Origin: an uncultured Gammaproteobacteria bacterium | GTDB lineage: Bacteria; Pseudomonadota; Gammaproteobacteria; SZUA-229 | Assembly: GCA_942492025.1 (NCBI GenBank) | Contig: CALODJ010000003.1 | Location: 79,648 to 143,647, forward strand | Direction of reading: 5' to 3' | DNA length: 64,000 nucleotides | Shown: positions 1 through 64,000 of the stretch, one piece after another | How positions within the stretch are numbered: position 1 is the stretch's first letter | Layout: the number at the start of each line of letters is the position of its first letter | Position numbers and translations under genes: made by a program | Notes under the pieces: model-generated | What the model saw: only the letters and a program-made list of their open reading frames with translations | The model's database searches: none | What the model was told of the DNA's origin: nothing

Positions 1-461
1 TCGATAGATTTCAGTCCGGTCTGCACCGGTTGATCAACAGACTTGCGTTCAATCACACCCGGCGCAATCTTTTCTATGGGCGCCGTATCCTTGGTGTTGA
101 TTGGCCCTTTACCATCAATAGGATTTCCCAGTGCATCGACGACACGGCCGAGCATGGCGTCACCAATGGGGACCTCAAGAATACGCCCCGTGCACTTTGC
201 AGTATCGCCTTCAGACAAATGGCCATAATCGCCCAGAACCACGGCACCGACGGAGTCACGTTCGAGGTTAAGCGCCATCGCGTAGGTATCACCGGGCAGT
301 TCGATCATTTCGCCCAGCATGGCATCGGCCAGGCCGTGAATTCGAAGAATACCATCAGTCAGGCTGACCACGGTACCTTCGGTACGGGCCTCGACGGCAG
401 TATCGAAACTCTCGATTCTGGATTTGATGAGTTCACTGATTTCAGATGGATTCAGCTGCAT
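1..461 (-). CDS. atpA: F1 ATP synthase subunit alpha, 5' part (runs off window)
   Basis: Not in ORF track; reverse complement from ATG at 461 reads [44 protein letters not shown]; follows atpH. Confidence 0.95.
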
Positions 462-473
462 GTTTGTTTCCTC

Positions 474-1010
474 TTAACGACCCAATGTCAGCGCCAGCGA
501 TTCTAGCCGCGATTTCATTGAGCCATCGATAATTGTGTCTCCGGCCTTGATCACGACACCACCGATTAGGGATTTATCGGTTGAAGTGGTGATAGATACA
601 TCTCGGCCCAGTTTGCTTTTCAGCGTCTCGATAATAGCCTGTTCCTGTTCGGCGGTCAGAGTAAACGCAGAAATAACCTCTGCTTCAACTTTACCCTCAG
701 CCTCGGCACGAAAAGTCTCGAATTGATCGCGCACTTCCGGCAGCGCGCGCAGGCGGCCGTTTTCAGCCATTAGCCTGATCATATTCTGCTGTTCTTGATT
801 CAGCTTGTCAGAAATAACCTTGAGCAGCAGTTCGCCTTTTTGCGCTTTACTGAGCTGCGGCTCGTCGAGCATTTCCTGCATGCCAGCATCAGCCGCGACA
901 GCAGCCATAAGTGCCAGCGCTTCACCCCAGCTTTCCACTGTGGATGTCTGCGTTGCCAGCGAATAAACCGCCCTGGCATAAGGACGTGCTGAGGTAGTGT
1001 ACTCTGCCAT
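474..1010 (-). CDS. atpH: ATP synthase subunit delta
   Basis: ARPYARAVY N-terminus, LIGGVVIKAGDTIIDGS C-terminus; operon position. Confidence 0.95.
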   Translation of the reverse strand: MAEYTTSARPYARAVYSLATQTSTVESWGEALALMAAVAADAGMQEMLDEPQLSKAQKGELLLKVISDKLNQEQQNMIRLMAENGRLRALPEVRDQFETFRAEAEGKVEAEVISAFTLTAEQEQAIIETLKSKLGRDVSITTSTDKSLIGGVVIKAGDTIIDGSMKSRLESLALTLGR

Positions 1011-1030
1011 CGATTCTCAGTCTCCTGTCT

Positions 1031-1501
1031 CTATAGCTGTTCTGCCAGATCTTTGAGTGTGCTGGCATGCGCCGTTTCATCAACTTCTCGCTTCAGCACT
1101 TTCTCCGCACCGGCGATTGCCAGTACTACGACTTCCTTGCGTAAATGTTCACGCGCACGGTTCACTTCCTGTTCAATTTCAGCGTCGGCGCCCGCCATGA
1201 TGCGTTCGGCTTCCGTTCTGGCATCATCCTTGGCTTCATCGACGATTTCATTGGCACGCTTTTGTGCCTGCGCGATGATGTCGGCGGCCTGGCCTTTGGC
1301 CTGTTTCAACTGTTCTGCCGCTTTTTTAGCGGCCAGCTCCTGTTCGTGCTGTCCACGCTCGGCAGCAGCCAGACCATCGGCAATCTGCTTTTTACGCTTG
1401 GCAAGCGCATCCACTAGTGGCGGCCATATAAAGGCGTAACAAAACCACACAAACAGAGCGAAAGTGATCGATTGCCCAATCAGCGTCAAATTGATATTCA
1501 T
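1031..1501 (-). CDS. atpF: ATP synthase F0 subunit b
   Basis: MNINLTLIGQSITFALFVWFC..IWPPL, then coiled coil. Confidence 0.95.
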   Translation of the reverse strand: MNINLTLIGQSITFALFVWFCYAFIWPPLVDALAKRKKQIADGLAAAERGQHEQELAAKKAAEQLKQAKGQAADIIAQAQKRANEIVDEAKDDARTEAERIMAGADAEIEQEVNRAREHLRKEVVVLAIAGAEKVLKREVDETAHASTLKDLAEQL

Positions 1502-1535
1502 ACGCTCGTACCGTTTCTGTTGATGATGTCGCTAA

Positions 1536-2723
<1,188 letters not shown>

Positions 2724-2736
2724 TTATATGCTCTCT

Positions 2737-3219
2737 TTATTTGCGTCTGCTGAAAATATTTACAACAGCAGGTGTCATGTGTACAAAAAAATATACAGCC
2801 AACAGGGCTGCTGCATTCACGGGCCTGATCAGCACAAAGGCCGCCACAAACATCGCGCACGTGAATAAAATCTTGTTCAACTCGCCCCAGTAAAAGCGCC
2901 GGAGGACGACTTCCGCCCGATCAGATGATCTGCCACCGAAAATTTTCAGTGCAAACCAGGCATTTGCCAACGTTGCAATCAAGCCGCCAGCAAATGCTGA
3001 ATAGGCTGCTGTCCAGCCATTTGGCCAGTACAAGCCGAGCAAGATAGCAGACAAAATTGATGTTGCTGCCAGCTGTGCAATTATATAGCCCCTGGCCTGC
3101 CGGGCTGTTTGTCTATTGATCGATTCAAACGACAACGGGGCTGACCATATGAGCTGGAGACAATTTTGCGTAGACGTGGAACGCGCGCAGATTATAAGTA
3201 CCACGCCGTTCATGGTCAA
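2737..3219 (-). CDS. atpI: ATP synthase protein I (start codon uncertain)
   Basis: Small 4-TM protein (FYWGELNKI) directly upstream of atpB. Confidence 0.8.
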   Translation of the reverse strand: MTMNGVVLIICARSTSTQNCLQLIWSAPLSFESINRQTARQARGYIIAQLAATSILSAILLGLYWPNGWTAAYSAFAGGLIATLANAWFALKIFGGRSSDRAEVVLRRFYWGELNKILFTCAMFVAAFVLIRPVNAAALLAVYFFVHMTPAVVNIFSRRK

Positions 3220-3258
3220 GTTGATATGTCCTTATAAAATAAATTTATAGAAGCTATG

Positions 3259-4122
3259 CTATTTTATATGGGACAAAATGCCGTCCAGCTCATCCAGTGA
3301 ACTGTAACTGATTTCCAGCCGTCCCGTGCCCTTGCCTTTCTGGTGTATATTGACAGCGGCTCCCAGCTTTTCCGAGAGATCATTTTCCAGCTTCCTGATA
3401 TCAGGATCTTTGGAGACCGGCTTAACTTTTTTAGGTGGATTCAATGCCTTACGAACGAGTTGCTCGGTCTCGCGCACGGACAGGCCTTTTTTTGCGGTTT
3501 CCTTCGCGAGCTGGCTCTGCACCATACCGGTGACACCGAGCAGGGCGCGAGCGTGGCCCATTTCTATGCGCCGGTTTTCCAGTAATTTTTTTACATCGGC
3601 ATTCAGATCCTGCAGCCTCAACAGGTTACTCACCGCCGCACGTGATCGCGCCACCGTGTCGGCAACTTGCTGGTGGGTCATACTGAATTCATCGATAAGA
3701 CGTTGCAACGCAACAGACTCCTCCAGCGGATTCAGGTTTTCGCGCTGAATGTTCTCGATTAATGATACAGCCGCAGCGGTCTGATCATCAAAATGCTTGA
3801 TGACCGCCGGTATCTGCTCCAGGCCAGCAATTTGCGCGGCACGCCAGCGCCGTTCGCCAGCGACGATTTCGAAGCTGTTATCCGCAGCGGCTCGCACGAC
3901 AATGGGTTGCACCACACCCTGCGAGCTGATCGAGTCCGCCAGCTCCTTGAGCGCGATTTCATCAAAATGCGTACGGGGTTGCCATGGACCGCGCCGTATC
4001 AGGTCAATAGCAAGTTCACGCAGCTCATCTTCGGTCTGAACCGTGGTCATTACTTCGACGGTCTCTGAACCGCCGAGCAAAGCGTTCAATCCGCGACCCA
4101 AACCTTTTTTCTTGGTTGCCAT
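3259..4122 (-). CDS. parB: Chromosome partitioning protein ParB
   Basis: KKGLGRGLNALL, GVVQPIVVR, IVAGERRWRAA, ENIQRENLNPLEE. Confidence 0.96.
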   Translation of the reverse strand: MATKKKGLGRGLNALLGGSETVEVMTTVQTEDELRELAIDLIRRGPWQPRTHFDEIALKELADSISSQGVVQPIVVRAAADNSFEIVAGERRWRAAQIAGLEQIPAVIKHFDDQTAAAVSLIENIQRENLNPLEESVALQRLIDEFSMTHQQVADTVARSRAAVSNLLRLQDLNADVKKLLENRRIEMGHARALLGVTGMVQSQLAKETAKKGLSVRETEQLVRKALNPPKKVKPVSKDPDIRKLENDLSEKLGAAVNIHQKGKGTGRLEISYSSLDELDGILSHIK

Positions 4123-4152
4123 TCTCGTTACCGTTCAGTCATCTGCTTCAGC

Positions 4153-4950
4153 TCATACCACTGCAGACGCATCGGCTGTTTCATGCTGTGCTTTGCGACG
4201 CAGCATCTCACCAGCCAACGCCAGGTAGGCGAGGGCACCTCTAGAGGTTCTCTCGTAGAGCAGTGCCGGCAGTCCGTAACTGGGAGCCTCCGCCAGTCGC
4301 ACATTTCGCGGAACGATGGTGCGATAGACTTTATCGCCAAAATGTTCGACTAATTGGCTCGAAACGTCGTTTGACAGGGTATTGCGCGGATCATACATGG
4401 TGCGCAGCAGTCCTTCTATTTGCAGATCGGGGTTGACTGTTGAGCGTACCTGTTCAATGGTCTCCATCAGCGATGTCAGCCCTTCCAGTGCATAATACTC
4501 GCACTGCATCGGAATGATCACACCATCAGCAGCGACCATCGCATTCAAGGTCAGCATATTCAGTGCCGGCGGGCAATCCAGAATGACGTACTGGTAGTCC
4601 TGTTTGATACTTGCCAGGCTGTTTTTCAAACGTGTTTCAGCACCGTGGCTGCGCATCAGTTCGACTTCAGCGGCAGTCAGATCGCTGTTCGATGGAAGCA
4701 GATCGATACCTACTTTCTCAATGTGCCGCAGACAGTCACGTGGATCAAGCCCCTGTAACAGAACATCACACAGGCTTTGCTCGAGTGCGTTTTTATCGAC
4801 GCCTACACCCATGGTGGCGTTGCCCTGCGGGTCCAGGTCTACCAGTAAAACCCGGCGTTTTGTGGCCGCAAGCGACGCGGCCAGATTTACGCTGGTGGTG
4901 GTTTTGCCTACGCCGCCTTTTTGGTTCGCCAACGCCAGTACTTGAGTCAT
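4153..4950 (-). CDS. parA: Chromosome partitioning ATPase ParA/Soj
   Basis: NQKGGVGKTTT deviant Walker A, DLDPQGNAT, LAEAPSYG; start placed at MTQVLA. Confidence 0.96.
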   Translation of the reverse strand: MTQVLALANQKGGVGKTTTSVNLAASLAATKRRVLLVDLDPQGNATMGVGVDKNALEQSLCDVLLQGLDPRDCLRHIEKVGIDLLPSNSDLTAAEVELMRSHGAETRLKNSLASIKQDYQYVILDCPPALNMLTLNAMVAADGVIIPMQCEYYALEGLTSLMETIEQVRSTVNPDLQIEGLLRTMYDPRNTLSNDVSSQLVEHFGDKVYRTIVPRNVRLAEAPSYGLPALLYERTSRGALAYLALAGEMLRRKAQHETADASAVV

Positions 4951-4951
4951 A

Positions 4952-5587
4952 TCAGTGTGTCTTCTCGATTTCGAGTAAATGTCTTTCAGCATCCAGCCCG
5001 GGTATTTTTATTGTATGCGATTGCCTGAGCGCATAACCGGGTACACCAATGGTTTCATCCAGTTTGCCCTGCATAATCAGTATCCGGGTTTCGGGTTTAT
5101 GCAAATGCGCCGTGTTCTGCAATATCTCCGTCGTGCTCGCATAGGCGCGCGCGATGACTGCATCGAAGTATATCCTATGATCATCCCTGATGGGTGAATA
5201 CGCTTCAACCCGCGCGTTGGCGACCTCAACGTTATCGAGACCCAGGGTGATTTTTGCCTGGGTCAGAAAGCGTGCTTTTTTACCATTACTGTCAATCAGT
5301 ACATATTGATTGTACGGTGCGGCTATCGCCAGGGGTATACCCGGCAGACCGGCACCACTGCCGACATCCAGTATCAAGCCTGCACCGATGTATGGCAGCA
5401 CAGCGAGGCTATCCAGCAAATGCTTGCTCAGCATTTGCTCGCCGTCGCGGATCGCCGTCAGATTGAACACCCTGTTCCAGTGGCTGAGGAGGCCGAGATA
5501 GTCGATCAACTGGTGACTGGCTTGTTCGGGCAGCTCGATGCCCATGATGTCTAAGCCGGTATGTAGCTCTGGTAACAGGCTCTTCAC
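4952..5587 (-). CDS. rsmG: 16S rRNA m7G527 methyltransferase (GidB)
   Basis: FNLTAIRD, HLLDSL, DVGSGAGLPGIPLAI. Confidence 0.95.
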   Translation of the reverse strand: MKSLLPELHTGLDIMGIELPEQASHQLIDYLGLLSHWNRVFNLTAIRDGEQMLSKHLLDSLAVLPYIGAGLILDVGSGAGLPGIPLAIAAPYNQYVLIDSNGKKARFLTQAKITLGLDNVEVANARVEAYSPIRDDHRIYFDAVIARAYASTTEILQNTAHLHKPETRILIMQGKLDETIGVPGYALRQSHTIKIPGLDAERHLLEIEKTH

Positions 5588-5600
5588 TAATCGATCTGGA

Positions 5601-7484
5601 CTAACTAAAAGTCGCTTTTTTCAGATGCACCATCAACAGCGATATCGCTGCCGGTGTTATGCCAGGAATACGACTGGCCTGGCCAATGGTCTGCGGCTGA
5701 AATTCCGACAGTTTCTGACTGACCTCGGCTGACAGCCCGCGCACCGCGTTGTAGTCGATCACGTTGGGTATCGGGGTCTGCTCGTGGCGACGCGCCTTTT
5801 CGATTTCTGCATGCTGCCGATCAAGGTAACCGGCGTACTTGGCCTGGATTTCGACCTGCTCTGCTACTGCATTATCGGGCACTGCACCACCGATTGCAGC
5901 GGTGAGTTTGTGATAGTCAATTTCAGGACGGCGTAACAGATCGCTGGCCTTGAACTCACGCGACAGAGGCTTGTCGAGACAAGTAGACAATATCTCGCCT
6001 GGTTCTGAACCGGGCAGTACCGTAAGCCCATTGAGACGGCGTTGTTCGTGCTCGATGGCGTCACGTTTCTCGGCGAAGATACGCCAGTGCGTGTCATTGA
6101 TCAGGCCGAAATCATGCGCGATCGGCGTCAATCTCAAATCAGCATTATCTTCACGTAATATCAGGCGATACTCCGCTCGACTGGTAAACATACGGTAGGG
6201 CTCAGTGGTGCCGCGGGTGATCAAGTCATCGACCAGCACACCAAGGTAGGCCTCATCCCTGCCGGGTGTCCACGCGTCCCGTTGCTGAACCTGTCGTGCC
6301 GCGTTGATGGCCGCCAGCAGACCCTGTGCCGCAGCTTCCTCATAGCCAGTGGTGCCGTTTATCTGCCCGGCTAAGAACAGGCCATGAACGCATCGGGTTT
6401 CCAGCGATGCCTTCAGATCACGTGGATCGAAGTAGTCATACTCGATGGCGTAACCGGGCCGGGTGATGTGGGCATTTTCGAAACCCTTCATCGAGCGCAC
6501 AAATTCAAACTGCACATCGAACGGCAGACTGGTTGAAATACCATTCGGATAGACCTCATGCGTATCCAGGCCTTCGGGCTCTATGAAGATCTGGTGTGAT
6601 TCCCTGTCGGCAAAACGCACGATCTTGTCTTCGATCGACGGACAATAACGCGGACCCACACCCTCGATGACGCCGCTGTACATCGGCGAACGATCAAGCC
6701 CGTCGCGGATGATGTCGTGTGTTCTGCTGTTGGTGTGGGTGATATGGCAGCTGATTTGCGGCGGATGCTCGCTAACTGAACCTGTGAAAGAGAACACGGG
6801 TACCGGGTCATCACCGGGCTGTTCCTGCAACCCGGCATAGTCAATGCTGCGGCCGTCGATACGCGGCGGCGTACCCGTTTTTAACCGGCCCACGCGCAAA
6901 GGCAGTTCTCGCAGACGATGTGCCAGCGTGATCGAAGGCGGGTCGCCGGCACGCCCCCCCGAGTGATGACTCTGACCAACGTGTATCTTGCCGCCAAGGA
7001 AAGTGCCGACCGTTAACACCACGGCCCGCGCGTGGAATTTGAGCCCGAGCTGGGTCACTACACCGAAGATATGATCAGACTGACCATCACTGGTGATGAT
7101 CAGATCATCAACGGCTTGTTGAAAGAGTGAAAGATTCGGCTGGTTTTCCAGCGCGTGCCTGATCGCGGCTTTATAGAGTACACGGTCGGCCTGGGCACGG
7201 GTTGCACGGACTGCCGGTCCCTTGCGACTGTTAAGGGTGCGAAACTGGATCCCGCTGCGATCTGCAGCTTTGGCCATGACCCCGCCCATCGCATCGATCT
7301 CTTTGACTAGATGACCCTTGCCGATACCACCGATGGCCGGGTTGCAGCTCATTTGACCCAGGGTTTCGATGTTGTGAGACAACAGCAGGGTTTTCACCCC
7401 CATGCGCGCAGACGCAAGTGCGGCTTCGGTGCCGGCATGCCCGCCACCAATGACGATCACATCAAATTTGTCAGTGTAGAACAT
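5601..7484 (-). CDS. mnmG: tRNA uridine-5-carboxymethylaminomethyl modification enzyme (GidA)
   Basis: [54 protein letters not shown]. Confidence 0.98.
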
Positions 7485-7655
7485 CGATAGCCCGGTTTGA
7501 GCAAAAAAGTTAACTGCGTATTATAAAATAATCATTCCCTGATTGCCTTGTGTTTTTAACCGGTCCACAGACTGGTTAACCCACAGGTGCAATATCGATC
7601 ATTAACCCGCATTTGTCACCAGAGAACGAGATGCAGATTAGTCACACAAGCATGC

Positions 7656-8525
7656 TCAGTAAAAAACAACGGTCCGATTCTCGTAGACCAGCAGATTGTT
7701 CTTCAGCTGGTGCCATATCGCACGTGCCAATACGACTTTTTCAAGATCCCGGCCTTTGCGTATCATGTCGTCAACCGTATCCTTGTGGCTGACATGGACC
7801 ACATCCTGTTCAATTATCGGACCTGCATCCAGATCCGCTGTCACAAAGTGACTGGTCGCGCCGATAATTTTTACACCGCGTTCAAACGCGGAATGGTACG
7901 GGCGTCCGCCAGGGAAGGCAGGAAGAAACGAATGATGAATATTAATAACACGCTGCGGATAGTGTTCGATAAAATCCTCGCTTAATATCTGCATGTAACG
8001 CGCGAGCACAATAAAATCAATCTGGTATTTATCAAGCAGTTCAAGCTGTTTCTTTTCCTGATTCAGCTTGTTGTTCCTGTCAACCGGCAAACAAAAATAA
8101 TCAATATTAAAACGTTCCGCGACGGCTGACATTTCATCATGGTTACTAATTATCAGCGGGATGTCTACCTGCCATTCGCCTGCCTCGTAACGCGACAGCA
8201 CATCATAAAAACAATGCGGCAGCTTTGATACGAAAACAGCCATGCGCGGTTTATCTGATGAGAAGTGGAGCTGCCACTGCATACCAAAACGTGATGCAAC
8301 TGCGTGTTCAAATTTCTTGTCAATATCATTCAAAGGGAGAGAAAAATTTTGCAGCTCCCATTCAATCCGCATAAAAAATCGCTGCTGATCTGTATCAACA
8401 TGCTGATCTAGACTGATGATGTTACCACCGTTGCTGAAAATGAATTCGGTAATCGATACAACAATTCCCGGCTTATCTTTACAATGTATTAGTAAAATGG
8501 CGGATTTTTTCTTGGCAGTGTTCAT
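7656..8525 (-). CDS. purU: Formyltetrahydrofolate deformylase
   Basis: ACT domain (CKDKPGIV), LARYMQIL, INIHHSFLPAFPG, GVKIIGATSHFV, DAGPIIEQDV. Confidence 0.93.
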   Translation of the reverse strand: MNTAKKKSAILLIHCKDKPGIVVSITEFIFSNGGNIISLDQHVDTDQQRFFMRIEWELQNFSLPLNDIDKKFEHAVASRFGMQWQLHFSSDKPRMAVFVSKLPHCFYDVLSRYEAGEWQVDIPLIISNHDEMSAVAERFNIDYFCLPVDRNNKLNQEKKQLELLDKYQIDFIVLARYMQILSEDFIEHYPQRVINIHHSFLPAFPGGRPYHSAFERGVKIIGATSHFVTADLDAGPIIEQDVVHVSHKDTVDDMIRKGRDLEKVVLARAIWHQLKNNLLVYENRTVVFY

Positions 8526-8846
8526 ACTTAAATAACTTGTGCATTCATTCCTATCAATCAAGGAAACTCTGATTTATTCAGAGTTCCCTTAAAAGACTAC
8601 CATGGATCACCATCGCCCTCCTATATCTGAGAATACATGACGCGCACGCACTGATACGCTACCTGGCATCGTGATAATTGACATATATCAAGGCACAGAT
8701 ATTAAGGATCTGCTGAAAATCCAAGCGCATGCTACGGGTAACAAGCAATCAAAACCTGACCGGTTATCAGGTTCTAACATGACCGTCATGAATACTGAGG
8801 CGGTTAGCCCGTATTTATCACGAGGGATGAGAAACGCGGACCAATA

Positions 8847-9620
8847 CTAAGCTGCTGTCATGATATTGGATAATACGCCAACCCCGTCAATCGATACTTC
8901 GATGATCTGACCATCATCCATAGCTCTTGCGTTCAGTCCCGTTCCGCAGGCAATGATATCGCCGGGAAATAAGGTCATGTCTTGTGATATCGCACTCACC
9001 AGCTTATGCGGATGGAACACCATATCGGTCACAGGATAATCCTGCAATAGCTCGCCATCCAGACGTGATTGAATAACCAGGCTGTCTACATCAACGTCTG
9101 TGGCGATCACCGGACCGAAAACACCAAAGGTGTCAAAACCCTTAGCCCGTGTCCACTGTGGAAAAGATGGATCCCGCTTGAGTATTTCCTTCGCCGTTAC
9201 GTCATTTATACAGGTATAACCGAAAATATAATCCGCAGCTTCGCTCTCGGAAATATGCAATCCAGCTTTTCCAATAACAATGCCCAGTTCTCCCTCAAAA
9301 AAAACAGGGCCATCGTAAGAAGCCGGTCGAATAATCGGCTGGGCATGGGCGTTGAATGAATTGGACGTTTTTACAAAGTAAAGTGGCTCGGGTGGAATGT
9401 CCCATCCCTCGTGTTCCGCACGGGAATAAAAATTATTCCATAAAGCGAGCATTTTTCCTGGTTTACACGGGATGAGTATTTCCACATCGCCGACTTTATG
9501 GTGCTCATTGACTGGTTGCGGATCGTTAAACAGGTCACCACGGTGGACATGTATGGTATCTCCATCGAGCATACCCAATCTACAACGATTTTTGTCAGAA
9601 AATTGTAACCAAAACGGCAT
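8847..9620 (-). CDS. Fumarylacetoacetate hydrolase family protein
   Basis: EPLYFVK, FFEGELGIVIGK, GYTCINDVT, WTRAKGFDTF, PGDIIACGT. Confidence 0.88.
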   Translation of the reverse strand: MPFWLQFSDKNRCRLGMLDGDTIHVHRGDLFNDPQPVNEHHKVGDVEILIPCKPGKMLALWNNFYSRAEHEGWDIPPEPLYFVKTSNSFNAHAQPIIRPASYDGPVFFEGELGIVIGKAGLHISESEAADYIFGYTCINDVTAKEILKRDPSFPQWTRAKGFDTFGVFGPVIATDVDVDSLVIQSRLDGELLQDYPVTDMVFHPHKLVSAISQDMTLFPGDIIACGTGLNARAMDDGQIIEVSIDGVGVLSNIMTAA

Positions 9621-9746
9621 AAGGCTTTGATCCGAGTATAATTATCATTAATATAAAAAGCTAATACTGTGAATACCATTAAGCAATAGAAACACATTGC
9701 TTTATTGTAAATGTAAATAATCATAACAATAAAATGGGCTAATAAC

Positions 9747-10502
9747 ATGTTTGAAATAACCATTCAGGATGGGGCGGTTACAACAATACTCTCATTGCTG
9801 TTTCCTGCTTCAGTACTCTTTTTCGCATATCTCATACGTGGTGTTGCCGGATTCGGTTCAGCCCTTATCGCGGTTCCGCTACTGGCTTTAACCATGCCAT
9901 TGACCATCGTGGTCCCTTTGGTGGTTTTTCTTGACTATGTTGGCTCCGCCAGCCAGGGCATCAACAACCGTCAAAGTGTCCAGTGGAATGAAATTATGCC
10001 TTTGCTTCCGTTCACCGTGATTGGAGTTGCTGTTTCTCTTTATGTGATGGATTCGGTTAAACCGGAGATGCTGTCCGTAGCATTGGGCGGATTCATTGTT
10101 ATGTTTGCGGTTTACCAGCTACTTCCAGTAAAACTGGGCAAGGCAAAACGCACAATTTCCGTACCATCCGGATTTTTAGGCGGCTTTGTCGGAACTCTGT
10201 TTGGTACCGGTGGCCCGTTTTATGTGATTTATCTAAATCTGCGTCATCTGGATAAAAATTCTTTCCGCGCAACATTTGCTTCAATATTCCTTCTTGACGG
10301 CGCCTTGCGTCTGGCAGGTTATGCAGTCAAGGGCTTTTACACACTGGAGATGCTCAGCTACCTGGCCATGGCTGTACCCATCGCAGGACTGGGCCTTTTT
10401 CTCGGGGGTAGAATTCATACGTCAATGGGGCGCGACGCTTTTGTTCGGTTGATAAGTGCTTTATTACTGGGAAGCGGCACTGCGCTGCTGATGAAATCCT
10501 GA
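9747..10502 (+). CDS. Sulfite exporter TauE/SafE family membrane protein
   Basis: Two repeats GVAGFGSAL / GFVGTLFGTGGP, FRAT motif, about 8 TM segments. Confidence 0.85.
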   Translation: MFEITIQDGAVTTILSLLFPASVLFFAYLIRGVAGFGSALIAVPLLALTMPLTIVVPLVVFLDYVGSASQGINNRQSVQWNEIMPLLPFTVIGVAVSLYVMDSVKPEMLSVALGGFIVMFAVYQLLPVKLGKAKRTISVPSGFLGGFVGTLFGTGGPFYVIYLNLRHLDKNSFRATFASIFLLDGALRLAGYAVKGFYTLEMLSYLAMAVPIAGLGLFLGGRIHTSMGRDAFVRLISALLLGSGTALLMKS

Positions 10503-10595
10503 CGGCGATCCTGGCTGGATTTATACAGGAATTTTATACCGCAACTGCTTTACCCTTGCCGGGATAGTCAACTCCGATATATTGAGCAACATAAA

Positions 10596-11930
10596 TTATT
10601 TACCAATACAGAAGTCAGCGAATATTCTTCCAAGCAGGTCGTCGCTGGTAAACTCCCCAGTAATGCTGGACAGCTCCTGTTGAGCCAGTTTGAGTTCTTC
10701 TGCAACTAATTCAGCCGTATTATTTTCCAGGCATGTCGTCGCCGTATCCAAATGATTTGACGCATTGCGTATGGCGGATATATGTCTGCGCCTTGCAATA
10801 AACTGACCTTCTGTATGCCTCTGGTATCCCATGCATGCTTTCAGGTGTTGTCTTAAAAGCTCAATACCATCCCCGCTTTTAGCAGACAGAAAGATATTCG
10901 TGACATCTTCCATTTCGGTAACACGATTACTCTCCCCACTCAAATCTGTTTTGTTATAAACAACACTGATTCCAGTGTTTTTTGGTATTCGTTTATAGAT
11001 ATCTTCTGGAATGTTATCTTTATCCTGTGAATCCAATACATAAAGTAAACGATCACATTGTTTGATTTCTTTCCATGCTCGTCTGACACCCTCCTGTTCG
11101 ATTGGGTCTTCAGAATCACGTAGACCAGCAGTATCGATAATGTGTAACGGTAATCCATCTATCTGAATGTGTTCGCGTAATACATCACGAGTCGTTCCAG
11201 GTATGTCGGTAACAATTGCCGTTTCGCTCTGTGCTAATCGATTGAGCAAACTTGATTTACCTGCATTTGGTTTTCCTGCAATAACAACAGTCATACCTTC
11301 TCTGAGCAGGCAACCCTGCCTGGCTGATTCGAGTGCTGAGCCAAGCTGTTGTTGAACGTTACCAAGTTTTTCACCTACAACGTTATCCCCAAGAAAATCT
11401 ATTTCTTCATCTGGAAAGTCCAAAGCAGCCTCAACATACATTCGCAACTGAATAAGCTGTTCGACTAATCCAAGGATCATTCTTGAGAATTCCCCTCTGA
11501 GCGAACGAATAGCAGCACGTGCTGCATCTTCACTTTCTGCAGAGATAAGATCAGCAACAGCCTCTGCCTGAGCCAGATCAATCTTGTCATTCAGGAACGC
11601 ACGTTCGGTAAATTCGCCCGCGCGTGCTACACGCGCTCCATGCTTGATTGTTTGTTGAAGTAACAAATCAAGTACAACCTGCCCACCGTGTCCATGCAAT
11701 TCAAGAACATCTTCCCCGGTAAAGGAGTGTGGCCGTTGGAAAAAAAGGGCGATTCCTTTATCGATAACGTTATCTTCAGTATCCTTAAACGAAAGGTACT
11801 CGGCATGGCGGCATTGTGGGCATCGCCCAAGGATAGCTTGCGCGACTGTTTTACACAGGGGGCCAGATACGCGGACAATACCAACACCGCCCTGGCCAGG
11901 CGGTGTGGCTATTGCCGCAATCGTATCCAT
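10596..11930 (-). CDS. mnmE: tRNA modification GTPase (TrmE)
   Basis: [44 protein letters not shown]-terminal FCIGK. Confidence 0.97.
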
Positions 11931-11970
11931 CAGTCAATGCAAACGTATTTTGTGAGGTAGCGCTGGGTAT

Positions 11971-13656
11971 TTACCCTTCGTTCTCGATCCGCCGGGTTAT
12001 TACATACTGTTGAGCAATCGAAAGAAGATTGTTCACCACCCAGTAAAGCACCAGCCCTGCTGGGAAGAAGGCAAACATCGCAGTAAATACAAACGGCATG
12101 TACTGGAATATTTTCTGCTGTACAGGATCAACAGGTGCAGGATTAAGCTTCTGCTGCACCCACATTGAAACACCCATGATAATCGGCAGAATGAAATAGG
12201 GGTCCCTTGCTGAAAGATTGTCAATCCACAGGATGAATGGCGCATGGCGCATCTCAACGCTTTCCAGCAATACCCAGTAAAGCGCTATGAAAACCGGCAT
12301 CTGTACCAGGATCGGCAAACATCCACCCATGGGATTAATCTTCTCGCGCTTGTACATGTCCATCATGGCCTTGCTCATGGCCTGACGATCATCTCCATAA
12401 CGCTCTTTCATTTGCTTGATACGGGGCGCAACCTTGCGCATCTTGGCCATCGAGCGGTAACTCATTTCAGATAATTTATAAAATACAGCTTTTACCGTGA
12501 TGGTGAGAAAGATAATGGCCCAGCCCCAATTGCCAAACCAGCCATGAAAGATATCAAGTAACCAGAACAATGGCTTGGCGATAATCGTGAGCACGCCGTA
12601 ATCCACTGTCAATTCAAGGCCCGGTGTTATTTGTTCGAGTTGATTCTGCAGTTTGGGGCCAATGACGAGTCTGGTATTGAAACTGGCTTGTTCTCCACCA
12701 GCGATTTTTTGTGCCGGTGAACGTGTGCCCAGGATATATTTTGAGGTGCCATTTGGATTTCTGGTATAGAAAAGATTGTTGATACCGGCTTCAGGTATCC
12801 ATGCCGCCAGAAAATAATGCTGAATCATTGCGAGCCAGCCACCCGTTAATTCACAGCCTTTTTGCCTGCTATTGATATTGAGGCACCCTTCACCGATCGA
12901 TGCCCGCAGATTTTGCTCGGCTATGTCATCAAAATCAATTTTTTCGTATTTAATTTCATCATTAAAAACGACACCACCGGTGTAAGTATGTATGAATGCG
13001 CTCTTGTTATCTTCAGAAGGTGGTACACGCACGAGTTGCATATACTGACTTCCATTCCAGTCCAGATCCCCGGCTTCAACAATGTGCTCAAGATCTATTA
13101 CATAATCATCTCGGCGAAAGGTGTAGACCTTGGTGACCTTAACACCACCTTCACCAGTCCAAGTTAGAGGGACTTTTATCTCGTTGATACCCTCTGAAAG
13201 TTGATAGTTGTCTTGCTCAGCTGTGTAAATTGCATTATGCGTCGGTGCGCTACCGGTCTTAACGGAAACCAGCCCTGATTGTGCGATAAAAAAGTTGAAA
13301 TCAGTATCTGTTAACAAAACCAGTTTCTGTTCCGGATTCTCCGCAGTTGTCGAATACTCATTCAAGACGACCTTTCTGACATCCCCGCCTTTGGTGTCTA
13401 TCTCGACTTCCAGAACATTGGTAGTGATACTAATCCGCTGACTGCCCGCCTGTTCCTCTTTGCTGCTTTCGACTATGGCCGTCGTATCTGGAGCGACGGC
13501 CGCTTCGGGTACTTCCGTTTCTTCCTGTTGTGTCGGTGCTGCTGCTTCGCTAACAACGCGTTCCGGTTTTGGCCCGTAATCCAGCTGCCATTCCGCCCAC
13601 AGCAAATAAGCAATGAAAAACAGGGTGAAGTACAGCAACAGACGCTGGTTTTCCAT
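11971..13656 (-). CDS. yidC: Membrane protein insertase YidC
   Basis: GWLAMIQHYF, LTVDYG, GNWGWAII, PMGGCLPILVQMP, GLVLYW. Confidence 0.97.
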   Translation of the reverse strand: MENQRLLLYFTLFFIAYLLWAEWQLDYGPKPERVVSEAAAPTQQEETEVPEAAVAPDTTAIVESSKEEQAGSQRISITTNVLEVEIDTKGGDVRKVVLNEYSTTAENPEQKLVLLTDTDFNFFIAQSGLVSVKTGSAPTHNAIYTAEQDNYQLSEGINEIKVPLTWTGEGGVKVTKVYTFRRDDYVIDLEHIVEAGDLDWNGSQYMQLVRVPPSEDNKSAFIHTYTGGVVFNDEIKYEKIDFDDIAEQNLRASIGEGCLNINSRQKGCELTGGWLAMIQHYFLAAWIPEAGINNLFYTRNPNGTSKYILGTRSPAQKIAGGEQASFNTRLVIGPKLQNQLEQITPGLELTVDYGVLTIIAKPLFWLLDIFHGWFGNWGWAIIFLTITVKAVFYKLSEMSYRSMAKMRKVAPRIKQMKERYGDDRQAMSKAMMDMYKREKINPMGGCLPILVQMPVFIALYWVLLESVEMRHAPFILWIDNLSARDPYFILPIIMGVSMWVQQKLNPAPVDPVQQKIFQYMPFVFTAMFAFFPAGLVLYWVVNNLLSIAQQYVITRRIENEG

Positions 13657-13901
13657 TAGTGATCCCTTCTTGTTGCGGTCAGGTCGCCATTTTTGGGTAC
13701 CGGGTCATAACCAGCTTCGTGCCAGGGGTGGCAGCGACTGACGCGACGCAGTGCCATCCAGCTACCGCGGAAAACACCAAAACGCTCAATGGCTTCGATG
13801 GCGTATATGGAGCATGTGGGGGTGTAACGACAACTTGGTGCCAGATAAGGACTGATCGCATAACGATACAGTTTGATCAACGCTATCAGGATTTGGCGCA
13901 T
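13656..13901 (-). CDS. yidD: Membrane protein insertion efficiency factor
   Basis: [11 protein letters not shown] and [14 protein letters not shown]; between rnpA and yidC. Confidence 0.93.
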
Positions 13902-14245
13902 AATTTGTTCAGTTTCTGCCAGTGTTTTTCCAGTGATCGTAACAGCCGGCTATTACTGGTGCTTGAGCATTGCTGCCCGGCCATTACGATGAAATCTGCA
14001 CAGATTAATCCATGCTGCTTTTGCCGAAAACTTTCCCGAATGATTCGTTTTAAACGGTTGCGCGTTACAGCAAGTGTCGCCCTTTTTTTTGAGATTGCCA
14101 GGCCCAGACGTGGATACGTCTTGTCATTGGGCCTGGCCAGTACTGTGAAGTATTGATCGGTTGAGCGCACGGCCTTATCAAAAACCCGGTGAAACTCGGC
14201 GGCCTTTAATAACCTGGCACGCTTTTGCAAGCGCGCCCTGCGCAT
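13886..14245 (-). CDS. rnpA: RNase P protein subunit
   Basis: [25 protein letters not shown]. Confidence 0.95.
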
Positions 14246-14260
14246 AGTTCGACCGCCTCG

Positions 14261-14395
14261 TTACAGCGCCAGACGATGCCGGCCTTTGGCTCGACGCGCT
14301 TTCAATACCTTGCGCCCACCCAGCGTACGACTACGTGCGCGAAAACCGTGTGTTCTAGCGCGTTTGATCCGGCTAGGTTGAAATGTTCTTTTCAT
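14261..14395 (-). CDS. rpmH: 50S ribosomal protein L34
   Basis: Below ORF-track cutoff; translates [44 protein letters not shown]. Confidence 0.97.
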
Positions 14396-14510
14396 TGCCT
14401 TGAACCTGTACCTGTGTATTCAGCGAACCGCGGATTTTACTGATGCGGATGGCTCGAGTCAAAGCAGAAGTTGCTGTTTTTTCTCTGTTTTGCATAATTA
14501 CGTAAATCAT

Positions 14511-14519
14511 TGTGGATAA
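14511..14519 (-). promoter_or_regulatory. DnaA box in the rpmH-dnaA promoter region
   Basis: TGTGGATAA (= TTATCCACA on - strand), about 80 nt upstream of dnaA; consistent with autoregulation. Confidence 0.75.
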
Positions 14520-14598
14520 CCCCTAATAACGGGTATACAATGCGTCGTCTTCCTGTAGGTTAAACCTCACCATCATTCGATCGGAGGGCTGGGTTCGA

Positions 14599-15987
14599 GT
14601 GAATAATATGCTTTGGACGAATTGTTTACAACGGCTTGAAAAAGAGCTGTCAGATCAACAACTAAATACATGGATTCGTCCTCTGCAGGTACGTGAAGAC
14701 AATCATCAGTTGACTTTACTGGCACCAAACCGCTTCGTTCTCGACTGGGTTAAATCAAACTTCAGAGACAAAATCGAGAACATTCTGCTCGAAGTCTCCC
14801 ATGACGATGATTTCAATTTGCAGCTGGAAATAGGAACACAGGCGAGCCCTGTCAATCCAGCAACCGTAACCCGTTCAGCAAAACCACAAGCCGTGACGCC
14901 AAAAAGATCTGAGCCTGTCACTGACTTTGGTGTACCGTCAAAAGCGCCAAAACCGAAGCCGGTCGTTGACCATAACCTAAATCCTGCATTTACCTTCCAG
15001 AACTTCGTAGAAGGTAAATCGAACCAGCTGGCCAAAGCGGCTTCTCAGCAAGTCGCGGAAAACCCAGGTCAAGCCTATAACCCGCTGTTTCTATACGGTG
15101 GGGTAGGACTGGGTAAAACCCACTTGATGCACGCGGTCGGTAATATGATGCTCAATTATCGACCCGAAGCAAAAATTGTCTATCTTCATTCCGAACGGTT
15201 TGTTGGTCATATGATCAAGGCCCTGCAGCACAATGCCATCGATGCGTTCAAACAATACTACCGCTCACTCGATTGCATGCTGATTGACGACATCCAGTTT
15301 TTTGCTGGCAAAGAGCGTTCTCAGGAGGAGTTTTTTCACACCTTCAATGCCCTGTTGGAAGGCGGACGCCAGATAATCCTGACCTGCGACCGTTATCCTA
15401 AAGAAGTAGATGGCCTGGAGGAAAGGTTACGCTCACGTTTTGGCTGGGGGTTACCGGTCTGCATTGAGCCACCCGAACTCGAAACCCGGGTCGCTATTCT
15501 GCAGAAAAAAGCCGAGGAATCCGGTATCCATTTCCCGAATGAAGTGGCATTTTTCATCGCCAAACGCATTCGTTCAAATATTCGTGAGCTCGAAGGCGCA
15601 TTCCGCCGGGTCATGGCCACAGCTAATTTCACCGGCAAGCCGGTTACCATGGACTTTGCCAAGGAGACGCTGCGTGATCTGATCGCATTGCAAGATCGGA
15701 CAGTCACCATCGACAATATTCAGAAGACTGTCGCAGAATATTACAAGATCCGCGTTTCAGACCTGTTATCCAATCGGCGCAGCCGCTCTATTACCCGGCC
15801 CAGACAACTGGCTATGGCCTTATCCAAGGAACTGACGAACCACAGTTTGCCAGAGATTGGCGAAGCTTTTGGTGGCAGAGACCACACGACGGTCTTGCAT
15901 GGCTGTCGAAAAATTGCTGAATTACGTGAATCTGATGTAAAAATTAACGAAGATTATATGAATATGATGCGTATTCTGAGTAATTAG
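14599..15987 (+). CDS. dnaA: Chromosomal replication initiator DnaA
   Basis: [44 protein letters not shown]. Confidence 0.98.
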
Positions 15988-16231
15988 AGCAGGATAACAA
16001 CCTCTCTATTACCTGTGTGTCAAATGTGGATAAAATGTAGATGATAATCACTTATAAACTTATCCACAGACCATCTACAGTATTGCCGTATTCAATTCCC
16101 AGCGAGTTGTTTAATATTAACAGCATAAGTGATTGATATACAATAAGATTTTCGACTTATCCACAAAAGTCACCGTAACTTATAATAAATACTAGAAGAT
16201 ATATATAAAATAATACTAATAGGTATCTCGC
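15988..16231. other. Putative oriC (dnaA-dnaN interval)
   Basis: Perfect DnaA boxes at 16025-16033 (-), 16060-16068 and 16157-16165; exact IHF consensus TATCAATCACTTA on - strand at 16126-16138; AT-rich tract about 16177-16222. Confidence 0.8.
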
Positions 16232-17332
16232 ATGAAATTTCAGATCCAGAGGGACGATCTGTTAATCCCGCTACAAAAAATCATTGGCGCTGTTGAAAAG
16301 CGGCAAACAATGCCAGCGCTTTCCAATATCCTGGTGAAAGCAGAAAACAACACCATTTCCCTCACTGCTACCGATTTGGAAATCGAGCTGGTTACCACAT
16401 TAGGCATGGTCGCCGATGAACCCGGTGAAACGACTTTGCCCGCCCGCAAGCTACTCGATATCTGCAGGGCTTTACCTGATGAATCGAATATAAGTGTATC
16501 GGTAGATTCTGATAAAGCGATGGTCAAATCCGGGCGAAGCCGTTTTTCATTATCGACATTATCTGCAGCTGACTTTCCAACACTGGACAGGATCAACACG
16601 GTTGCAGAATTCGCCTTGCCCCAAAAAATTCTGAAAGAATTGATCGAGAAAACCGCCTTCGCAATGGCACTACAGGATGTACGTTATTACCTCAATGGCC
16701 TGTTACTCGAAGTCAGCAGTGGCTTAATTCGCGCTATCGCAACGGATGGCCATCGATTATCTTATTGTGAAAAACAAGCGGATTGTGATCTACCAGAAGT
16801 AAAGCAGGTCATTGTACCCAGAAAAGGCATCCAGGAACTGGTCAGGTTGCTTGATGACAGCGAAGAACCTTTGAGGATGTCACTGGGAAGCAACCATATC
16901 AGAATAGAAATGGGGGGTGTCCGTTTTACTTCTAAATTAATCGACGGCCGCTTTCCTGATTACAATCGGGTCATTCCGGATGACGGTGATAACCTGATTG
17001 TTGCTGAAAGAGATAAACTCCGCCTGGCGCTGGTCAGAGCATCCATTCTTTCAAACGAAAAATACCGCGGTGTTAGACTCGTTGCCAGGGACAATGTATT
17101 GCTGCTACAAGCGCAGAATCCTGATCAGGAAGAGGCTGATGTTGAGGTCGAAGTTAACTATACCGGAGATGCACTCGAAATTGGTTTCAATGTGAATTAC
17201 CTGCTGGATGTACTCACCGTGACTGATTCCGCTACGGTGCAAGCTGCGTTAAGGGACTCGAACAGCAGCTGCCTGCTGACCTACCCGGACCTCCCTGATT
17301 GCAAGTACGTAATCATGCCCATGCGTCTATAA
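16232..17332 (+). CDS. dnaN: DNA polymerase III beta clamp
   Basis: LTATDLEIEL, QDVRYYLNG, ATDGHRL, SKLIDGRFPDY, YVIMPMRL. Confidence 0.97.
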   Translation: MKFQIQRDDLLIPLQKIIGAVEKRQTMPALSNILVKAENNTISLTATDLEIELVTTLGMVADEPGETTLPARKLLDICRALPDESNISVSVDSDKAMVKSGRSRFSLSTLSAADFPTLDRINTVAEFALPQKILKELIEKTAFAMALQDVRYYLNGLLLEVSSGLIRAIATDGHRLSYCEKQADCDLPEVKQVIVPRKGIQELVRLLDDSEEPLRMSLGSNHIRIEMGGVRFTSKLIDGRFPDYNRVIPDDGDNLIVAERDKLRLALVRASILSNEKYRGVRLVARDNVLLLQAQNPDQEEADVEVEVNYTGDALEIGFNVNYLLDVLTVTDSATVQAALRDSNSSCLLTYPDLPDCKYVIMPMRL

Positions 17333-17509
17333 CCTGTGTATTACACAGGTGATTCCGGATGAAGAATACACCGTTTTCGCCAGCTGCCCGCTTATAGCAT
17401 GACAATAGCGGACACACATTACATTGTTCAGACCACCCATAAAGACTCACAATGCTGCTGGCGTAGGGCAGCCATGAATGGCATGCCGCAATATTCAGTC
17501 GTGTGATGC

Positions 17510-17744
17510 TAACCCGCATTTCTCACCAGGCGGCGTTGAATACTGATAAGGCACTAATCCATTTAAGAGTATCCAGATGATCAGAAATACAGTGTGTTAT
17601 TCAAACAGGCCTATCACGGTTCAGGCTGGTCTTCGTGTCCGTAAGCTTGCTCTTCACTCAAACCGTAGCTATTGCTACGCTTTTCGCTCCAGAGCGGCTC
17701 CGTCCTGCGCCTGCGCCCGTGATCCTGGTGAGAAATGCGGGCTA
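17510..17744. mobile_element. MITE-like element with 21-bp terminal inverted repeats
   Basis: TAACCCGCATTTCTCACCAGG (17510-17530) and CCTGGTGAGAAATGCGGGCTA (17724-17744), 1 mismatch; 17673-17744 recurs at 55756-55838. Confidence 0.65.
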
Positions 17745-17792
17745 ATCTGATGCACAAGAATATTTATCTTTTTTCCAAGTCATGCGAGCGTA

Positions 17793-18863
17793 ATGCAATT
17801 AGCACACGTCAGGATTCTTGATTTTCGGAATCTTCTCGATGTTGACTTTACGCCCTGTGCGGGTGTGAATCTTATTTCAGGACTCAATGCATCGGGAAAA
17901 ACCAGTCTACTGGAATCAATATACTATCTCAGCCATCTGCGCTCTTTCAGGACACCCAACCTCAGTGATTTGATCAATCACAAAGCCAAGCGCTTGAGTC
18001 TGGTAGCAAATGCGATCAATAAAGAAGGTAAACAGATACCCATCGGGATTTATCGAAGCAAAACCCAGCTTGAGGTACGTGCCAACCATAGAAGCATCCA
18101 GCGAATCGCAGATATAACAGCGATTTTTCCTGTCATGGCTGTGCACCCTGATAGTTATCGCTTGATTACCGGCAGTCCGACTGAAAGAAGAGCGTACATT
18201 GACTGGGGTGTGTTCCACGTGGAACACGGTTTCTTCGATGCCTGGCAACGTTACAAACGCGCTTTAACGCAGAGAAATGCAGCTCTAAGATCAGGTCAGA
18301 AGCTATCGTATTGCAGGCTCTGGGATAGGGAACTTGATCAATCAGCGAAATACATCGATAAACTTCGTAGTGCGTATCTCGACGATTTGAATCCGTTCAT
18401 TGTGCGACTCATTCGACTGTTCTTTCCGCACCAGGCTGTCAGGGTGGAATACAAACGAGGCTGGAAGTCCGGTCAAAACTTGATACATGTGCTTGATGAA
18501 ACGCTGGAACGAGACCGCATCAGAGGTTTTACCCAGCACGGACCGCATCGCGCCGACCTGTTGATACAGATAGATGGTAAATCTGCGCAGACAGGTATAT
18601 CCCGTGGTCAGCAAAAGGTTCTCGTTGCACTGTTGAAACTGGCGCAGATTGAGCAGTATACCCGCTCCGCAGCCGGGCATTGCGTTCTGCTGTACGATGA
18701 TCTTGCAGCGGAACTGGATGAAAGTCATCGAAATGGAATACTCGGCATTTTGCAGAAAATGCCAATCCAGTTGTTTCTTACAGCGATTGAGCCGGAACAA
18801 ATTGATCTGGATAGCTGGTCAGATGTTCGCATGTTCCACGTGGAACATGGGCAGTTAAAATAA
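17793..18863 (+). CDS. recF: DNA replication/repair protein RecF
   Basis: GLNASGKTSLLE, GSPTERRAYIDW, GPHRADL, SRGQQK, LLYDDLAAELD. Confidence 0.96.
   Translation: MQLAHVRILDFRNLLDVDFTPCAGVNLISGLNASGKTSLLESIYYLSHLRSFRTPNLSDLINHKAKRLSLVANAINKEGKQIPIGIYRSKTQLEVRANHRSIQRIADITAIFPVMAVHPDSYRLITGSPTERRAYIDWGVFHVEHGFFDAWQRYKRALTQRNAALRSGQKLSYCRLWDRELDQSAKYIDKLRSAYLDDLNPFIVRLIRLFFPHQAVRVEYKRGWKSGQNLIHVLDETLERDRIRGFTQHGPHRADLLIQIDGKSAQTGISRGQQKVLVALLKLAQIEQYTRSAAGHCVLLYDDLAAELDESHRNGILGILQKMPIQLFLTAIEPEQIDLDSWSDVRMFHVEHGQLK
18211..18226. promoter_or_regulatory. parS site 1 (inside recF)
   Basis: Perfect palindrome TGTTCCACGTGGAACA matching the chromosomal parS consensus. Confidence 0.88.
18832..18847. 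promoter_or_regulatory. parS site 2 (3' end of recF)
   Basis: TGTTCCACGTGGAACA within 20-bp palindrome CATGTTCCACGTGGAACATG (18830-18849). Confidence 0.88.
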
Positions 18864-18939
18864 GCCACAATGCAGCTTTTGCCGAATCTGGACGATATCT
18901 GCCAATGCCCTGATATAGTGCGTATTTATTTGAAAAGCC

Positions 18940-21392
<2,453 letters not shown>

Positions 21393-21547
21393 TCGATGCG
21401 GCGCTTTTGCAGCAGGGATACTTTCTACCGCGCAGACTCCTAGGTCTGCATATGACTGAATCCTGTCGTTAGATGAAGGCGTTGTAACTGATTACTTCCG
21501 CCATCACGTAAGCATAAAACGGTAATGATAGTGCTCGACCTGTAATC

Positions 21548-21630
21548 TTATACACAGGTTATCAACACATTTGTCCACAATATATCCACATCAGCTTTAT
21601 TTTTCGATGTTATCCACAGTTTGTGGATGA
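21548..21630. promoter_or_regulatory. DnaA-box cluster downstream of gyrB
   Basis: TTATACACA 21548, TTATCAACA 21559, TTGTCCACA 21571, ATATCCACA 21582, TTATCCACA 21610, TGTGGATGA 21622 (reverse). Confidence 0.75.
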
Positions 21631-21941
21631 ATTGTTAATGAAACACGGTTTATTCATTACCGGATTGATCCATCGGGTAAACACTACGCACATTTCCGCC
21701 TATGGTATGCCGCGGGCATAAAAAGCTGGATATTCGTCAATATAACGGGCAGTTAGCGTAAGATAAACGGGTTGATCTGCAATTGCAGGTTGTCCTGTTT
21801 GGTTGTATGAACGGTATTTTTTCAGCACAAACATAACGCGTTAATTCCAAAGGGCTTGTGCGATAAATCTTTCCAAAAGATTTATTAACACCTTGCCCCT
21901 GAAATCCCAATCCTTGATGTCATAGCAGGGCTCGTTAATCA

Positions 21942-23411
21942 ATGAAACACAACGATTTAAGAGACTTCATCGACCAACTAGAACAACTAGGTGAACTGAA
22001 GCGTGTTCAACACGAAGTTGATCCCTACCTGGAAATAACAGAAATATGCGACCGCACCTTGAAAGCCGCGGGTCCCGCTCTGTTGTTTGAAAATGTCAAG
22101 AATCACTCAATCCCGGTGCTGGGAAATCTGTTTGGTACTCCCAGACGCGTCGCCATGGCGATGGGCGAAGATGATGTCACAGCGCTGCGTGAGGTCGGCA
22201 AGTTACTCGCTTTCCTGAAAGAGCCTGAGCCGCCTAAAGGTATGAAAGACGCCTGGGAGAAGATGGCGGTATTCAAACAGGTGTTGAATATGGCGCCAAA
22301 GCAAGTCAAAACGGCACCATGTCAGGATGTGATCATAGAAAAAGACAGCATCGATCTGTACTCACTACCGATTCAAACCTGCTGGCCGGGCGATGTTGCT
22401 CCGCTGATAACCTGGGGACTGGTGATCACCCGGGGTCCGGAAAAAGAACGGCAGAATCTCGGCATTTACCGGCAACAGCTCATTGCCCGCGATAAAGTGA
22501 TTATGCGCTGGCTGTCACATCGTGGGGGTGCACTGGATTACCTTGACTGGCAGCAATGTTATCCGGGCGAGCCTTTTCCTGTTGCGGTAGCCCTGGGGGC
22601 AGATCCGGCGACGACACTGGGTGCCGTCACACCGGTACCGGATACATTGTCAGAATACGGTTTTGCCGGCCTGCTCAGGGGAAAGAAAACCGAGGTTGTA
22701 AAAAGCCGCGTGGGTGATTTGAGCGTGCCCGCTAGTGCAGAAATTATTTTAGAAGGTTACATCTATCCCGGCGAGGAAGCAGAGGAAGGCCCTTTTGGCG
22801 ATCATACCGGTTATTACAACGAAATCGACAGATTCCCGGTATTTACCCTTGAACGTATCACCCATCGTGATAACCCGATCTATCACAGCACCTATACCGG
22901 CAGACCACCGGATGAGCCAGCGATCCTGGGTGTTGCATTGAACGAAGTGTTCATACCGATATTACAGAAACAGTTTCCGGAAATTATTGATTTCTATTTA
23001 CCACCGGAAGGATGCTCATACCGTGTGGCAGTTGTCAGTATGAAAAAACAATATCCCGGTCATGCCAAACGTATCATGATGGGGGTATGGTCGTTCCTGC
23101 GACAGTTCATGTATACAAAGTTTGTCATCATCGTCGACGACGATGTGAATACCCGTGACTGGAAAGATGTGATCTGGGCCATCAGTACCCGGGTTGACCC
23201 GATACGCGACTTCACCCTGGTCGACAATACGCCGATCGATTATCTCGACTTCGCTTCACCGGTTTCAGGTCTGGGTTCCAAGGTAGGTATCGATGCGACC
23301 AACAAATGGAAAGGAGAAACGGAGCGCGAATGGGGTAAACCTATAACAATGGACAAAGATGTTAAGCAGCATGTCGATGCAATCTGGGATGATCTTGGTA
23401 TTGATAATTAG
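21942..23411 (+). CDS. ubiD: 4-hydroxy-3-polyprenylbenzoate decarboxylase
   Basis: [47 protein letters not shown]. Confidence 0.95.
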
Positions 23412-25909
23412 TGTACAAAATGGGATCAAACAAGATCATTGCGAAGGTATTAGTAAGCTTTTCATTTATCGTTGTACTGCTCATCCTGTTACAAGTCGCG
23501 CTTGTTTACATCGGTATCAGCTTCACATCGGATAAGGCCAGAGTAATTCTGCTTGAACAGATAAAAATCCTGACTCAACGTGAAGCCTACATCGACGGTG
23601 ACGTGAGGGTTACTATCTCCATGCTGCCGGAACTATTGGTTAAACGAGTACGGATCAAGAACGCTGAGGGATTTGGCGAAGAGAATTTCATTGCTCTATC
23701 GGAGGCACGTGTTCAGCTTTCATTGCTGTCGCTTCTTGGCGGAAAAATTGATGTGACTGAATTTGTAGCGAACCGTGCGCATATTGATTTGATCGTGAAG
23801 TCGGACGGTCACAATAACTGGTCGTTTAATCACCTGACAACGCCGTCAGAACGCAAAAGTGATGCAAGTGACAAGACAGTCAAGGATACGAAAGTCAACA
23901 GAAGCTTATCAGTCGATAGACTGGTGCTGACAGACATTACTTTTCGCTATGTAGAAGAAGCTGATAGCCGGATCATCAACAAGCATTTTTCAAGGATTTT
24001 ACTGGACCTCGAAGACACGACAGAACCGCAGGCGGAAATTACAGGTACATTCCAAGATTATCCATACACTATGATGCTCGAATCTGAAGCACTCGAGAAC
24101 CTGACTGTAGCGAAACCTTGGAATCTCAGCGGTTCTGGCATGATTGCAGGTCGACGAGCACTTATAGACGCAAGCGTACTGTTGTCAGACCAGGATATTG
24201 AGGGAGACCTGAGTTTAAATGTTGAGGATGTTGATTTAGCTCGATTGCTCGAGCGTGCAGGTCTTATTACCGGTGAGGATGCTGCTGCTGCGAAGGAATT
24301 GAACATCAAGGTCGCGTTGCAAGGAACGGACGTAATAGAAATGATTCGTGATGCTGACATCGAGTTGCAACTGGAGCACGGTTACTGGAGGTGGCGGTCG
24401 TTATTAAAAGATGAAATAAGAGAGCTTGCATTCAAAAATATTGCTGTGCGTGCATCCTGGAGTAAAGCCGTGCAAGTGCATCTGGATGGGGAGCTTTTCA
24501 CCGAAGTCATCAAACTTGATCTTAGAACGAATCGTTTGTCAGAGTTCTTCGATGAGACGGACACACTCGATGTTGATTTGGCAGCACATATTGCTGGAAG
24601 CGACATTATCCTGAAGGGAGTCATCGACTTACCTGTTAAGAAAAAACAGTTCCAGCTGGATATCGTGTTCAAAGGTCATGATCTGGAGAATTTGAACCGG
24701 ATACTGAACAGTGAATTACCACCGTTCAATAACTATTACCTGAAAGGTAGATTATCGGCAAACAATAAAGGTTTTATTGTCAGAGCAGATGATGCAAGCA
24801 TAGGCGAGACCCATTTCAAAACAGGGATAGTTATTGACACAAGTTCATTCAAACCGTTCTGGAAAATCAATCTGAACAGCCGCCAGTTACAGATAAAGGA
24901 TTTTGAGTTTGCAGATCTGCAAGTTGATATACCCGATGCGAAAGCTATCAGCACCAAGCTAATACAAAAGAGTGGAGAGCTAAAACAGGGACCGGCCTGG
25001 CGACTGACAGAAATAGTTAAAGACCCAAAAATGCATTTCGATCTAAATCTGAAAGTCGATAATTTGCTAGCAGGAAAGATTGCTTTGGGAGCATCAAGCG
25101 TCAAGTTAAAACTCAGAGATAACACATTAATCATGGACAATGCGGAGTTCGACGTTCCTGGTGGCAAGATCAAATCTTCTGCGGCTTTCAAGACTGAAAG
25201 CGAACAGGTCAAAGGCGCCTTCAAGCTTGATATTGATAAATTTGACTACGGTGCTGTAGCTCGTTACTTCAACGTAGGCTCTGAAGAAGGTGGTGTAATC
25301 AGTGCAAGGATAGATCTGGAATTGGCGGGAAGAGATTTTTCGAGCCTGTTTTATCATGCAACAGGGAAACTGGATGTGGCTCTGTGGCCAAGAAATACGC
25401 AAACTGAGCTATTTGATTTATGGGCAAACAATCTTTTTCTGATAATCCTGCCAGAGATCAGGAAGAGGGAGGACAGAGTCAACTGCATCGTTGCACTCAT
25501 GGACGTTGATGATGGCATCATGAAGGAAGACTTTTTCGGTATCGATACCAGAAAAGTATGGATGCACGGAAATCTCCAGGTGGATTTTAGAAACGAACAG
25601 GTGCAGTTAGCGCTCTATCCCAGGTCGAAAAAAGCAAGAGTCTTTGCAGTAGAGGCGCCTATCCGAGCTGAGGGCGGTTTTGATGATATCCGATTGAACA
25701 CCAATCCGGTCGATCTGACAGTCGCCTATCTTTCCTTCATTACCAGTCCGCTGCACGTGCCGGCCCGCCGCGTTTTAGGTGACAGGGTACCTGAAGATGC
25801 CAGTAAAATATGCGAGCAGCTTTTCGATCGTGAGTACGTGAAAAAACTCAAGGAAAAAATCAAACTGGAAGAACAGAAAGAAATTGATGAGTGGCTGGAT
25901 GCAGATTAA
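23411..25909 (+). CDS. AsmA-family protein
   Basis: N-terminal TM anchor, NAEGFGEENF..LSLLSLLGGK and DGHNNWSF AsmA N-terminal pattern, beta-rich body, NCIVALMDVDDG near C-terminus. Confidence 0.75.
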   Translation: MYKMGSNKIIAKVLVSFSFIVVLLILLQVALVYIGISFTSDKARVILLEQIKILTQREAYIDGDVRVTISMLPELLVKRVRIKNAEGFGEENFIALSEARVQLSLLSLLGGKIDVTEFVANRAHIDLIVKSDGHNNWSFNHLTTPSERKSDASDKTVKDTKVNRSLSVDRLVLTDITFRYVEEADSRIINKHFSRILLDLEDTTEPQAEITGTFQDYPYTMMLESEALENLTVAKPWNLSGSGMIAGRRALIDASVLLSDQDIEGDLSLNVEDVDLARLLERAGLITGEDAAAAKELNIKVALQGTDVIEMIRDADIELQLEHGYWRWRSLLKDEIRELAFKNIAVRASWSKAVQVHLDGELFTEVIKLDLRTNRLSEFFDETDTLDVDLAAHIAGSDIILKGVIDLPVKKKQFQLDIVFKGHDLENLNRILNSELPPFNNYYLKGRLSANNKGFIVRADDASIGETHFKTGIVIDTSSFKPFWKINLNSRQLQIKDFEFADLQVDIPDAKAISTKLIQKSGELKQGPAWRLTEIVKDPKMHFDLNLKVDNLLAGKIALGASSVKLKLRDNTLIMDNAEFDVPGGKIKSSAAFKTESEQVKGAFKLDIDKFDYGAVARYFNVGSEEGGVISARIDLELAGRDFSSLFYHATGKLDVALWPRNTQTELFDLWANNLFLIILPEIRKREDRVNCIVALMDVDDGIMKEDFFGIDTRKVWMHGNLQVDFRNEQVQLALYPRSKKARVFAVEAPIRAEGGFDDIRLNTNPVDLTVAYLSFITSPLHVPARRVLGDRVPEDASKICEQLFDREYVKKLKEKIKLEEQKEIDEWLDAD

Positions 25910-25950
25910 TTGTACTTATTCGGACTTGACCTGACACATCGTAATAGATC

Positions 25951-26020
25951 GTAGGGTGCGCCGTGCGCACCGCGAATTTGGTCGCAATCAATGAGTCATG
26001 GTGCGCATGTCGCACTCTAC
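25951..26020. repeat. GTAG-type REP doublet (REPIN-like)
   Basis: GTAGGGTGCGCCGTGCGCACC + 28 nt + inverted copy with 3 mismatches. Confidence 0.85.
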
Positions 26021-26209
26021 AATAAAGGCTCGTTGTTAGGACTGATAGCGAGCTTATAACGTTCGGTCTTGTCCAGCCTTGCGGTTTCCTGATCAAAAGC
26101 TTTGTTTGATGAATCCACGTTTTACTAATCTACATCAATTATTCAATTATTTATTTGCACATATAATTGACCGAAACTCTACCTAAGACCAAATAACCGG
26201 AGAGACGAA

Positions 26210-26965
26210 ATGTTTGAATGGATCGCCAGCCCGGAGGCGTGGATTGCTCTGGCTACCCTGACAGCACTGGAAATCGTGCTGGGTATAGACAACATTATTT
26301 TCATTTCAATACTGGTCAGCCGATTGCCGGAGCACCAACGCGAGTTCGGCCGGCGAGTTGGGCTGAGTCTGGCGATGTTGACGCGGCTGGCGTTACTGGC
26401 TTCCATCGCCTGGGTGATGAGTCTGAGAGACCCCTGGTTCAGTGTGCTCGGCCAGGAGATATCGGGTCGCGATATCATCCTGATTGTCGGCGGTCTGTTT
26501 CTGCTGTTCAAGGCGACCCATGAGATTCACAATAGTCTCGAGGGCATTGATGAGGATACCTCGGTGCCGAAGGTGGCTGGGCTGGCTAGCGTGCTGGTAC
26601 AGATCGCTGTTCTCGACATCGTGTTTTCGCTGGATTCGGTCATCACCGCTGTAGGTCTGGTCGAACATGTGTCGATCATGGCTATTGCGATTATTATCGC
26701 GGTAGGCGTGATGCTGGTGGCGGCGAAATCGATTGGGGATTTCGTAGACGCGCACCCGACGATCAAGATACTTGCATTGTCATTCCTGATCCTGGTGGGA
26801 GTGACCCTGATCATCGAAGGCTTCGACGTGCATGTACCGAAAGGCTATATCTACTTTGCGATGGCATTTTCGGTCACGGTCGAAATGCTCAATATTCGCA
26901 TGCGCAAGAAAGTAGCGGAACCGGTTAGGCTGCATAAGCACATAGAAGGGGATGAGCCGGGCTAG
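26210..26965 (+). CDS. TerC-family membrane protein
   Basis: LEIVLGIDNIIFISIL, DIVFSLDSVITAVG, PKGYIYFAMAFS. Confidence 0.92.
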   Translation: MFEWIASPEAWIALATLTALEIVLGIDNIIFISILVSRLPEHQREFGRRVGLSLAMLTRLALLASIAWVMSLRDPWFSVLGQEISGRDIILIVGGLFLLFKATHEIHNSLEGIDEDTSVPKVAGLASVLVQIAVLDIVFSLDSVITAVGLVEHVSIMAIAIIIAVGVMLVAAKSIGDFVDAHPTIKILALSFLILVGVTLIIEGFDVHVPKGYIYFAMAFSVTVEMLNIRMRKKVAEPVRLHKHIEGDEPG

Positions 26966-27105
26966 CGTCACGACAATAGGACCAGGACTTGTCGCTGAGG
27001 ACGCAAAATCACGGAGATAACATAGTTAAATAGCCAACAGCAGGAGCGAATGAAACCGCTCCTGCTTTCTATTCTTGTCGTCCTGCCATCTCTAATTGGT
27101 CGTTC

Positions 27106-27126
27106 GTAGCGTGCGCCGCGCGCACC
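27106..27126 (+). repeat. Single GTAG-type REP
   Basis: GTAGCGTGCGCCGCGCGCACC, 2 mismatches to the family consensus. Confidence 0.75.
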
Positions 27127-27217
27127 ACGTGTCTGGCCCGGATGTTGCAGGAATGACCTTGTTTGCAATCAACTACTGATATCGCATCAGCCCGAGCATT
27201 CCCGCATAATCCTGTTT

Positions 27218-28975
27218 ATGATTGCGAACTCGCGACAAAGCAGGATTTTTTCATTTTTTCAGCAGCTTACGGTCTGCTTGCTTTGGTTGGGTTGTATCAG
27301 TGCCAGCCACGCGCAGGTCATGATCACGGGTGTTGATCAATCCACACTTGATAATGTGCTCGCCTTTCTGAGACTCGATGATGAACCTTGCGATGCACCG
27401 GACTGGCGCATCCGACGTCTGTTTGTCGGTGCCGAAAACGAGATTCGCGAGGCGCTTGAGGTCGTTGGTTTCTACAGTGTCGAGATTGAGCAGCGCCTGG
27501 ACAGGAATGAAAGCTGCTGGCAGGCCAATTTTGATATCACACTCGGGCGGCCCGTTGTGCTGCGCACGGTGTCGATCAAAATCCAAACTGAAGGTGATCG
27601 GGATCCCGCGCTGGACAGCATTGTTCAGGCATGTGGATTGGTTCAGGGTGATGTGCTGCGTCATGGGAAATACGATGCCTGCAGGCGCAGTATCAGGCGT
27701 GCGGCTGAAAACCGTGGTTATTTTGGCGCTGAGTTCGCCGCACGACGCATCGATGTGTTTCCAAACGAATACGCGGCCGATATCACGCTGCATTTCAGAA
27801 CCGGACCGCGTTATGTATTCGGCGAGGTCACCTTCGAACAGGATGTGCTGGATCCGGAATTAATCCGGCGTTTCGTCACGGTCACACCAGGTGAACCCTA
27901 TGATGCACAACTCGTCAGGAGGATGCAGCGCCACATCGTCGGCAGTGCCTATTTTGACCAGGTAGTATTCTCACGTAATCCTCGCGGCGAGCCGCATTTT
28001 GATGTCCCGATAACGATAGAACTCACGCCCGGGAAGCAATTCCAGTATAACGCAGGTGTTGGCTTTGCGACCGACATCGGGCCGCAACTGCGTTTTGGCG
28101 TCCTGAACAGGCGTACCAATGTCTATGGCCACCAGGTTGAATTCGAAACTAGCCTGTCGAACGTCATTTCGGACATCGGCGTTACTTATCGCATACCGCT
28201 CGACAGGCCGAGGGACTGGTTTACGATTGATACCGAATACAAAGTTGAGGACAACGACAGTTTTAGCAGTGATCTGTTCACGACCGGTGTGCAACGCGTG
28301 CATGAGCTCGATAACGACTGGATGCGCACCCTGTTCCTGGATTTACGGCTGGAGGATTATGAGGCTGGCACCTTTGACGATGGCTATTCCAGGCTGCTGA
28401 CACCCGGCGTCGGGTACGCCTTCATCGAAGAAGATTTCCCGCCGCGACCGCTCGAAGGCCACCGCACCAGCGTGCAGACGCGAGGCGCTGTAGAGGGTTT
28501 GATCTCCGACACCAGCTTTCTGCAAGTCTATGGCAACACCAAGTGGGTGTTCGGGCTCTGGTCGGGAACACGCTTGTTGACCCGGGCCGAAGTGGGCGCA
28601 ACCCTGATCGACAGACTCCGCACTCTGCCCGCATCGGTGCGTTTCTTCGCGGGTGGTGACACCAGTGTCCGCGGCTATGCCTACAACTCACTCGGGCCAA
28701 CAGATCCGCTGGGCGCGGTTGTCGGTGGTGAAAACCTGCTGGTTGGCAGTGTCGAGATCGACCAGCTGATCGCAGACAACTGGGCGTTGGCGGCGTTCAT
28801 TGACAGTGGTAATGCCTACGATGACTACGCCGATTTCGATCCAGCGACCGGTGTTGGCGTCGGCATTCGCTGGTTTTCACCGCTCGGGCCCATCCGTTTC
28901 GACGTTGCAGTTCCGTTAGAGCAAGACGCGCCAGATGATTATCGAATTCACATCACACTGGGGCCCGACCTGTGA
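27218..28975 (+). CDS. tamA: Autotransporter assembly complex outer-membrane protein TamA
   Basis: Signal peptide, POTRA-like segments, RFFAGGDTSVRGY, GVGIRWFSPLGPIRFDVA. Confidence 0.9.
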   Translation: MIANSRQSRIFSFFQQLTVCLLWLGCISASHAQVMITGVDQSTLDNVLAFLRLDDEPCDAPDWRIRRLFVGAENEIREALEVVGFYSVEIEQRLDRNESCWQANFDITLGRPVVLRTVSIKIQTEGDRDPALDSIVQACGLVQGDVLRHGKYDACRRSIRRAAENRGYFGAEFAARRIDVFPNEYAADITLHFRTGPRYVFGEVTFEQDVLDPELIRRFVTVTPGEPYDAQLVRRMQRHIVGSAYFDQVVFSRNPRGEPHFDVPITIELTPGKQFQYNAGVGFATDIGPQLRFGVLNRRTNVYGHQVEFETSLSNVISDIGVTYRIPLDRPRDWFTIDTEYKVEDNDSFSSDLFTTGVQRVHELDNDWMRTLFLDLRLEDYEAGTFDDGYSRLLTPGVGYAFIEEDFPPRPLEGHRTSVQTRGAVEGLISDTSFLQVYGNTKWVFGLWSGTRLLTRAEVGATLIDRLRTLPASVRFFAGGDTSVRGYAYNSLGPTDPLGAVVGGENLLVGSVEIDQLIADNWALAAFIDSGNAYDDYADFDPATGVGVGIRWFSPLGPIRFDVAVPLEQDAPDDYRIHITLGPDL

Positions 28976-31900
28976 TGCGTGTGCTTAAGATCACTGCGCT
29001 GGTGGCGCTGCTGACGGCGGGTATCCTCAGCGCCGTTGTGTCGTGGCTGATCAGATCGGAAGAGGGAAGTCGCTGGTTGCTCGAACAGGGGCTCGCTTTT
29101 GCACCGGTCTCCATCGAAGCAGAAGGTATCTCCGGTACCCTGGCCGACGGGCTGGGTGTCGAGGCTCTGACCATTGGCTTAACGAAAACCGAAATACAGG
29201 TTAAAGGTGCGGTGCTCAGCTGGAGCCCTACACGCTTGCTTGCAGGTATTTTCCACATCAATCGCGTACACATAGCCGAGCTGAGCGTCGACGTCGTGCA
29301 AACCGAAAGCGCAGGCGATGATTCCGGTGATGCGCCCGAAGACAGGTTGTTCTGGTTAAAGATTCCGCTATACATCGATATAGAGTCCGGGCAGCTCGAC
29401 AGACTGCGTATCGAAAAAGCGGAGTTCAAGGATATCCTCCTGGCGGGACGTATCGGGCACGGGCATCTTGAAATTGACAGCCTGAACGCCGAAATAGCCG
29501 GTACTCACTTGCAGGTCGAGGGTGAACTGGCTGGGCCCGCACCCGGTCGGCTGGAAGCCATAGCCAGCTGGGAGATACCAGCGGAAAATCTGAGCGGCAG
29601 TGGCAATTTCAGCGGCGATATCGAGGAGCTCGGGTTTACGCAGGTCATCAAGGTGCCTGAAGCCGTGACTATCAAAGGCACAATGTACGCTTTGTTTCAT
29701 GCACCTGCGCTGACCGGTGTAGCTGAATGGCAAAGCGTACGCTTGCCCGGCGAGTCAGCCCTGACCATCAACGCCGGCAATATTTATGTCAGCAGTGATT
29801 TCCAATCCATAAGCCTCAAGGGCGACAGCATCATGTTGCTCGAAGGCTGGCCGCAGGCACCATTAAAATTCCAGGCACTGGCCAATCTACAAGGAGTCAC
29901 TATCGACGCCTATACGCTGGATGCCCTGGGCGGCCAGATCAACGGTTCGGGGCACATCGATTACGGTGACGATCTGCAAGGGCAGTTGGCAATCAATGCG
30001 AAACAGATCGACATCGGGCTTATCCGCAGTGATCTGCCGGGCCACCTCGGTTTCGATGCGACCCTGTTGATCGAATCGGCTGATGCATTCGCTATCGATG
30101 TGAGCGCAGCGATTGCGCGGGTCGCTGACATCAATCTGACCGGGCTGGGCCGCGTACACATGCGCGGCGGAGAGCTGACAGCTATCAAAGCAGAAATCAC
30201 TGCAGGCAAGAATCAGCTGTCAGCGGATATAACCACGGGTACGCAATTAGCCGGTACGATCAATGCGAGAGCACCCGAGCTGGCAACGCTGTGGCCGGGT
30301 CTGCGGGGGGAACTGGACGCATCGATTACCCTTGGCGGCAGTCCTGATAAACCGCAGGGTCGATTGATGGCGCAGGCCGCATCTTTATCATATGGATCGC
30401 AGTCGCTGGACGCGTTGGCCTTGTCAGCTGAGCTGAAGAGCAACAACCAGCTGGCGGGTAAACTCGACGCCAGGGGCCTGCTCGCCGGCGAACAGGCACT
30501 TGGTGATCTTGAGTATACGCTCGCCGGTACGCTCGCCAGGCATCAATCGAATCTGAAATTGAACGGCGGCGTGGTTGACGTACAACTCCGTGCCAATGGT
30601 GGTTGGGACGGCGAGGTAATGACACAGCGATTTGAATACGGCCTGGTGCAGCCCGATGGATTTCCCGGCTGGCGCCTGAATCAGACGCCGGAACTGCGCG
30701 TATCGGCAGCAGGTGGACAGGTGAGTGCGCATTGCTGGAAGCAAGAGCAGGCAGGCATTTGCATAAACGCCAGCAGCTGGAGTGCGGAAAGCCTGCAGAG
30801 TGCCATCGTTATCGATGATTTTGCGCTCGCTTCCCTGCAACCCTTGCTGGCAGAAGGTTACAGCATCGATGGTACCGTCAATGCTGATCTCAAACTCGTG
30901 CGTGAAAAGGCCGGGTTGCAGGCCGAGCTGCGCTGGCGGCAGTCACGCACGGTCCTGGGCTATGCAGACGACATCGATAAATTTCAGACGGTGCTCGATG
31001 AAATAAAGATCGATCTGACTTCTGATGATAATCAAACGGACCTCGTTGCCAAAATCAATGGCGAACAGGGGCTGAAGCTAACCACGACAGCCACAGTCAG
31101 CGGCCCACTGGTGAGCGAAAGTCCATTGGTGGCTGCAGCCAAAGGCCGCATACCGAGCATCGAGCTGCTGCGTCCACTGCTGCAACGGGTGGTTCACCCG
31201 GGTGAACTAGAGGGTGAATTGACAGTCGATCTAAAGGCCACCGGCACCCTGGGTAATCCGATATTCATCGGCGGAGCAAAGCTTGCCGATGGCTCAATGG
31301 GGCTGGTGGATGCCGGTATCACCTTGAGCAGCATAAACCTGTCAGCACAGAGTGATGGTGCCGATAAACTGCTGGTGACAGGTGAGTTTCAGTCGGGTGA
31401 GGGCAGTGCCAAAATCCTGGGCGAGCTGCACGCGACCGAAGAGCCGGGTCTTGAAGCGGACATACGTGTACAGGGCCAGGACCTGGCCAGTGTACGCATG
31501 CCGGATTTGAGCGTCGATACCTCGCCGGACCTGAGGCTGCGTATTTCAGAGGATGTGTTCGAAATCAGCGGTACGCTATTGATACCGCGTGCCACAGCCC
31601 AGATTCGCGATCTGCCAAATAGTGCAGTACCGCGCTCGGTCGATGTGATCGTGCACGAGCCGGAACGTACGGTTGAACAACCGTCTGGTACGATCGTTAC
31701 CGGTAATGTGGAGGTAGTGCTCGGTGACGAAGTGCGCTTCAGCGGTTTTGGCCTGAACAGCCGGCTCGAAGGTGGATTACGGCTGACGCAGGCCCGCCGC
31801 GATTTTCTGCGTACCCGCGGCACCGTGCGCGTGCAAGATGGCTTTCTGACCGGCTACGGCAGGGAACTGCGCGTGGATCGCGGCGAGCTTACTTTCGTTG

Positions 31901-32379
31901 GCCCGCTGGACGATCCGTTGATCAACATTCAGGTCAGCCGTGAATCCGTTTACGAAGGCCGAATATATATCATAGGACTACGCCTGACGGGATCAGCCCA
32001 GAACGTAATCACCGAACCTTTCTCCAGACCGTCGATGCCCGAACGCGACGTATTGTCGTTCCTGTTGCTCGACATGCCCGCAAGTTCGGATAGTAACGCC
32101 AGCGGTGCCGCGCTCGCGCTTGGTCTGCAGCAGATCGTGCCGGGTGACAGCGGCATTCTCGGGCTGGACGAAATCAGCTTCGAAACCAATGATGCAAACG
32201 AGGCTGCGATGGTTGCAGGCAGGCGCATCAATGAGAACCTGTTCGTGCGCTATGTGTTTGGTACGCGCGGTGAACCCGGATCATTCAGAATCCGCTATAC
32301 CCTCGGGCGGGGTTTCAGCCTGGAAGCCAGCACCGGCTCGCGCCAGTCGCTGGACCTGATATACTTACTGGAGCGGTGA
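28972..32379 (+). CDS. tamB: Translocation/assembly module TamB
   Basis: Overlaps tamA stop; N-terminal TM; DUF490-like C-terminus (GELTFVGPLDDPLINI, RYTLGRGFSLEA). Confidence 0.88.
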   Translation: MMRVLKITALVALLTAGILSAVVSWLIRSEEGSRWLLEQGLAFAPVSIEAEGISGTLADGLGVEALTIGLTKTEIQVKGAVLSWSPTRLLAGIFHINRVHIAELSVDVVQTESAGDDSGDAPEDRLFWLKIPLYIDIESGQLDRLRIEKAEFKDILLAGRIGHGHLEIDSLNAEIAGTHLQVEGELAGPAPGRLEAIASWEIPAENLSGSGNFSGDIEELGFTQVIKVPEAVTIKGTMYALFHAPALTGVAEWQSVRLPGESALTINAGNIYVSSDFQSISLKGDSIMLLEGWPQAPLKFQALANLQGVTIDAYTLDALGGQINGSGHIDYGDDLQGQLAINAKQIDIGLIRSDLPGHLGFDATLLIESADAFAIDVSAAIARVADINLTGLGRVHMRGGELTAIKAEITAGKNQLSADITTGTQLAGTINARAPELATLWPGLRGELDASITLGGSPDKPQGRLMAQAASLSYGSQSLDALALSAELKSNNQLAGKLDARGLLAGEQALGDLEYTLAGTLARHQSNLKLNGGVVDVQLRANGGWDGEVMTQRFEYGLVQPDGFPGWRLNQTPELRVSAAGGQVSAHCWKQEQAGICINASSWSAESLQSAIVIDDFALASLQPLLAEGYSIDGTVNADLKLVREKAGLQAELRWRQSRTVLGYADDIDKFQTVLDEIKIDLTSDDNQTDLVAKINGEQGLKLTTTATVSGPLVSESPLVAAAKGRIPSIELLRPLLQRVVHPGELEGELTVDLKATGTLGNPIFIGGAKLADGSMGLVDAGITLSSINLSAQSDGADKLLVTGEFQSGEGSAKILGELHATEEPGLEADIRVQGQDLASVRMPDLSVDTSPDLRLRISEDVFEISGTLLIPRATAQIRDLPNSAVPRSVDVIVHEPERTVEQPSGTIVTGNVEVVLGDEVRFSGFGLNSRLEGGLRLTQARRDFLRTRGTVRVQDGFLTGYGRELRVDRGELTFVGPLDDPLINIQVSRESVYEGRIYIIGLRLTGSAQNVITEPFSRPSMPERDVLSFLLLDMPASSDSNASGAALALGLQQIVPGDSGILGLDEISFETNDANEAAMVAGRRINENLFVRYVFGTRGEPGSFRIRYTLGRGFSLEASTGSRQSLDLIYLLER

Positions 32380-32439
32380 CTACAGGTGTATCGGCCAATT
32401 GCTTATAGAGACCTGCACGCAAACGCCAGGAAGCGTAAG

Positions 32440-33399
32440 ATGTTCATCATTCGTAAAATAGTGCTGGTGTCGACAATCAATGCTGTTGTCACGCCAGCCT
32501 TGCAGGCTGACGTCTTGCCTGGAGTAAGTGCACTGTCTGAGACGATAGTACGCGAGTCAGCTATCGCCTTTGTCAACACGACAGCCTCGCCGGGTCTCGA
32601 AGGTGCAACACTGTCAGTAAACGATGGCGCGCGGGAACAATGGCGTTCCAGTCTTGGCTTTGCCGCGGAATTTACCTTAAAAGACTATATATTTAATGGC
32701 TATTGGGGCCTGGCGCTTGTTGGCGGTTCATTGAATGACAAGTTTGAGCTGACCGGAGATGATGGGCAGCTCGTACAATTCGATCTGACGCGCGATGTAG
32801 TGGCATTGCGCGGTTCTTTCGGGCTCAGTTTTCCAGTGAACCAGTATTTAAAAATCCGCCCCTATCTATCACTTTCTGTATCAGACCTGCAGACAGAAAT
32901 CCTGGTGGATGGTCTGCTCACGACTGGACCCATCGAGAACACCACAACAACCGCGGTATTTAACACCAAAGCCCAGATGTTATCGACGATAGGCTCAGTC
33001 GAAGCCCTTTATTCACGCTGGTACGGTGACAACCGGCTGGAGTTGTCGGCACACTACCATCTGATTCACACTGATTCTTTCAGTGAAGATAATCCAGTGC
33101 TGCAGACCAAGGCTCTGAACGATGTGTTTCAGTTAAAAAGCACCTTCAGCGGCCCGACCGGTCTGACGAGTATTGGCAGGCCCTGGCGATGGCTGGCTTA
33201 TGCCAACCATACAAATTTTCTCAGTCAGGACAAGTTTTCGTTGGGCTATACCAGCCTGTTCGAATTTGGCGTTGGCATGGAATGGCGAATGAACATCAAA
33301 CCGCTCGACTGGTTTGGCTGGCAAATGCTGGGATTAAGGGCCGGTGTGATCACCAGCAAGGACGTTGAGGGCTTTAACGTAGGGCTGACAGGACGATGA
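32440..33399 (+). CDS. Putative outer-membrane beta-barrel protein (solitary autotransporter-barrel-like); start uncertain
   Basis: Signal-peptide-like MFIIRKIVLVSTINAVVTPALQA, then alternating amphipathic aromatic-rich strands. Confidence 0.55.
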   Translation: MFIIRKIVLVSTINAVVTPALQADVLPGVSALSETIVRESAIAFVNTTASPGLEGATLSVNDGAREQWRSSLGFAAEFTLKDYIFNGYWGLALVGGSLNDKFELTGDDGQLVQFDLTRDVVALRGSFGLSFPVNQYLKIRPYLSLSVSDLQTEILVDGLLTTGPIENTTTTAVFNTKAQMLSTIGSVEALYSRWYGDNRLELSAHYHLIHTDSFSEDNPVLQTKALNDVFQLKSTFSGPTGLTSIGRPWRWLAYANHTNFLSQDKFSLGYTSLFEFGVGMEWRMNIKPLDWFGWQMLGLRAGVITSKDVEGFNVGLTGR

Positions 33400-33791
33400 G
33401 CTTTCGAATCATGTTGTTGATCTGCACCAGTATAATATCCGCTGCCTGTGTGCAGCCAGTAAAACTCAAAGGTGAAGGCTACGTTCTTATTAGATCGAAT
33501 TATCCTATCTTGTATTTTAACGGCGAACAAATTGAGCCTGCGTATAGACTGGACATCGAGGCAGGTGAAAATACCGTGGTGATAGTGTACAACACCTACC
33601 AGCACGACTATTACTGTACATTCAGCTGGACTGCAGTGGCAAACGCCGTGTACGAAGTAACAGATCAGGAAAACCAATATCCACTGACACTCTATCGTTG
33701 GGTTAGAACCAATAGTTTGTGGGCATCGCGACTCGACCCTGTTGATCCGTTGGACTGTATTGAACAGGAAAAGGGGGGCGAACTGATTTGA
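33396..33791 (+). CDS. Putative lipoprotein
   Basis: MSFRIMLLICTSIISAA-C lipobox-like; overlaps the upstream stop. Confidence 0.6.
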   Translation: MSFRIMLLICTSIISAACVQPVKLKGEGYVLIRSNYPILYFNGEQIEPAYRLDIEAGENTVVIVYNTYQHDYYCTFSWTAVANAVYEVTDQENQYPLTLYRWVRTNSLWASRLDPVDPLDCIEQEKGGELI

Positions 33792-34004
33792 TAAACGGAA
33801 TTCTTCCTGAAATCGAGTGGTTAATTTATCCGCGAACAACGCAAAGGAAAACGCCGGGTAGCTGATGGAGAGTGTGTAGACCTTGAATTGTAGGAGATGT
33901 AATAAGCAGCCCGCGGCCGATAGACATTTAGAAGTCAGCCCCCTAACCTGGTTGGTGAACTAATCCAGAAGGTCGCAAAGCGCCTTAAACCAGAGGGGAC
34001 TGAC

Positions 34005-35018
34005 ATGAATTACTGTGGCATAGATGTAGCGAGCAAATCAAGCGATATCAGCATTATTGACGAGGTCGGCAACCAGCTAAGACGCCAGGAGATAGCAACC
34101 GAGGCCGGAGATATTACCGGGGCACTCGCGGGTTATGGCAAGTTAGTCGTCATCATTGAGGCCCACCCGCTGGCCGAGACCGTGGCCCGGATCGTTGAAG
34201 AGGCGGGACATAAAGCGGTGATCATCGATGCGCGAGCAGCGAAGAATCTGATGTCGGCGATGAAGAAGACCGATCGTCGCGACGCGCAGACGCTGGCCGA
34301 GATTGGGCGCTGCGGTTGGTATATTGAAGTGCACCGCAAAAGTGCGGCAGCGCGGGAGATGCGCAGTATATTGCAGGCTCGGCAAGCGCTGCTGAAGAGT
34401 AGCAAGGCACTGGCATCGAGTATCCGTGGTTTATTGCGTGCCCACGGTATTCGGCTGGGTAAAGTGAGCAAGGGGCAGTTTGCTGCCCAAGTGACGAAGG
34501 CCGCCGAACAGGAGGTTCCGGGCTTAGTGCCGGCGCTGAGTGGAATGCTGGAGGCGTGGCTGGTGGCTGAGGAACGCGCAGAGCAGATCAAGCAAGCGCT
34601 GGTGGCGGCCTGCCAACAAGATAAGATCAGTGCGTGTCTGGAGAGTACCCCGGGGATAGGCCCGATAATCAGCACCGCCTATCGAGCCACCATTGATGAT
34701 CCGCACCGGTTCAAGTGCGGTGATGAAGTGAGCGATTACCTGGGGTTGGTGCCCCGTATCTACCAATCCGGTGACGTGGAGTACCGCGGGAGCATCACCA
34801 AAGAAGGTGATGGTCTATTACGGTCGCTGTTGGTTGAAGGCGCGCATGTGCTGTTAACGCGTGGCCAGGATTGTGCCCTGAAGCGCTGGGGTCTGTCACT
34901 GGAGAAGCGCAAAGGCAGCGCCAAAGCCAAAGTAGCGGTCGCCCGCAAGCTGGCAGTACTACTGTGGCGTCTGTGGAAGGAAGAAAAGATGTTTGAGGCT
35001 TTCCCACAGACGGTTTAA
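34005..35018 (+). CDS. IS110-family DEDD recombinase/transposase
   Basis: YCGIDVASK, IIEAHP, KTDRRDA (RuvC-like DEDD); PGIGP, YLGLVPRIYQSG (catalytic Ser), ITKEGDGLLRSLL, KAKVAVARKL. Confidence 0.95.
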   Translation: MNYCGIDVASKSSDISIIDEVGNQLRRQEIATEAGDITGALAGYGKLVVIIEAHPLAETVARIVEEAGHKAVIIDARAAKNLMSAMKKTDRRDAQTLAEIGRCGWYIEVHRKSAAAREMRSILQARQALLKSSKALASSIRGLLRAHGIRLGKVSKGQFAAQVTKAAEQEVPGLVPALSGMLEAWLVAEERAEQIKQALVAACQQDKISACLESTPGIGPIISTAYRATIDDPHRFKCGDEVSDYLGLVPRIYQSGDVEYRGSITKEGDGLLRSLLVEGAHVLLTRGQDCALKRWGLSLEKRKGSAKAKVAVARKLAVLLWRLWKEEKMFEAFPQTV

Positions 35019-35080
35019 AAAAGAATAACTGGGCCCGACAGTTTGGAAATCGGGAGTTAAGAAGGACTGGTTGATTGACT

Positions 35081-35218
35081 ACCAGGCTCGGTCGCACCGA
35101 CCACGATAGCCGCTAGGGGCAATGTGTTGACCCCGTGTAGGAGATGAACAGGCGGTGCGCTCCGATTACATCTTGTCGGCGCCTAATGGCGACCACGTAG
35201 AGAAGCCTGAAACCTGGT
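35081..35218 (+). ncRNA. Predicted bridge/seek RNA core of the IS1111-type element (true ends unknown, within 35019-35253)
   Basis: Two stem-closed internal loops carrying four guides matching the element's target and donor junctions (see findings). Confidence 0.85.
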
Positions 35219-35321
35219 GGGCAAAGACCATTACAAATTAACCAGATTAGTGGTTGACAAAGACGGCTGCTTTAGAGAAGCGGCTAAGGACACTGTAACT
35301 ACGCTGAATAATCAAGAAGCC

Positions 35322-35397
35322 GTAGGGTGCGCCGTGCGCACCATGAAGGTGTCAGTTCAGACATGGTAATGGTTCTGGTGCGCACGGCGCACCCTAC
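35322..35397. repeat. GTAG-type REP doublet
   Basis: Perfect 21-bp inverted pair, 34-nt spacer. Confidence 0.88.
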
Positions 35398-35474
35398 CGT
35401 AATGTTGACACGCTGTATTACCGGGCCGACACATTTTCCTGGCTTAAGTATCGTTCAGTTCTGAACACAAGCGT

Positions 35475-37781
35475 TTATTCGCCAGACTTGCTGTCTGGCA
35501 ATGTCTTGACGTGTACATCGCGCTGCGGGAATGGAATTTCAATGCCTTGTTCGCGGAAGGCCTTGTCTATTGCAAAGTTGAGGTTGCTGATCGTGCTCAG
35601 GCGGCGATCAACATCGTAGAGATGTACGCGTAGTTCGAAGTCCAGCGAGCTGTCTCCAAAGCCACGGAATAAAACGAGTGGCTTGGGCGAGGTTCCGTCT
35701 TTGACAACCAGATCATTCTCCTCTGCAACCTGTGTCATTATATTTCTAACTTTTTCTGTGTCGCTGCCATAGGCCACACCAACATTTACTATGGCGCGGC
35801 CGCGAATGTCATCTAGCATATAGTTGGTAACCTGGTTGGAAATCAGCTCTGAATTGGGAACGATGACATCAGAACGATCAAAGGTAATGATACGTGTTGA
35901 GCGTATGCGGATGTCTTTTACATAACCTTCAGTTGTGCCAACCTGTATCCAATCACCTTTTCTTATCGGTCTTTCAAATAAGAGTATCAGCCCGGAGACA
36001 AAGTTATTGACTATATTCTGTAAACCAAAACCAATGCCCACCGATAACGCGCCGAATATGATGGCAATATTACTGAAGTCAAATCCTGCGACGGACAGAG
36101 CCACCAGAGCAGCAATCACGAACATGATATATCCGGTGATAGTGACAATGGCTTCGCGGCCACCGCGCTCGATCGATGTTTTTGGCAGCCAGTTTGTGTC
36201 AAGCTGGCGTTTGATCGCGCCGGTTGAGATGATAATCAGGGCAAAGAAGAATACTGACAGGAGGAACTTGCTGGGAACGATTCTGAATTCACCAATAGTG
36301 AATCCATTGACCAGGTAGTTGCGTGCGTGTGCAATGGTCGCACCCGTCTGGTCAAATGAACTCAGTAGTATATAGGCAAACACGCCCCAGATGATGATGG
36401 TCGTCAGTAGCCGTATCCATACCAGACCCGGTAGTCTCTTTTTATCTTCAACACCGAGTTTTACATGCAGGCGCCGGGTCCATTCATAGGTGCCGTCGTC
36501 CATGGCATTGAACAGGTCCTGAAATAATTTTGATACAGTGGTCAATGCAGCGAAGGTAATGAATATTAGAAATATATATTGTCGACCAGCCAGGCCGATG
36601 TTTCTGTAACCCGACCACTCGGCCATTAATGTCAGTGCAAAAAGAACGATCACCGTTATAAACAGCCACCTGAATCTGCTGAGTTTTGGCGACCTGAACA
36701 AAACGAGAAATAACCAGATCAGGTTGAGAACAATCAATAACGAAAAAACATCTCTGAGTAATAAGAGATTACTTTCGGGTATACTTTCTGAAAATATCGT
36801 GTAGAAGGCCATATAGCCAAGGAAAGACAGCAGCGCGAGTATGTGCAACCTGCGCGAGAGTTTTTCAGGAATGCCGGGTGTGAAATCGATAAACACTTGC
36901 GCGGGTTTTACCGGTGAAAAGATAAACCTGACAACTGCAATGAAAGCGAGATAAATCAGAAAACCTATGGCCAATGTTGTAATGAAGGGTGTCGGCTTAA
37001 TGCCCCGTGTTGTTACATACAGAATTAATGCGGTGGATGAGGCGCCGAACAGCCAGGGTGCATAATGTGCAAAGGTAGTTATTGCAGCTCGTGTGAAATT
37101 CTCCACATAGTCATCGATCCATTCGACGGAGCTCTCCAGTTTCAACAAGGTTTTGCGTATCCACACGCCAATGAGGATCAACAGGACCACAATGGATACA
37201 TCCACCAGGACCATGGGCATATCGAGCGCTTGCAGACCAGCATGCTTCCAGAAAAACGTACCAGAATCGGCGATGAGTTCGAACGGGCTTTTCAGGTATT
37301 CGATAACCAGGGTGTAAATGTTCGGTCCGCGTATAAAATATTTTTCCTTGAAGTAGGATGTTTCTGCCAGACCTATTTGCTCATTGGCATCATCGCTGTG
37401 CTGTTTGAACAGATTGCATTGGGCCAGCATCTTATCCAGCTTATCTCGCGCTGATTGCAGCTCTTTTCGCTTAACTGTTACTGCTTTTGTTTCGTCTTTT
37501 ACTGCTTCGCCCAGCCCGTCCAGCGATTCCTGTATCTTCTTTAGTTTTGCTTCATTTTCATCGATACAGACCGAAGCTTTACTGCCGAGCTTGATTGTGA
37601 TCTTGGTCCATTTGGCCAAGTCTTCCTTTTCGTAGTTTCCGCGATCCAGCTTGAAGGTGATGGTTTTAATCTGTTTGGACAGGGCTTCCAGTTCTTTATA
37701 TTCCTCATCGGCAGATACCAAGGATGTTGCTGTGGTTAGCAACAGCAATAGCGTTGTGAGTATGAATTTAAATGGTTTCAT
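35475..37781 (-). CDS. Large MscS-family mechanosensitive channel (MscK-like)
   Basis: Signal peptide, periplasmic coiled coil, many TMs, ALSVGIGFGLQNIVNNFVSGLILLFERPIRKGDWI, VIVPNS, IEIPFPQRDV. Confidence 0.9.
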   Translation of the reverse strand: MKPFKFILTTLLLLLTTATSLVSADEEYKELEALSKQIKTITFKLDRGNYEKEDLAKWTKITIKLGSKASVCIDENEAKLKKIQESLDGLGEAVKDETKAVTVKRKELQSARDKLDKMLAQCNLFKQHSDDANEQIGLAETSYFKEKYFIRGPNIYTLVIEYLKSPFELIADSGTFFWKHAGLQALDMPMVLVDVSIVVLLILIGVWIRKTLLKLESSVEWIDDYVENFTRAAITTFAHYAPWLFGASSTALILYVTTRGIKPTPFITTLAIGFLIYLAFIAVVRFIFSPVKPAQVFIDFTPGIPEKLSRRLHILALLSFLGYMAFYTIFSESIPESNLLLLRDVFSLLIVLNLIWLFLVLFRSPKLSRFRWLFITVIVLFALTLMAEWSGYRNIGLAGRQYIFLIFITFAALTTVSKLFQDLFNAMDDGTYEWTRRLHVKLGVEDKKRLPGLVWIRLLTTIIIWGVFAYILLSSFDQTGATIAHARNYLVNGFTIGEFRIVPSKFLLSVFFFALIIISTGAIKRQLDTNWLPKTSIERGGREAIVTITGYIMFVIAALVALSVAGFDFSNIAIIFGALSVGIGFGLQNIVNNFVSGLILLFERPIRKGDWIQVGTTEGYVKDIRIRSTRIITFDRSDVIVPNSELISNQVTNYMLDDIRGRAIVNVGVAYGSDTEKVRNIMTQVAEENDLVVKDGTSPKPLVLFRGFGDSSLDFELRVHLYDVDRRLSTISNLNFAIDKAFREQGIEIPFPQRDVHVKTLPDSKSGE

Positions 37782-38965
37782 TCGTACCGGGTTTCCACGT
37801 TGCTAGCCTTGCTGAATCTAAGAACAAGAAAACCAACTATGCCAGAAAGGAAAGAAGCCACGAGTATTGCCAGCCTGTCGGCATATTCATACAGGGCATC
37901 GTCCTTGAAAGCCAGCGAGTCGACAAAAAGACTCATCGTGAAGCCAATGCCCGTCAATACGGCAACACCGTATAACTGCAGCCAGTTGGCGTTGGCCGGC
38001 AATGTAGCCAGTTTCAGTTTGATAGCGATGAAGCTGAAAAGAAAAACACCAATCTGTTTGCCGAAGAAAAGCCCGGTCATGATGCCGACGGGCACAGAGC
38101 CCAGCATGCTGGCGAACGAGACCTGGCGTAAATCCACACCGGCATTGACAAATGCAAACATCGGCAATACAAAAAAAGCCACCCAGAAGTGTAAATCCTC
38201 TTCGATCGATTTCGACAGTGAGAATTCGTTGCCCTGCTTGTCGGTTGATTTGAGCGGTATGGTGAAGGCGAGTGCAACACCGGCAAGCGTCGCGTGTACA
38301 CCGGATTTGAGCACACTGACCCACAAAATAACGCCGACAATGATGTAGGCGGCTTTTTTTACGACACCGCGGTGATTCATGAATATCAACGTGGCGATAG
38401 CCAACAGTGCAATTGTTATCGACAGGGTTGACAGTTCGGCCGTATAGAAGATCGCGATGATAATGATCGCGCCCAGGTCATCGATGATGGCTAGCGCGAG
38501 CAGGAAGACTTTTAATGAGGCGGGTACCCTTTTGCCCAGTAATGAGAGGATGCCAAGTGCGAAAGCGATATCGGTTGCCGTTGGAATCGCCCAGCCCTGC
38601 ATGCCAATAGGCTGATCCTGGTTAAAGTAGATATAAAAAAGGGCAGGAACAACCATGCCGCCCAGCGCAGCAATCCCGGGTAGTGCGACCTGTGACAGGG
38701 TGGAAAGATGACCCTCGATGATTTCACGCTTGACTTCAAGACCGATCAACAAAAAGAAAACGGCCATCAGACCGTCGTTTATCCATAGATACAGCGGCTT
38801 GTCAATGTGTAATGCGCCAAACCGGATTTCAACCGGTGTGTGGAGAAAGGCATTGTATATCTCTGATAGCGCTGAATTTTTTAGTAACAGGGCGAGTAGG
38901 GTCACAAAAATCAAAACGATTCCTGATGAAGACTCCTTTTTAATAAATTCTTCTAAAAAGTTCAT
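37778..38965 (-). CDS. nhaA: Na+/H+ antiporter NhaA
   Basis: WINDGLMAVFFLLIGLEVKRE, GWAIPTATDIAFA, LAIIDDLGAI, SGVHATLAGV, GIGFTMSLF. Confidence 0.96.
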   Translation of the reverse strand: MNFLEEFIKKESSSGIVLIFVTLLALLLKNSALSEIYNAFLHTPVEIRFGALHIDKPLYLWINDGLMAVFFLLIGLEVKREIIEGHLSTLSQVALPGIAALGGMVVPALFYIYFNQDQPIGMQGWAIPTATDIAFALGILSLLGKRVPASLKVFLLALAIIDDLGAIIIIAIFYTAELSTLSITIALLAIATLIFMNHRGVVKKAAYIIVGVILWVSVLKSGVHATLAGVALAFTIPLKSTDKQGNEFSLSKSIEEDLHFWVAFFVLPMFAFVNAGVDLRQVSFASMLGSVPVGIMTGLFFGKQIGVFLFSFIAIKLKLATLPANANWLQLYGVAVLTGIGFTMSLFVDSLAFKDDALYEYADRLAILVASFLSGIVGFLVLRFSKASNVETRYE

Positions 38966-39103
38966 GTTCGACCTGTTGCCTTCTGTTGTTTTTTACAAGG
39001 TGGATTGTGCCAAAAAATCAGGAAAGAATGCAATTATACCGATCTCAAGCGGGTGCCGGACAATCATTCGAAGATGACACCTTTCTGCAATAGACGGGCT
39101 AGC

Positions 39104-39130
39104 AGCCCGCATTTCTCACCAGGCGGGCTA
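39104..39130. repeat. TAGCCCGCA-family repeat end forming a hairpin at the DUF4156 stop
   Basis: AGCCCGCATTTCTCACCAGGCGGGCTA; first 20 nt identical to the MITE TIR. Confidence 0.7.
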
Positions 39131-39496
39131 GATGGGAGGTTTGGAACAGGTGTAAGCCTGGCCGAGCAGGGTGACAGATGTCGCGAAGTCAATATTTTTA
39201 AAGATAACAACCGTATTGGCCCCCATGCTGTGAGCCCTGTTCTTTATGTCATTCAGCGCGCCCTGGGTCAGGTTGGTATTGCTGATAAACAGGTAAGTAT
39301 ACCAATGGCCTTCGCTCCCGATCACTTCGCCCAGGCGGGTGCAGCTGCGTTCCAAAGATTCCAGGACATCCTTGTCGATGACGGTCGAAATAAAATACAG
39401 GCGTACTTTATCTGAGGCACCATCGGTTCGAATAATCGTTGTACAGGAGCCAAGCAGGATCACGAGCAGTGCAGTGAATAAGCGTCTTGTGTTCAT
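39128..39496 (-). CDS. DUF4156-like lipoprotein
   Basis: LLGSC lipobox; CTRLGEVIGSEGHWY; ALNDIKNRAHSMGANTV. Confidence 0.7.
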   Translation of the reverse strand: MNTRRLFTALLVILLGSCTTIIRTDGASDKVRLYFISTVIDKDVLESLERSCTRLGEVIGSEGHWYTYLFISNTNLTQGALNDIKNRAHSMGANTVVIFKNIDFATSVTLLGQAYTCSKPPI

Positions 39497-39667
39497 ATTG
39501 TTGTAAGCGTATCGGCCTGGCCAAAGAATGATAGTCTTTATATTGAATGGCGACCTGGATTTGATGACAAGAATAGATTATAGCGCTAAAACACAAACAT
39601 CGACGCGGACGAGAGGGGCTGGTTAAACAGGGTAGACATGACCCATAAGATGCGTCATCGAGGTCGA

Positions 39668-40810
39668 TCAATATTCATAACTGACGCCGAGTGTCAGACG
39701 ATAATCATCTTTTAGCGGAATAATGCCGTCATCACCTGCAGTTGGATTGCTGATATGGTCCCAGATGAATGAGATATCGAAATCGAAAGAGCCGATGATT
39801 TCACTTTCGAAGGTGGTGACCATATGATGAGTGTATCCACCTGATGCTTTATTGCCCCATGTTGTGCTGTAACTATAAATAAAGTCGAGCTTTTTGGTCA
39901 ATTCAATATCATAATCTGTACCCACAACCAGCACCGGTGTGGTTTCCTTGATGTTTTCTCCAGGTTGAACCGAAACGAAACGCGTGGCCTGGTAGGCAGG
40001 TCCACCGGCGATGTTCCAGTTGGTCCTGCTGGTATCGATAATGGTGTAACCCAAACCGGTACCAAGCGTGACTCGTGAGTCGATATTGGAAAATGGATCT
40101 CTGTAATACTCGCCGAAGATGGGACGTAAAAAGAAGCGCCGCGATTTAAACAGGTCATGTGTCGCGGAAATACGATGGTTGTTCGTCGTTTGTAGATCCT
40201 GAGCATTCGATATATTACCGATATAATCGGCTACGAATCTTGAAAAGGACGTCTGGCGCCTGATATTGGCTTTGGCGTTGTAGTCGACCTGGTCGGTATT
40301 GCCGCTTCGAACGATAAGACCAAGGGTAATCTTTGCTGACCAGTAATCTGATTCTTCTTCGCCGCCGGTAATAAACGAAACCAGTCGCGAGCGGTCGAAT
40401 TCTACAGGCTCGTTGCCATTGGTTACGATTATCTTGGTTTCGTTTATTTCGAAGTAGCCATAGACAGTTCCATGACCTTCAATGTAGGCGCTACCGGGGA
40501 TATGGGTTTCAACATACCTGACATCTTCCCAGTCAAGTGTGAGCAGGTCCAGCTTGTCGCTGTCGAACTCGAGACTGTCTTTATACAGACCTTTGATCTC
40601 ACCCTTGAGCCATTCACCTGAAACCAGTTGCACCCAGTCGAAATCGATGACCGTTGGCTTCGAGGTCTCCCATTGGAAGGTTTTTTCCATATATTCCCTG
40701 TCGGCTTCCTCAGTTGGTATGTCGATTGGTTCCTGGGCGTGTGCGCTGCCGATCAATACAGGCAGGCAGCAGCAGGCAAATGCCAGATGTCGGGTTTTTC
40801 CTGTGAGCAC
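39668..40810 (-). CDS. DUF481-like outer-membrane beta-barrel protein
   Basis: Signal peptide, DWVQLVSGEWLKGEIK N-domain, RVTLGTGLGY, C-terminal LGVSYEY beta-signal. Confidence 0.7.
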   Translation of the reverse strand: MLTGKTRHLAFACCCLPVLIGSAHAQEPIDIPTEEADREYMEKTFQWETSKPTVIDFDWVQLVSGEWLKGEIKGLYKDSLEFDSDKLDLLTLDWEDVRYVETHIPGSAYIEGHGTVYGYFEINETKIIVTNGNEPVEFDRSRLVSFITGGEEESDYWSAKITLGLIVRSGNTDQVDYNAKANIRRQTSFSRFVADYIGNISNAQDLQTTNNHRISATHDLFKSRRFFLRPIFGEYYRDPFSNIDSRVTLGTGLGYTIIDTSRTNWNIAGGPAYQATRFVSVQPGENIKETTPVLVVGTDYDIELTKKLDFIYSYSTTWGNKASGGYTHHMVTTFESEIIGSFDFDISFIWDHISNPTAGDDGIIPLKDDYRLTLGVSYEY

Positions 40811-40842
40811 GGTGTTTGTTCTTTTAATATAATGAAGCGGCG

Positions 40843-41097
40843 TTATTCTACGAGGTCATCCAGCTTGTCTTCCATGTGCAGCTCGGTCAGTTCAGTAAAG
40901 CCACCGATCCACTTACCGTCAATTGCGATCTGAGGCACCGTGCGTGCGCCATTGGTGATACGACTGAACTCGCGGCGTGCGGCCATGTCTGTGTCTATAC
41001 GAGCCTCATCATAGGGAATACCCCACTTGCTCAGCAGTGATTTGGTTTTTTCGCAGATGGGGCAGATGCCGGTGCTGAATACTTTTACTCTGGCCAT
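40843..41097 (-). CDS. Glutaredoxin (Grx3-like)
   Basis: CPIC active site, TVPQIAIDGKWIGGF. Confidence 0.9.
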   Translation of the reverse strand: MARVKVFSTGICPICEKTKSLLSKWGIPYDEARIDTDMAARREFSRITNGARTVPQIAIDGKWIGGFTELTELHMEDKLDDLVE

Positions 41098-41189
41098 GGT
41101 TATTTTGTTTAAAACATCACTAATAGGTTGTTTCTATGGCAAATTTATTGTGTGAAAATGAGCTGCACTTTCAACAGGGCAGATTTTAC

Positions 41190-42245
41190 ATGAGTTTCAA
41201 GGTAAGCGTGCCAGCAAGCGGCCACGAATTCAGCGTCGAGCAAGGCGAGACCATACTCGAAGCCGCGCTGCGCCAGGGTGTCGGTCTGCCCTACGGCTGT
41301 CGTAACGGCGCTTGTGGCAAATGTGCCGGTGAGTTGATTTCGGGTGAAGTCAATTATGCCAAGGAACTGAGCAGCCTTGCGTTGGATCAGCAAAAGCAGG
41401 GCAAGACATTATTCTGTCAGGCTCAGCCTCAAAGCAATGTTGAGATCAGGGTTCGCGAAATAAGCACGGGTCGCGATGTGGAGATCAAGACCCTGCCTTG
41501 CCGTGTGGAGTCAATGCAGCTGTTGACCCATGACATCATGAAACTTCAACTTAAACTGCCTGAAACAGAGCGGCTGCAGTTTCTCGCAGGGCAGTATATC
41601 GAGTTCCTGCTCAAAGACGGCAAGCGCCGTGCTTTTTCAATCGCAAATGCGCCGCACGATGACGAATTTATTGAACTGCATATCCGTCACGTTCCTGACG
41701 GTCAGTTTGGTGACTATGTGTTCGATGGCATGAAGGTCAAGGAATTGATGCGACTGGAAGGACCGCTCGGTAGTTTTTACTTGCGCGAAGCATCCGACCG
41801 ACCGATTATCATGATGGGGGGTGGTACCGGTTTTGCACCCTTGAAGGGTATGCTCGAGCATGCCTTTCATATCAATCTGAACAGGCCGGTACATCTTTTT
41901 TGTGGTGTGCGTGCTCGCAAGGACCTGTACATGGATGCAATCGTCAATAGCTGGCTGCGGCAGCATGATAACTTGAAGTACACACCGGTGCTGTCTGAAC
42001 CTGAAGCGAAGGATAACTGGCAGGGTCAAACCGGTTTTGTTCACGAAGCGATTATAGAACAATATCCTGACTTAAGCGGTTATGACGTGTACATGAGCGG
42101 GCCGCCTCCAATGATCAAGGCCGGCATGGATGCGTTTTATGCTCACGGTTTGCCGGAAACCCAGATCTATTCCGATTCGTTTGAATATTCCGATGATGCA
42201 CTGCGGGCGATGGGTATTACCAAGCCCAGGACAGATGCTAGCTGA
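41190..42245 (+). CDS. 2Fe-2S ferredoxin:NAD(P)H reductase (CDP-6-deoxy-delta-3,4-glucoseen reductase family)
   Basis: LPYGCRNGACGKC 2Fe-2S motif, RRAFSIANAP, GGTGFAP, VYMSGPPPM. Confidence 0.88.
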   Translation: MSFKVSVPASGHEFSVEQGETILEAALRQGVGLPYGCRNGACGKCAGELISGEVNYAKELSSLALDQQKQGKTLFCQAQPQSNVEIRVREISTGRDVEIKTLPCRVESMQLLTHDIMKLQLKLPETERLQFLAGQYIEFLLKDGKRRAFSIANAPHDDEFIELHIRHVPDGQFGDYVFDGMKVKELMRLEGPLGSFYLREASDRPIIMMGGGTGFAPLKGMLEHAFHINLNRPVHLFCGVRARKDLYMDAIVNSWLRQHDNLKYTPVLSEPEAKDNWQGQTGFVHEAIIEQYPDLSGYDVYMSGPPPMIKAGMDAFYAHGLPETQIYSDSFEYSDDALRAMGITKPRTDAS

Positions 42246-42441
42246 AGGATTCAGGTAATATCGACGGGCAGTCAATACTGTTGACATACCAAACGAATGT
42301 GACCTTCTAACCAATACGACTTCCTATATTGCCGCAAAGGTGCAGAGAAGACTGCCGGTTTTCGTAGTAGCGACTTTAGTCGCGGATTGCAGATGTTCGC
42401 GACTAAAGTCGCTCCGGGTAATCGAAATTCTCTGCGCAATT

Positions 42442-43860
42442 TCACAACAACGGGGAAGCAAGCCGGGCAATTTGTGCGGCAACACGAAACGGCAGTGGCT
42501 TGTTGTCGTAGTGTTCGCACAGCACTAACGCACTGTTTTCCAGATCGTCGGTCAACATGGCTTCGATCTGTTTGATGAATTCATCATCTGCAACCAGCGC
42601 CGTGGCCTCGAAGTTAAGATACAGCGAGCGGTTGTCCAGGTTCACCGTACCGACACCGGCGACGACATCATCAACCAGTATCACCTTCTGATGCATGAAG
42701 CGGTCACGAAAGCGGTACAGGCGTACGCCACTGCTCAGCATGTCACCGTAGTAGGTGTAAGCGGCAAGTTCGACGATTCGCTGGTCGGCCTTGTCGGGCA
42801 GGATGATGCGAACATCAACGCCTCTGAGCGCCGCCGCTTGCAGGGCGACCACCATGGCATCGTCGGGTACAAAGTAAGGGCTGGTGAGCCACAGCCGTGA
42901 TCGTGACTGGCTGATCAGGGTCAGAAATAGGATGCCACAGTTATACACCGCATCTGCCGGACCCGTATTAATGATTGCAACGGCCTGAGCAGAGTCCTTG
43001 GCGGGTTTGATTACTGAGCTGAGTGGCACAATCTGCCGGGTCGCCCAGTACCAGTCCTTGAGAAAAGAGAACTCGATGTGCTGCGCAGCGGGTCCATCCA
43101 GCCTCAAATGCGTGTCGCGATATTTGAGGTATTCCTCGCCGAGGTTGTGGCCGCCAATGAAACCGATATGTCCGTCAACGACCAGCAGCTTGCGGTGATT
43201 ACGGAAGTTGATCTGGAAACGGTTACTACGACCTTTTGTGGTTTTGAAACCAGAGACTGTTATGCCTGCGTCGCGCATCGTATCAAGATAGCTGTCCGGT
43301 AATTTGATGCTACCTATTTCGTCATACAGGAACAGGACACGCAGACCGCTGCGAACCTTATCGATCAGTGCATCACGCAGGCGACGACCGACAGCATCAT
43401 CGCGGACAATATAGAATTGCACCAGTACATAGGCTTCAGCTGATTCGATTGCGTTGATCATTGCATCATAGGTTGCCTCACCGTCGATCAGCAGCTCGAC
43501 CTGGTTTGCGCGCAGAAAGGGTATATGGGTGAGGTTTCTGCTCAGCGCCTCGATAACCTCGAGCCCGTGGCGTGGCTTGGCGGCCATGGCGTTCATTTGC
43601 GCCAGCCACTCCTGTACTCGCGTGCCGACGCTCGCTTCCGCTTTACGCAGTGCTTCGGTATAACCGAGAAAGCGCGTGCGGCCAAACACGACATATAACG
43701 GTACTGTGATCAGTGGCATAGTGATCAGCGCAATAAACCAGGCAATTGCACCCTGGGACGAGCGCGGCTGCATGACTGCGTTGATAGCAAGCACCACACC
43801 GAGAATTTCTGCCACGAGCAGGACGGTACCGATAATGGTGAGCTGCTGCAAATCAAGCAT
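42442..43860 (-). CDS. cls: Cardiolipin synthase
   Basis: Two HKD motifs (NFRNHRKLLVVD, FMHQKVILVDD), NLDNRS, N-terminal TM pair. Confidence 0.9.
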   Translation of the reverse strand: MLDLQQLTIIGTVLLVAEILGVVLAINAVMQPRSSQGAIAWFIALITMPLITVPLYVVFGRTRFLGYTEALRKAEASVGTRVQEWLAQMNAMAAKPRHGLEVIEALSRNLTHIPFLRANQVELLIDGEATYDAMINAIESAEAYVLVQFYIVRDDAVGRRLRDALIDKVRSGLRVLFLYDEIGSIKLPDSYLDTMRDAGITVSGFKTTKGRSNRFQINFRNHRKLLVVDGHIGFIGGHNLGEEYLKYRDTHLRLDGPAAQHIEFSFLKDWYWATRQIVPLSSVIKPAKDSAQAVAIINTGPADAVYNCGILFLTLISQSRSRLWLTSPYFVPDDAMVVALQAAALRGVDVRIILPDKADQRIVELAAYTYYGDMLSSGVRLYRFRDRFMHQKVILVDDVVAGVGTVNLDNRSLYLNFEATALVADDEFIKQIEAMLTDDLENSALVLCEHYDNKPLPFRVAAQIARLASPLL

Positions 43861-43932
43861 CTATGGTTGCTGTGTGATGCGCTGCTTTCACATTAACAGT
43901 AGTCGGCATTGCGCGAAGGCGGACGTAACGGG

Positions 43933-44277
43933 CTAAATCACCCTGAGTTCCGGTTGTACGATTACACGTTCGAAATCCCTTCCGGCATTCGCCAGCGCTT
44001 GTTCACCATAATCACCTGTAAGCATATGCAGACCCTGGCGGTGGCTTCTTTTTTCACCCAACGTCGCGGTGAAATTGATGAAACGCTGAATGATGTAAGA
44101 CACAACCATACAGGCAGGCAAAATTGCGAGTGCACCCACACCCACTTCAAACGGCGTGGCCCGGTATTGGTATTCAGCAAAACTGACCCGCATCAGACCC
44201 ATGTCATTGTAGCTGTACATCGCGTAGCCGGCGGTGATGATGGCCGCCAGCAAAAGGTAAAAGAACAGACGTTTCAT
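43933..44277 (-). pseudogene. Truncated HemY-like N-terminal fragment (114 aa)
   Basis: Two N-terminal TMs and RQGLHMLTGDY resembling the HemY N-terminus; downstream of hemD; no TPR domain follows. Confidence 0.5.
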
Positions 44278-45047
44278 GTTTTGTAGCCCATTTTGACTTT
44301 TGCATATTCTAGGGCATTCATACAGGCTTCGTCAGTAGCATTTTCAGCAATGATGATGTTGTCGAAGCCCAACGTTTGTGCCAGAGCCTGAGCACGCTCT
44401 CCGGGTACAATCAGAAAGCGCCCGGTAAGCAGTGCCTTGTCACCCGCCAGATCATACAGGTTTCGCAGGCCCTCATTGCTGCTGGTGGTAATAATGTCGG
44501 CTTGCTGAAGGTAGGCGTTTAATCGATTCGCGTCCACCGGTGGCGAGCGCTGATACATATCAGCATAAAACACCACGGCACCCCTGGATTGCAGTGTATC
44601 TCCAAGCAAGGTTCTTCCGCCTTCACCACGAAAGATTACAATTTTCCTGGAGAATATTTGTTCGGCCTGCAATGATGGGTGCTCGAGCAAGGCTTCACTG
44701 TCATGACCATCGGGCTTGATGGCGATAGACAGACCGTGTGATTCGAGCGAGCGGGCCGTTTTGCTGCCAATGGCGGCGAGCTTGATGTCAGCGGGTAATT
44801 TAACGAGATAATCCAGAGTTTTTTCTACCGCAGTTGGGCTGATAAAAATGGCTAGCGCAAACTCGGTCAGATGGTCGCGTGCATAGTCGCGACTTCTCTG
44901 GTCTTCAGGCTCGCTGATCTCAATCGCGGCAAAATGCAAGGCTGTGCCACCGGCGCGCTCGATCAGTTGGCAAAGACCGCCGGCCCGCGATGTCGGGCGC
45001 GTCACCAGAACCTTGAGACCTTGTAATGGTCCTGCGTGCGGTTGCAT
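44274..45047 (-). CDS. hemD: Uroporphyrinogen-III synthase
   Basis: LKVLVTRP, IFISPTAV, AAIGSKTA, DSEALL, IFRGEGGR, TTSSNEGL. Confidence 0.92.
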   Translation of the reverse strand: MQPHAGPLQGLKVLVTRPTSRAGGLCQLIERAGGTALHFAAIEISEPEDQRSRDYARDHLTEFALAIFISPTAVEKTLDYLVKLPADIKLAAIGSKTARSLESHGLSIAIKPDGHDSEALLEHPSLQAEQIFSRKIVIFRGEGGRTLLGDTLQSRGAVVFYADMYQRSPPVDANRLNAYLQQADIITTSSNEGLRNLYDLAGDKALLTGRFLIVPGERAQALAQTLGFDNIIIAENATDEACMNALEYAKVKMGYKT

Positions 45048-45104
45048 TAAGGTTGGATCAGTTGATGCCGGCTCATTGCTGCTTATTCTATTGGAAAGTG
45101 GGCG

Positions 45105-45162
45105 ATTTAGCCCGCATATTGCACGACGACGGACACGCCTGTGTGCATTATGCGGGCTAAAT
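45105..45162. repeat. TAGCCCGCA-family palindrome
   Basis: ATTTAGCCCGCATATTGCAC ... GTGCATTATGCGGGCTAAAT, 20-bp arms, 1 mismatch. Confidence 0.75.
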
Positions 45163-45203
45163 AAATCAATATTTATGTGTCTCAAATACCCAATGCGGGT
45201 ATT

Positions 45204-45938
45204 TCAGACACTCAGATTTTTTAGTTTTTTACGAATGGAAGGCAGGTGGCGGCGGCTGATTTCAAGGATGTCATCGGTATCGTTGAGCACGATGCACTGA
45301 TGACCGGCATCATTTTTCGAAAGACCGGCGATATGGTTTTCAGAAACCAGTGCATTACGGTGTATGCGCACGAACCTGTATTCAAACTCCTGTTCGAGCG
45401 CCTTGAGTGGTTCTTCAATCAAGTATTCATGATCATCGGTTTTCAGGGTGACGTATTTCTGATCGGCCTTGAAATAGATAATGTCCTCGATGGGTACCAG
45501 CTCCAGTGTGCCGCGTGATTTAACGCAGATCTTGCTGCGTGATTCACCTTTATCCGCGATGCGCAGTCGCTGGATCTGGGCACGGGTCAGGCGCTTTGCG
45601 GCGCTCATGGCATTGGCAAGACGCTCCTGCTTGATCGGTTTCAACAGGTAATCGACTGCGTGTGTTTCAAAAGCCTTGAGGGCATGGTCGCTGTAAGCTG
45701 TGGTAAATATGATCGCAGGCGGGTTATCCATCTGGTTGATGTAACCGGCGGCTTCGAGTCCGTCCATGCCCGGCATGCGAATATCCATCAAGACCACATC
45801 TGGACTTGAGTTCATGGTTTGATGAAGAGCCTGTTCTCCGCTGGCAGCTTCACCCACCACCTGTTGGCCCATACCACTGAGCATGTGGCGCAGACGCTGT
45901 CGCGCCAGCTGTTCATCGTCGACGATTAAGACGTTCAT
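45204..45938 (-). CDS. algR: LytTR-family response regulator AlgR
   Basis: LIVDDE, DIRMPGMDG, DYLLKP, FVRIHRNALV, ISRRH. Confidence 0.88.
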   Translation of the reverse strand: MNVLIVDDEQLARQRLRHMLSGMGQQVVGEAASGEQALHQTMNSSPDVVLMDIRMPGMDGLEAAGYINQMDNPPAIIFTTAYSDHALKAFETHAVDYLLKPIKQERLANAMSAAKRLTRAQIQRLRIADKGESRSKICVKSRGTLELVPIEDIIYFKADQKYVTLKTDDHEYLIEEPLKALEQEFEYRFVRIHRNALVSENHIAGLSKNDAGHQCIVLNDTDDILEISRRHLPSIRKKLKNLSV

Positions 45939-45940
45939 AA

Positions 45941-46993
45941 TTATGTGACCGGTATTTCCAGTGTTACGGTGTAATTCCGTTTGGTCGCATTTATATTGAA
46001 CCGTGCGTTGTTACCGTATGCCAGGCGCAGCCGTTGTTCGATGTTATCCTGGGCCATCCGGTTGCCGCTGCTATGTGACTTGTCCGCAGACTCAGGGACC
46101 GGATTACTCACCACGAGTGTCAGGCGCTTGCCCTCGCGCTGCGCGGAAATCTCAATATTCCCGCCATCAGCTAAAGGTTCTATACCATGATAAATAGCAT
46201 TTTCTGCGAGAGGTTGCAGGGATAACGCAGGAATTTCTTCATCAATGAGTGATTTATCGACGTTCCAGTCGACCTGCAGGCGGTCGCCAAGGCGTAACTT
46301 CTCGATATCCAGGTAACTTCGGGTAATGTCGAGTTCGTGCCTGAGGGTGTGCCTGTTCTGTTCCTTCAGGCTGGCGCGGAACAGATCAGACAGGTCTTCG
46401 ATCGCTTTTTCTGCCTTGTCAGGCATGAATGAAATCAGGCTGGCAATCGTGTTCATGCTATTGAACAGAAAGTGTGGACGGATCCTGGCTTTCAACGCCT
46501 GAATTTCCGCACTGGATTGGGCTTGCAGGTTCTGCTTCCATTGTTGCTGGATATAAAAATAGCGCAGCACGATGGCATAAATCGTGCCGCCCATAACCGA
46601 CACACGTAACAGGAAATGCTCGCCCAACGGGGAGGTCGCCTCGTCAAGCTGCATCCAGAGATTCAGCCTGATCAATACCTGTGCAAAAACCAGGGTGACC
46701 GTCATCATGATTGTGAAACTGATGATCATCGTGACCGGTCCGGATAGTCGATTGAGTACTCGGCGGCTAATGCACAATACCGCGGCATTGAGTAACGCGA
46801 TCCATTGCATCATCATCGAAACAAAGGCAAGGATTTCCCAGAATTGTTCTGTTGTCGATGGTATCGCCATCGCAAGCACCATCGCGAGTAACTCAACGAT
46901 CAGCACCAGCATGAAGATCACACGGACATCACAAAAATCCGGCAGCAAGCCGATATTGTTGCTGCCGCCGTCAGTAAATTGTTGTTTTACCAT
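45941..46993 (-). CDS. algZ: LytS-like sensor kinase AlgZ/FimS
   Basis: [47 protein letters not shown]. Confidence 0.85.
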
Positions 46994-47055
46994 GCCTTAC
47001 AAATAGTCGAGCAATTCCGGAATGCAAGTATTGTTCTGTTATACTCGCGTCCAGC

Positions 47056-48459
47056 ATGAGTGATAAACACGACAAACAGACCAATCAGGCCTGGGGCGGG
47101 CGTTTCAGCGAGCAAACTGACGCCTTTGTGGAAGCCTTTACGGCGTCGGTTGAATTCGATCAACGCATGTATCAACAGGACATCACGGGCTCGAGAGCGC
47201 ATGCCCGTATGCTGCACCGGATCGGTGTGCTTTCGGCGGCCGACTGTGAAGCGATCCTGAACGGCCTTGATCGCATCACCGAAGAGATCGAAGCGGGCAG
47301 CTTTGACTGGTCAGTTGCGCGCGAAGACGTTCACATGAATATCGAGGCTCGCTTGACCGAATTGGTGGGTGATGCTGGCAAGCGATTGCATACCGGGCGC
47401 TCACGCAATGACCAGGTGGCAACGGATATTCGCCTTTATTTGCGTGAGCAAATCCGTGTCATTATGTTGCAATTAGTGAATTTACAGAAGGGCCTGCTCG
47501 ACCTGGCAGAGGCCGAAGCCGGCACCATCATGCCCGGTTTTACGCATCTACAGGTTGCCCAGCCGGTGACTTTCGGCCATCACATGATGGCCTGGTTTGA
47601 AATGCTGCAACGTGATGCCACGCGCATGCACGACTGCAGGGTGCGTATGAACGTCTCGCCGCTCGGAGCGGCCGCACTCGCGGGTACCAGCTATCCGATC
47701 GAACGGGAATTTACCGCAGCTGAACTGGGATTCAGCGCACCGGCAGCCAACTCGCTGGATGCGGTCAGTGATCGCGATTTTGCCATCGAATTCTGCGCTG
47801 CCGCTGCCATCCTGATGACCCATTTATCGCGCATGGCTGAGGAAATGGTGATGTGGTCCTCAGCCCAATTCGATTTCATCGAGCTGCCAGACCGTTATTG
47901 CACCGGCTCCTCGATCATGCCACAGAAGAAGAATCCGGATGTGCCGGAACTGGTGCGCGGCAAAACAGGCCGGATCAATGGCCATCTGGTCAGCCTGTTA
48001 ACCCTGATGAAGTCACAGCCGCTGGCCTACAACAAGGACAACCAGGAAGACAAGGAACCCCTGTTCGATACCATCGATACACTGAACGGTTCGTTGCGCG
48101 CCTACGCAGACATGGTGCCTGCACTCAAATGCAAGCGCGAGAATATGTACAAAGCGGCCAAACAGGGCTTTTCTACCGCGACGGATCTGGCGGATTATCT
48201 GGTGCGCAGAGGCTTGCCGTTTCGTGATGCGCATGAGGTCGTAGGCAAAGCCGTGGCCTACGGGGTGGCAAACGACAAGGATTTGAGCGACATGGCTATC
48301 GACGAACTCAAGGTCTTTGCTGACATCATCGACGTAGATGTTTTCGACGTGTTGACGCTGGAGGGTTCGGTTGCTGCCCGTAACCATGTGGGCGGTACTG
48401 CGCCTGAACAGGTGCGCAAGGCGGTCGCGCAGGCGCGCCAGCGATTGATCGAACCGTGA
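47056..48459 (+). CDS. argH: Argininosuccinate lyase
   Basis: [44 protein letters not shown]. Confidence 0.97.
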
Positions 48460-48504
48460 GCTGGCCACTGAGGCGGAGTGTTCACTGCGCCCTCTGGGCC
48501 AAAT

Positions 48505-48846
48505 TCATTGATTCAATTGTTCATACAATAGCGATTCTGCGTCTGTGTACAGATGCTTCAGTTTTTCGAGCAGTTCAGCCGTGCCTTTGGTTGAGCCGGA
48601 GCGGCCAATGATTTCGATCTGCTCAGCTACGGAGGCCAGGCCGCTTGCACCGATACTGCTGCTGGAACTTTTCATCTTATGTGCCAGATTGAATACGCCT
48701 TCGGCGTCCTCATTGGCCACTGCCCGGCTCAGTTCTTCGATCTGGCCCGGTACATAATCAACAAAAGTCTGTAAAACTTCATTCAGTGCATCACCCATCA
48801 GGCTGCGTAGCTCGTCGAGCGCTTCCATGTTAAGTGCTTGATCCAT
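48505..48846 (-). CDS. Stand-alone Hpt phosphotransfer protein
   Basis: LAHKMKSSSSSIGA His motif in a helical bundle. Confidence 0.85.
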   Translation of the reverse strand: MDQALNMEALDELRSLMGDALNEVLQTFVDYVPGQIEELSRAVANEDAEGVFNLAHKMKSSSSSIGASGLASVAEQIEIIGRSGSTKGTAELLEKLKHLYTDAESLLYEQLNQ

Positions 48847-48896
48847 GCCAAATTCCTGTAATGATTGTCGTCTGTCAGAGTATAGACGCTGTTTTG

Positions 48897-49247
48897 TTAT
48901 CGGGTGATGCGCGAGCTCATATCACCGACGAGCACCGCTTCAGGCACCTGCAGCTTGATAGCCGCTGCTATTTCCATAAACAGGCCCGGTTCGGGCTTGA
49001 ATGATACCCACAGGGTGTTGAGTTTCATGTCCATGTTGGCAAACACGATGTCCGATTTGAACTGCTTGAGGGCGCGGTCAATATCATTCAGTGTGCGCTT
49101 GATGTGGTGTTCCGGCTTGTGGCGTAACCTGGGTATAATCATCAGAAAGTCACCCACACGATTCCCGTTTTCATCGCGTGTGGGTGCTATCTTCCATAAC
49201 GGCTCTGCGGGTGACATATCTATACTCAAGGTGATCGTATTATCCAT
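48897..49247 (-). CDS. Hypothetical protein
   Basis: 116-aa ORF (EPLWKIAPTRDE..DFLMIIPRL) co-oriented with its neighbours. Confidence 0.7.
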   Translation of the reverse strand: MDNTITLSIDMSPAEPLWKIAPTRDENGNRVGDFLMIIPRLRHKPEHHIKRTLNDIDRALKQFKSDIVFANMDMKLNTLWVSFKPEPGLFMEIAAAIKLQVPEAVLVGDMSSRITR

Positions 49248-49321
49248 CCGAATAGCCCGTTTAATGGTAGCCTGTGCTTAATATTAGCGCATCTTTGGAA
49301 TTCGATGTGGAATCCTGCGCC

Positions 49322-49999
49322 TTAGCGTAAAAGACGTGACAGCCACTCGCCAATATCGCTGATTTGTTGCGGACAAACACTGTGCCCCATGGGGTAATCC
49401 TGCCATTGCACCGGGTAGCCTTGTTGCTGCAGCAGTGTGCGTGTCTGCAGGCCAGATTGCAGTGCCACCACGTCATCGTGCAGGCCATGGGCCAAAAATA
49501 TCGGCGTTCGGCGGTTCGCGTCTGAGGCCTCCTGCCTCAGTCGTTGATGCATCGGTAGATACGTGGACAGGGCCAGGACGCCGCCCAGACGGTTTTTATA
49601 GCGTAATCCGGCATACAGCGCGATCGCGCCGCCCTGTGAAAAACCCGCGAAAACAACGCGTTCGGCTGCAATCCCCTGTGCAACCTGCTGATCACACAGG
49701 CTCATCATGAATTTACTGGATTCGATGATGCCGGCTTCATCATCCCTGTTGGCGATATCGAGGCTGGTGATATCGTACCAGCCGCGCATGCGGTAACCCT
49801 GGTTGATGGTGATCGGTCTCAGGGGTGCATGCGGAAAGATGAAACGGATGTTGACTGAGTCGGGCAGCACGAGCTCGGACACGATCGGGACGAAATCGTT
49901 GCCATCGGCACCAAGACCGTGCAGCCATATCACGGCGGCATCGACAGGCACGGAATCATCATCACGGGTTTGAACAATTATTGGCGGTTCTTCAGGCAT
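49322..49999 (-). CDS. Carboxylesterase/phospholipase (alpha/beta hydrolase)
   Basis: VIWLHGLGADG, MRGWYDI, GFSQGG nucleophile, AHGLHDDVV, MGHSV. Confidence 0.9.
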   Translation of the reverse strand: MPEEPPIIVQTRDDDSVPVDAAVIWLHGLGADGNDFVPIVSELVLPDSVNIRFIFPHAPLRPITINQGYRMRGWYDITSLDIANRDDEAGIIESSKFMMSLCDQQVAQGIAAERVVFAGFSQGGAIALYAGLRYKNRLGGVLALSTYLPMHQRLRQEASDANRRTPIFLAHGLHDDVVALQSGLQTRTLLQQQGYPVQWQDYPMGHSVCPQQISDIGEWLSRLLR

Positions 50000-50065
50000 A
50001 ATTCGGTAACGACAGGTTTCGGTGAACACAGAATATTGCAATAATCGGCTTTTTACCATGCAATA

Positions 50066-50101
50066 GCCCGCAATTCTCACCATCGGGTGAGAATTGCGGG
50101 C
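50066..50101. repeat. Perfect 16-bp inverted repeat of the TAGCCCGCA family
   Basis: GCCCGCAATTCTCACC-atcg-GGTGAGAATTGCGGGC. Confidence 0.8.
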
Positions 50102-50112
50102 GAGGCGGATAT

Positions 50113-50283
50113 ATGCGAGTTTTATGTTTGTTGCTGACCTGTTTGATGTTGATCGCCTGCGGCAAAACCGGCGCCCTGTACCTGCCCGAGGATGCCGAGA
50201 CGCAGCAGCAGAGTACCGATACCGATACCGATACCGAAGCCGAGACCGAGGCCGAGACCGAAACCATTAAGAAGGCTGAATAA
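50113..50283 (+). CDS. lptM: Small lipoprotein LptM/YifL/LppL family (56 aa)
   Basis: Below ORF cutoff; LIA-CGKTGALYLP motif; TAA overlaps the lysA ATG. Confidence 0.85.
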   Translation: MRVLCLLLTCLMLIACGKTGALYLPEDAETQQQSTDTDTDTEAETEAETETIKKAE

Positions 50284-51551
50284 TGGACTATTTCAATTAT
50301 CGCGAGGATCGGCTCTGGGCTGAGGATGTCGACATCGCCGCGCATGTCGAGCAATGGGGTACACCCTGCTATGTCTACTCGCGTGCCACTCTGGAGCGTC
50401 ACTGGCGTGCTTTCGATGAGGCTTTGTCATCGATTCCACACCTGGTGTGTTACGCCGTCAAGGCCAACTCCAATCTGGCGGTGCTCAATGTGCTCGCCCG
50501 ACTGGGTTCGGGTTTCGATATCGTTTCTGTGGGAGAGCTCGAGCGGGTGCTGGCTGCCGGTGGCGATGCAGCCAGGGTCGTCTTTTCCGGTGTGGGTAAA
50601 CGCAAGGATGAAATAACACGCGCCCTTGACGTCGGCATCCGCTGTTTTAATGTTGAGTCCACCGCTGAACTGGAGCTGATCAATGAGATCGCTGCTGCAC
50701 ACGGTGTAAAGGCGCCTGTATCATTGCGTGTCAATCCCGATGTTGATGCCAGAACACACCCCTACATATCGACCGGCCTGAAAGAAAACAAGTTTGGCAT
50801 TTCCATTGATGAGGCCATGACAGCGTACCAGCGTGCGGCCGACGCTGGCCACATCGACGTCCAGGGGATCGATTGCCATATCGGCTCCCAATTGACGGAA
50901 ATAGCACCATTTGTCGATGCCCTTGAGCGTGTGCTCTTACTGGTTGATCACCTGGCTGAACAGGGCATCAGGCTAAAGCATCTGGACATGGGCGGGGGAC
51001 TGGGTATCCGCTACCGCGATGAAGAGCCACCCGCGCCGGCGGAACATGCCGCCGCAATGGTTGAGCACCTGCAACACCGGGAACTGGAAATTCTAATCGA
51101 ACCAGGTCGCGCCATCGCTGGCAATGCGGGCCTGTTACTGACGCAAGTCCTGTTTTTGAAACACAGCGAAGACAAGAATTTCGCCGTGGTTGATGCGGCA
51201 ATGAATGACCTGATGCGTCCTGCCCTGTACGGTGCCTGGCAGGAGATCGTTCCCCTGCATTTGCGTCAGCCAGGGTCTGCCACGGCCACGGGCCCTGTGA
51301 AAATCTACGATGTTGTCGGCCCAGTCTGTGAAACGGGTGATTTCCTCGGTAAGGATCGTGAACTCGCGCTTGAGCAAGGCGATATCCTGGCCGTTCGCTC
51401 CTCCGGCGCGTATGGTTTCACGATGAGTTCGAACTACAATTCACGTCCGCGTGCGCCCGAGATCATGGTCGATGGTGATACTGCGACGATCGTGCGTGAG
51501 CGTGAAACCTTGCAGCAAGTTATGCAAGGTGAGCGCGTTCTATCTGCATAG
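50283..51551 (+). CDS. lysA: Diaminopimelate decarboxylase
   Basis: YAVKANSN, FSGVGK, HIGSQ, EPGRAI, GPVCETGD, SSNYNSRPR. Confidence 0.96.
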   Translation: MDYFNYREDRLWAEDVDIAAHVEQWGTPCYVYSRATLERHWRAFDEALSSIPHLVCYAVKANSNLAVLNVLARLGSGFDIVSVGELERVLAAGGDAARVVFSGVGKRKDEITRALDVGIRCFNVESTAELELINEIAAAHGVKAPVSLRVNPDVDARTHPYISTGLKENKFGISIDEAMTAYQRAADAGHIDVQGIDCHIGSQLTEIAPFVDALERVLLLVDHLAEQGIRLKHLDMGGGLGIRYRDEEPPAPAEHAAAMVEHLQHRELEILIEPGRAIAGNAGLLLTQVLFLKHSEDKNFAVVDAAMNDLMRPALYGAWQEIVPLHLRQPGSATATGPVKIYDVVGPVCETGDFLGKDRELALEQGDILAVRSSGAYGFTMSSNYNSRPRAPEIMVDGDTATIVRERETLQQVMQGERVLSA

Positions 51552-51643
51552 CTCATGCATTTGACACGACAAATAGTCCTGTTGTTTGTTATGTTCTTTG
51601 ATATGCTAGGTCAATTAAGACCGCTGATATTTAAGGTAACACT

Positions 51644-51814
51644 ATGAATTTATTATCCCGATTAATCATGCTGCTGACATTGTTGCTGGCCCTGGCCGCA
51701 CCCGCCAGTGCCGCTGTGGCGGTGGATCTGGATGGCTACTGTGATGTCGCTGCTGCTGATGATAAAAAAGATGACGAACAGAAGGACGACGAAGAAGAGC
51801 CTGAGTGCGATTAG
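51644..51814 (+). CDS. Small secreted acidic protein with two Cys (56 aa)
   Basis: Below ORF cutoff; MNLLSRLIMLLTLLLALAAPASA-AVAVDLDGYCDVAAADDKKDDEQKDDEEEPECD*; AAGGT RBS-like motif upstream. Confidence 0.8.
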   Translation: MNLLSRLIMLLTLLLALAAPASAAVAVDLDGYCDVAAADDKKDDEQKDDEEEPECD

Positions 51815-51911
51815 TACGGTTTTTAACCATTCCTGTAAACTGCTTCAGTCACTGACAATTTAATCAGGCAGCCGATGCGCTGCCGTTGCAATCAACCGGA
51901 GGAGACTCTCA

Positions 51912-52574
51912 ATGCTTAACGCTAAATCGATGGCCGCCTTTTTGCTGACAGCTGGCCTGGCTATATCAGCCAGTCTGGCCGTGGCGGCTGACAAGCCCGT
52001 TGGCATAACGTCAAAAATGATGGATGCCGAAGTTGTTCACGATGGCAAGAAAGTGAAAATTACTCGCAGCCAGAACAACAAGAATACCGTCAATCCATCG
52101 TTTTCGAAAACTTCACGCCCGTGCCCGCCATTCTGTATCCAGCCGTCAACAGTGGCCGCGGGTGTCGAAACGATCGGTGAGCTCGAGCTCATAGATTACT
52201 TGAAGAAAATGGCAGCAGGTGATGAGAGCATCCTGGTTATCGACTCGCGCACACCAGACTGGGTCAGGAAAGGCACCATTCCCGGTGCGGTCAATATCCC
52301 ATGGACAAAGCTGAACCCTGCCAAGGGTGCAGACCCGATTTCGATCGGCGAAATTCTGCAGGACCAGTTCAACGTCAAGGAGACAGAAGGCCTGTGGAAC
52401 TTCAATGACGCCAAGACACTGGTGATGTTCTGTAACGGTATGTGGTGCGGCCAGTCGCCAAACAACATCAGGAACCTGCTCAAATTCGGTTACCCGGCCC
52501 ATAAACTCAAGTGGTATCGCGGTGGTATGCAGGACTGGGAGATCCTGGGGCTCTCGACCATTCCGGGTAAATAA
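51912..52574 (+). CDS. Periplasmic rhodanese-domain sulfurtransferase (SoxL-like)
   Basis: Signal peptide, KTSRPCPPFCIQP, VIDSRT, GTIPGAVNIPW, FCNGMWCGQS, WYRGGMQDW; GGAG RBS. Confidence 0.8.
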   Translation: MLNAKSMAAFLLTAGLAISASLAVAADKPVGITSKMMDAEVVHDGKKVKITRSQNNKNTVNPSFSKTSRPCPPFCIQPSTVAAGVETIGELELIDYLKKMAAGDESILVIDSRTPDWVRKGTIPGAVNIPWTKLNPAKGADPISIGEILQDQFNVKETEGLWNFNDAKTLVMFCNGMWCGQSPNNIRNLLKFGYPAHKLKWYRGGMQDWEILGLSTIPGK

Positions 52575-52599
52575 GTCCCGCATCGCCTGTTGATGACGG

Positions 52600-52624
52600 A
52601 GGCCGCCTCCAGGTGGCCTTTTTT
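52600..52624 (+). terminator. Rho-independent terminator
   Basis: AGGCCGCCT-cc-AGGTGGCCT followed by a T-run. Confidence 0.7.
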
Positions 52625-52631
52625 ATGTTTT

Positions 52632-53030
52632 TTCACCGCAAAGGCGCAAAGAACAAAGCTGAATTAACCGCAGAGGCGCAGAGGATTATCTATACGTTGT
52701 CATCTCATGGTTAGCGAAATCTTTGGATTATGCGGGAATATCCCATTGACTTGGTTAAGACGATGGCTGTTCAAATTTTTCCGGCCGATCGTAGGGTGCG
52801 CCGTGCGCACCGCGAATAATCAGTTCGCTCAACAGCTTCGGTGCGCACGGCGCACCCTACGATCGGTCCATTCAGCTGTCAGTTAATTTTTGAATCGTTT
52901 CCACGATCTGTAAGATCAGATCTGAGTCACTACAAAAAACGCTGCGTCACCGCGCCTCTGCGGTTGATTCAGCTGGATTCTTTACTCTAATAAGCAATTA
53001 ACTTTGCGTTCTTTGCGCCTTTACGGTGAA
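52632..53030. repeat. Nested composite palindromic repeat, copy A
   Basis: Outer arms TTCACCGCAAAGGCGCAAAG/CTTTGCGCCTTTACGGTGAA; second arms 52657-52679 / 52952-52974; central REP doublet 52791-52860. Confidence 0.85.
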
Positions 53031-53040
53031 ATCACGTATC

Positions 53041-53883
53041 ATGCAGCTCGAATTCACTAAAATGCACGGTCTTGGCAATGATTTCGTGGTGATCGATGCG
53101 GTCAACCAGGAGGTCGCTTTGACCGGTAATCAGGTACGCCGCATTGCTGACAGGCATTTTGGTGTCGGTTGTGACCAGCTGCTGCTGGTCGAACGCCCCA
53201 GGCTTGCAGCGGCAGAGTTTCGCTATCGGATTTTCAACGCCGATGGCGGCGAGGTGCAGCAGTGTGGCAACGGCGCGCGCTGTTTTGCCCGTTTCGTGCA
53301 CGACAAGGGTATGACAGGCAGTACCCATATCGCGGTCGAAACCGCAGCAGGCATGATCTACCTGATCCTTGAGGAAGATGGACAAGTCACGGTTGATATG
53401 GGTGTGCCCTCATTTGATCCAGCCTCGCTGCCGTTTGAGGTTGACGACCTGGAGCAGGATGAGACCGAATACCACCAACTTGTGGTGAATGGCGTAAAGT
53501 ATGCTATAGGTGCAGTATCGGTTGGCAATCCACATGCGGTGTTGCTGGTTGATTCAGTGGAGAGGGCACCTGTTGCTACGCTGGGAGCCGCCATCGAATC
53601 TCATGAGTGCTTCCCCGAGCGTGTGAATGTCGGTTTTATGGAAATCATGGACCGATCGCATATACGCCTGCGGGTATTTGAACGTGGAGCAGGCGAGACC
53701 CTGGCTTGTGGGACGGGCGCCTGCGCAGCGGTTGCGATTGGCGTCCACAACAGCTTGCTGGATAGTCCCGTTGAGGTTAGATTAAAAGGCGGCATGTTAA
53801 AGATTCGCTGGTCCGGTGATGGCAGTAGCCTGTTTATGACCGGGCCGGCTCAAACTGTATACGAAGGTAAAATGACATTGTGA
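53041..53883 (+). CDS. dapF: Diaminopimelate epimerase
   Basis: FTKMHGLGNDF, QCGNGARC, VGNPHAV, FERGAGETLACGTGA. Confidence 0.96.
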   Translation: MQLEFTKMHGLGNDFVVIDAVNQEVALTGNQVRRIADRHFGVGCDQLLLVERPRLAAAEFRYRIFNADGGEVQQCGNGARCFARFVHDKGMTGSTHIAVETAAGMIYLILEEDGQVTVDMGVPSFDPASLPFEVDDLEQDETEYHQLVVNGVKYAIGAVSVGNPHAVLLVDSVERAPVATLGAAIESHECFPERVNVGFMEIMDRSHIRLRVFERGAGETLACGTGACAAVAIGVHNSLLDSPVEVRLKGGMLKIRWSGDGSSLFMTGPAQTVYEGKMTL

Positions 53884-54602
53884 GTACACAAGCACAAAAA
53901 AAACAACAAGAAACGCTTGATACCGAACAGCAGCTAGTGGAGCTGCTCAAAGACTACCCCGACGTACTGGTGCGAAATCCAGCACTGCTGGCAGATCTCG
54001 AAGTCCCTCATCAGGCGGGCTCAGCTGTTTCCCTGATCGAAAAGCAGGTCAGCGTGTTACGCGAAAAGCTGCACACGAGCGACAAGCGCTTACGCGAACT
54101 GATGAATATCGCGCGTGACAATGAACGACTCGCCAGAAGCTGTCATCGGCTGGCTATCAACCTGCTCGGTGCCGAAGAGCTGGAAGATGTGGTCGGCATC
54201 GTGCTGGATGAACTGGGCATAGAACTCGGCGCCGACTTCGCTGAGATCCGTTTGATCACGGATGATGAGGACAGACTGAGCCGCAAACCGGCATTATTCA
54301 TCAGTAGCAATTCTGAACGTCTGAAATCTTTCCGCACAATGCTGGACAACAGAAAGCCGTTGTGCGGACGCTGTACGCAAGAGCAGAAGGAATTTCTGTT
54401 CGGTGATGATGCCGAGCACATTGGTTCTGCTGCGGTAATCCCGCTGGTAGCCGGCGCCAGGCTGGGCCTGCTGGGTCTGGGCGGCAGCGATCAACATCGC
54501 TTCAGTATCGCTATGGGTACCGAGTTTTTAACCCAGATTGGTGATCTGATCAGTGCGGCACTGGCGCTACATCTACAGCAAGATCACGCCGAGATTGGAT
54601 GA
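53880..54602 (+). CDS. DUF484 family protein (YigA-like)
   Basis: AVSLIEKQV, ARDNE, AMGTEFL; between dapF and xerC. Confidence 0.85.
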   Translation: MSTQAQKKQQETLDTEQQLVELLKDYPDVLVRNPALLADLEVPHQAGSAVSLIEKQVSVLREKLHTSDKRLRELMNIARDNERLARSCHRLAINLLGAEELEDVVGIVLDELGIELGADFAEIRLITDDEDRLSRKPALFISSNSERLKSFRTMLDNRKPLCGRCTQEQKEFLFGDDAEHIGSAAVIPLVAGARLGLLGLGGSDQHRFSIAMGTEFLTQIGDLISAALALHLQQDHAEIG

Positions 54603-55492
54603 GCTTCGAGTCTGATCTCGAAGCGTTTCACACATACCTGCAGTCCGAACGCAGGTATTCGCCGCATACGCTGACAGCCTATCATAACGATTTGAAGGCA
54701 TTTGTCGATTTCGGCCGGGAAAGAGGCCTGCACAGCTGGAAGCAAATGGACGATCTTCACGTGCGCGCATTCGTCGCCAGCCAGCACCGCAAGGGCCTCT
54801 CTGGAACCAGCCTGCAACGCCAGCTTTCAGCTGTCCGTAGCCTTTTCAATTTTCTCTGCCGGCATCATCGAGCCGAAAACAATCCGGCACAGGGCGTGCC
54901 CGCCCCAAAGGCGCCCAGGCGCCTGCCGGAAACATTGAGTGTTGATCAGCTCGAAGGCCTGCTTGCCTTTGCCGGTAATGATGATCTTGCCTGTCGGGAC
55001 CGTGCCATGCTGGAACTGTTTTACGGCTGTGGATTGCGGCTTTCAGAGTTGAGCGGTCTTGATATCGGCGACCTCGACTGGCAGCAGCAAACCGTATCGG
55101 TTATGGGCAAAGGGCGCAAGCAGCGCCATGTGCCGTTCGGCAACAAGGCAGTCACCGCTTTAAAGCACTGGCTACCGCATCGTGAGAGTCTGGCAAATGT
55201 GGGCGAAAAAGCGCTCTTTATCAGTCGCCGCGGCAAGCGCATCAGCAACAGCACTATTCAGCAAAGCCTGAAAAAACGTGCACAACAACAGGGTGAGGGC
55301 TTATCGCTGCATCCGCATATGCTGCGCCATTCGTTTGCATCACACCTGCTCGAATCGTCAAACGACCTGCGCGCCGTGCAGGAGCTGTTAGGCCACGCCA
55401 ATCTGAGCACAACGCAGATCTATACCCACCTCGATTTCCAGCACCTGGCGAGCGTGTACGACAAGGCGCATCCGCGGTCCAGGAAAAAGTAA
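54599..55492 (+). CDS. xerC: Tyrosine recombinase XerC
   Basis: SPHTLTAY, YGCGLRLSEL, GKGRKQR, HPHMLRHSFASH, LGHANLSTTQIYTH. Confidence 0.95.
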   Translation: MSFESDLEAFHTYLQSERRYSPHTLTAYHNDLKAFVDFGRERGLHSWKQMDDLHVRAFVASQHRKGLSGTSLQRQLSAVRSLFNFLCRHHRAENNPAQGVPAPKAPRRLPETLSVDQLEGLLAFAGNDDLACRDRAMLELFYGCGLRLSELSGLDIGDLDWQQQTVSVMGKGRKQRHVPFGNKAVTALKHWLPHRESLANVGEKALFISRRGKRISNSTIQQSLKKRAQQQGEGLSLHPHMLRHSFASHLLESSNDLRAVQELLGHANLSTTQIYTHLDFQHLASVYDKAHPRSRKK

Positions 55493-55971
55493 TTCACCGC
55501 AAAGGCGCAAAGAACGCAAAGAAAGAAGCAGGCGGTGGTTTACCGCAGAGGCGCAGAGGATTATCTATGCGTTTTTATCTCATAGTTAGCGAAATCTTTG
55601 GATTATGTGGGTACGTCCCGCTGACTTGGTAAAGACGATGGCTGTTCAAATTTTTCCGGCCGATCGTAGGGTGCGCCGTGCGCACCGTGAATCCTCAGTG
55701 TGCTGGGCTGTTTCGGTGCGCACGGCGCACCCTACGGCCGCTTCGCCCAAGCTGCTGCTACGCTTTTCGCTCCAGAGCGGCGCTTACGAACACGAATCCT
55801 GCGCCTGCTCCCGTGATCCTGGTGAGAAATGCGGGTTAGCTGTCAGTCAATTTCTGAATCGTATCCACAATCTGTAAGATCAGATCTGAGTCACTGCAAA
55901 AAACGCTGCATCTTCGCGCCTCTGCGGTTAATTCAGCTTTATCTTCGCGTTCTTTGCGTCTTTGCGGTGAA
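55493..55971. repeat. Nested composite palindromic repeat, copy B
   Basis: Collinear with copy A; REP doublet 55666-55735 plus a MITE right half at 55756-55838. Confidence 0.85.
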
Positions 55972-56067
55972 AAAAGCCTTGTGACAAGTATGTCAGTAAG
56001 AACCATTGAAACAGGTATAATCATCACCATTATCAGATAGCTGCCTTATTAACCCGTACACATTGCC

Positions 56068-56850
56068 ATGCTGATTACGCTTTCTCCGTCAAAAGGCCAG
56101 GATTTTGATTCTCCAAGTCCGAGCAACACCTACAGTAAACCGGAGTCATTGAAAGATTCTGAATTACTCATAAAAGAGCTGCGCAAGTACAAGCGACAGG
56201 ATATCCAGCAACTGATGGCTGTCAGTGAAAATATTGCCCAACTCAACGCTGAACGCTTCAAGTCGTTCAAAACCCCGTTCACGACGAAAAACGCCAAACA
56301 GGCGATCTTCGCCTTCAAGGGGGATGTGTACAGCGGAATTGAAATCGAAGAATACAGGGAAGCTGACCTCCACTATGCCCAGGATCATTTGCGTATTCTT
56401 TCGGGTTTGTACGGTTGCCTGCGGCCACTGGACCTGATTCAGCCTTATCGCCTGGAGATGAAAACCCGTCTGACCAATACGCGTGGCGAGAATTTGTATC
56501 AATTCTGGGGTGACAGCATCACGGATACTCTGAACAAGCAGCTGGAAAAACAGAAAGCGCCCGTGCTGGTCAATCTGGCTTCGAATGAATATTTCAAATC
56601 GGTCAAGCCGAAAAAACTGAAAGGCCGTTTACTCAATATCAACTTCAAAGAGACCAGGGATGGAAAAACACGCATCGTTGCTATCTTTGCCAAGCGTGCG
56701 CGCGGTATGATGGCGGATTACATACTGCGGAACCGTATTGAAAAGCCCGAACAGATCAAAAAATTCAACCAGGGCGGTTACCGGTTTTCGAGAGAGCTCT
56801 CTGACGACAAGCAATGGACGTTTGTTCGTCCCCAGCCCCCCGCTGCCTAA
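56068..56850 (+). CDS. yaaA: Peroxide stress protein YaaA (DUF328)
   Basis: LSPSK, FKGDVYSG, ILSGLYG, YRLEM, NLASNEY, AKRARGMM. Confidence 0.92.
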   Translation: MLITLSPSKGQDFDSPSPSNTYSKPESLKDSELLIKELRKYKRQDIQQLMAVSENIAQLNAERFKSFKTPFTTKNAKQAIFAFKGDVYSGIEIEEYREADLHYAQDHLRILSGLYGCLRPLDLIQPYRLEMKTRLTNTRGENLYQFWGDSITDTLNKQLEKQKAPVLVNLASNEYFKSVKPKKLKGRLLNINFKETRDGKTRIVAIFAKRARGMMADYILRNRIEKPEQIKKFNQGGYRFSRELSDDKQWTFVRPQPPAA

Positions 56851-56901
56851 TACGTGTAAAATTATGGTCTTTTCATCCGGATAAAAAAGCAGGAGTTCGA
56901 C

Positions 56902-57438
56902 GTGGAGACATTTCATGGCACGACGATTTTGACTGTGCGTCGTGGCGATACCGTTGTCGTGGGCGGCGATGGCCAGGTCACACTGGGCGATACCATTATG
57001 AAGGGTAATGCCACCAAGGTGCGCAAGGTTTATCATGACAAGGTCATCACTGGATTTGCCGGCGCTACCGCGGATGCATTTACGCTGATGGAGCGTTTTG
57101 AAGGCGTTTTGGAAAAGCACAATGGCCAGATCAAACGATCGGCCGTTGAATTGGCCAAGGACTGGCGTACCGATCGAATGCTGCGTCGGCTGGAAGCGAT
57201 GATGATCGTCGCGAACGAGGAAGCGTCGCTGCTGATTTCGGGCACTGGCGATGTCATCGATGCAGTGGATGATCTGATCGCGATTGGATCAGGCGGACCC
57301 TATGCACAGTCGGCGGCGCGTGCCATGTTTGATAGTACCGATTTATCGGCGCGCGAGATTGTCGAAAAGAGTCTCAAGATCGCTGCAGATATATGTATAT
57401 ACACGAATGATTCCATCACAATCGAAGAAATTAGTTAA
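56902..57438 (+). CDS. hslV: ATP-dependent protease peptidase subunit
   Basis: [36 protein letters not shown]. Confidence 0.96.
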
Positions 57439-57467
57439 TAAAGGACTATGCAAAGAGTATCTATAAC

Positions 57468-58796
57468 ATGTCTGAAATGACCCCACGTGAAATTGTTCAG
57501 GAACTCGACAAGCACATCATCGGCCAGGATGCGGCCAAGCGCGCCGTCGCGATTGCGTTACGCAACCGCTGGCGCCGGATGCAGATAGATGAAGATCTGC
57601 GCAATGAAATTACACCGAAGAATATCCTGATGATCGGCCCGACCGGTGTTGGCAAGACCGAAATAGCGCGCCGCCTGGCGCATCTGGCGAAAGCGCCTTT
57701 CGTCAAGGTGGAGGCAACCAAATTTACTGAAGTAGGCTATGTTGGGCGTGAAGTTGATTCTATCATTCGCGATCTTGTGGACATGTCAATTAAAACCACG
57801 CGTGAATACGAAATGGAAAAGGTGCGACATCTGGCCGAAGAAGCCGTTGAAGAGCGCATTCTCGACGTGCTGTTGCCGCCGCCGCGGGACAGCCTTGGCG
57901 AACCCGAGCCCGATCATGAATCGTCCACGCGGCAGAAATTCCGTGTCAAGCTGCGCCAGGGCGAGCTGGATGACAAGGAAATCGAGATCGATGTCACCGT
58001 GAAGCCGGTCGGTGTTGAGATCATGGCGCCACCCGGCATGGAAGAAATGACCAGCCAGTTACAGGGCATGTTCCAGAATATGTCCATCGAGAAGAAAAAG
58101 ACGCGCAAAATGACCATCGCACAGGCCCAGAAGCTGTTGCTCGACGAAGAAGCGGCGAAATTGATTAAAGAGGACGACATCAAGAGCCGCGCGCTGGAAA
58201 ATGCTGAACAGAATGGCATCGTCTTCATCGACGAGATCGACAAGGTGGCCAAACGGGCTGAAACAGGCGGTGCCGATGTTTCGCGCGAGGGCGTGCAGCG
58301 TGATTTGTTGCCGCTGGTCGAAGGCTGCACCGTCACGACCAAGTACGGCATGGTGAAGACCGACCATATTCTGTTCATTGCGTCGGGTGCGTTTCACTTG
58401 TCCAAGCCATCGGACCTGATTCCCGAGTTGCAGGGGCGTTTGCCGATACGTGTGGAACTGACGGCTCTGAATGCGGATGATTTCAAACGCATCCTCACTG
58501 AGCCCGATGCTTCGCTGACAACACAGTATGCCGCCCTCATGAGCACAGAGGGGGTTAGCCTGGAATTTACCGATACCGGTGTTGAACGTGTGGCCGAAGT
58601 GGCGTTTGATGTGAATGAGCGCTCCGAGAACATCGGTGCCCGCCGTCTGCACACGGTGATGGAGCGGTTGCTGGAGGGTATTTCATTTGATGCCCCCGAC
58701 AAGGCCGGTGAGCATCTGATCGTCGACAAAGCGTATGTAGACGGGAGTCTGGGTGAACTGGTCGCTGATGAGGATCTTAGCCGTTACATTCTCTGA
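57468..58796 (+). CDS. hslU: ATP-dependent protease ATPase subunit
   Basis: [44 protein letters not shown]. Confidence 0.97.
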
Positions 58797-58945
58797 ATAC
58801 TGAGCGTTGTTATATGTTAACTTTGCCTGTGATGGACAGAACGCCTGATCGGCTGGTCGACTCCCGTTGCTTGACCATGCAGCGCTGGTGCGTTTTCACA
58901 GCCAAATTCTGATAGTAAACACAACCTGTTAATGAAAGTATCAAT

Positions 58946-59305
58946 ATGCCAAGACCGACCAACATAAATCTGCACCAGAAAAGCAAGGTGCTAGAGCTCG
59001 AGTATGATGACGGCAGTAAATTCAGCTTGCCCTGTGAATATTTGCGGGTCTATTCGCCTTCCGCAGAAGTAACCGGTCATGGGCCAGGGCAGGAAGTGCT
59101 ACAGCTCGGCAAGGAAGACGTGAATATCACTGCGATAGAGCCACAGGGCAATTATGCGGTGAAGCTGGTGTTCGATGACCGCCATGATACCGGCCTGTAT
59201 ACCTGGGATTATCTCTATGAGCTGGGTTCCGATTACGACAGTAAATGGAAAGACTATCTCGAAAGGGTCGAGAAGGCTGGCCATAAAAGAAAGAAGAACG
59301 ACTAG
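58946..59305 (+). CDS. DUF971 / gamma-butyrobetaine hydroxylase-like N-terminal domain protein
   Basis: EYLRVYSPSAEV, GNYAVKLVFDDRHDTGLYTWDYL. Confidence 0.85.
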   Translation: MPRPTNINLHQKSKVLELEYDDGSKFSLPCEYLRVYSPSAEVTGHGPGQEVLQLGKEDVNITAIEPQGNYAVKLVFDDRHDTGLYTWDYLYELGSDYDSKWKDYLERVEKAGHKRKKND

Positions 59306-59479
59306 TCCGCAAATGAACGCCAATAAACGCAAATAATAAATTATGGCTAGCGTAAGTTCATCGCGGACAGAGCACCATGGCTCTATCTGCGGACGATTTG
59401 GCCTTTACATCAAAAAAGAGTCGGGTAAGTTGGCTATTAACAACAAAACATTCGCGTTCATTCGCGTTCATTTGCGGAC
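59305..59479. repeat. Long palindromic element with 30-bp arms
   Basis: GTCCGCAAATGAACGCCAATAAACGCAAAT / ATTCGCGTTCATTCGCGTTCATTTGCGGAC, 3 mismatches. Confidence 0.8.
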
Positions 59480-59488
59480 CCTTTAACC

Positions 59489-60232
59489 ATGTCACAGAAA
59501 ACACACTTCGGCTACAAGCAGGTTGATGCGGATAAAAAGGAGGATCTGGTTGCCGGTGTTTTTGATTCAGTCGCGAGTAAGTACGATGTGATGAACGATG
59601 TCATGTCGTTCGGTATTCACCGTGTCTGGAAAAAAATTACGATGATGCATACTGGCCTGAAAAAAGGCCAGCGCGCACTCGATGTTGCCGGTGGTACCGG
59701 TGATCTGACCATACAGATGTCAAAGCAGGTTGGGCCTGACGGCGAAGTCATTATCTCTGATATCAACCCCGCCATGCTCGAACAGGGCAGGCGCCGCCTG
59801 ATAGACAAGGGTGTCGCGGGTAATGTCAAATTCGTTGAGGCCAATGCGGAAGATTTACCCTTTGAAGATAACAGCTTCGATTGCGTCACCATAGCCTTTG
59901 GCTTGCGTAATGTGACCAATCAGGACAAAGCGCTGGCATCGATGTATCGAGTGCTCAAACCCGGCGGCCGCTTGCTGGTGCTGGAATTTTCAAAACCGGT
60001 GATGCCAGGACTCGACAAACTCTACGATTTCTACTCATTCAACATCATACCGGTGATGGGCAAAGTCATAGCTCGAGATCAGGATAGCTATCGTTACCTG
60101 GCAGAATCCATTCGTATGCACCCCGACCAGCAAACACTGAAACAGATGATGCAGGATGCGGGCTTTGAAAGATGCACTTACCACAATATGAGCGGCGGGA
60201 TTGTGGCATTGCACAAAGGTTACAAGCTTTAG
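59489..60232 (+). CDS. ubiE: Ubiquinone/menaquinone C-methyltransferase
   Basis: [43 protein letters not shown]. Confidence 0.96.
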
Positions 60233-60258
60233 CCCGCATGGGTCACCTGGGGGGCAAA

Positions 60259-60870
60259 ATGATCAGCACTAGTACAGCCAATGTGCTGACCTCGGCCTTC
60301 AACCGTTATCTCGCGCTTGACCCCGAAGCAGCGGAGAAATTAACGGCGTTTGATGGCAGGCTGATATGCATAGAAATCAGGGGCGCAGAAACCAGGCTGT
60401 ATCTGTCGGTGAAAAACAACACCATAAACGTCATTAAAGATACAGACACAGAGCCTGACACCACGATATGCGGCTGGCCTGGTGGATTACTGAAGCTGGG
60501 GTTGCACAGAGACTCAGCGCCCCTTTTTTTTGCCGGCGAAGTCGAAATTCGTGGCGATACACGACTGGGTCGCCAGTTCAAAGCGGTGATCGCCGATATG
60601 GAAATTGACTGGGAAGAACACCTTTCCCGTTTGACGGGCGATATTGCTGCACATCGCATTATGACAATGGCTGGCAAGCTGGGCGAATGGGGCAGGGCGG
60701 CAAGGAGAAACCTGGCTGATGATATTGGTGAATATCTCCAGGAGGAAAGCCGCGATGTCGTGAGTGGCGCTGAAATAGACCTGTTTAATCACCAAGTCGA
60801 TCAATTACGTGATGACACAGACAGGCTTGAAGCGCGCATAAACCGATTGGCAAATACGAACAGGCAATAA
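60259..60870 (+). CDS. ubiJ: Ubiquinone biosynthesis accessory factor (SCP2 domain)
   Basis: [34 protein letters not shown]; between ubiE and ubiB. Confidence 0.9.
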
Positions 60871-60872
60871 GC

Positions 60873-62531
60873 ATGCTAAGGCTGAGACAGTTTTTTCGCT
60901 TGCTGCGTATTAACTTTGTTTTGATGCGCCATGGACTGGATGATATCGTTTTTGCAACCCATCTGTTCAGGCCGTTTCGCTTCCTGATCTATCTTAATCC
61001 AATCAACTGGTTTCTGCGCAAGCGTGCGTCACGTGCTGAGAGAGTCAGAAGAGTACTGGAAGATCTTGGTCCTATCTTCACCAAATTCGGCCAGATGTTA
61101 TCTACGCGCCGAGATCTACTGCCTGATGATGTGGCCGATGAGCTTGAGCGCTTGCAGGATGCCGTCCCACCTTTCCCCGGTATCGTTGCAAAGCAGATCA
61201 TTGAAAAAGCATTCAATCGACCGGTCGAAGAGATCTTCGATGAGTTCGATCCGGAACCTCTTGCGTCCGCTTCCATCGCGCAGGTTCACGCCGCCAAATT
61301 GAAGAACGGTCAAGAGGTTGTGATAAAAGTATTGCGACCCAATGTACTGCCGGTGATACGTCGTGATATTTCGCTGCTTTACATCATCGCCGAACTTGCC
61401 ACACGATATTCATCCGATGCCAGGCGTTTGCGCCCGGTTGAAGTGGTGGCTGAATATGAAAAGACGATTATTGATGAGCTTGATTTGTTGCGCGAAGCGG
61501 CGAATGCCAGTCAATTGAGACGTAATTTTGAAGGCACCACATATCTGTATGTGCCGGAAGTGTACTGGGATTACACCTATAAAAACGTTCTGGTCATGGA
61601 GCGCATATACGGCGTGCCAATACGAAATGTCGATGAGCTCAGGGCCAACGATACCGACATGAAACGACTGGCTGAACTGGGTGTGGAAATTTTTTTCACC
61701 CAGGTCTTCAAGCATAATTTTTTTCATGCCGACATGCACCCGGGAAACATATTCATTGATATTACCGAACCGCAAAACCCGAAATACGTCGCCGTGGACT
61801 TCGGTATCGTCGGCACGCTGAATACGATTGATAAACGCTATCTGGCAGAAAACTTTCTTGCTTTCTTTCAGCGCGATTACAACAAGGTGGCGCGATTGCA
61901 TGTGGAATCCGGCTGGGTGCCCGCCGGAACCCGTGTCGATGAATTCGAATCAGCAATACGAAGTGTATGCGAGCCGATATTTGAACGACCGCTGAAAGAC
62001 ATATCCTTTGGTCAGTTATTATTGCGCCTGTTCCAGACGGCGCGTCGATTCAATATGGAAATCCAGCCACAATTGGTGCTGCTGCAAAAAACCTTGTTGA
62101 ATATTGAGGGACTCGGTCGTCAACTCTACCCTGAACTCGATCTATGGAAAACGGCGAAGCCGTTTCTGGAGCGTTGGATGGAGGAGCAGGTCGGCGCTCG
62201 CTCGATGTTTTATGCTTTGCAAGATAACATACCGCATTTGATTGAAAAACTGCCTGAAATGCCTGGCTTGATCTATACAGCGACGAAAAAAATCGCAGAG
62301 GGCCAGGAGCATGAGCAACATCTCAGGGAAATGCAGAAGATACGGGATGAAATAAGACGCAGCAATCAACGCACAGTCATGACCATTGCAGGCACGGGAT
62401 TGTTGATGGGAGGGCTCATCGTATTCGGTCTGGATGGATATACGCCGACGCTGATCTGGGGGGCGCCGCTGGTATCCTGGATTGCGGGTGGCCTGGGCGC
62501 TTTTATATTGCTGGTGTCTCTACAGGATTGA
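60873..62531 (+). CDS. ubiB: Ubiquinone biosynthesis kinase-like protein
   Basis: [46 protein letters not shown]. Confidence 0.96.
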
Positions 62532-62634
62532 TCGACAGACGTTAAAAGAATTATCTTCAACGCAAAGTTGCGAAGACGCAAAGAATGCAATGGTTTAACC
62601 GGGCGGTGCGCACAGACAGTGCGTAACCATTGAC

Positions 62635-62707
62635 GTAGGGTGCGCCATGCGCACCAGATCGTATAGTTGAATGTGGTAAGGATTACGGTGCGCACGGCGC
62701 ACCCTGC
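62635..62707. repeat. GTAG-type REP doublet
   Basis: GTAGGGTGCGCCATGCGCACC + 31 nt + GGTGCGCACGGCGCACCCTGC. Confidence 0.85.
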
Positions 62708-62740
62708 CTTAGCTGTCTGGCATAAGATATACGTACAAGC

Positions 62741-62904
62741 CACTGCTGTTCCACTTATTCGTCATTGCGAGCGAAGCGAAGTAATCTCCCGAATCTCGGG
62801 TTACAGCAACGGTTTAGGATCAGTGTTTCAACGAATACGCAAGATTCAGGAGATTGCCACGCCGCTGTCGCGACTCGCAATGACGAATAAGTGGAACGGC
62901 AGTG
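62741..62904. repeat. CGTC-type palindromic repeat with 31-bp arms
   Basis: CACTGCTGTTCCACTTATTCGTCATTGCGAG / CTCGCAATGACGAATAAGTGGAACGGCAGTG, 1 mismatch. Confidence 0.85.
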
Positions 62905-62945
62905 ACCTAAAGGCCCTTTTATAAAATACAACGCATTGAATACCA

Positions 62946-64000
62946 ATGACCGATGATATTGACTTTGTAATTGATGAAGCTGAAGCCACAGATGTATCGT
63001 ACATTCTCGACAGTCTGAACGAAGCTCAACGCGAGGCTGTGACTGCACCGCCGGGCCATGTGCTTGTACTCGCCGGTGCGGGTAGCGGCAAGACGCGGGT
63101 GCTGGTCCACCGGATCGCCTGGTTGTGTCAGGTCGAGGCTATCTCACCGTTCAATATCTTTGCCGTGACTTTTACCAACAAAGCCGCAGCCGAGATGCGC
63201 GCGCGTGTCGAAAAACTCCAGGGAATGCCCTCGGCGGGTATGTGGGTCGGCACGTTTCATGGTCTGTCACATCGTCTGCTGCGCTCTCACTGGAAAGAGG
63301 CCGGTTTGACCCAGGCTTTCCAGATACTGGATGCTGATGATCAGTACCGTCTGATCAGGCGCGTGTTGAAGGCGCTGGAGCTGGATGAGGCGCGATGGCC
63401 GCCAAAGCAGGCACAGGCCTTCATCAATGCGCGTAAGGATGAGGGGCAGCGGCCGCAGCATATCGACACTTCACATAATCCTGTCTATACCCAGCTGGTG
63501 AGAATATACACAGCCTACGAAGCCGCCTGCCAGCGTGCCGGTGTCATCGATTTTGCAGAATTGCTGTTGAGAACACTCGAGTTGCTGCGTGACAATGATT
63601 CATTGCTGCAACATTACCAGCACCGCTTCAAGCATATTCTGGTGGATGAGTTTCAGGATACCAATACCATCCAGTACGCGCTGGTCAGGTTGCTGGCCGG
63701 TGAAGGTGGCAAGGTTTTTATCGTCGGTGACGATGATCAGGCGATCTACGCATGGCGAGGCGCGCGCGTTGAGAACATTCACCGCTTCCAGCACGATTTC
63801 AAAAATGCACAGGTCATCAGGCTGGAACAGAACTATCGCTCGACAACAACGATACTCTCTGCTGCCAATGCATTGATCGACCACAACAGTGACCGATTGG
63901 GTAAAAAGCTGTGGACCAGCGGTGAGGACGGTGAGCAGATTCTCTTTTATAACGCCTACAACGAAATCGATGAGGCGCGTTTCGTCATTGACCGGGCAAA
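62946..64000 (+). CDS. uvrD: DNA helicase II, 5' part (runs off window)
   Basis: Not in ORF track; DVSYILDSLNEAQREAV, VLAGAGSGKTRVLVHRIAWL, VTFTNKAA, LVDEFQDTN, VGDDDQAIY, LEQNYRS. Confidence 0.95.
   Translation, partial: MTDDIDFVIDEAEATDVSYILDSLNEAQREAVTAPPGHVLVLAGAGSGKTRVLVHRIAWLCQVEAISPFNIFAVTFTNKAAAEMRARVEKLQGMPSAGMWVGTFHGLSHRLLRSHWKEAGLTQAFQILDADDQYRLIRRVLKALELDEARWPPKQAQAFINARKDEGQRPQHIDTSHNPVYTQLVRIYTAYEAACQRAGVIDFAELLLRTLELLRDNDSLLQHYQHRFKHILVDEFQDTNTIQYALVRLLAGEGGKVFIVGDDDQAIYAWRGARVENIHRFQHDFKNAQVIRLEQNYRSTTTILSAANALIDHNSDRLGKKLWTSGEDGEQILFYNAYNEIDEARFVIDRA

Follow-up and report, generated by a model that had tools for sequence, protein, structure and literature searches.

A six-box DnaA array downstream of gyrB as a candidate accessory DnaA-assembly site beside oriC in an uncultured gammaproteobacterial genus

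The window analysed here was a 64,000-nucleotide stretch of the genome of an uncultured gammaproteobacterium (C3:79648-143647 of G000, the genome under study). The window carried yidC-rnpA-rpmH on the minus strand and dnaA, dnaN, recF and gyrB on the plus strand, followed by ubiD and, downstream of it, by asmA-like, terC and tamA genes. The non-coding spacer between gyrB and ubiD, 549 bp in length, contained the DnaA-box array that is the subject of this analysis. The surrounding features were as follows.

14599-15987, plus strand: dnaA
15988-16231: oriC, with perfect DnaA boxes at 16025 (minus), 16060 (plus) and 16157 (plus)
16232-17332, plus strand: dnaN
17793-18863, plus strand: recF
18978-21392, plus strand: gyrB, to whose 3' end the array is tied across the genus
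21394-21450, plus strand: REP-like multi-copy repeat between the gyrB stop and the array
21942-23411: ubiD

The spacer between dnaA and dnaN is the working origin. In addition to its three perfect boxes, an exact IHF consensus was present at 16126-16138 and a tract of 90% AT at 16182-16221, located to the right of the last box and just before dnaN. The 40-mer at 16182 was the most AT-rich of the entire 13.5-22.5 kb region, whereas the most AT-rich 40-mer of the gyrB-ubiD spacer reached 72.5% AT. Cumulative G-C analysis, which has a resolution of a few kb, revealed a flat profile between 15 and 18 kb, the contig-wide minimum at 18148 and a subsequent rise through gyrB. The layout of oriC (inverted box, 35 nt, direct box, 97 nt, direct box) could be recognized in all five readable genomes of the same genus.

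DnaA boxes were called by scanning for TTATCCACA with at most one mismatch, and the segment 21300-21900 was also read directly. Six boxes were located within 83 bp. The first of them begins 155 nt past the gyrB stop at 21392; the last box of oriC (16157) is 5.4 kb away, and ubiD begins 312 nt downstream of the array. The parts of the array were as follows.

21548-21556, plus strand: box 1, TTATACACA, one mismatch to TTATCCACA
21559-21567, plus strand: box 2, TTATCAACA, a non-consensus variant
21571-21579, plus strand: box 3, TTGTCCACA
21582-21590, plus strand: box 4, ATATCCACA, matched in the alignment by T[TA]ATCCACA, the central box that is invariant in the relatives
21591-21609: spacer of 19 nt between the box groups, tcagctttatttttcgatg
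21610-21618, plus strand: box 5, a perfect TTATCCACA, the left half of a convergent pair
21622-21630, minus strand: box 6, TCATCCACA, reading TGTGGATGA on the plus strand, 3 nt past box 5
21631-21660, minus strand: possible remnant of a pstS-like 3' end, a weak assignment made from alignment only

Five of these boxes were co-oriented (21548-21618) and one was inverted. Boxes 1-4 followed each other at start-to-start distances of 11, 12 and 11 nt, with gaps of 2, 3 and 2 nt. Every coordinate of the initial annotation, together with the 11/12/11 spacing and the convergent pair across 3 nt, could be reproduced by re-scanning. It had further described the array as denser than the dnaA-dnaN cluster and as lacking a comparable AT-rich tract; the former holds by count (6 boxes in 83 bp vs 3 in 141 bp) and the latter by the AT values given above. 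Box quality differed from density, as all three dnaA-dnaN boxes were perfect vs one of the six in the array, the other five deviating from the consensus. With the same mismatch threshold, 27 boxes were found in the window vs 12.7 +/- 3.9 in shuffled sequences. The whole 4.54-Mb assembly contained 1052 such boxes (0.23 per kb), 37 of them perfect, and scanning it revealed the array as the sole site with at least four boxes per 100 bp; the Poisson expectation for clusters of this kind was approximately 3e-7 per genome. A further stretch, TGTTAATGA at 21633-21641, was observed 11 nt past the start of box 6 in the same orientation, with three mismatches to the box. This stretch may serve as a seventh, weak site, comparable to the tandems of a strong and a weak box in the relatives described below.

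The array was too short and too diverged for BLAST, and a search with the whole gyrB-ubiD spacer against 40 relatives returned matches to REP-like repeats only. Box maps downstream of gyrB were therefore compared after locating gyrB by its protein. GyrB identity within the genus was 86-92%, and the five genomes carrying the array (G002, G003, G004, G006 and G010) were at 90-92%. The gene order dnaA-dnaN-recF-gyrB-(X)-ubiD-asmA was kept in the genus, where X is a convergent pstS-like gene of about 300 codons which was intact in G002, G003, G006 and G010, decayed in G004 and deleted in G000. Conservation downstream of gyrB, which had been proposed as a check on the array, was found in these five other species, each with four to five boxes (at most one mismatch) directly after gyrB, weaker sites at 11-bp offsets and the convergent box pair with its 3-bp gap; G009 and other genera were without the array. 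The distance from the gyrB stop to the pstS-like stop was approximately 83 bp, as measured in G002, and this gap was filled by DnaA boxes in the five array-carrying relatives. A TTATCAACA variant occurred near the start of the array in all six full-array species, followed in G002-G004 by a weak TTTTCAACA at an offset of about 11 nt, and the central T[TA]ATCCACA box of the relatives also had a weak partner at an 11-nt offset. The spacer before the pair was approximately 30 nt in the relatives compared to 19 nt in G000, and its sequence was not conserved. Judging from the sequences, at least five further species of the genus carry an orthologous array.

MAFFT alignment of the six species revealed 14 invariant columns among the 21 of the convergent pair, as well as an invariant central box, compared to about one invariant column in the adjacent spacer. 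The pair, which reads TTATCCACAgtcAGTGGATAA in G002, G003 and G010, extended into the final codons of the pstS-like gene (..SYPLTVDKL*), and the peptide tail of that gene differed in other genera (G011). Within one mismatch per box, the pair was kept both in G000, where the gene is deleted, and in G004, where it is decayed. This retention despite loss or decay of the gene speaks for selection at the level of the DNA and not of the peptide.

Conservation within the genus was not uniform. The more distant G001 and G007 had only two to three boxes with altered spacing, and in G009 no box could be found in the 306-bp gyrB-ubiD spacer, while the boxes of the dnaA-dnaN origin were retained. A 460-bp insertion (17333-17792) parts dnaN from recF in G000; it was common only to G009 (about 527 bp), the corresponding interval being about 57 bp in the other genomes of the genus, and G009 is the likely sister of G000 because this insertion is shared. 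As read from these box maps, the array has been lost entirely in G009, so the element would be dispensable in at least one species and fast-evolving. The genomes G005 and G008 were left unscored, as their contigs end at the gyrB end. No comparable array occurred after gyrB in four other genera of the family, and no cluster lay directly after gyrB in 80 other Gammaproteobacteria found through GyrB. In the same 80 genomes, box clusters were present at rpmH-dnaA or dnaA-dnaN, and the only cluster downstream of gyrB consisted of three boxes about 6 kb away in a Competibacteraceae MAG. The comparison thus points to a real genus-level feature with quick turnover, one that can be lost.

The convergent pair has look-alikes in coding sequence. 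A search for convergent pairs with a 3-bp gap matched 21 of 61 genomes of the family vs 2 of 61 for the control; the matches outside the genus were mostly inside genes, for example murG, and the family-wide enrichment was rejected as evidence of function. At positions 1501-1521 of two murG loci from two other genera (L150 and L157), the conserved MurG motif PYPHAVDD was encoded by TTATCCTCATGCTGTGGATGA or TTATCCATATGCTGTGGATGA, mimicking the 3-bp-gap pair. Convergent 3-bp pairs can arise from coding alone, and this caution applies to the pair of the gyrB array, which doubles as the coding sequence ..SYPLTVDK.. of the pstS-like gene in the relatives.

A candidate IHF site had also been proposed within the array. 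The stretch TATCAACACATTT (21560-21572) is indeed one base off the IHF consensus WATCAANNNNTTR, but as an IHF site it was rejected as a chance match, since the window contained 63 one-off matches vs 54 +/- 8 expected. The match shares positions with box 2, and the DnaA box itself accounts for half of the IHF motif. No exact WATCAANNNNTTR was present in 21393-21941, and an interval of 19 nt between the box groups cannot accommodate such a site.

The array was compared with datA of E. coli, of which the minimal form is 183 bp long and follows a box directionality rule (PMC5742627); the five co-oriented boxes and one inverted box found here match this rule. Minimal datA consists of boxes 2, 7 and 3, an IHF site and the stimulatory box 4. 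Direct reading of datA from E. coli K-12 (L136) located boxes at 1178, 1245, 1407 (plus) and 1419 (minus), and positions 1245 to 1427 spanned exactly 183 bp, the published minimal size; the end pair was named boxes 3 and 4 from the box order and this length. Minimal datA ends in TTATTCACAagcTGTGGATGA and the gyrB array in TTATCCACAgttTGTGGATGA, both consisting of a co-oriented box, 3 bp and an inverted TGTGGATGA, and box 6 was identical to the inverted end box of minimal datA. The array thus shows a datA-like layout in which co-oriented boxes end in TTATNCACA-3 bp-TGTGGATGA: five boxes stand in the orientation of head-to-tail DnaA assembly and the inverted box abuts the last of them. No other cluster of at least three boxes in the G000 genome resembled datA. 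Each locus immediately follows a strongly transcribed unit (glyVXY for datA and gyrB for the array), and both are on the origin side of the chromosome. Differences were also evident. The spacer is 19 nt in the array vs about 160 bp in datA, the span 83 bp vs 183 bp and the distance to oriC 5.4 kb vs about 470 kb. No counterpart of the essential IHF site between the box groups of datA was found in 21393-21941. The array follows gyrB, whereas datA lies downstream of glyVXY, and no sequence or synteny homology to datA could be recognized.

The boxes were conserved while the spacers, the neighbouring gene and even the overlying reading frame changed, and the array was read as a control locus on this basis. 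The initial annotation had proposed either a control locus like datA or DARS or a part of a split origin; a plausible extra-origin DnaA-binding locus with datA layout is what stands of this proposal, while the DARS and split-origin parts do not, for reasons given below. On balance, the gyrB array is probably an accessory, non-origin DnaA-assembly site beside oriC, which would work like datA or the origin-proximal clusters of B. subtilis. It most likely adds a new example, at a new place, to the established class of accessory DnaA-box clusters near the origin, and is not a second origin.

In the proposed mechanism, DnaA would nucleate on the perfect box (21610) and extend head-to-tail along boxes 1-4; with its steps of 11, 12 and 11 nt, this row is similar to the E. 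coli oriC arrays in which boxes stand 2 bp apart. Box 6, inverted and separated by 3 bp, may cap or stimulate the complex, as does box 4 of datA. At 5.4 kb from oriC, the array would be copied within seconds of initiation, and its copying would double a strong local DnaA sink, possibly a platform for DnaA-ATP hydrolysis, and would damp re-initiation. The conservation of non-consensus variants, such as TTATCAACA in six species, suggests tuned sites, which may be selective for ATP-DnaA.

Such a role can be placed beside other known systems. In B. subtilis, six origin-proximal DnaA-box clusters (DBCs) are negative regulators of initiation (Okumura et al. 2012, PMC3245932); the authors predict that origin-proximal clusters are common in bacteria lacking SeqA, and an origin-proximal cluster of Streptomyces is cited in their paper. 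The gyrB array, with six boxes 5.4 kb from oriC, is likewise an accessory cluster near oriC and outside the origin. No SeqA domain was found anywhere in the G000 genome, which fits its GATC-poor origin, and a second ORF with a Bac_DnaA domain, an Hda-like gene, was located at C12:83931-84356 (open frame 236 aa). The presence of an Hda-like gene together with the absence of SeqA corresponds to the setting for which Okumura et al. predict a role of origin-proximal clusters (PMC3245932). However, B. subtilis belongs to a different phylum, and the presence of an Hda-like gene in G000 is a further point of difference. Several B. subtilis DBCs regulate neighbouring promoters, whereas the ancestral layout of the gyrB array excludes a role as promoter operator because the array lies between two 3' ends. 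Pseudomonas oriCII, located at gidA a few kb from oriCI, is comparable as a clade-conserved second box cluster near a working origin (PMC13438810). It is capable of driving the replication of a plasmid and activates the promoter at which it is located; unlike oriCII, the gyrB array has no unwinding tract, nor a promoter in the ancestral layout.

Several observations count against the reading as an accessory DnaA-assembly site. The IHF site essential to datA is missing, the array was lost in G009 and reduced in G001 and G007, nothing comparable follows gyrB outside the genus, and the pair also codes in the pstS-like gene. Moreover, with five of six boxes off consensus, the affinity of the array for DnaA is a predicted one.

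The main rival explanation, which is rather unlikely, is that DnaA forms a roadblock or insulator where gyrB ends. Bound by DnaA, the array, alone or together with the RNA hairpin of the box pair, would stop RNA polymerase arriving from gyrB or from the convergent gene, and gyrB read-through would depend on DnaA occupancy. Consistent with this, the array always directly follows the gyrB stop and makes up the whole 83-bp convergent gap in the relatives, and no intrinsic terminator was detectable in that gap in G002. The pair folds as a 9-bp hairpin (-11.4 kcal/mol, z = -2.3); this hairpin was the sole terminator match at the array, but no U-tract stands behind it. A DnaA-box transcription block downstream of E. 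coli asnC was reportedly described by Schaefer and Messer in 1988. DnaA bound at E. coli datA attenuates glyVXY read-through (PMC10950094), which also counts in favour of a roadblock. However, one or two boxes would suffice for a roadblock, and six phased boxes with conserved weak partners resemble an oligomerisation platform instead. In G000 a REP-like hairpin element precedes the array, which is thus not the first obstacle met behind gyrB, yet the box number is highest there. A roadblock and a DnaA sink are compatible roles and not mutually exclusive.

A DARS-like function was very improbable in comparison. Here, ADP-DnaA would assemble head-to-head on the convergent pair and release its ADP, and the convergent orientation of the two boxes is indeed shared with boxes I and II of the DARS1/DARS2 core. 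Direct reading of DARS1 from E. coli K-12 gave TTATCCACT-5 bp-TGTGGATAA-3 bp-TGTGTATTA, in agreement with the 5-bp gap stated in PMC6868365. The gaps of the gyrB array are 3 bp and 19 bp vs 5 bp and 3 bp in this core, as the pair is separated by 3 bp and not 5, and the perfect box has its closest neighbour of the same orientation at 19 bp and not 3. Only two convergent box pairs were found in the G000 genome, that of the gyrB array with its 3-bp gap and TTGTCCACAagttcTGTGGATAActcTGTGGAAAA at C3:267712, and the latter has the exact DARS geometry. The 5/3 geometry was found in 55 of 61 family genomes, with no match to the reversed control pattern. Since the exact geometry is kept elsewhere, in these genomes and in the priA doublet described below, a relaxed geometry for the same function is unlikely, and the DARS assignment of the gyrB array was rejected. 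As far as geometry indicates, the lineage therefore has canonical DARS-type elements elsewhere than at the gyrB array.

The priA doublet consists of two tandem elements of exact DARS geometry (C3:267712-267746 and C3:268027-268061), offset by 315 bp within the divergent spacer that precedes priA, with a core composed of a box, 5 bp, an inverted perfect box, 3 bp and a box. It was present in four genomes of three genera with a spacing of 314-362 bp. This family-wide doublet supports a distribution of the DARS core much wider than the enterics.

Slightly less probable still is that DnaA controls the transcription of ubiD, or of a small RNA missing from the annotation. The array lies 312 nt upstream of ubiD in G000, but a whole convergent gene separates the two in five relatives. 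A weak promoter-like match on the minus strand (21607-21579) was at chance level (1 found vs 1.7 expected), and no RNA family of Rfam matched at the array. That the array is a second origin, or that it and the dnaA-dnaN region are the two halves of a split one, is the most improbable reading and was rejected: high box density and nearness to oriC favour it, as do the existence of bipartite origins in H. pylori (PMC3479198) and of silent origin-like clusters such as Pseudomonas oriCII (PMC13438810), but the array has no AT-rich unwinding tract (72.5% vs 90% AT), the relatives leave only 83 bp between two coding regions, G009 keeps its origin boxes without an array, the cumulative GC skew has its minimum at 18148 and rises through gyrB, and three genes (5.4 kb) stand between the array and oriC.

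A broader and more speculative possibility, for which confidence is low, is that this family, far from the enterics, runs, in the absence of SeqA, a full DnaA cycle of the E. coli type. The cycle would comprise Hda (RIDA), the DARS-geometry doublet at priA and a genus-specific, IHF-free, 83-bp 'mini-datA' at the 3' end of gyrB. The latter would have evolved independently with the same end module (co-oriented box, 3 bp, inverted TGTGGATGA), and it may couple DnaA inactivation to gyrB read-through or local supercoiling.

Accessory DnaA-box loci such as datA, DARS, the B. subtilis clusters and Pseudomonas oriCII have been studied in a handful of model bacteria, and the gyrB array adds a compact, phylogenetically footprinted example from an unstudied gammaproteobacterial genus. 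An end module of datA without IHF would offer a minimal substrate for asking which DNA geometry is sufficient for DnaA titration or DnaA-ATP hydrolysis. Natural variants are at hand: the box number is six in G000, four or five in five further species and two or three in another two, while G009 has none. For origin prediction, the array also illustrates that oriC need not be the site at which DnaA boxes are densest in a genome.

The gyrB-ubiD spacer was mostly composed of multi-copy REP-like repeats. The repeat at 21394-21450 had at least 15 copies in the genome and was also present in relatives, and further REP-like repeats were located at about 21783-21840 and 21852-21932. Contig breaks at the gyrB end in several relatives are probably due to these REP-like repeats. 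Within the repeat at 21852-21932, a perfect 10-bp inverted repeat, ATAAATCTTT-3 nt-AAAGATTTAT, could be observed at 21863-21885, 56 nt before the start of ubiD.

What the first reader, a model, noticed from the sequence alone, without database searches (positions are those of the whole stretch)
51644..52574. Unannotated secreted two-Cys acidic peptide paired with a SoxL-like rhodanese, inserted in the lysA-dapF operon
Seen: a 56-aa ORF missed by the ORF track, with a signal peptide (..APASA) and a ~33-aa mature acidic peptide carrying GYCD and a C-terminal EEEPECD. It is followed by a secreted rhodanese with CPPFC and CNGMWC motifs and a terminator. Established: lppL-lysA-dapF-DUF484-xerC is contiguous in Pseudomonas; SoxL of Allochromatium vinosum is a periplasmic rhodanese (similarity recalled, not computed). 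Inference: the peptide may be an uncharacterised periplasmic sulfane-sulfur carrier/acceptor or metal-binding partner of the rhodanese, i.e. a two-gene sulfur-trafficking module.
Basis: partly seen in the sequence, partly recalled or inferred. Interest (0 to 1): 0.7.

Follow-up and report, generated by a model that had tools for sequence, protein, structure and literature searches.

The report
Secreted Cys-tail peptide paired with rhodanese
A tiny, very acidic secreted peptide ending in …EEEP-[D/E]-Cys-[D/E] is encoded just upstream of an unusual four-cysteine periplasmic rhodanese in most related marine sulfur-bacterium genomes; it is probably a sulfur-carrying partner of that enzyme, and neither protein has been described before.

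Summary
Window 51644-51814 (+) encodes a 56-aa pre-peptide: a Sec signal, a 33-aa mature part (pI 4.05, charge -12), and the tail EEEPECD. A 220-aa secreted rhodanese follows at 51912-52574, then a terminator.

The small ORF is clearly a gene. It lies on the same strand just upstream of the rhodanese in 71 of 79 assessable related genomes. Substitutions concentrate at third codon positions, length changes are multiples of three, and Shine-Dalgarno sites are conserved. Only the penultimate Cys is invariant; the internal GYCD Cys is not.

All four rhodanese cysteines (CPPFC and the active-loop CNGMWC) are invariant in the clade. The second loop Cys replaces the usual Arg/Thr.

In other lineages the pair sits with secreted DsrE-family proteins, thioredoxin-fold proteins and soxXYZ(A/B). 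That supports a periplasmic sulfur or thiol function.

Neither protein matches a named family: no Pfam, NCBIfam or PHROGs hit for the peptide, and no paper found. "SoxL-like" could not be tested.

Unexpectedly, the same tail ends a separate family of phage-borne secreted peptides.

The best reading is a persulfide relay from the rhodanese Cys to the peptide's tail Cys. This is inferred, not shown.

The parts
51633..51637 (+). Shine-Dalgarno-like AAGGT, 6-10 nt upstream of the peptide start codon
   Evidence: Read from the sequence. GAGG/GGAG/AGGAG sits at the same distance in the 18 related loci inspected.
51644..51814 (+). Gene for the 56-aa pre-peptide. The Sec signal peptide is aa 1-23, with cleavage after A-S-A. 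The mature peptide is 33 aa, pI 4.05, charge -12.
   Evidence: Conserved in 71/79 related loci. Codon-position substitutions are biased about 2:1 to position 3, and ORF lengths differ by multiples of 3. The profile finds 316 protein clusters, all 'hypothetical', with no Pfam domain.
51740..51742 (+). Internal Cys33 (the GYCD motif). It is common in the family but not conserved throughout.
   Evidence: Absent from about 11 family members (for example L023, L031, L040, L049, L070).
51791..51811 (+). C-terminal tail EEEPECD. The penultimate Cys55 (51806-51808) is the only invariant residue of the family; Glu52 and Pro53 are conserved in 90% or more.
   Evidence: Alignment A1. Tail counts among the 120 database members listed: EEEPDCD 77, EEEPDCE 25, EEEPECD 11.
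51898..51904 (+). Shine-Dalgarno GGAGGAG of the rhodanese gene
   Evidence: Read from the sequence.
51912..52574 (+). Gene for the 220-aa secreted rhodanese. It has a signal peptide (aa 1-25), a ~70-aa N-terminal extension, and the rhodanese domain at aa 95-210. The mature protein has pI 8.9 and charge +4.
   Evidence: Pfam PF00581 at 47.8 bits. The AlphaFold model has mean pLDDT 71.5, with the rhodanese domain confident. Foldseek's best matches are single-domain rhodaneses, led by TSTD1 6bev. pI.
52122..52136 (+). CPPFC motif (C71, C75), inside the invariant stretch TSRPCPPFCIQP of the N-terminal extension
   Evidence: Invariant in 75/75 clade members. Retained in distant relatives that have lost the active-loop cysteines. 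Modelled with pLDDT below 50.
52431..52448 (+). Active-site loop CNGMWC. C174 is at the canonical catalytic position and C179 sits where rhodaneses usually have Arg/Thr.
   Evidence: In the alignment to yeast YOR285W (3d1p), C174 matches the catalytic Cys and C179 matches the Arg of CASGKR. Invariant in 75/75. C174 and C179 are mostly kept or lost together in distant relatives.
52598..52631 (+). Intrinsic-terminator-like hairpin plus T-run that closes the peptide-rhodanese unit
   Evidence: 10-pair stem, 6 G-C pairs, followed by TTTTATGTTTT.

Best explanation
The two genes encode a periplasmic sulfur-relay pair. Both products are exported by Sec.

Proposed mechanism:
1. The rhodanese takes sulfane sulfur onto its catalytic Cys174 as a persulfide. 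The donor could be polysulfide, thiosulfate, sulfur-globule sulfur or SoxY-bound sulfur.
2. It passes the sulfur to the penultimate cysteine of the 33-aa acidic, probably disordered peptide.
3. The peptide's poly-Glu/Asp tail (charge -12) docks on the basic enzyme (pI 8.9).
4. The loaded peptide (Cys-S-S-) then acts as a small, soluble, gene-encoded carrier. This is analogous to glutathione(-amide) persulfide, or to the C-terminal Cys arms of SoxY and DsrC. It hands sulfur on to other periplasmic proteins, such as the DsrE-family protein, Sox proteins or thioredoxin-fold proteins found next to the pair in other lineages.
5. The extra loop Cys179 and the CPPFC pair probably let the enzyme hold or resolve the sulfur as a di- or trisulfide.

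Shown: the gene is real, the linkage and conserved residues are as described, both products carry export signals, the charges are complementary, and the neighbours in other lineages are sulfur or thiol genes.

Inferred: every chemical step, the sulfur donor, and the direction of transfer.
For: - Tight linkage: the peptide gene is upstream of the rhodanese in 71/79 loci anchored on the rhodanese. In the reciprocal test, anchored on the tail motif in metagenomes, 67/94 assessable hits have the rhodanese downstream. All 7 database-peptide contigs inspected also have it.
- The only invariant peptide residue is the penultimate Cys. The Acidiferrobacteraceae variants have five Cys, an odd number that could leave the tail Cys free.
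- The rhodanese keeps the catalytic Cys at the canonical position, and all four Cys are invariant in the clade.
- Charges are complementary, +4 against -12.
- Context by association: a secreted DsrE/DsrF-family protein follows directly downstream in 28/80 loci (PF02635 at 48.6 bits for one subgroup, weak for the other). Thioredoxin_2 proteins are present in 15 loci, and soxXYZ lies within 6 kb in 5 loci. Contigs L082 and L085-L088 carry soxX-Y-Z-A with TusA and DsrE2-like genes, or soxY-B-Z with Sulf_transp.
- 6 of the 8 loci that lack the peptide have the DsrE-like gene (Fisher p = 0.002, confounded by lineage). That fits interchangeable acceptors.
- One phage-like contig (L151) pairs a peptide with the same tail with an unrelated, canonical rhodanese.
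- The named host lineages (Thiotrichaceae, Chromatiaceae, Ectothiorhodospiraceae, Thioalkalispiraceae, Acidiferrobacteraceae) are sulfur-oxidiser families by established knowledge.
- A carrier Cys in the penultimate position is established for DsrC (PMC3397948).
Against: - There is no biochemical or expression evidence.
- In the window's own lineage (28 lysA-dapF loci including the window) the pair stands alone. No sox, DsrE-like or thioredoxin gene was found anywhere in the 64-kb window.
- Replacing the loop Arg/Thr with Cys179 removes a residue that normally helps bind anionic donors such as thiosulfate. A CX4C loop looks as much like a redox disulfide as like a transferase site.
- Distant relatives that keep CPPFC but have lost the catalytic Cys show that the family's core function may not be sulfur transfer by Cys174.
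- Distant four-Cys relatives pair with a LysM protein rather than a peptide.
- Most phage-borne peptides with the same tail have no rhodanese nearby, so the tail may serve some other partner.
- A complex could not be modelled.
Confidence: 0.45

Rival explanations
1. Thiol-disulfide redox module. The rhodanese-fold protein uses its CX4C loop and/or its CX3C motif as redox-active disulfides, not as a persulfide carrier. The peptide would be a gene-encoded periplasmic low-molecular-weight thiol, a glutathione surrogate. It would be oxidised or reduced by the enzyme, or it would reduce or cap cysteines of other proteins such as SoxY. Neighbouring thioredoxin-fold proteins would supply or remove electrons.
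For: - C179 replaces the canonical Arg/Thr, and C174 and C179 are mostly kept or lost together (CC in most representatives; SS, DD, GS or AS in others).
- Thioredoxin_2, Redoxin/AhpC-TSA, DsbH-type thioredoxin and SCO1/SenC genes flank the pair in several lineages.
- There are weak NCBIfam matches to rhodanese families defined by paired redox residues: PQQ_CXXCW, TsoB and rhodanese-related (seleno)protein.
Against: - All the NCBIfam matches are far below their cut-offs (24 against 128 bits, and so on).
- The DsrE-family, TusA and Sox neighbours point to sulfur transfer rather than plain disulfide exchange.
- The window lineage has no thioredoxin next to the pair.
Confidence: 0.2
2. Autoinhibitory or chaperone-like partner. 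The acidic tail occupies the basic active-site cleft as a pseudo-substrate, possibly through a mixed disulfide to C174 or to CPPFC. This would keep the rhodanese inactive or protected in the oxidising periplasm until a sulfur substrate or a reductant displaces it.
For: - The gene order (peptide first), the implied stoichiometric co-expression, the tight linkage and the charge complementarity all fit.
- 8 loci do without the peptide although their rhodanese is intact. That fits an accessory regulator rather than an essential substrate.
Against: - This does not explain the phage-borne family with the same tail and no rhodanese.
- It does not explain why the variable linker is long and of low complexity.
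- There is no precedent that I know of for rhodaneses.
Confidence: 0.1
3. Metal handling. The poly-carboxylate peptide with a terminal Cys binds a metal (Cu, Zn, Fe or Ca) in the periplasm. The CX3C motif of the rhodanese-fold protein, which resembles the CxxxC copper site of SCO proteins, would take part in metal transfer.
For: - The acidic, Cys-bearing composition fits.
- A SCO1/SenC gene lies close upstream in L085, two genes away with a DsbH-type thioredoxin in between.
- Feo and NikR/NicO genes lie near two distant relatives.
- CPPFC is the motif most widely kept in the family.
Against: - The family has only one invariant ligand-type residue, and no conserved His or Met.
- The metal-gene neighbours are sporadic, while the DsrE-like, thioredoxin and sox neighbours recur.
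- The resemblance of CX3C to SCO is recalled, not tested.
Confidence: 0.08
4. The small ORF is not translated into a functional product; it would be a leader or spacer that happens to be open.
For: - It is short (56 aa) and of low complexity, and I found no expression data.
Against: - It is conserved as an ORF in 71/79 loci at only 18-61% peptide identity.
- Third-position substitutions are in excess, indels are in frame, and Shine-Dalgarno sites are conserved.
- The tail is invariant and found nowhere else in the six-frame translations of the loci.
- No Rfam family matches above threshold.
Confidence: 0.02

Closest known systems
SoxY (of SoxYZ) and DsrC/TusE: sulfur-carrier proteins with a reactive Cys on a flexible C-terminal arm
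   Same: The reactive Cys is at or next to the C-terminus: penultimate in DsrC (PMC3397948) and GGCGG in SoxY (established knowledge). Both carriers work with dedicated sulfurtransferases, and SoxY is periplasmic. soxYZ genes lie within 3-6 kb of the pair in several lineages.
   Different: There is no sequence or fold relationship; the peptide has no Pfam hit at all. The peptide is about 33 aa, highly acidic and probably unstructured, whereas those are folded domains of 100 aa or more. Its tail motif, EEEP[DE]C[DE], is unlike theirs.
Single-domain sulfurtransferases that use a small thiol acceptor (human TSTD1, yeast RDL1/YOR285W; E. coli PspE and GlpE)
   Same: The rhodanese fold, with the catalytic Cys at the start of the active-site loop. 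TSTD1 (6bev) and YOR285W (3d1p) are the best sequence and structure matches. By established knowledge, TSTD1 and RDL1 transfer sulfur to glutathione, a small anionic thiol, and PspE is periplasmic.
   Different: The matches are very weak (E 0.03-0.06 by sequence; Foldseek E 8e-3). This protein also has a 70-aa N-terminal extension with an invariant CPPFC, and a second Cys in the loop in place of Arg/Thr. Its presumed acceptor is gene-encoded and co-transcribed.
SoxL of Allochromatium vinosum (Alvin_2171), the periplasmic rhodanese of the soxXAKL cluster
   Same: A secreted rhodanese-family protein in a sulfur-oxidising gammaproteobacterium. SoxL is proposed to move sulfane sulfur off SoxY (PMC3368242).
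   Different: The pair is not in a soxXAK cluster in the window or in any locus examined. No partner peptide has been described for SoxL.
Rhd-TusA-DsrE2 and DsrE3-TusA cytoplasmic sulfur relays
   Same: They combine a rhodanese with DsrE-family proteins and a small carrier that passes persulfide or thiosulfonate. Here the rhodanese is followed by a DsrE-family gene in 28/80 loci.
   Different: Those systems are cytoplasmic and use the folded TusA as carrier. Here all components carry signal peptides, and the carrier candidate is a short acidic peptide.
TIGR03865 PQQ_CXXCW, NF045694 TsoB and NF041203 rhodanese-related (seleno)protein
   Same: Rhodanese-fold proteins whose active-site region carries two redox-type residues. 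These are the best NCBIfam matches.
   Different: Scores are far below the cut-offs (24.3 against 128; 18.2 against 805; 15 against 115 bits). The motif differs (CX4C against CXXCW). There is no PQQ or selenoprotein context.

Membership tests
Rhodanese-like domain superfamily (PF00581) | Sequence match to the family profile above the curated cut-off | tested here: met
   47.8 bits against a cut-off of 22.2, residues 95-210.
Rhodanese-like domain superfamily (PF00581) | Rhodanese alpha/beta fold | tested here: met
   The AlphaFold model is confident over the domain. All top Foldseek PDB hits are rhodanese domains, although the E-values are weak (8e-3 and above).
Catalytically active sulfurtransferase-type rhodanese | Cys at the first position of the six-residue active-site loop | tested here: met
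   C174 aligns with the catalytic Cys of YOR285W. It is invariant in 75 clade members.
Catalytically active sulfurtransferase-type rhodanese | Cationic or hydroxyl residue (Arg/Lys/Thr/Ser) at the end of the CX4[RT] loop | tested here: not met
   The position is occupied by Cys179. The loop is CNGMWC-GQS.
Catalytically active sulfurtransferase-type rhodanese | Thiosulfate:cyanide or persulfide transfer activity | not testable with these tools
   This needs an enzyme assay.
SoxL (Alvin_2171-type periplasmic rhodanese) | Encoded in or next to a soxXAK(L) cluster | tested here: not met
   There is no sox gene in the 64-kb window. In other lineages sox genes lie 1-6 kb away but never in a soxXAK-L arrangement.
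SoxL (Alvin_2171-type periplasmic rhodanese) | Sequence orthology to A. vinosum SoxL | not testable with these tools
   The SoxL sequence could not be retrieved. Only its locus tag is given in PMC3368242.
SoxL (Alvin_2171-type periplasmic rhodanese) | Periplasmic location (signal peptide) | tested here: met
   The N-terminus MLNAKSMAAFLLTAGLAISASLAVA|ADKP has the n-h-c organisation and an AXA site, read from the sequence.
TIGR03865 PQQ-dependent catabolism-associated CXXCW protein | Profile score above the cut-off, and a CXXCW motif | tested here: not met
   24.3 bits against a cut-off of 128. The motif here is CNGMWC.
SoxY / DsrC / TusE carrier families (for the peptide) | Homology to PF13501 SoxY or to the DsrC/TusE fold | tested here: not met
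   No Pfam hit apart from a spurious sub-threshold Porin_4 match on the signal peptide. No NCBIfam hit at E<=1.
SoxY / DsrC / TusE carrier families (for the peptide) | Conserved reactive Cys at or next to the C-terminus on a flexible arm | tested here: met
   The penultimate Cys is the only invariant column. The preceding linker is low-complexity D/E/K/G and variable in length. This is an analogy only.
RiPP precursor peptide | Adjacent maturase (rSAM, YcaO, lanthipeptide synthetase and the like) and a leader rather than a Sec signal | tested here: not met
   No such gene was seen in the sampled neighbour clusters or contigs. The N-terminus is a typical Sec signal with an AXA site.
DsrE/DsrF-like family (the accessory neighbour in other lineages; not in the window) | Profile score above the cut-off, and a conserved Cys | tested here: met
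   Subgroup a scores 48.6 bits on PF02635 against a cut-off of 22.7. Subgroup b scores only 19.3 bits, which is below the cut-off. An invariant Cys is present in FKVCG or HVCETH.

The most novel reading that the evidence does not exclude
The peptide is a new kind of sulfur carrier: a ribosomally made, Sec-exported, intrinsically disordered acidic peptide of about 30 residues. Its penultimate Cys would shuttle persulfide sulfur through the periplasm of sulfur-oxidising bacteria, loaded by a dedicated four-Cys rhodanese. It would then be a candidate for the long-postulated soluble perthiol carrier between periplasmic sulfur pools and downstream enzymes. The EEEPDC[DE] tail would be a portable 'sulfur handle' that marine phages have also acquired to tap or perturb host periplasmic thiol or sulfur chemistry.
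Probability: 0.2. Interest if true: 0.85.

Novelty: new variant of a known kind. Interest (0 to 1): 0.62.

Why it matters
How sulfane sulfur is moved around the periplasm of sulfur-oxidising bacteria is unresolved. This covers movement between Sox proteins, sulfur globules and the cytoplasmic membrane. [quoted passage not shown]

Here there is a conserved, widespread gene pair: at least 316 peptide clusters and hundreds of genomes. It encodes a candidate carrier and its loading enzyme, so the question can be tested directly with a synthetic 33-mer and one recombinant enzyme.

The finding also defines two undescribed families: a tail-Cys acidic peptide, and a four-Cys rhodanese with an invariant TSRPCPPFCIQP extension. 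It is another case of a functional small protein lying below ORF-calling thresholds.

The same tail on phage-encoded secreted peptides hints at a wider recognition motif whose partner is unknown.

Tried and rejected
No docking evidence could be obtained.
- The search for related loci with the peptide alignment failed because no stretch was conserved enough. I replaced it with a degenerate DNA pattern for the tail.
- SoxL similarity could not be tested. The literature gives only the locus tag and no tool could fetch the sequence.
- The PDB sequence search with the DsrE-like neighbour found nothing.
- tblastn of a phage-class peptide against isolated phage genomes found nothing, and PHROGs has no family for either peptide class.
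- Rfam gave only two sub-threshold miRNA-model hits, on the hairpin inside the adjacent repeat element. I rejected these as chance.
- The promoter scan found no sigma-70-like site on the + strand between lysA and the peptide. Whether the pair has its own promoter or is read through from lysA is open.
- I looked for a Rosetta-stone fusion of the acidic Cys tail to a rhodanese among 150 family representatives and found none.
- I looked for the peptide upstream of distant four-Cys relatives (40-48% identity) and found none. The pairing is therefore clade-specific.
- Literature searches for a periplasmic rhodanese with a small Cys peptide returned nothing relevant.
- I considered and rejected a RiPP precursor (no maturase; Sec signal), a lipoprotein (no lipobox in the peptide) and a sulfur-globule protein (those are Gly/Tyr-rich and lack Cys, by established knowledge).
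Full report
**1. What is in the window**

Positions 51644-51814 (+) hold an ATG-started ORF of 56 codons. It translates to MNLLSRLIMLLTLLLALAAPASAAVAVDLDGYCDVAAADDKKDDEQKDDEEEPECD.
- The first 23 residues form a standard Sec signal: an n-region with Arg, a Leu-rich core, and A-S-A before the cut.
- The mature 33-mer has 15 Asp/Glu against 3 Lys. Its pI is 4.05 and its charge at pH 7 is -12.
- An AAGG Shine-Dalgarno site lies 7-11 nt upstream of the start.

After a 97-nt spacer comes a strong GGAGGAG Shine-Dalgarno site, then a 220-codon ORF at 51912-52574.
- It has a signal peptide (…SLAVA|ADKP).
- A roughly 70-residue N-terminal extension contains CPPFC.
- A rhodanese domain follows (PF00581, 47.8 bits), with the loop CNGMWC.
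- A terminator-like hairpin with a T-run follows at 52598-52621.

The flanking genes are a lppL-like lipoprotein, lysA (50283-51551), dapF (from about 53026/53041), DUF484 and xerC. The rest of the window is core chromosome: gidA, yidC, dnaA, gyrB, and tamB- and asmA-like genes.

**2. Is the small ORF a gene?**

Yes.
- I fetched 80 genome loci that encode homologues of the rhodanese at 68-87% identity. All are MAGs of Gammaproteobacteria, several of them named Thiotrichales/Thiotrichaceae, Chromatiaceae, Ectothiorhodospiraceae, Thioalkalispiraceae or Acidiferrobacteraceae.
- In 71 of the 79 loci with enough upstream sequence there is a small ORF on the same strand, ending 50-230 bp before the rhodanese start (644 bp in one locus). 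Each has a signal peptide, an acidic low-complexity body and a tail of the form …E-E-E-P-[D/E]-C-[D/E]-stop.
- A six-frame scan of all the loci and of the whole window for the strict tail found it only at that position.
- Within three subgroups, substitutions fall about twice as often on codon position 3 as on position 1 or 2. ORF lengths differ only by multiples of three. A GAGG/GGAG/AGGAG motif precedes the ATG in each of the 18 loci inspected.
- A profile of 40 of these peptides finds 316 protein clusters in the public protein collection. All are unnamed or 'hypothetical protein', and none has a Pfam domain.
- The window peptide itself has no Pfam, NCBIfam or PHROGs family.
- No Rfam family accounts for the region.

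**3. What is conserved in the peptide**

- In the 40-sequence alignment, the only invariant residue is the penultimate Cys. The Glu and Pro three and two positions before it are conserved in 90% or more.
- The Acidiferrobacteraceae members instead carry five Cys: AWCEAN…CATWCESNP…IC[QK]EPECD.
- The linker between the N-terminal part and the tail is D/E/K/G/P-rich and varies in length.
- The functional core is therefore a secreted acidic tether that ends in P-[D/E]-C-[D/E]-COOH.

**4. The rhodanese**

- All four cysteines are invariant in 75 clade members, as are the stretches TSRPCPPFCIQP and FCNGMWCGQSPNNIR.
- In the alignment with yeast YOR285W/RDL1, C174 falls on the catalytic Cys. C179 falls on the Arg that closes the canonical CX4R loop. 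The protein keeps the nucleophile but swaps the usual cationic residue for a second thiol.
- The AlphaFold model (mean pLDDT 71.5) is confident for the rhodanese domain and for a small beta-hairpin at residues 39-50. It is poor for the CPPFC segment.
- Foldseek finds only generic single-domain rhodaneses, with TSTD1 best at E 8e-3. PDB sequence matches are marginal.
- NCBIfam gives only far-sub-threshold matches to PQQ_CXXCW, TsoB and a rhodanese-related selenoprotein family.
- An exhaustive search of 1.84 billion representatives finds 881 relatives at E<=1e-3 and 108 at E<=1e-30.
- Among about 100 full-length representatives, 44 keep all four Cys. About a dozen keep CPPFC but have lost one or both loop cysteines (SS, DD, GS, AS). 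About twenty keep the loop pair but lack CPPFC. The two Cys pairs therefore behave as separable units, and the loop pair tends to be kept or lost together.
- None of the 150 representatives listed carries the acidic Cys tail as a fusion.

**5. Context elsewhere**

The lysA-[pair]-dapF arrangement of the window is shared by 27 of the 80 loci. One of them (L008/L081) has lost the peptide gene.

In another 28 loci the rhodanese is followed directly by a secreted protein of about 170 aa.
- One subgroup of this protein is a bona fide DsrE/DsrF-family member (PF02635, 48.6 bits).
- The other subgroup is a weak match (19.3 bits).
- Both subgroups have an invariant Cys.

Thioredoxin_2 proteins occur in 15 loci, DUF3530 hydrolases in 15, AhpC/TSA in 10, and soxXYZ within 6 kb in 5.

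I also examined contigs found from database peptides rather than from the rhodanese.
- L082 and L086-L088 read: soxX-Y-Z(-A), TusA, DsrE2-like … double thioredoxin(-) | peptide, rhodanese, thioredoxin, DsrE-like, 79-aa protein, DUF3530, redoxin.
- L085 reads: Sulf_transp, soxY, soxB, soxZ, cytochrome c, DUF302, SCO1/SenC, DsbH-type thioredoxin | peptide, rhodanese … DUF3530.

Six of the eight loci without the peptide have the DsrE-like gene (Fisher p = 0.002; lineage is a confounder).

The window itself has none of these accessory genes anywhere in its 64 kb.

Distant four-Cys relatives at 40-48% identity (Thermopetrobacter, a betaproteobacterium, Crenotrichaceae and one unnamed contig) have no upstream peptide. 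They have a downstream LysM-domain protein that is essentially Cys-free.

**6. Reciprocal test, and a surprise**

I scanned metagenome contigs for DNA encoding EEEPDC[D/E]-stop. The chance expectation is about 15 matches per 10^12 nt.
- 110 of them are small ORFs with a signal peptide.
- Of the 94 with at least 400 nt of downstream sequence, 67 are followed by a homologue of the rhodanese.
- The other 27 are not.

Those 27, and all 34 matches in IMG/VR viral contigs, are a second peptide family. An example is MKLSTFVLLFALVICVTTARA|ESKTMTMVVDGKPIITITVSEEDT…EEEPDCE.
- They lie among phage genes: T4-type RNase H, DUF3310 and glutaredoxin.
- The contigs are about 70% identical in nucleotide sequence to parts of Pelagibacter myophages Mosig and HTVC008M.
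- They are absent from isolated-phage records and from PHROGs.
- In one such contig (L151) the peptide is followed 78 nt later by a canonical 108-aa rhodanese with the loop CHLGIRS. It scores 35 bits on PF00581 and has no signal peptide.
- The other phage contigs have no rhodanese within reach.

The tail is thus a portable motif with at least two carriers. Its partner in the phage setting is unknown.

**7. Interpretation**

The most economical reading is a periplasmic sulfur relay. Cys174 of the rhodanese forms a persulfide and passes the sulfur to the peptide's penultimate Cys. The peptide's acidic tail is attracted to the basic enzyme (+4 against -12).

The persulfidated peptide then acts as a diffusible carrier towards DsrE-family, Sox or thioredoxin-fold proteins. 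This mirrors the C-terminal Cys arms of SoxY and DsrC; DsrC is persulfurated on its penultimate Cys (PMC3397948). It also mirrors the use of glutathione by TSTD1-type rhodaneses (established knowledge).

The proposal touches an open question. [quoted passage not shown]

Every chemical step is inferred. Three things keep a thiol-redox role, a regulatory pseudo-substrate role and a metal role alive:
- the CX4C loop;
- the independent persistence of CPPFC in relatives that lack the catalytic Cys;
- the different partners (LysM protein, or none) elsewhere in the family.

I put the relay at about 0.45.

**8. Comparison and novelty**

The enzyme is a member of the rhodanese superfamily, but of no named subfamily. 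SoxL membership fails the context test and could not be tested by sequence.

The peptide belongs to no described family. No paper in the searchable library mentions anything like it.

In concept the pair is a new variant of a known kind of system: a sulfurtransferase plus a carrier with a C-terminal Cys. The unusual feature is that the carrier is a short, disordered, secreted, gene-encoded peptide.

**9. Verdict**

Interest is moderately high. The families are undescribed, widespread in marine sulfur-cycling bacteria, and easy to test. The phage-borne tail adds an unexplained twist.

Noticed in passing
L093-L246 (for example L240:460-642, L217, L228, L151); not in the window: A second family of small secreted peptides ends in the same tail …TEEEPDCE. 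It includes all 34 IMG/VR matches and 27 metagenome loci, and it lies among T4-like phage genes (RNase H, DUF3310, glutaredoxin). The contigs are about 70% identical in nucleotide sequence to Pelagibacter myophages Mosig and HTVC008M. The family is not in PHROGs or in isolated-phage records. In one contig (L151) the peptide is followed by a canonical 108-aa rhodanese.
   Followed up: partly
window 52632-53030 and 55493-55971: Two copies of a 400-480-bp MITE-like element bounded by inverted repeats TTCACCGCAAAGGCGCAAAGAAC, 89-91% identical inside and with an internal hairpin. One copy sits between the rhodanese terminator and dapF, the other after xerC. There are four repeat-end matches in the window against zero expected.
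   Followed up: partly
window 53008-53041: The GTG at 53026 that the ORF listing gives as the dapF start lies inside the right inverted repeat of the element. The real start is more likely the ATG at 53041 (MQLEFTKMHGLGNDF…).
   Followed up: no
window rhodanese aa 38-52 (52023-52067) compared with the phage peptides (for example L228): The beta-hairpin of the rhodanese N-terminal extension (…AEVVHDGKKVKITR…) resembles the mature N-terminus of the phage-borne tail peptides (…TLDVDGKKVITITV…, …TMEVDGKEIITITV…). This could be chance or a shared small domain.
   Followed up: no
L089-L092 (Thermopetrobacter sp. TC1, a betaproteobacterial MAG, a Crenotrichaceae MAG, one unnamed contig): Distant four-Cys relatives of the rhodanese (40-48% identity) are each followed by a secreted or anchored LysM-domain protein of 150-266 aa that is essentially Cys-free. 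They have no upstream acidic peptide. This is a different conserved partnership within the same enzyme family.
   Followed up: partly
P0241-P0390 (family representatives): The two Cys pairs of the rhodanese family are lost independently. Some members keep CPPFC but have SS, DD, GS or AS in the active loop, and others keep the loop CX4C but lack CPPFC. P0241 is a tandem duplication of the whole protein (449 aa).
   Followed up: partly
window 50113-50283: The small lipoprotein upstream of lysA (lipobox LIAC|G, at the lppL/LptM position) has an acidic repeat tail, TDTDTDTEAETEAETE. It had no Pfam hit at E<=0.01.
   Followed up: no
L020-L072 subsets; L082-L088: Genes that recur downstream of the pair in other lineages include a Cys-free 79-aa protein with no Pfam family (MPYYLFKISSGDKLDLVKNLELLEVFD…) and a DUF3530 alpha/beta-hydrolase. 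Together with thioredoxin and a DsrE-like protein they form a conserved block of about six genes that has not been described.
   Followed up: partly

Follow-up and report, generated by a model that had tools for sequence, protein, structure and literature searches.

Duplicate genes such as tuf or the rRNA operons undergo concerted evolution by gene conversion, and paralogues in one genome are then more alike than orthologues between species. Nor are nested intergenic repeats, REP doublets or fragments of MITEs out of the ordinary. REP dimers are regularly inserted within longer palindromes, which gives mosaic intergenic regions (Di Nocera et al. 2013, PMC3733652). GTAG REP dimers with RAYT transposases are known as REPINs (Bertels and Rainey 2011, PMC3116915). 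The REP doublet described below resembles them as a GTAG-headed inverted pair of REPs, here with a spacer of 26 nt and in hundreds of copies. Tandem-heptamer inverted repeat pairs, such as the cyanobacterial STRR repeats, have arms of short tandem 7-9-nt words and are often arranged in convergent inverted pairs shortly downstream of the preceding gene, again as in our case; they were treated as quadruplex-forming simple repeats, and no terminal TTCACC, nesting, cargo gene or site exchange was described (Rehm et al. 2015, PMC4692102). Hairpin cassettes around PF13366 genes commonly occur as gene-less miniatures and occupy fixed stations, for example the spacer between carA and carB.

We analyzed a window of 64,000 nucleotides, the whole stretch of DNA studied here, from an uncultured gammaproteobacterium. 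Its genome is called G000, ten congeners are called G001-G010, and L-numbers denote other public contigs. In this window two nested palindromes, copy A (52632-53030) and copy B (55493-55971), bracket the genes dapF, DUF484 and xerC (Table 1). We estimate the probability at about 0.68 that A and B are stations of a family of hairpin elements, old and fixed in place, and that their interiors were exchanged by recombination, with the xerC block not being their cargo.

Table 1. Parts of copies A and B and the genes around them (positions in the window)
Feature	Position	Strand	Remarks
Intrinsic terminator of upstream rhodanese gene	52598..52621	+	10-pair stem then T run; rhodanese domain; copy A begins 10 nt downstream
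A, L1 left arm	52632..52658	.	TTCACC + CGCAAAG octamers
A, L2 left arm	52664..52684	.	TTAACC + CGCAGAG octamers; arm type also beside PF13366 genes in congeners
A, left filler	52685..52784	.	two genome copies only (A, B)
A, GTAG REP doublet (REPIN-like)	52785..52866	.	28-nt arms, 26-nt spacer
A, right end of MITE-Q (~260 bp, REP doublet at centre)	52867..52934	+	consensus, 85% identity over 144 nt
A, L2 right arm	52940..52967	.	inverted-repeat match
A, L1 right arm	53002..53030	.	end 10 nt upstream of dapF ATG
dapF (diaminopimelate epimerase)	53041..53883	+	
DUF484 / GAF-like gene	53880..54602	+	one copy in G000 and each of ten congeners
xerC-type tyrosine recombinase	54599..55492	+	identical protein on 15 public contigs
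B, L1 left arm	55493..55521	.	first base is the base after the xerC stop codon
B, L2 left arm	55539..55559	.	repeat alignment
B, left filler	55560..55659	.	second and last genomic copy
B, GTAG REP doublet	55660..55737	.	spacer type is that inside the 307-bp MITE-P variant
B only, one end of MITE-P	55738..55835	+	TIR CCTGGTGAGAAATGCGGG; same family as MITE at 17673-17744
B, right end of MITE-Q	55836..55898	+	MITE-Q copies/consensus
B, L2 right arm	55904..55931	.	inverted-repeat match
B, L1 right arm	55943..55971	.	upstream of yaaA promoter region

Each copy is built of two arm pairs (L1 and L2), a left filler, a GTAG REP doublet and the right end of MITE-Q, with an end of MITE-P in B only. Alignment and inverted-repeat search confirmed an earlier reading of this DNA, made from sequence only, in which A and B were collinear nested palindromes with L1 and L2 arms. 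Their identity was 88-93%, and a repeat search returned two direct repeats between them, one of 198 nt (89% identical) and one of 101 nt (91% identical). The L1 left arm reads TTCACCGCAAAGGCGCAAAGAAC, and the L1 right arms are 87-93% complementary to the left ones. The L2 left arm reads T(A/T)ACCGCAGAGGCGCAGAGG; the common part of the L2 right arms is only a perfect core of 13-16 nt (GCGCCTCTGCGGT). In both pairs an arm consists of TTCACC and, behind it, two or three 8-9-nt words in tandem (CGCARAGN octamers). The outer hairpin L1 uses the word CGCAAAG and the inner hairpin L2 the word CGCAGAG, and the two are word variants of one family, 78% alike. Folded as single strands, both copies formed nested stems (z = -16 for A, -11 for B). 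An Rfam scan of 52000-56500 with E up to 1 gave chance microRNA matches on the REP doublet only, and no sigma-70 promoter for dapF was predicted within A.

Further, we examined what fills the hairpins. The sequence-only reading had described a unique filler shared by A and B. This stands for the left part, as genome BLAST detected positions 57-150 of A in two copies, A and B only; the right part turned out to be the end of MITE-Q, an element of ~260 bp with a REP doublet at its centre and about 35-37 copies. We rejected the possibility that the left filler is a diverged left half of MITE-Q, since 202 of 500 shuffles attained its local alignment score. Decayed PF13366 genes were rejected as a source of the fillers too: when 12 family proteins were compared with all A and B sites by tblastn, the best match had an E of 0.02, and it falls on the REP doublet.

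The central GTAG REP doublet has arms (CGTAGGGTGCGCCGTGCGCACCG) that are 100% complementary and measure 28 nt in copy A but 23 nt in copy B. The spacers of A and B differ, as had been claimed, and by our measurement the arms are 26 nt apart. There are 610 GTAG REP heads genome-wide, and the arms fit the pattern of GTAG-tagged imperfect palindromes of 20-40 nt. BLAST gave ~500 matches of this inverted pair with a short spacer, counting both orientations, which corresponds to roughly 250 doublets. The B-type spacer was found again, unchanged, at C3:389164-389724 and in similar form at C1:881-1187. We detected ten PF01797 (Y1 transposase) genes in the G000 assembly. None of them was found to be flanked by this REP, as the cognate single-copy RAYT gene of a REPIN would be, and the REP of A and B does not occur within 1.2 kb of any of the ten, except for one doublet ~630 nt downstream of one gene; several are flanked by other REP-like repeats. 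The palindromes around the doublet also set it apart from REPINs, as they form a family of their own that has a gene-bearing form.

The terminal inverted repeats of MITE-P are 18 nt long, with (C/T)TAG on either flank, and the element has about 260 copies. Its terminal repeat CCCGCATTTCTCACCAGG gave 515 matches, the modal lengths are about 240 and 307 bp, and it is a MITE by terminal repeats, target duplication and copy number. We did not find a parent IS with MITE-P ends in the genome, where the sole pairs of terminal repeats 1-3 kb apart enclose ordinary genes. The extra piece of B, ~95-98 nt long, stands in place of GATCGGTCCAT of A and matches the MITE at 17673-17744 at the right end of that element, in agreement with the sequence-only reading. 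It most likely arose by insertion beside the doublet and subsequent REP-by-REP recombination. In A and B the MITEs are present only as end fragments joined to the REP doublet. MITE-P and MITE-Q are thus multi-copy in the manner of IS-derived MITEs (Correia/NEMIS, ERIC), the former with terminal repeats and (C/T)TAG flanks. The L1 and L2 hairpins and the whole composite, in contrast, are not MITEs, because their copies share no interior.

We wanted to know how common the arms are. The arm pattern CGCARAGNCGCARAG, with at most one mismatch, occurs 148 times in the G000 genome and 4 times in its shuffle. There are 20 convergent arm pairs in G000, with contents unrelated to one another. Inside most L1-type hairpins of this genome lies a REP doublet, a MITE or a further hairpin, which bears out the view that repeat families are nested inside one another. 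The fairly complete congeners have 30-270 matches each and the 69%-complete G007 has 5; in seven sister genera, which have the same genes, we found none. More than 119 contigs, representing many phyla, contain the exact arm 20-mer, mostly in simple and sometimes in nested hairpins. Of the 92 arm loci in intergenic DNA, 36% are situated between convergent genes (background 20%) and 9% between divergent genes (background 21%). The CGCARAG words distinguish these arms from the tandem-heptamer repeats. The four arm 15-mers occur in no paper found, and a literature search on the concept returned only REPIN/RAYT papers and general papers on inverted repeats. The enclosing hairpins are a very widespread family, and in the literature that could be searched we came across no description of it as an element. 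We also checked other nearby arm loci for common low-copy DNA; this yielded mainly gene-fragment duplications, with no further pairs like A and B.

According to the sequence-only reading, the composite moves as a unit and its direct repeats could mobilise, delete or amplify the xerC block. The collinearity of A and B over ~400 nt would suit a composite of arms and filling that was transposed across the block. So would the recurrence of the double-arm layout (outer CGCAAAG, inner CGCAGAG) at several loci in G000 and G009. The PPIase-tetR spacer contains the double hairpin in G000 and G009 but is empty in six congeners, and the ABC-malic-enzyme spacer is filled in the same two genomes and empty in two congeners; at these two other loci, the bare scaffold of double arms does act like an insertion. 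However, the full composite was detected at two sites only, an outcome that the sequence-only reading had itself set against its proposal. We observed no arm-linked transposase, and no target-site duplication was evident at the TTCACC...GGTGAA hairpin ends of A, B or the convergent arm pairs. The dapF-DUF484-xerC block is single-copy in G000 and the ten congeners, with the same neighbours where examined, and it is intact on ten contigs of the same species. Neither a second location nor a change in copy number nor an absence in relatives was found for the block as a unit bounded by direct repeats. We also looked for empty orthologous sites, and both A and B were filled in nearly all congeners. 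We regard transposition of the whole composite as very unlikely.

The orthologous spacers of the congeners carry L1 and L2 arms at both sites in G002, G003, G005, G006, G008, G009 and G010, and partial arms in G001, G004 and G007. The arms are thus present at both spacers genus-wide, with species-specific fillings, and among the compared A and B sites no interior was common to two different species. Within a genome, we observed direct sharing of the interior between A and B in G000 (at the identity given above), G008 (93% over 113 nt), G005 (86% over 147 nt) and G004 (75-83%), and inverted sharing in G003 (97% over 115 nt) and G001 (91% over 82 nt). In G006 the two sites share short inverted stretches only. 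There was no sharing in G002 and G010, so not every species shows the exchange. In G005 the filler is present in exactly two genomic copies, and that of G008 has the two site copies and one weaker copy elsewhere. From this comparison, only the inside appears to have been copied, between two scaffolds that were already there.

A single ancestral local duplication, with divergence and without later exchange, would agree with the 7-12% difference between A and B in G000, which is far above the ~1% between strains. On this explanation, however, interiors should not be unrelated between species while A and B match inside G000 and inside each of five congeners (and partly inside G006), in one orientation or the other. 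Species-specific interiors shared by A and B require repeated lineage-specific homogenisation or replacement, and we consider a single duplication highly improbable. The same active small elements might instead have inserted independently into both loops as target hot spots, with no copying from site to site. Hairpin loops are clear preferred homes for REP doublets and MITEs, and the REP doublet and MITE-Q are multi-copy. Still, the 100-bp left filler of A and B is found nowhere else in the genome, the G005 filler is equally confined to its two sites, and filler, REP doublet and MITE-Q meet at identical junctions in both copies. We give independent insertion almost no credence.

We read the sharing of fillings within species, direct or inverted, as recurrent gene conversion between arm-matched stations. 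The common arms would have primed homologous recombination or gene conversion between A and B, and the interior would have been copied in this way from one to the other. The left and right arms are reverse complements, and a donor could therefore pair in either orientation, which would explain the inverted copies. A and B lie 2.9 kb apart with ~55 nt of arms common on each side, and this would make them each other's partners. As in tuf or rRNA genes, the two copies within a genome resemble each other more than orthologous sites of different species do. The differences are that here the anchors are short palindromic arms, the converted tract is non-coding junk, and the symmetry of the arms would allow conversion in either orientation. 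With regard to an invertible DNA switch, we observed that orientation differs between the two sites in G003 and G001 and that the REP doublet is flipped in one strain contig (L140). The bracket is probably a case of repeat turnover by recombination, with no jumping gene block, and it cautions that direct repeats around housekeeping genes are not evidence of gene mobility. It is also unusually clean evolutionary evidence, with arms fixed for the lifetime of the genus and almost unchanged, and contents that turn over and are copied either way.

Change is ongoing, as contigs of the same species differ by deletions from arm to arm, by the orientation of the REP doublet and by whether or not they have the MITE piece. 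In L140, L143 and L146 a 32-bp deletion in A fuses the L1 and L2 left arms. The REP spacer of B is of the A type in L145, and of the A type but flipped in L140. The latter contig lacks window positions 55743-55837, the MITE-P piece of B, and the MITE-P layer is therefore a later addition; this too agrees with the nesting of repeat families.

We also considered whether the host could maintain the arms. The 32-mer CTTTGCGTTCTTTGCGCCTTTGCGGTGAAATC, the arm before dapF, is identical at 29-32 of 32 positions (91-100%) in all ten species with data, whereas the four-fold sites of dapF are 32-58% identical across species, that is, saturated. The L1 right arm plus GGTGAAATC is kept before dapF even where the L1 left arm is missing, and it supplies GGTGA ~10 nt before the dapF start codon. 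This high conservation could reflect host selection instead of selfish maintenance. The hairpins might serve as RNase III stems, as insulators that delimit the dapF-xerC transcript, or as the ribosome-binding region of dapF, with the matched flanks themselves selected. Arms that adjoin the xerC stop codon and the rhodanese terminator, very stable predicted stems, and the match of A and B in G000 and five congeners are all consistent with such a role. However, the family is absent from the seven sister genera, its spread across phyla is patchy, its insertions are polymorphic and its full form carries a nuclease-like gene, all typical of selfish elements; strains also tolerate the 32-bp deletion. 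On balance we find host selection unlikely. In the preferred reading, based on exchange between fixed stations, the elements would be selfish or tolerated DNA at gene ends and no vehicle for the xerC block.

The full form of the element would have a small GxxExxY gene (PF13366, PD-(D/E)XK fold) between its arms, and the complete hairpin family thus probably carries a putative nuclease-fold gene. L2-type arms flank full-length PF13366 genes in G002 (G002_C186) and G006 (G006_C111), a gene with one internal TGA in G010 (G010_C187) and a truncated gene in G004 (G004_414k). L1-type arms flank such genes in G008 (G008_C277) and G009 (G009_C113), and the same arm words flank them on contigs L089 and L122 of other organisms. 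The only PF13366 gene of G000 lies between carA and carB, with arms of a third word; this genome has none with L1 or L2 arms. The arms of A and B fit the cassette pattern, in which TCACC is joined to 7-9-nt words in tandem and the two sides are inverted relative to each other. As the L1 and L2 arm types flank PF13366 genes elsewhere, A and B would be gene-less copies of this family, an assignment made from arm identity. They have the arm architecture and the identical L1 and L2 words of PF13366 hairpin cassettes. They differ from these in being two layers deep, in having no gene or recognisable remnant between the arms (tblastn, all A and B sites), and in that their interiors were apparently exchanged between two stations flanking one operon. 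PF05635 four-helix-bundle genes were rejected as cargo, as G000 has none.

We tentatively propose, as a minor possibility, that the arms are recognition sites of GxxExxY PD-(D/E)XK nucleases. A break in an arm would be repaired from any arm-matched station, and hairpin contents would then be copied from station to station, either way, much like homing. If this were true, arm-guided copying would have left a natural record in the dapF-xerC bracket, in view of its two arm-matched stations, the re-homogenised interiors of G000 and five congeners, and arms conserved against saturated neutral sites. The hairpins would then be a pan-bacterial, undescribed class of exchangeable cassettes. The locus offers a test bed for whether arm-guided gene conversion, perhaps triggered by a nuclease, maintains such hairpins. 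As a side observation, Sox-type and flavocytochrome genes in the G000 genome suggest a sulfur-oxidising gammaproteobacterium.

We aligned copies A and B, which flank dapF-DUF484-xerC, and observed that the alignment was collinear. A repeat search identified two direct repeats between them, one of 198 nt (89% identity) and one of 101 nt (91% identity), together with the inverted arm pairs, and single-strand folding gave nested stems in both copies (z = -16 for A and -11 for B versus shuffles). Therefore the sequence-only reading, which had described two collinear nested-palindrome copies, was correct with two refinements. Positions are collected in the table.

Positions of the repeat features and of the additional loci mentioned in the text (window coordinates unless a contig or locus is named; G000 is the source assembly)
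Feature	Position	Remark
Copy A	52632-53030	between rhodanese-gene terminator and dapF start codon
Copy B	55493-55971	between xerC stop codon and yaaA promoter region
Left filler, A	52685-52784	100 bp
Left filler, B	55560-55659	100 bp
MITE-P end, extra piece in B	55738-55835	98 bp
ORF inside copy B	55605-55877 (+)	90 aa
Conserved stretch after copy B	55990-56035	GTATGTCAGT...CATTGAAACAGGTATAAT
Three-unit tandem array	G000 C12:472602-472969	outside the window
Fourth nested composite	G000 C12:627836-628140	outside the window
Third L1+L2 double hairpin of G006	L015:1210-1530	about 1 kb beyond site B
Y1 transposase genes	G000 C10:382774-383529, C3:571782-572516, C1:11210-12187	outside the window
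PF13366 gene	G000 C5:7399-7740	between carA and carB; outside the window
Duplicated gene fragment	G000 C6:518822-519075 and C6:522072-522325	254 bp; outside the window

Further, A and B were each compared by BLAST with the whole 4.54-Mb assembly, and every segment was then followed individually. The outer (L1) and inner (L2) hairpin arms proved to be two word variants within one arm family. An arm consists of TTCACC (or TTAACC) followed by 2-3 tandem units of 8-9 nt, which read CGCAAAG(G/A) in L1 and CGCAGAG(G/A) in L2. Allowing one mismatch at most, we counted 148 matches to the arm pattern CGCARAGNCGCARAG in the genome versus 4 in a shuffled genome, and these formed 20 convergent pairs enclosing DNA that was unrelated from pair to pair. 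The left filler was present in A and B only. At the centre of the composite there is a GTAG REP doublet (610 REP heads were counted in the genome), and the right filler is the right end of a MITE of about 260 bp (MITE-Q, about 35 copies). Since the centre of MITE-Q is itself a REP doublet, doublet and right filler together represent half of MITE-Q; the left filler had no detectable likeness to the other half. The extra piece in B is one end of a member of a second family, MITE-P. Copies of MITE-P number about 260; they have the terminal repeat CCCGCATTTCTCACCAGG and are bordered on each side by (C/T)TAG. A 307-bp variant of MITE-P contains a REP doublet, and the doublet spacer of B is of the type found in copies of this variant. 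These results support the proposal that different repeat families are nested in one another. Di Nocera et al. 2013 (PMC3733652) described REP dimers within longer palindromes as well as mosaic repeat regions, and Bertels and Rainey 2011 (PMC3116915) described REPINs.

Several related structures were observed. In the C12 tandem array each of the three units consists of one REP and a MITE-Q end, which suggests local amplification of this module. The fourth nested composite, located upstream of a malic-enzyme gene and shared only with G009, has L1 arms around a CAGATGAA-word hairpin, which in turn encloses a REP doublet. The ORF lying wholly inside copy B had no Pfam match, and public gene callers place a 64-aa gene on the opposite strand; both are probably repeat artefacts. 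Most congeners conserve the stretch after copy B, which is probably the promoter of yaaA.

The composites also varied within the species. Fifteen public contigs encode an identical XerC protein; we retrieved ten of them and aligned these to the window. The genes were approximately 99% identical, while the composites differed. In three contigs (L140, L143, L146) a 32-bp deletion fused the left arm of L1 to that of L2 in copy A, and L146 had another 32-bp deletion in the MITE-Q end. At B, the MITE-P piece was missing from L140, whose REP doublet had an A-type spacer, flipped. L145 combined the piece with a directly oriented A-type spacer, and in G000, L141 and L142 the piece was accompanied by the MITE-P-type spacer. 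Two steps would most simply account for these alleles. A REP-containing MITE-P would insert next to the doublet of B, and recombination of the two doublets would then delete the intervening part, with crossover points varying by strain.

We found the DUF484 gene in ten congeners (65-81% protein identity) and read the flanking spacers. Double L1+L2 arms were present at both orthologous spacers in six species (G002, G003, G005, G006, G008, G010). G009 had them at B and at a contig end that cuts A, and G001, G004 and G007 had partial arms. The 32-mer CTTTGCGTTCTTTGCGCCTTTGCGGTGAAATC, directly upstream of the dapF ATG, was identical at 29-32 of 32 positions in all ten species with data, while four-fold degenerate sites of dapF showed just 32-58% identity between species. 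Therefore the arms are either selected or continually homogenised. The arm before dapF may have a function for the host. A and B are old sites. The DNA between the arms was not conserved from species to species. The interior of the third double hairpin of G006 is a hairpin also present in both G001 sites.

We then compared every site with every other after masking of the arms. No interior was common to two species. Within species, A and B shared their interiors in direct orientation in G000 (88-93% identity), G008 (93% over 113 nt), G005 (86% over 147 nt) and G004 (75-83%), and in inverted orientation in G003 (97% over 115 nt), G001 (91% over 82 nt) and, in short stretches only, G006; G002 and G010 showed no sharing. 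The G005 filler had exactly two copies in its genome, and the G008 filler had the two site copies and one weaker copy. Species-specific interiors common to A and B thus point to repeated, lineage-specific copying between the sites, a pattern of concerted evolution. One ancestral duplication followed by plain divergence is very improbable, as sharing within species without sharing between species excludes it. Independent insertions of a multi-copy element at both sites are slightly less probable still, given the same pattern and the two genomic copies of the G005 filler. Copying between the sites may proceed by recombination: each left arm is the reverse complement of the right arm, so a donor could pair either way round with its recipient, and inverted interiors would then need no separate inversion step.

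It had also been proposed that the composite moves as a unit. This was not supported: copying affected the interior alone, both stations already had their arms, and there are just two copies of the full composite. In G000, the ten congeners and the ten same-species contigs we saw no sign of mobilisation, deletion or amplification of the dapF-DUF484-xerC block by the direct repeats. Ten Y1 transposase genes were found in G000 in a search for a RAYT flanked by this REP, and none was flanked by it; within 1.2 kb the only instance was a doublet about 630 nt downstream of one gene. Three Y1 genes (IS200-like, RAYT-like, 244-325 aa) have their own short inverted repeats at the flanks, e.g. GGGTCAGAGAGCAATTGTTGCTAATAT, unlike the GTAG REP.

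Congeners with fairly complete assemblies each had 30-270 matches to the arm pattern, G007 (69% complete) had only 5, and seven sister genera had none. The exact 20-mer TTCACCGCARAGGCGCARAG was found on more than 119 contigs of Acidobacteriota, Planctomycetota, Chloroflexota, Bacteroidota, Desulfobacterota, Verrucomicrobiota and Proteobacteria, mostly as simple 70-200-bp hairpins, some nested two to four deep. G000 has no PF05635 (four-helix-bundle) gene. The inverted arms around its only PF13366 (GxxExxY) gene are built of a third word, CAGATGAA (GTCCACAGATGAACGCAGATGAAC arms). Cassettes occupy the carA/carB station also in G004, G010 and G002, with other arm words in the latter two. PF13366 genes stand between exactly L2-type arms in G002 and G006 and between L1-type arms in G008 and G009; L2-type arms surround a gene with one internal TGA in G010 and a truncated one in G004. 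At one shared station with an orthologous PF13366 gene (L164-L177), both arms have CGCAGAG (L2) in four species and CGCAAAG (L1) in G008, so all units of both arms change word together. The same arms surround PF13366 homologues on two contigs from other organisms (L089, L122), and in L089 a miniature copy adjoins the full one. On this sequence evidence, L1 and L2 are best described as gene-less copies of a PF13366 hairpin-cassette family. No PF13366 gene remnant was found in any A or B filler. The PF13366 nuclease might play a role in the interior exchange. For Xanthomonas and Nostoc, Rehm et al. 2015 (PMC4692102) described convergent inverted pairs of tandem heptamers close behind genes; related species retain such pairs in the same intergenic position. 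Our literature search found no paper tying PF13366 to hairpin arms, none containing the arm sequences and no description of the enclosing hairpins as an element.

Double hairpins were present in G000 and G009 in the PPIase/tetR spacer, which was empty in six other congeners, and in the ABC/malic-enzyme spacer, which was empty in two others. At these two loci the hairpins behave as insertions. Arm elements preferred convergent spacers (36% versus 20% background) and avoided divergent ones (9% versus 21%). Such behaviour is that of repeats tolerated at gene ends. The fragment duplicated on C6 comes from a coding gene; its copies lie 3.2 kb apart at 96% identity, and the end of the duplicate coincides with a hairpin arm.
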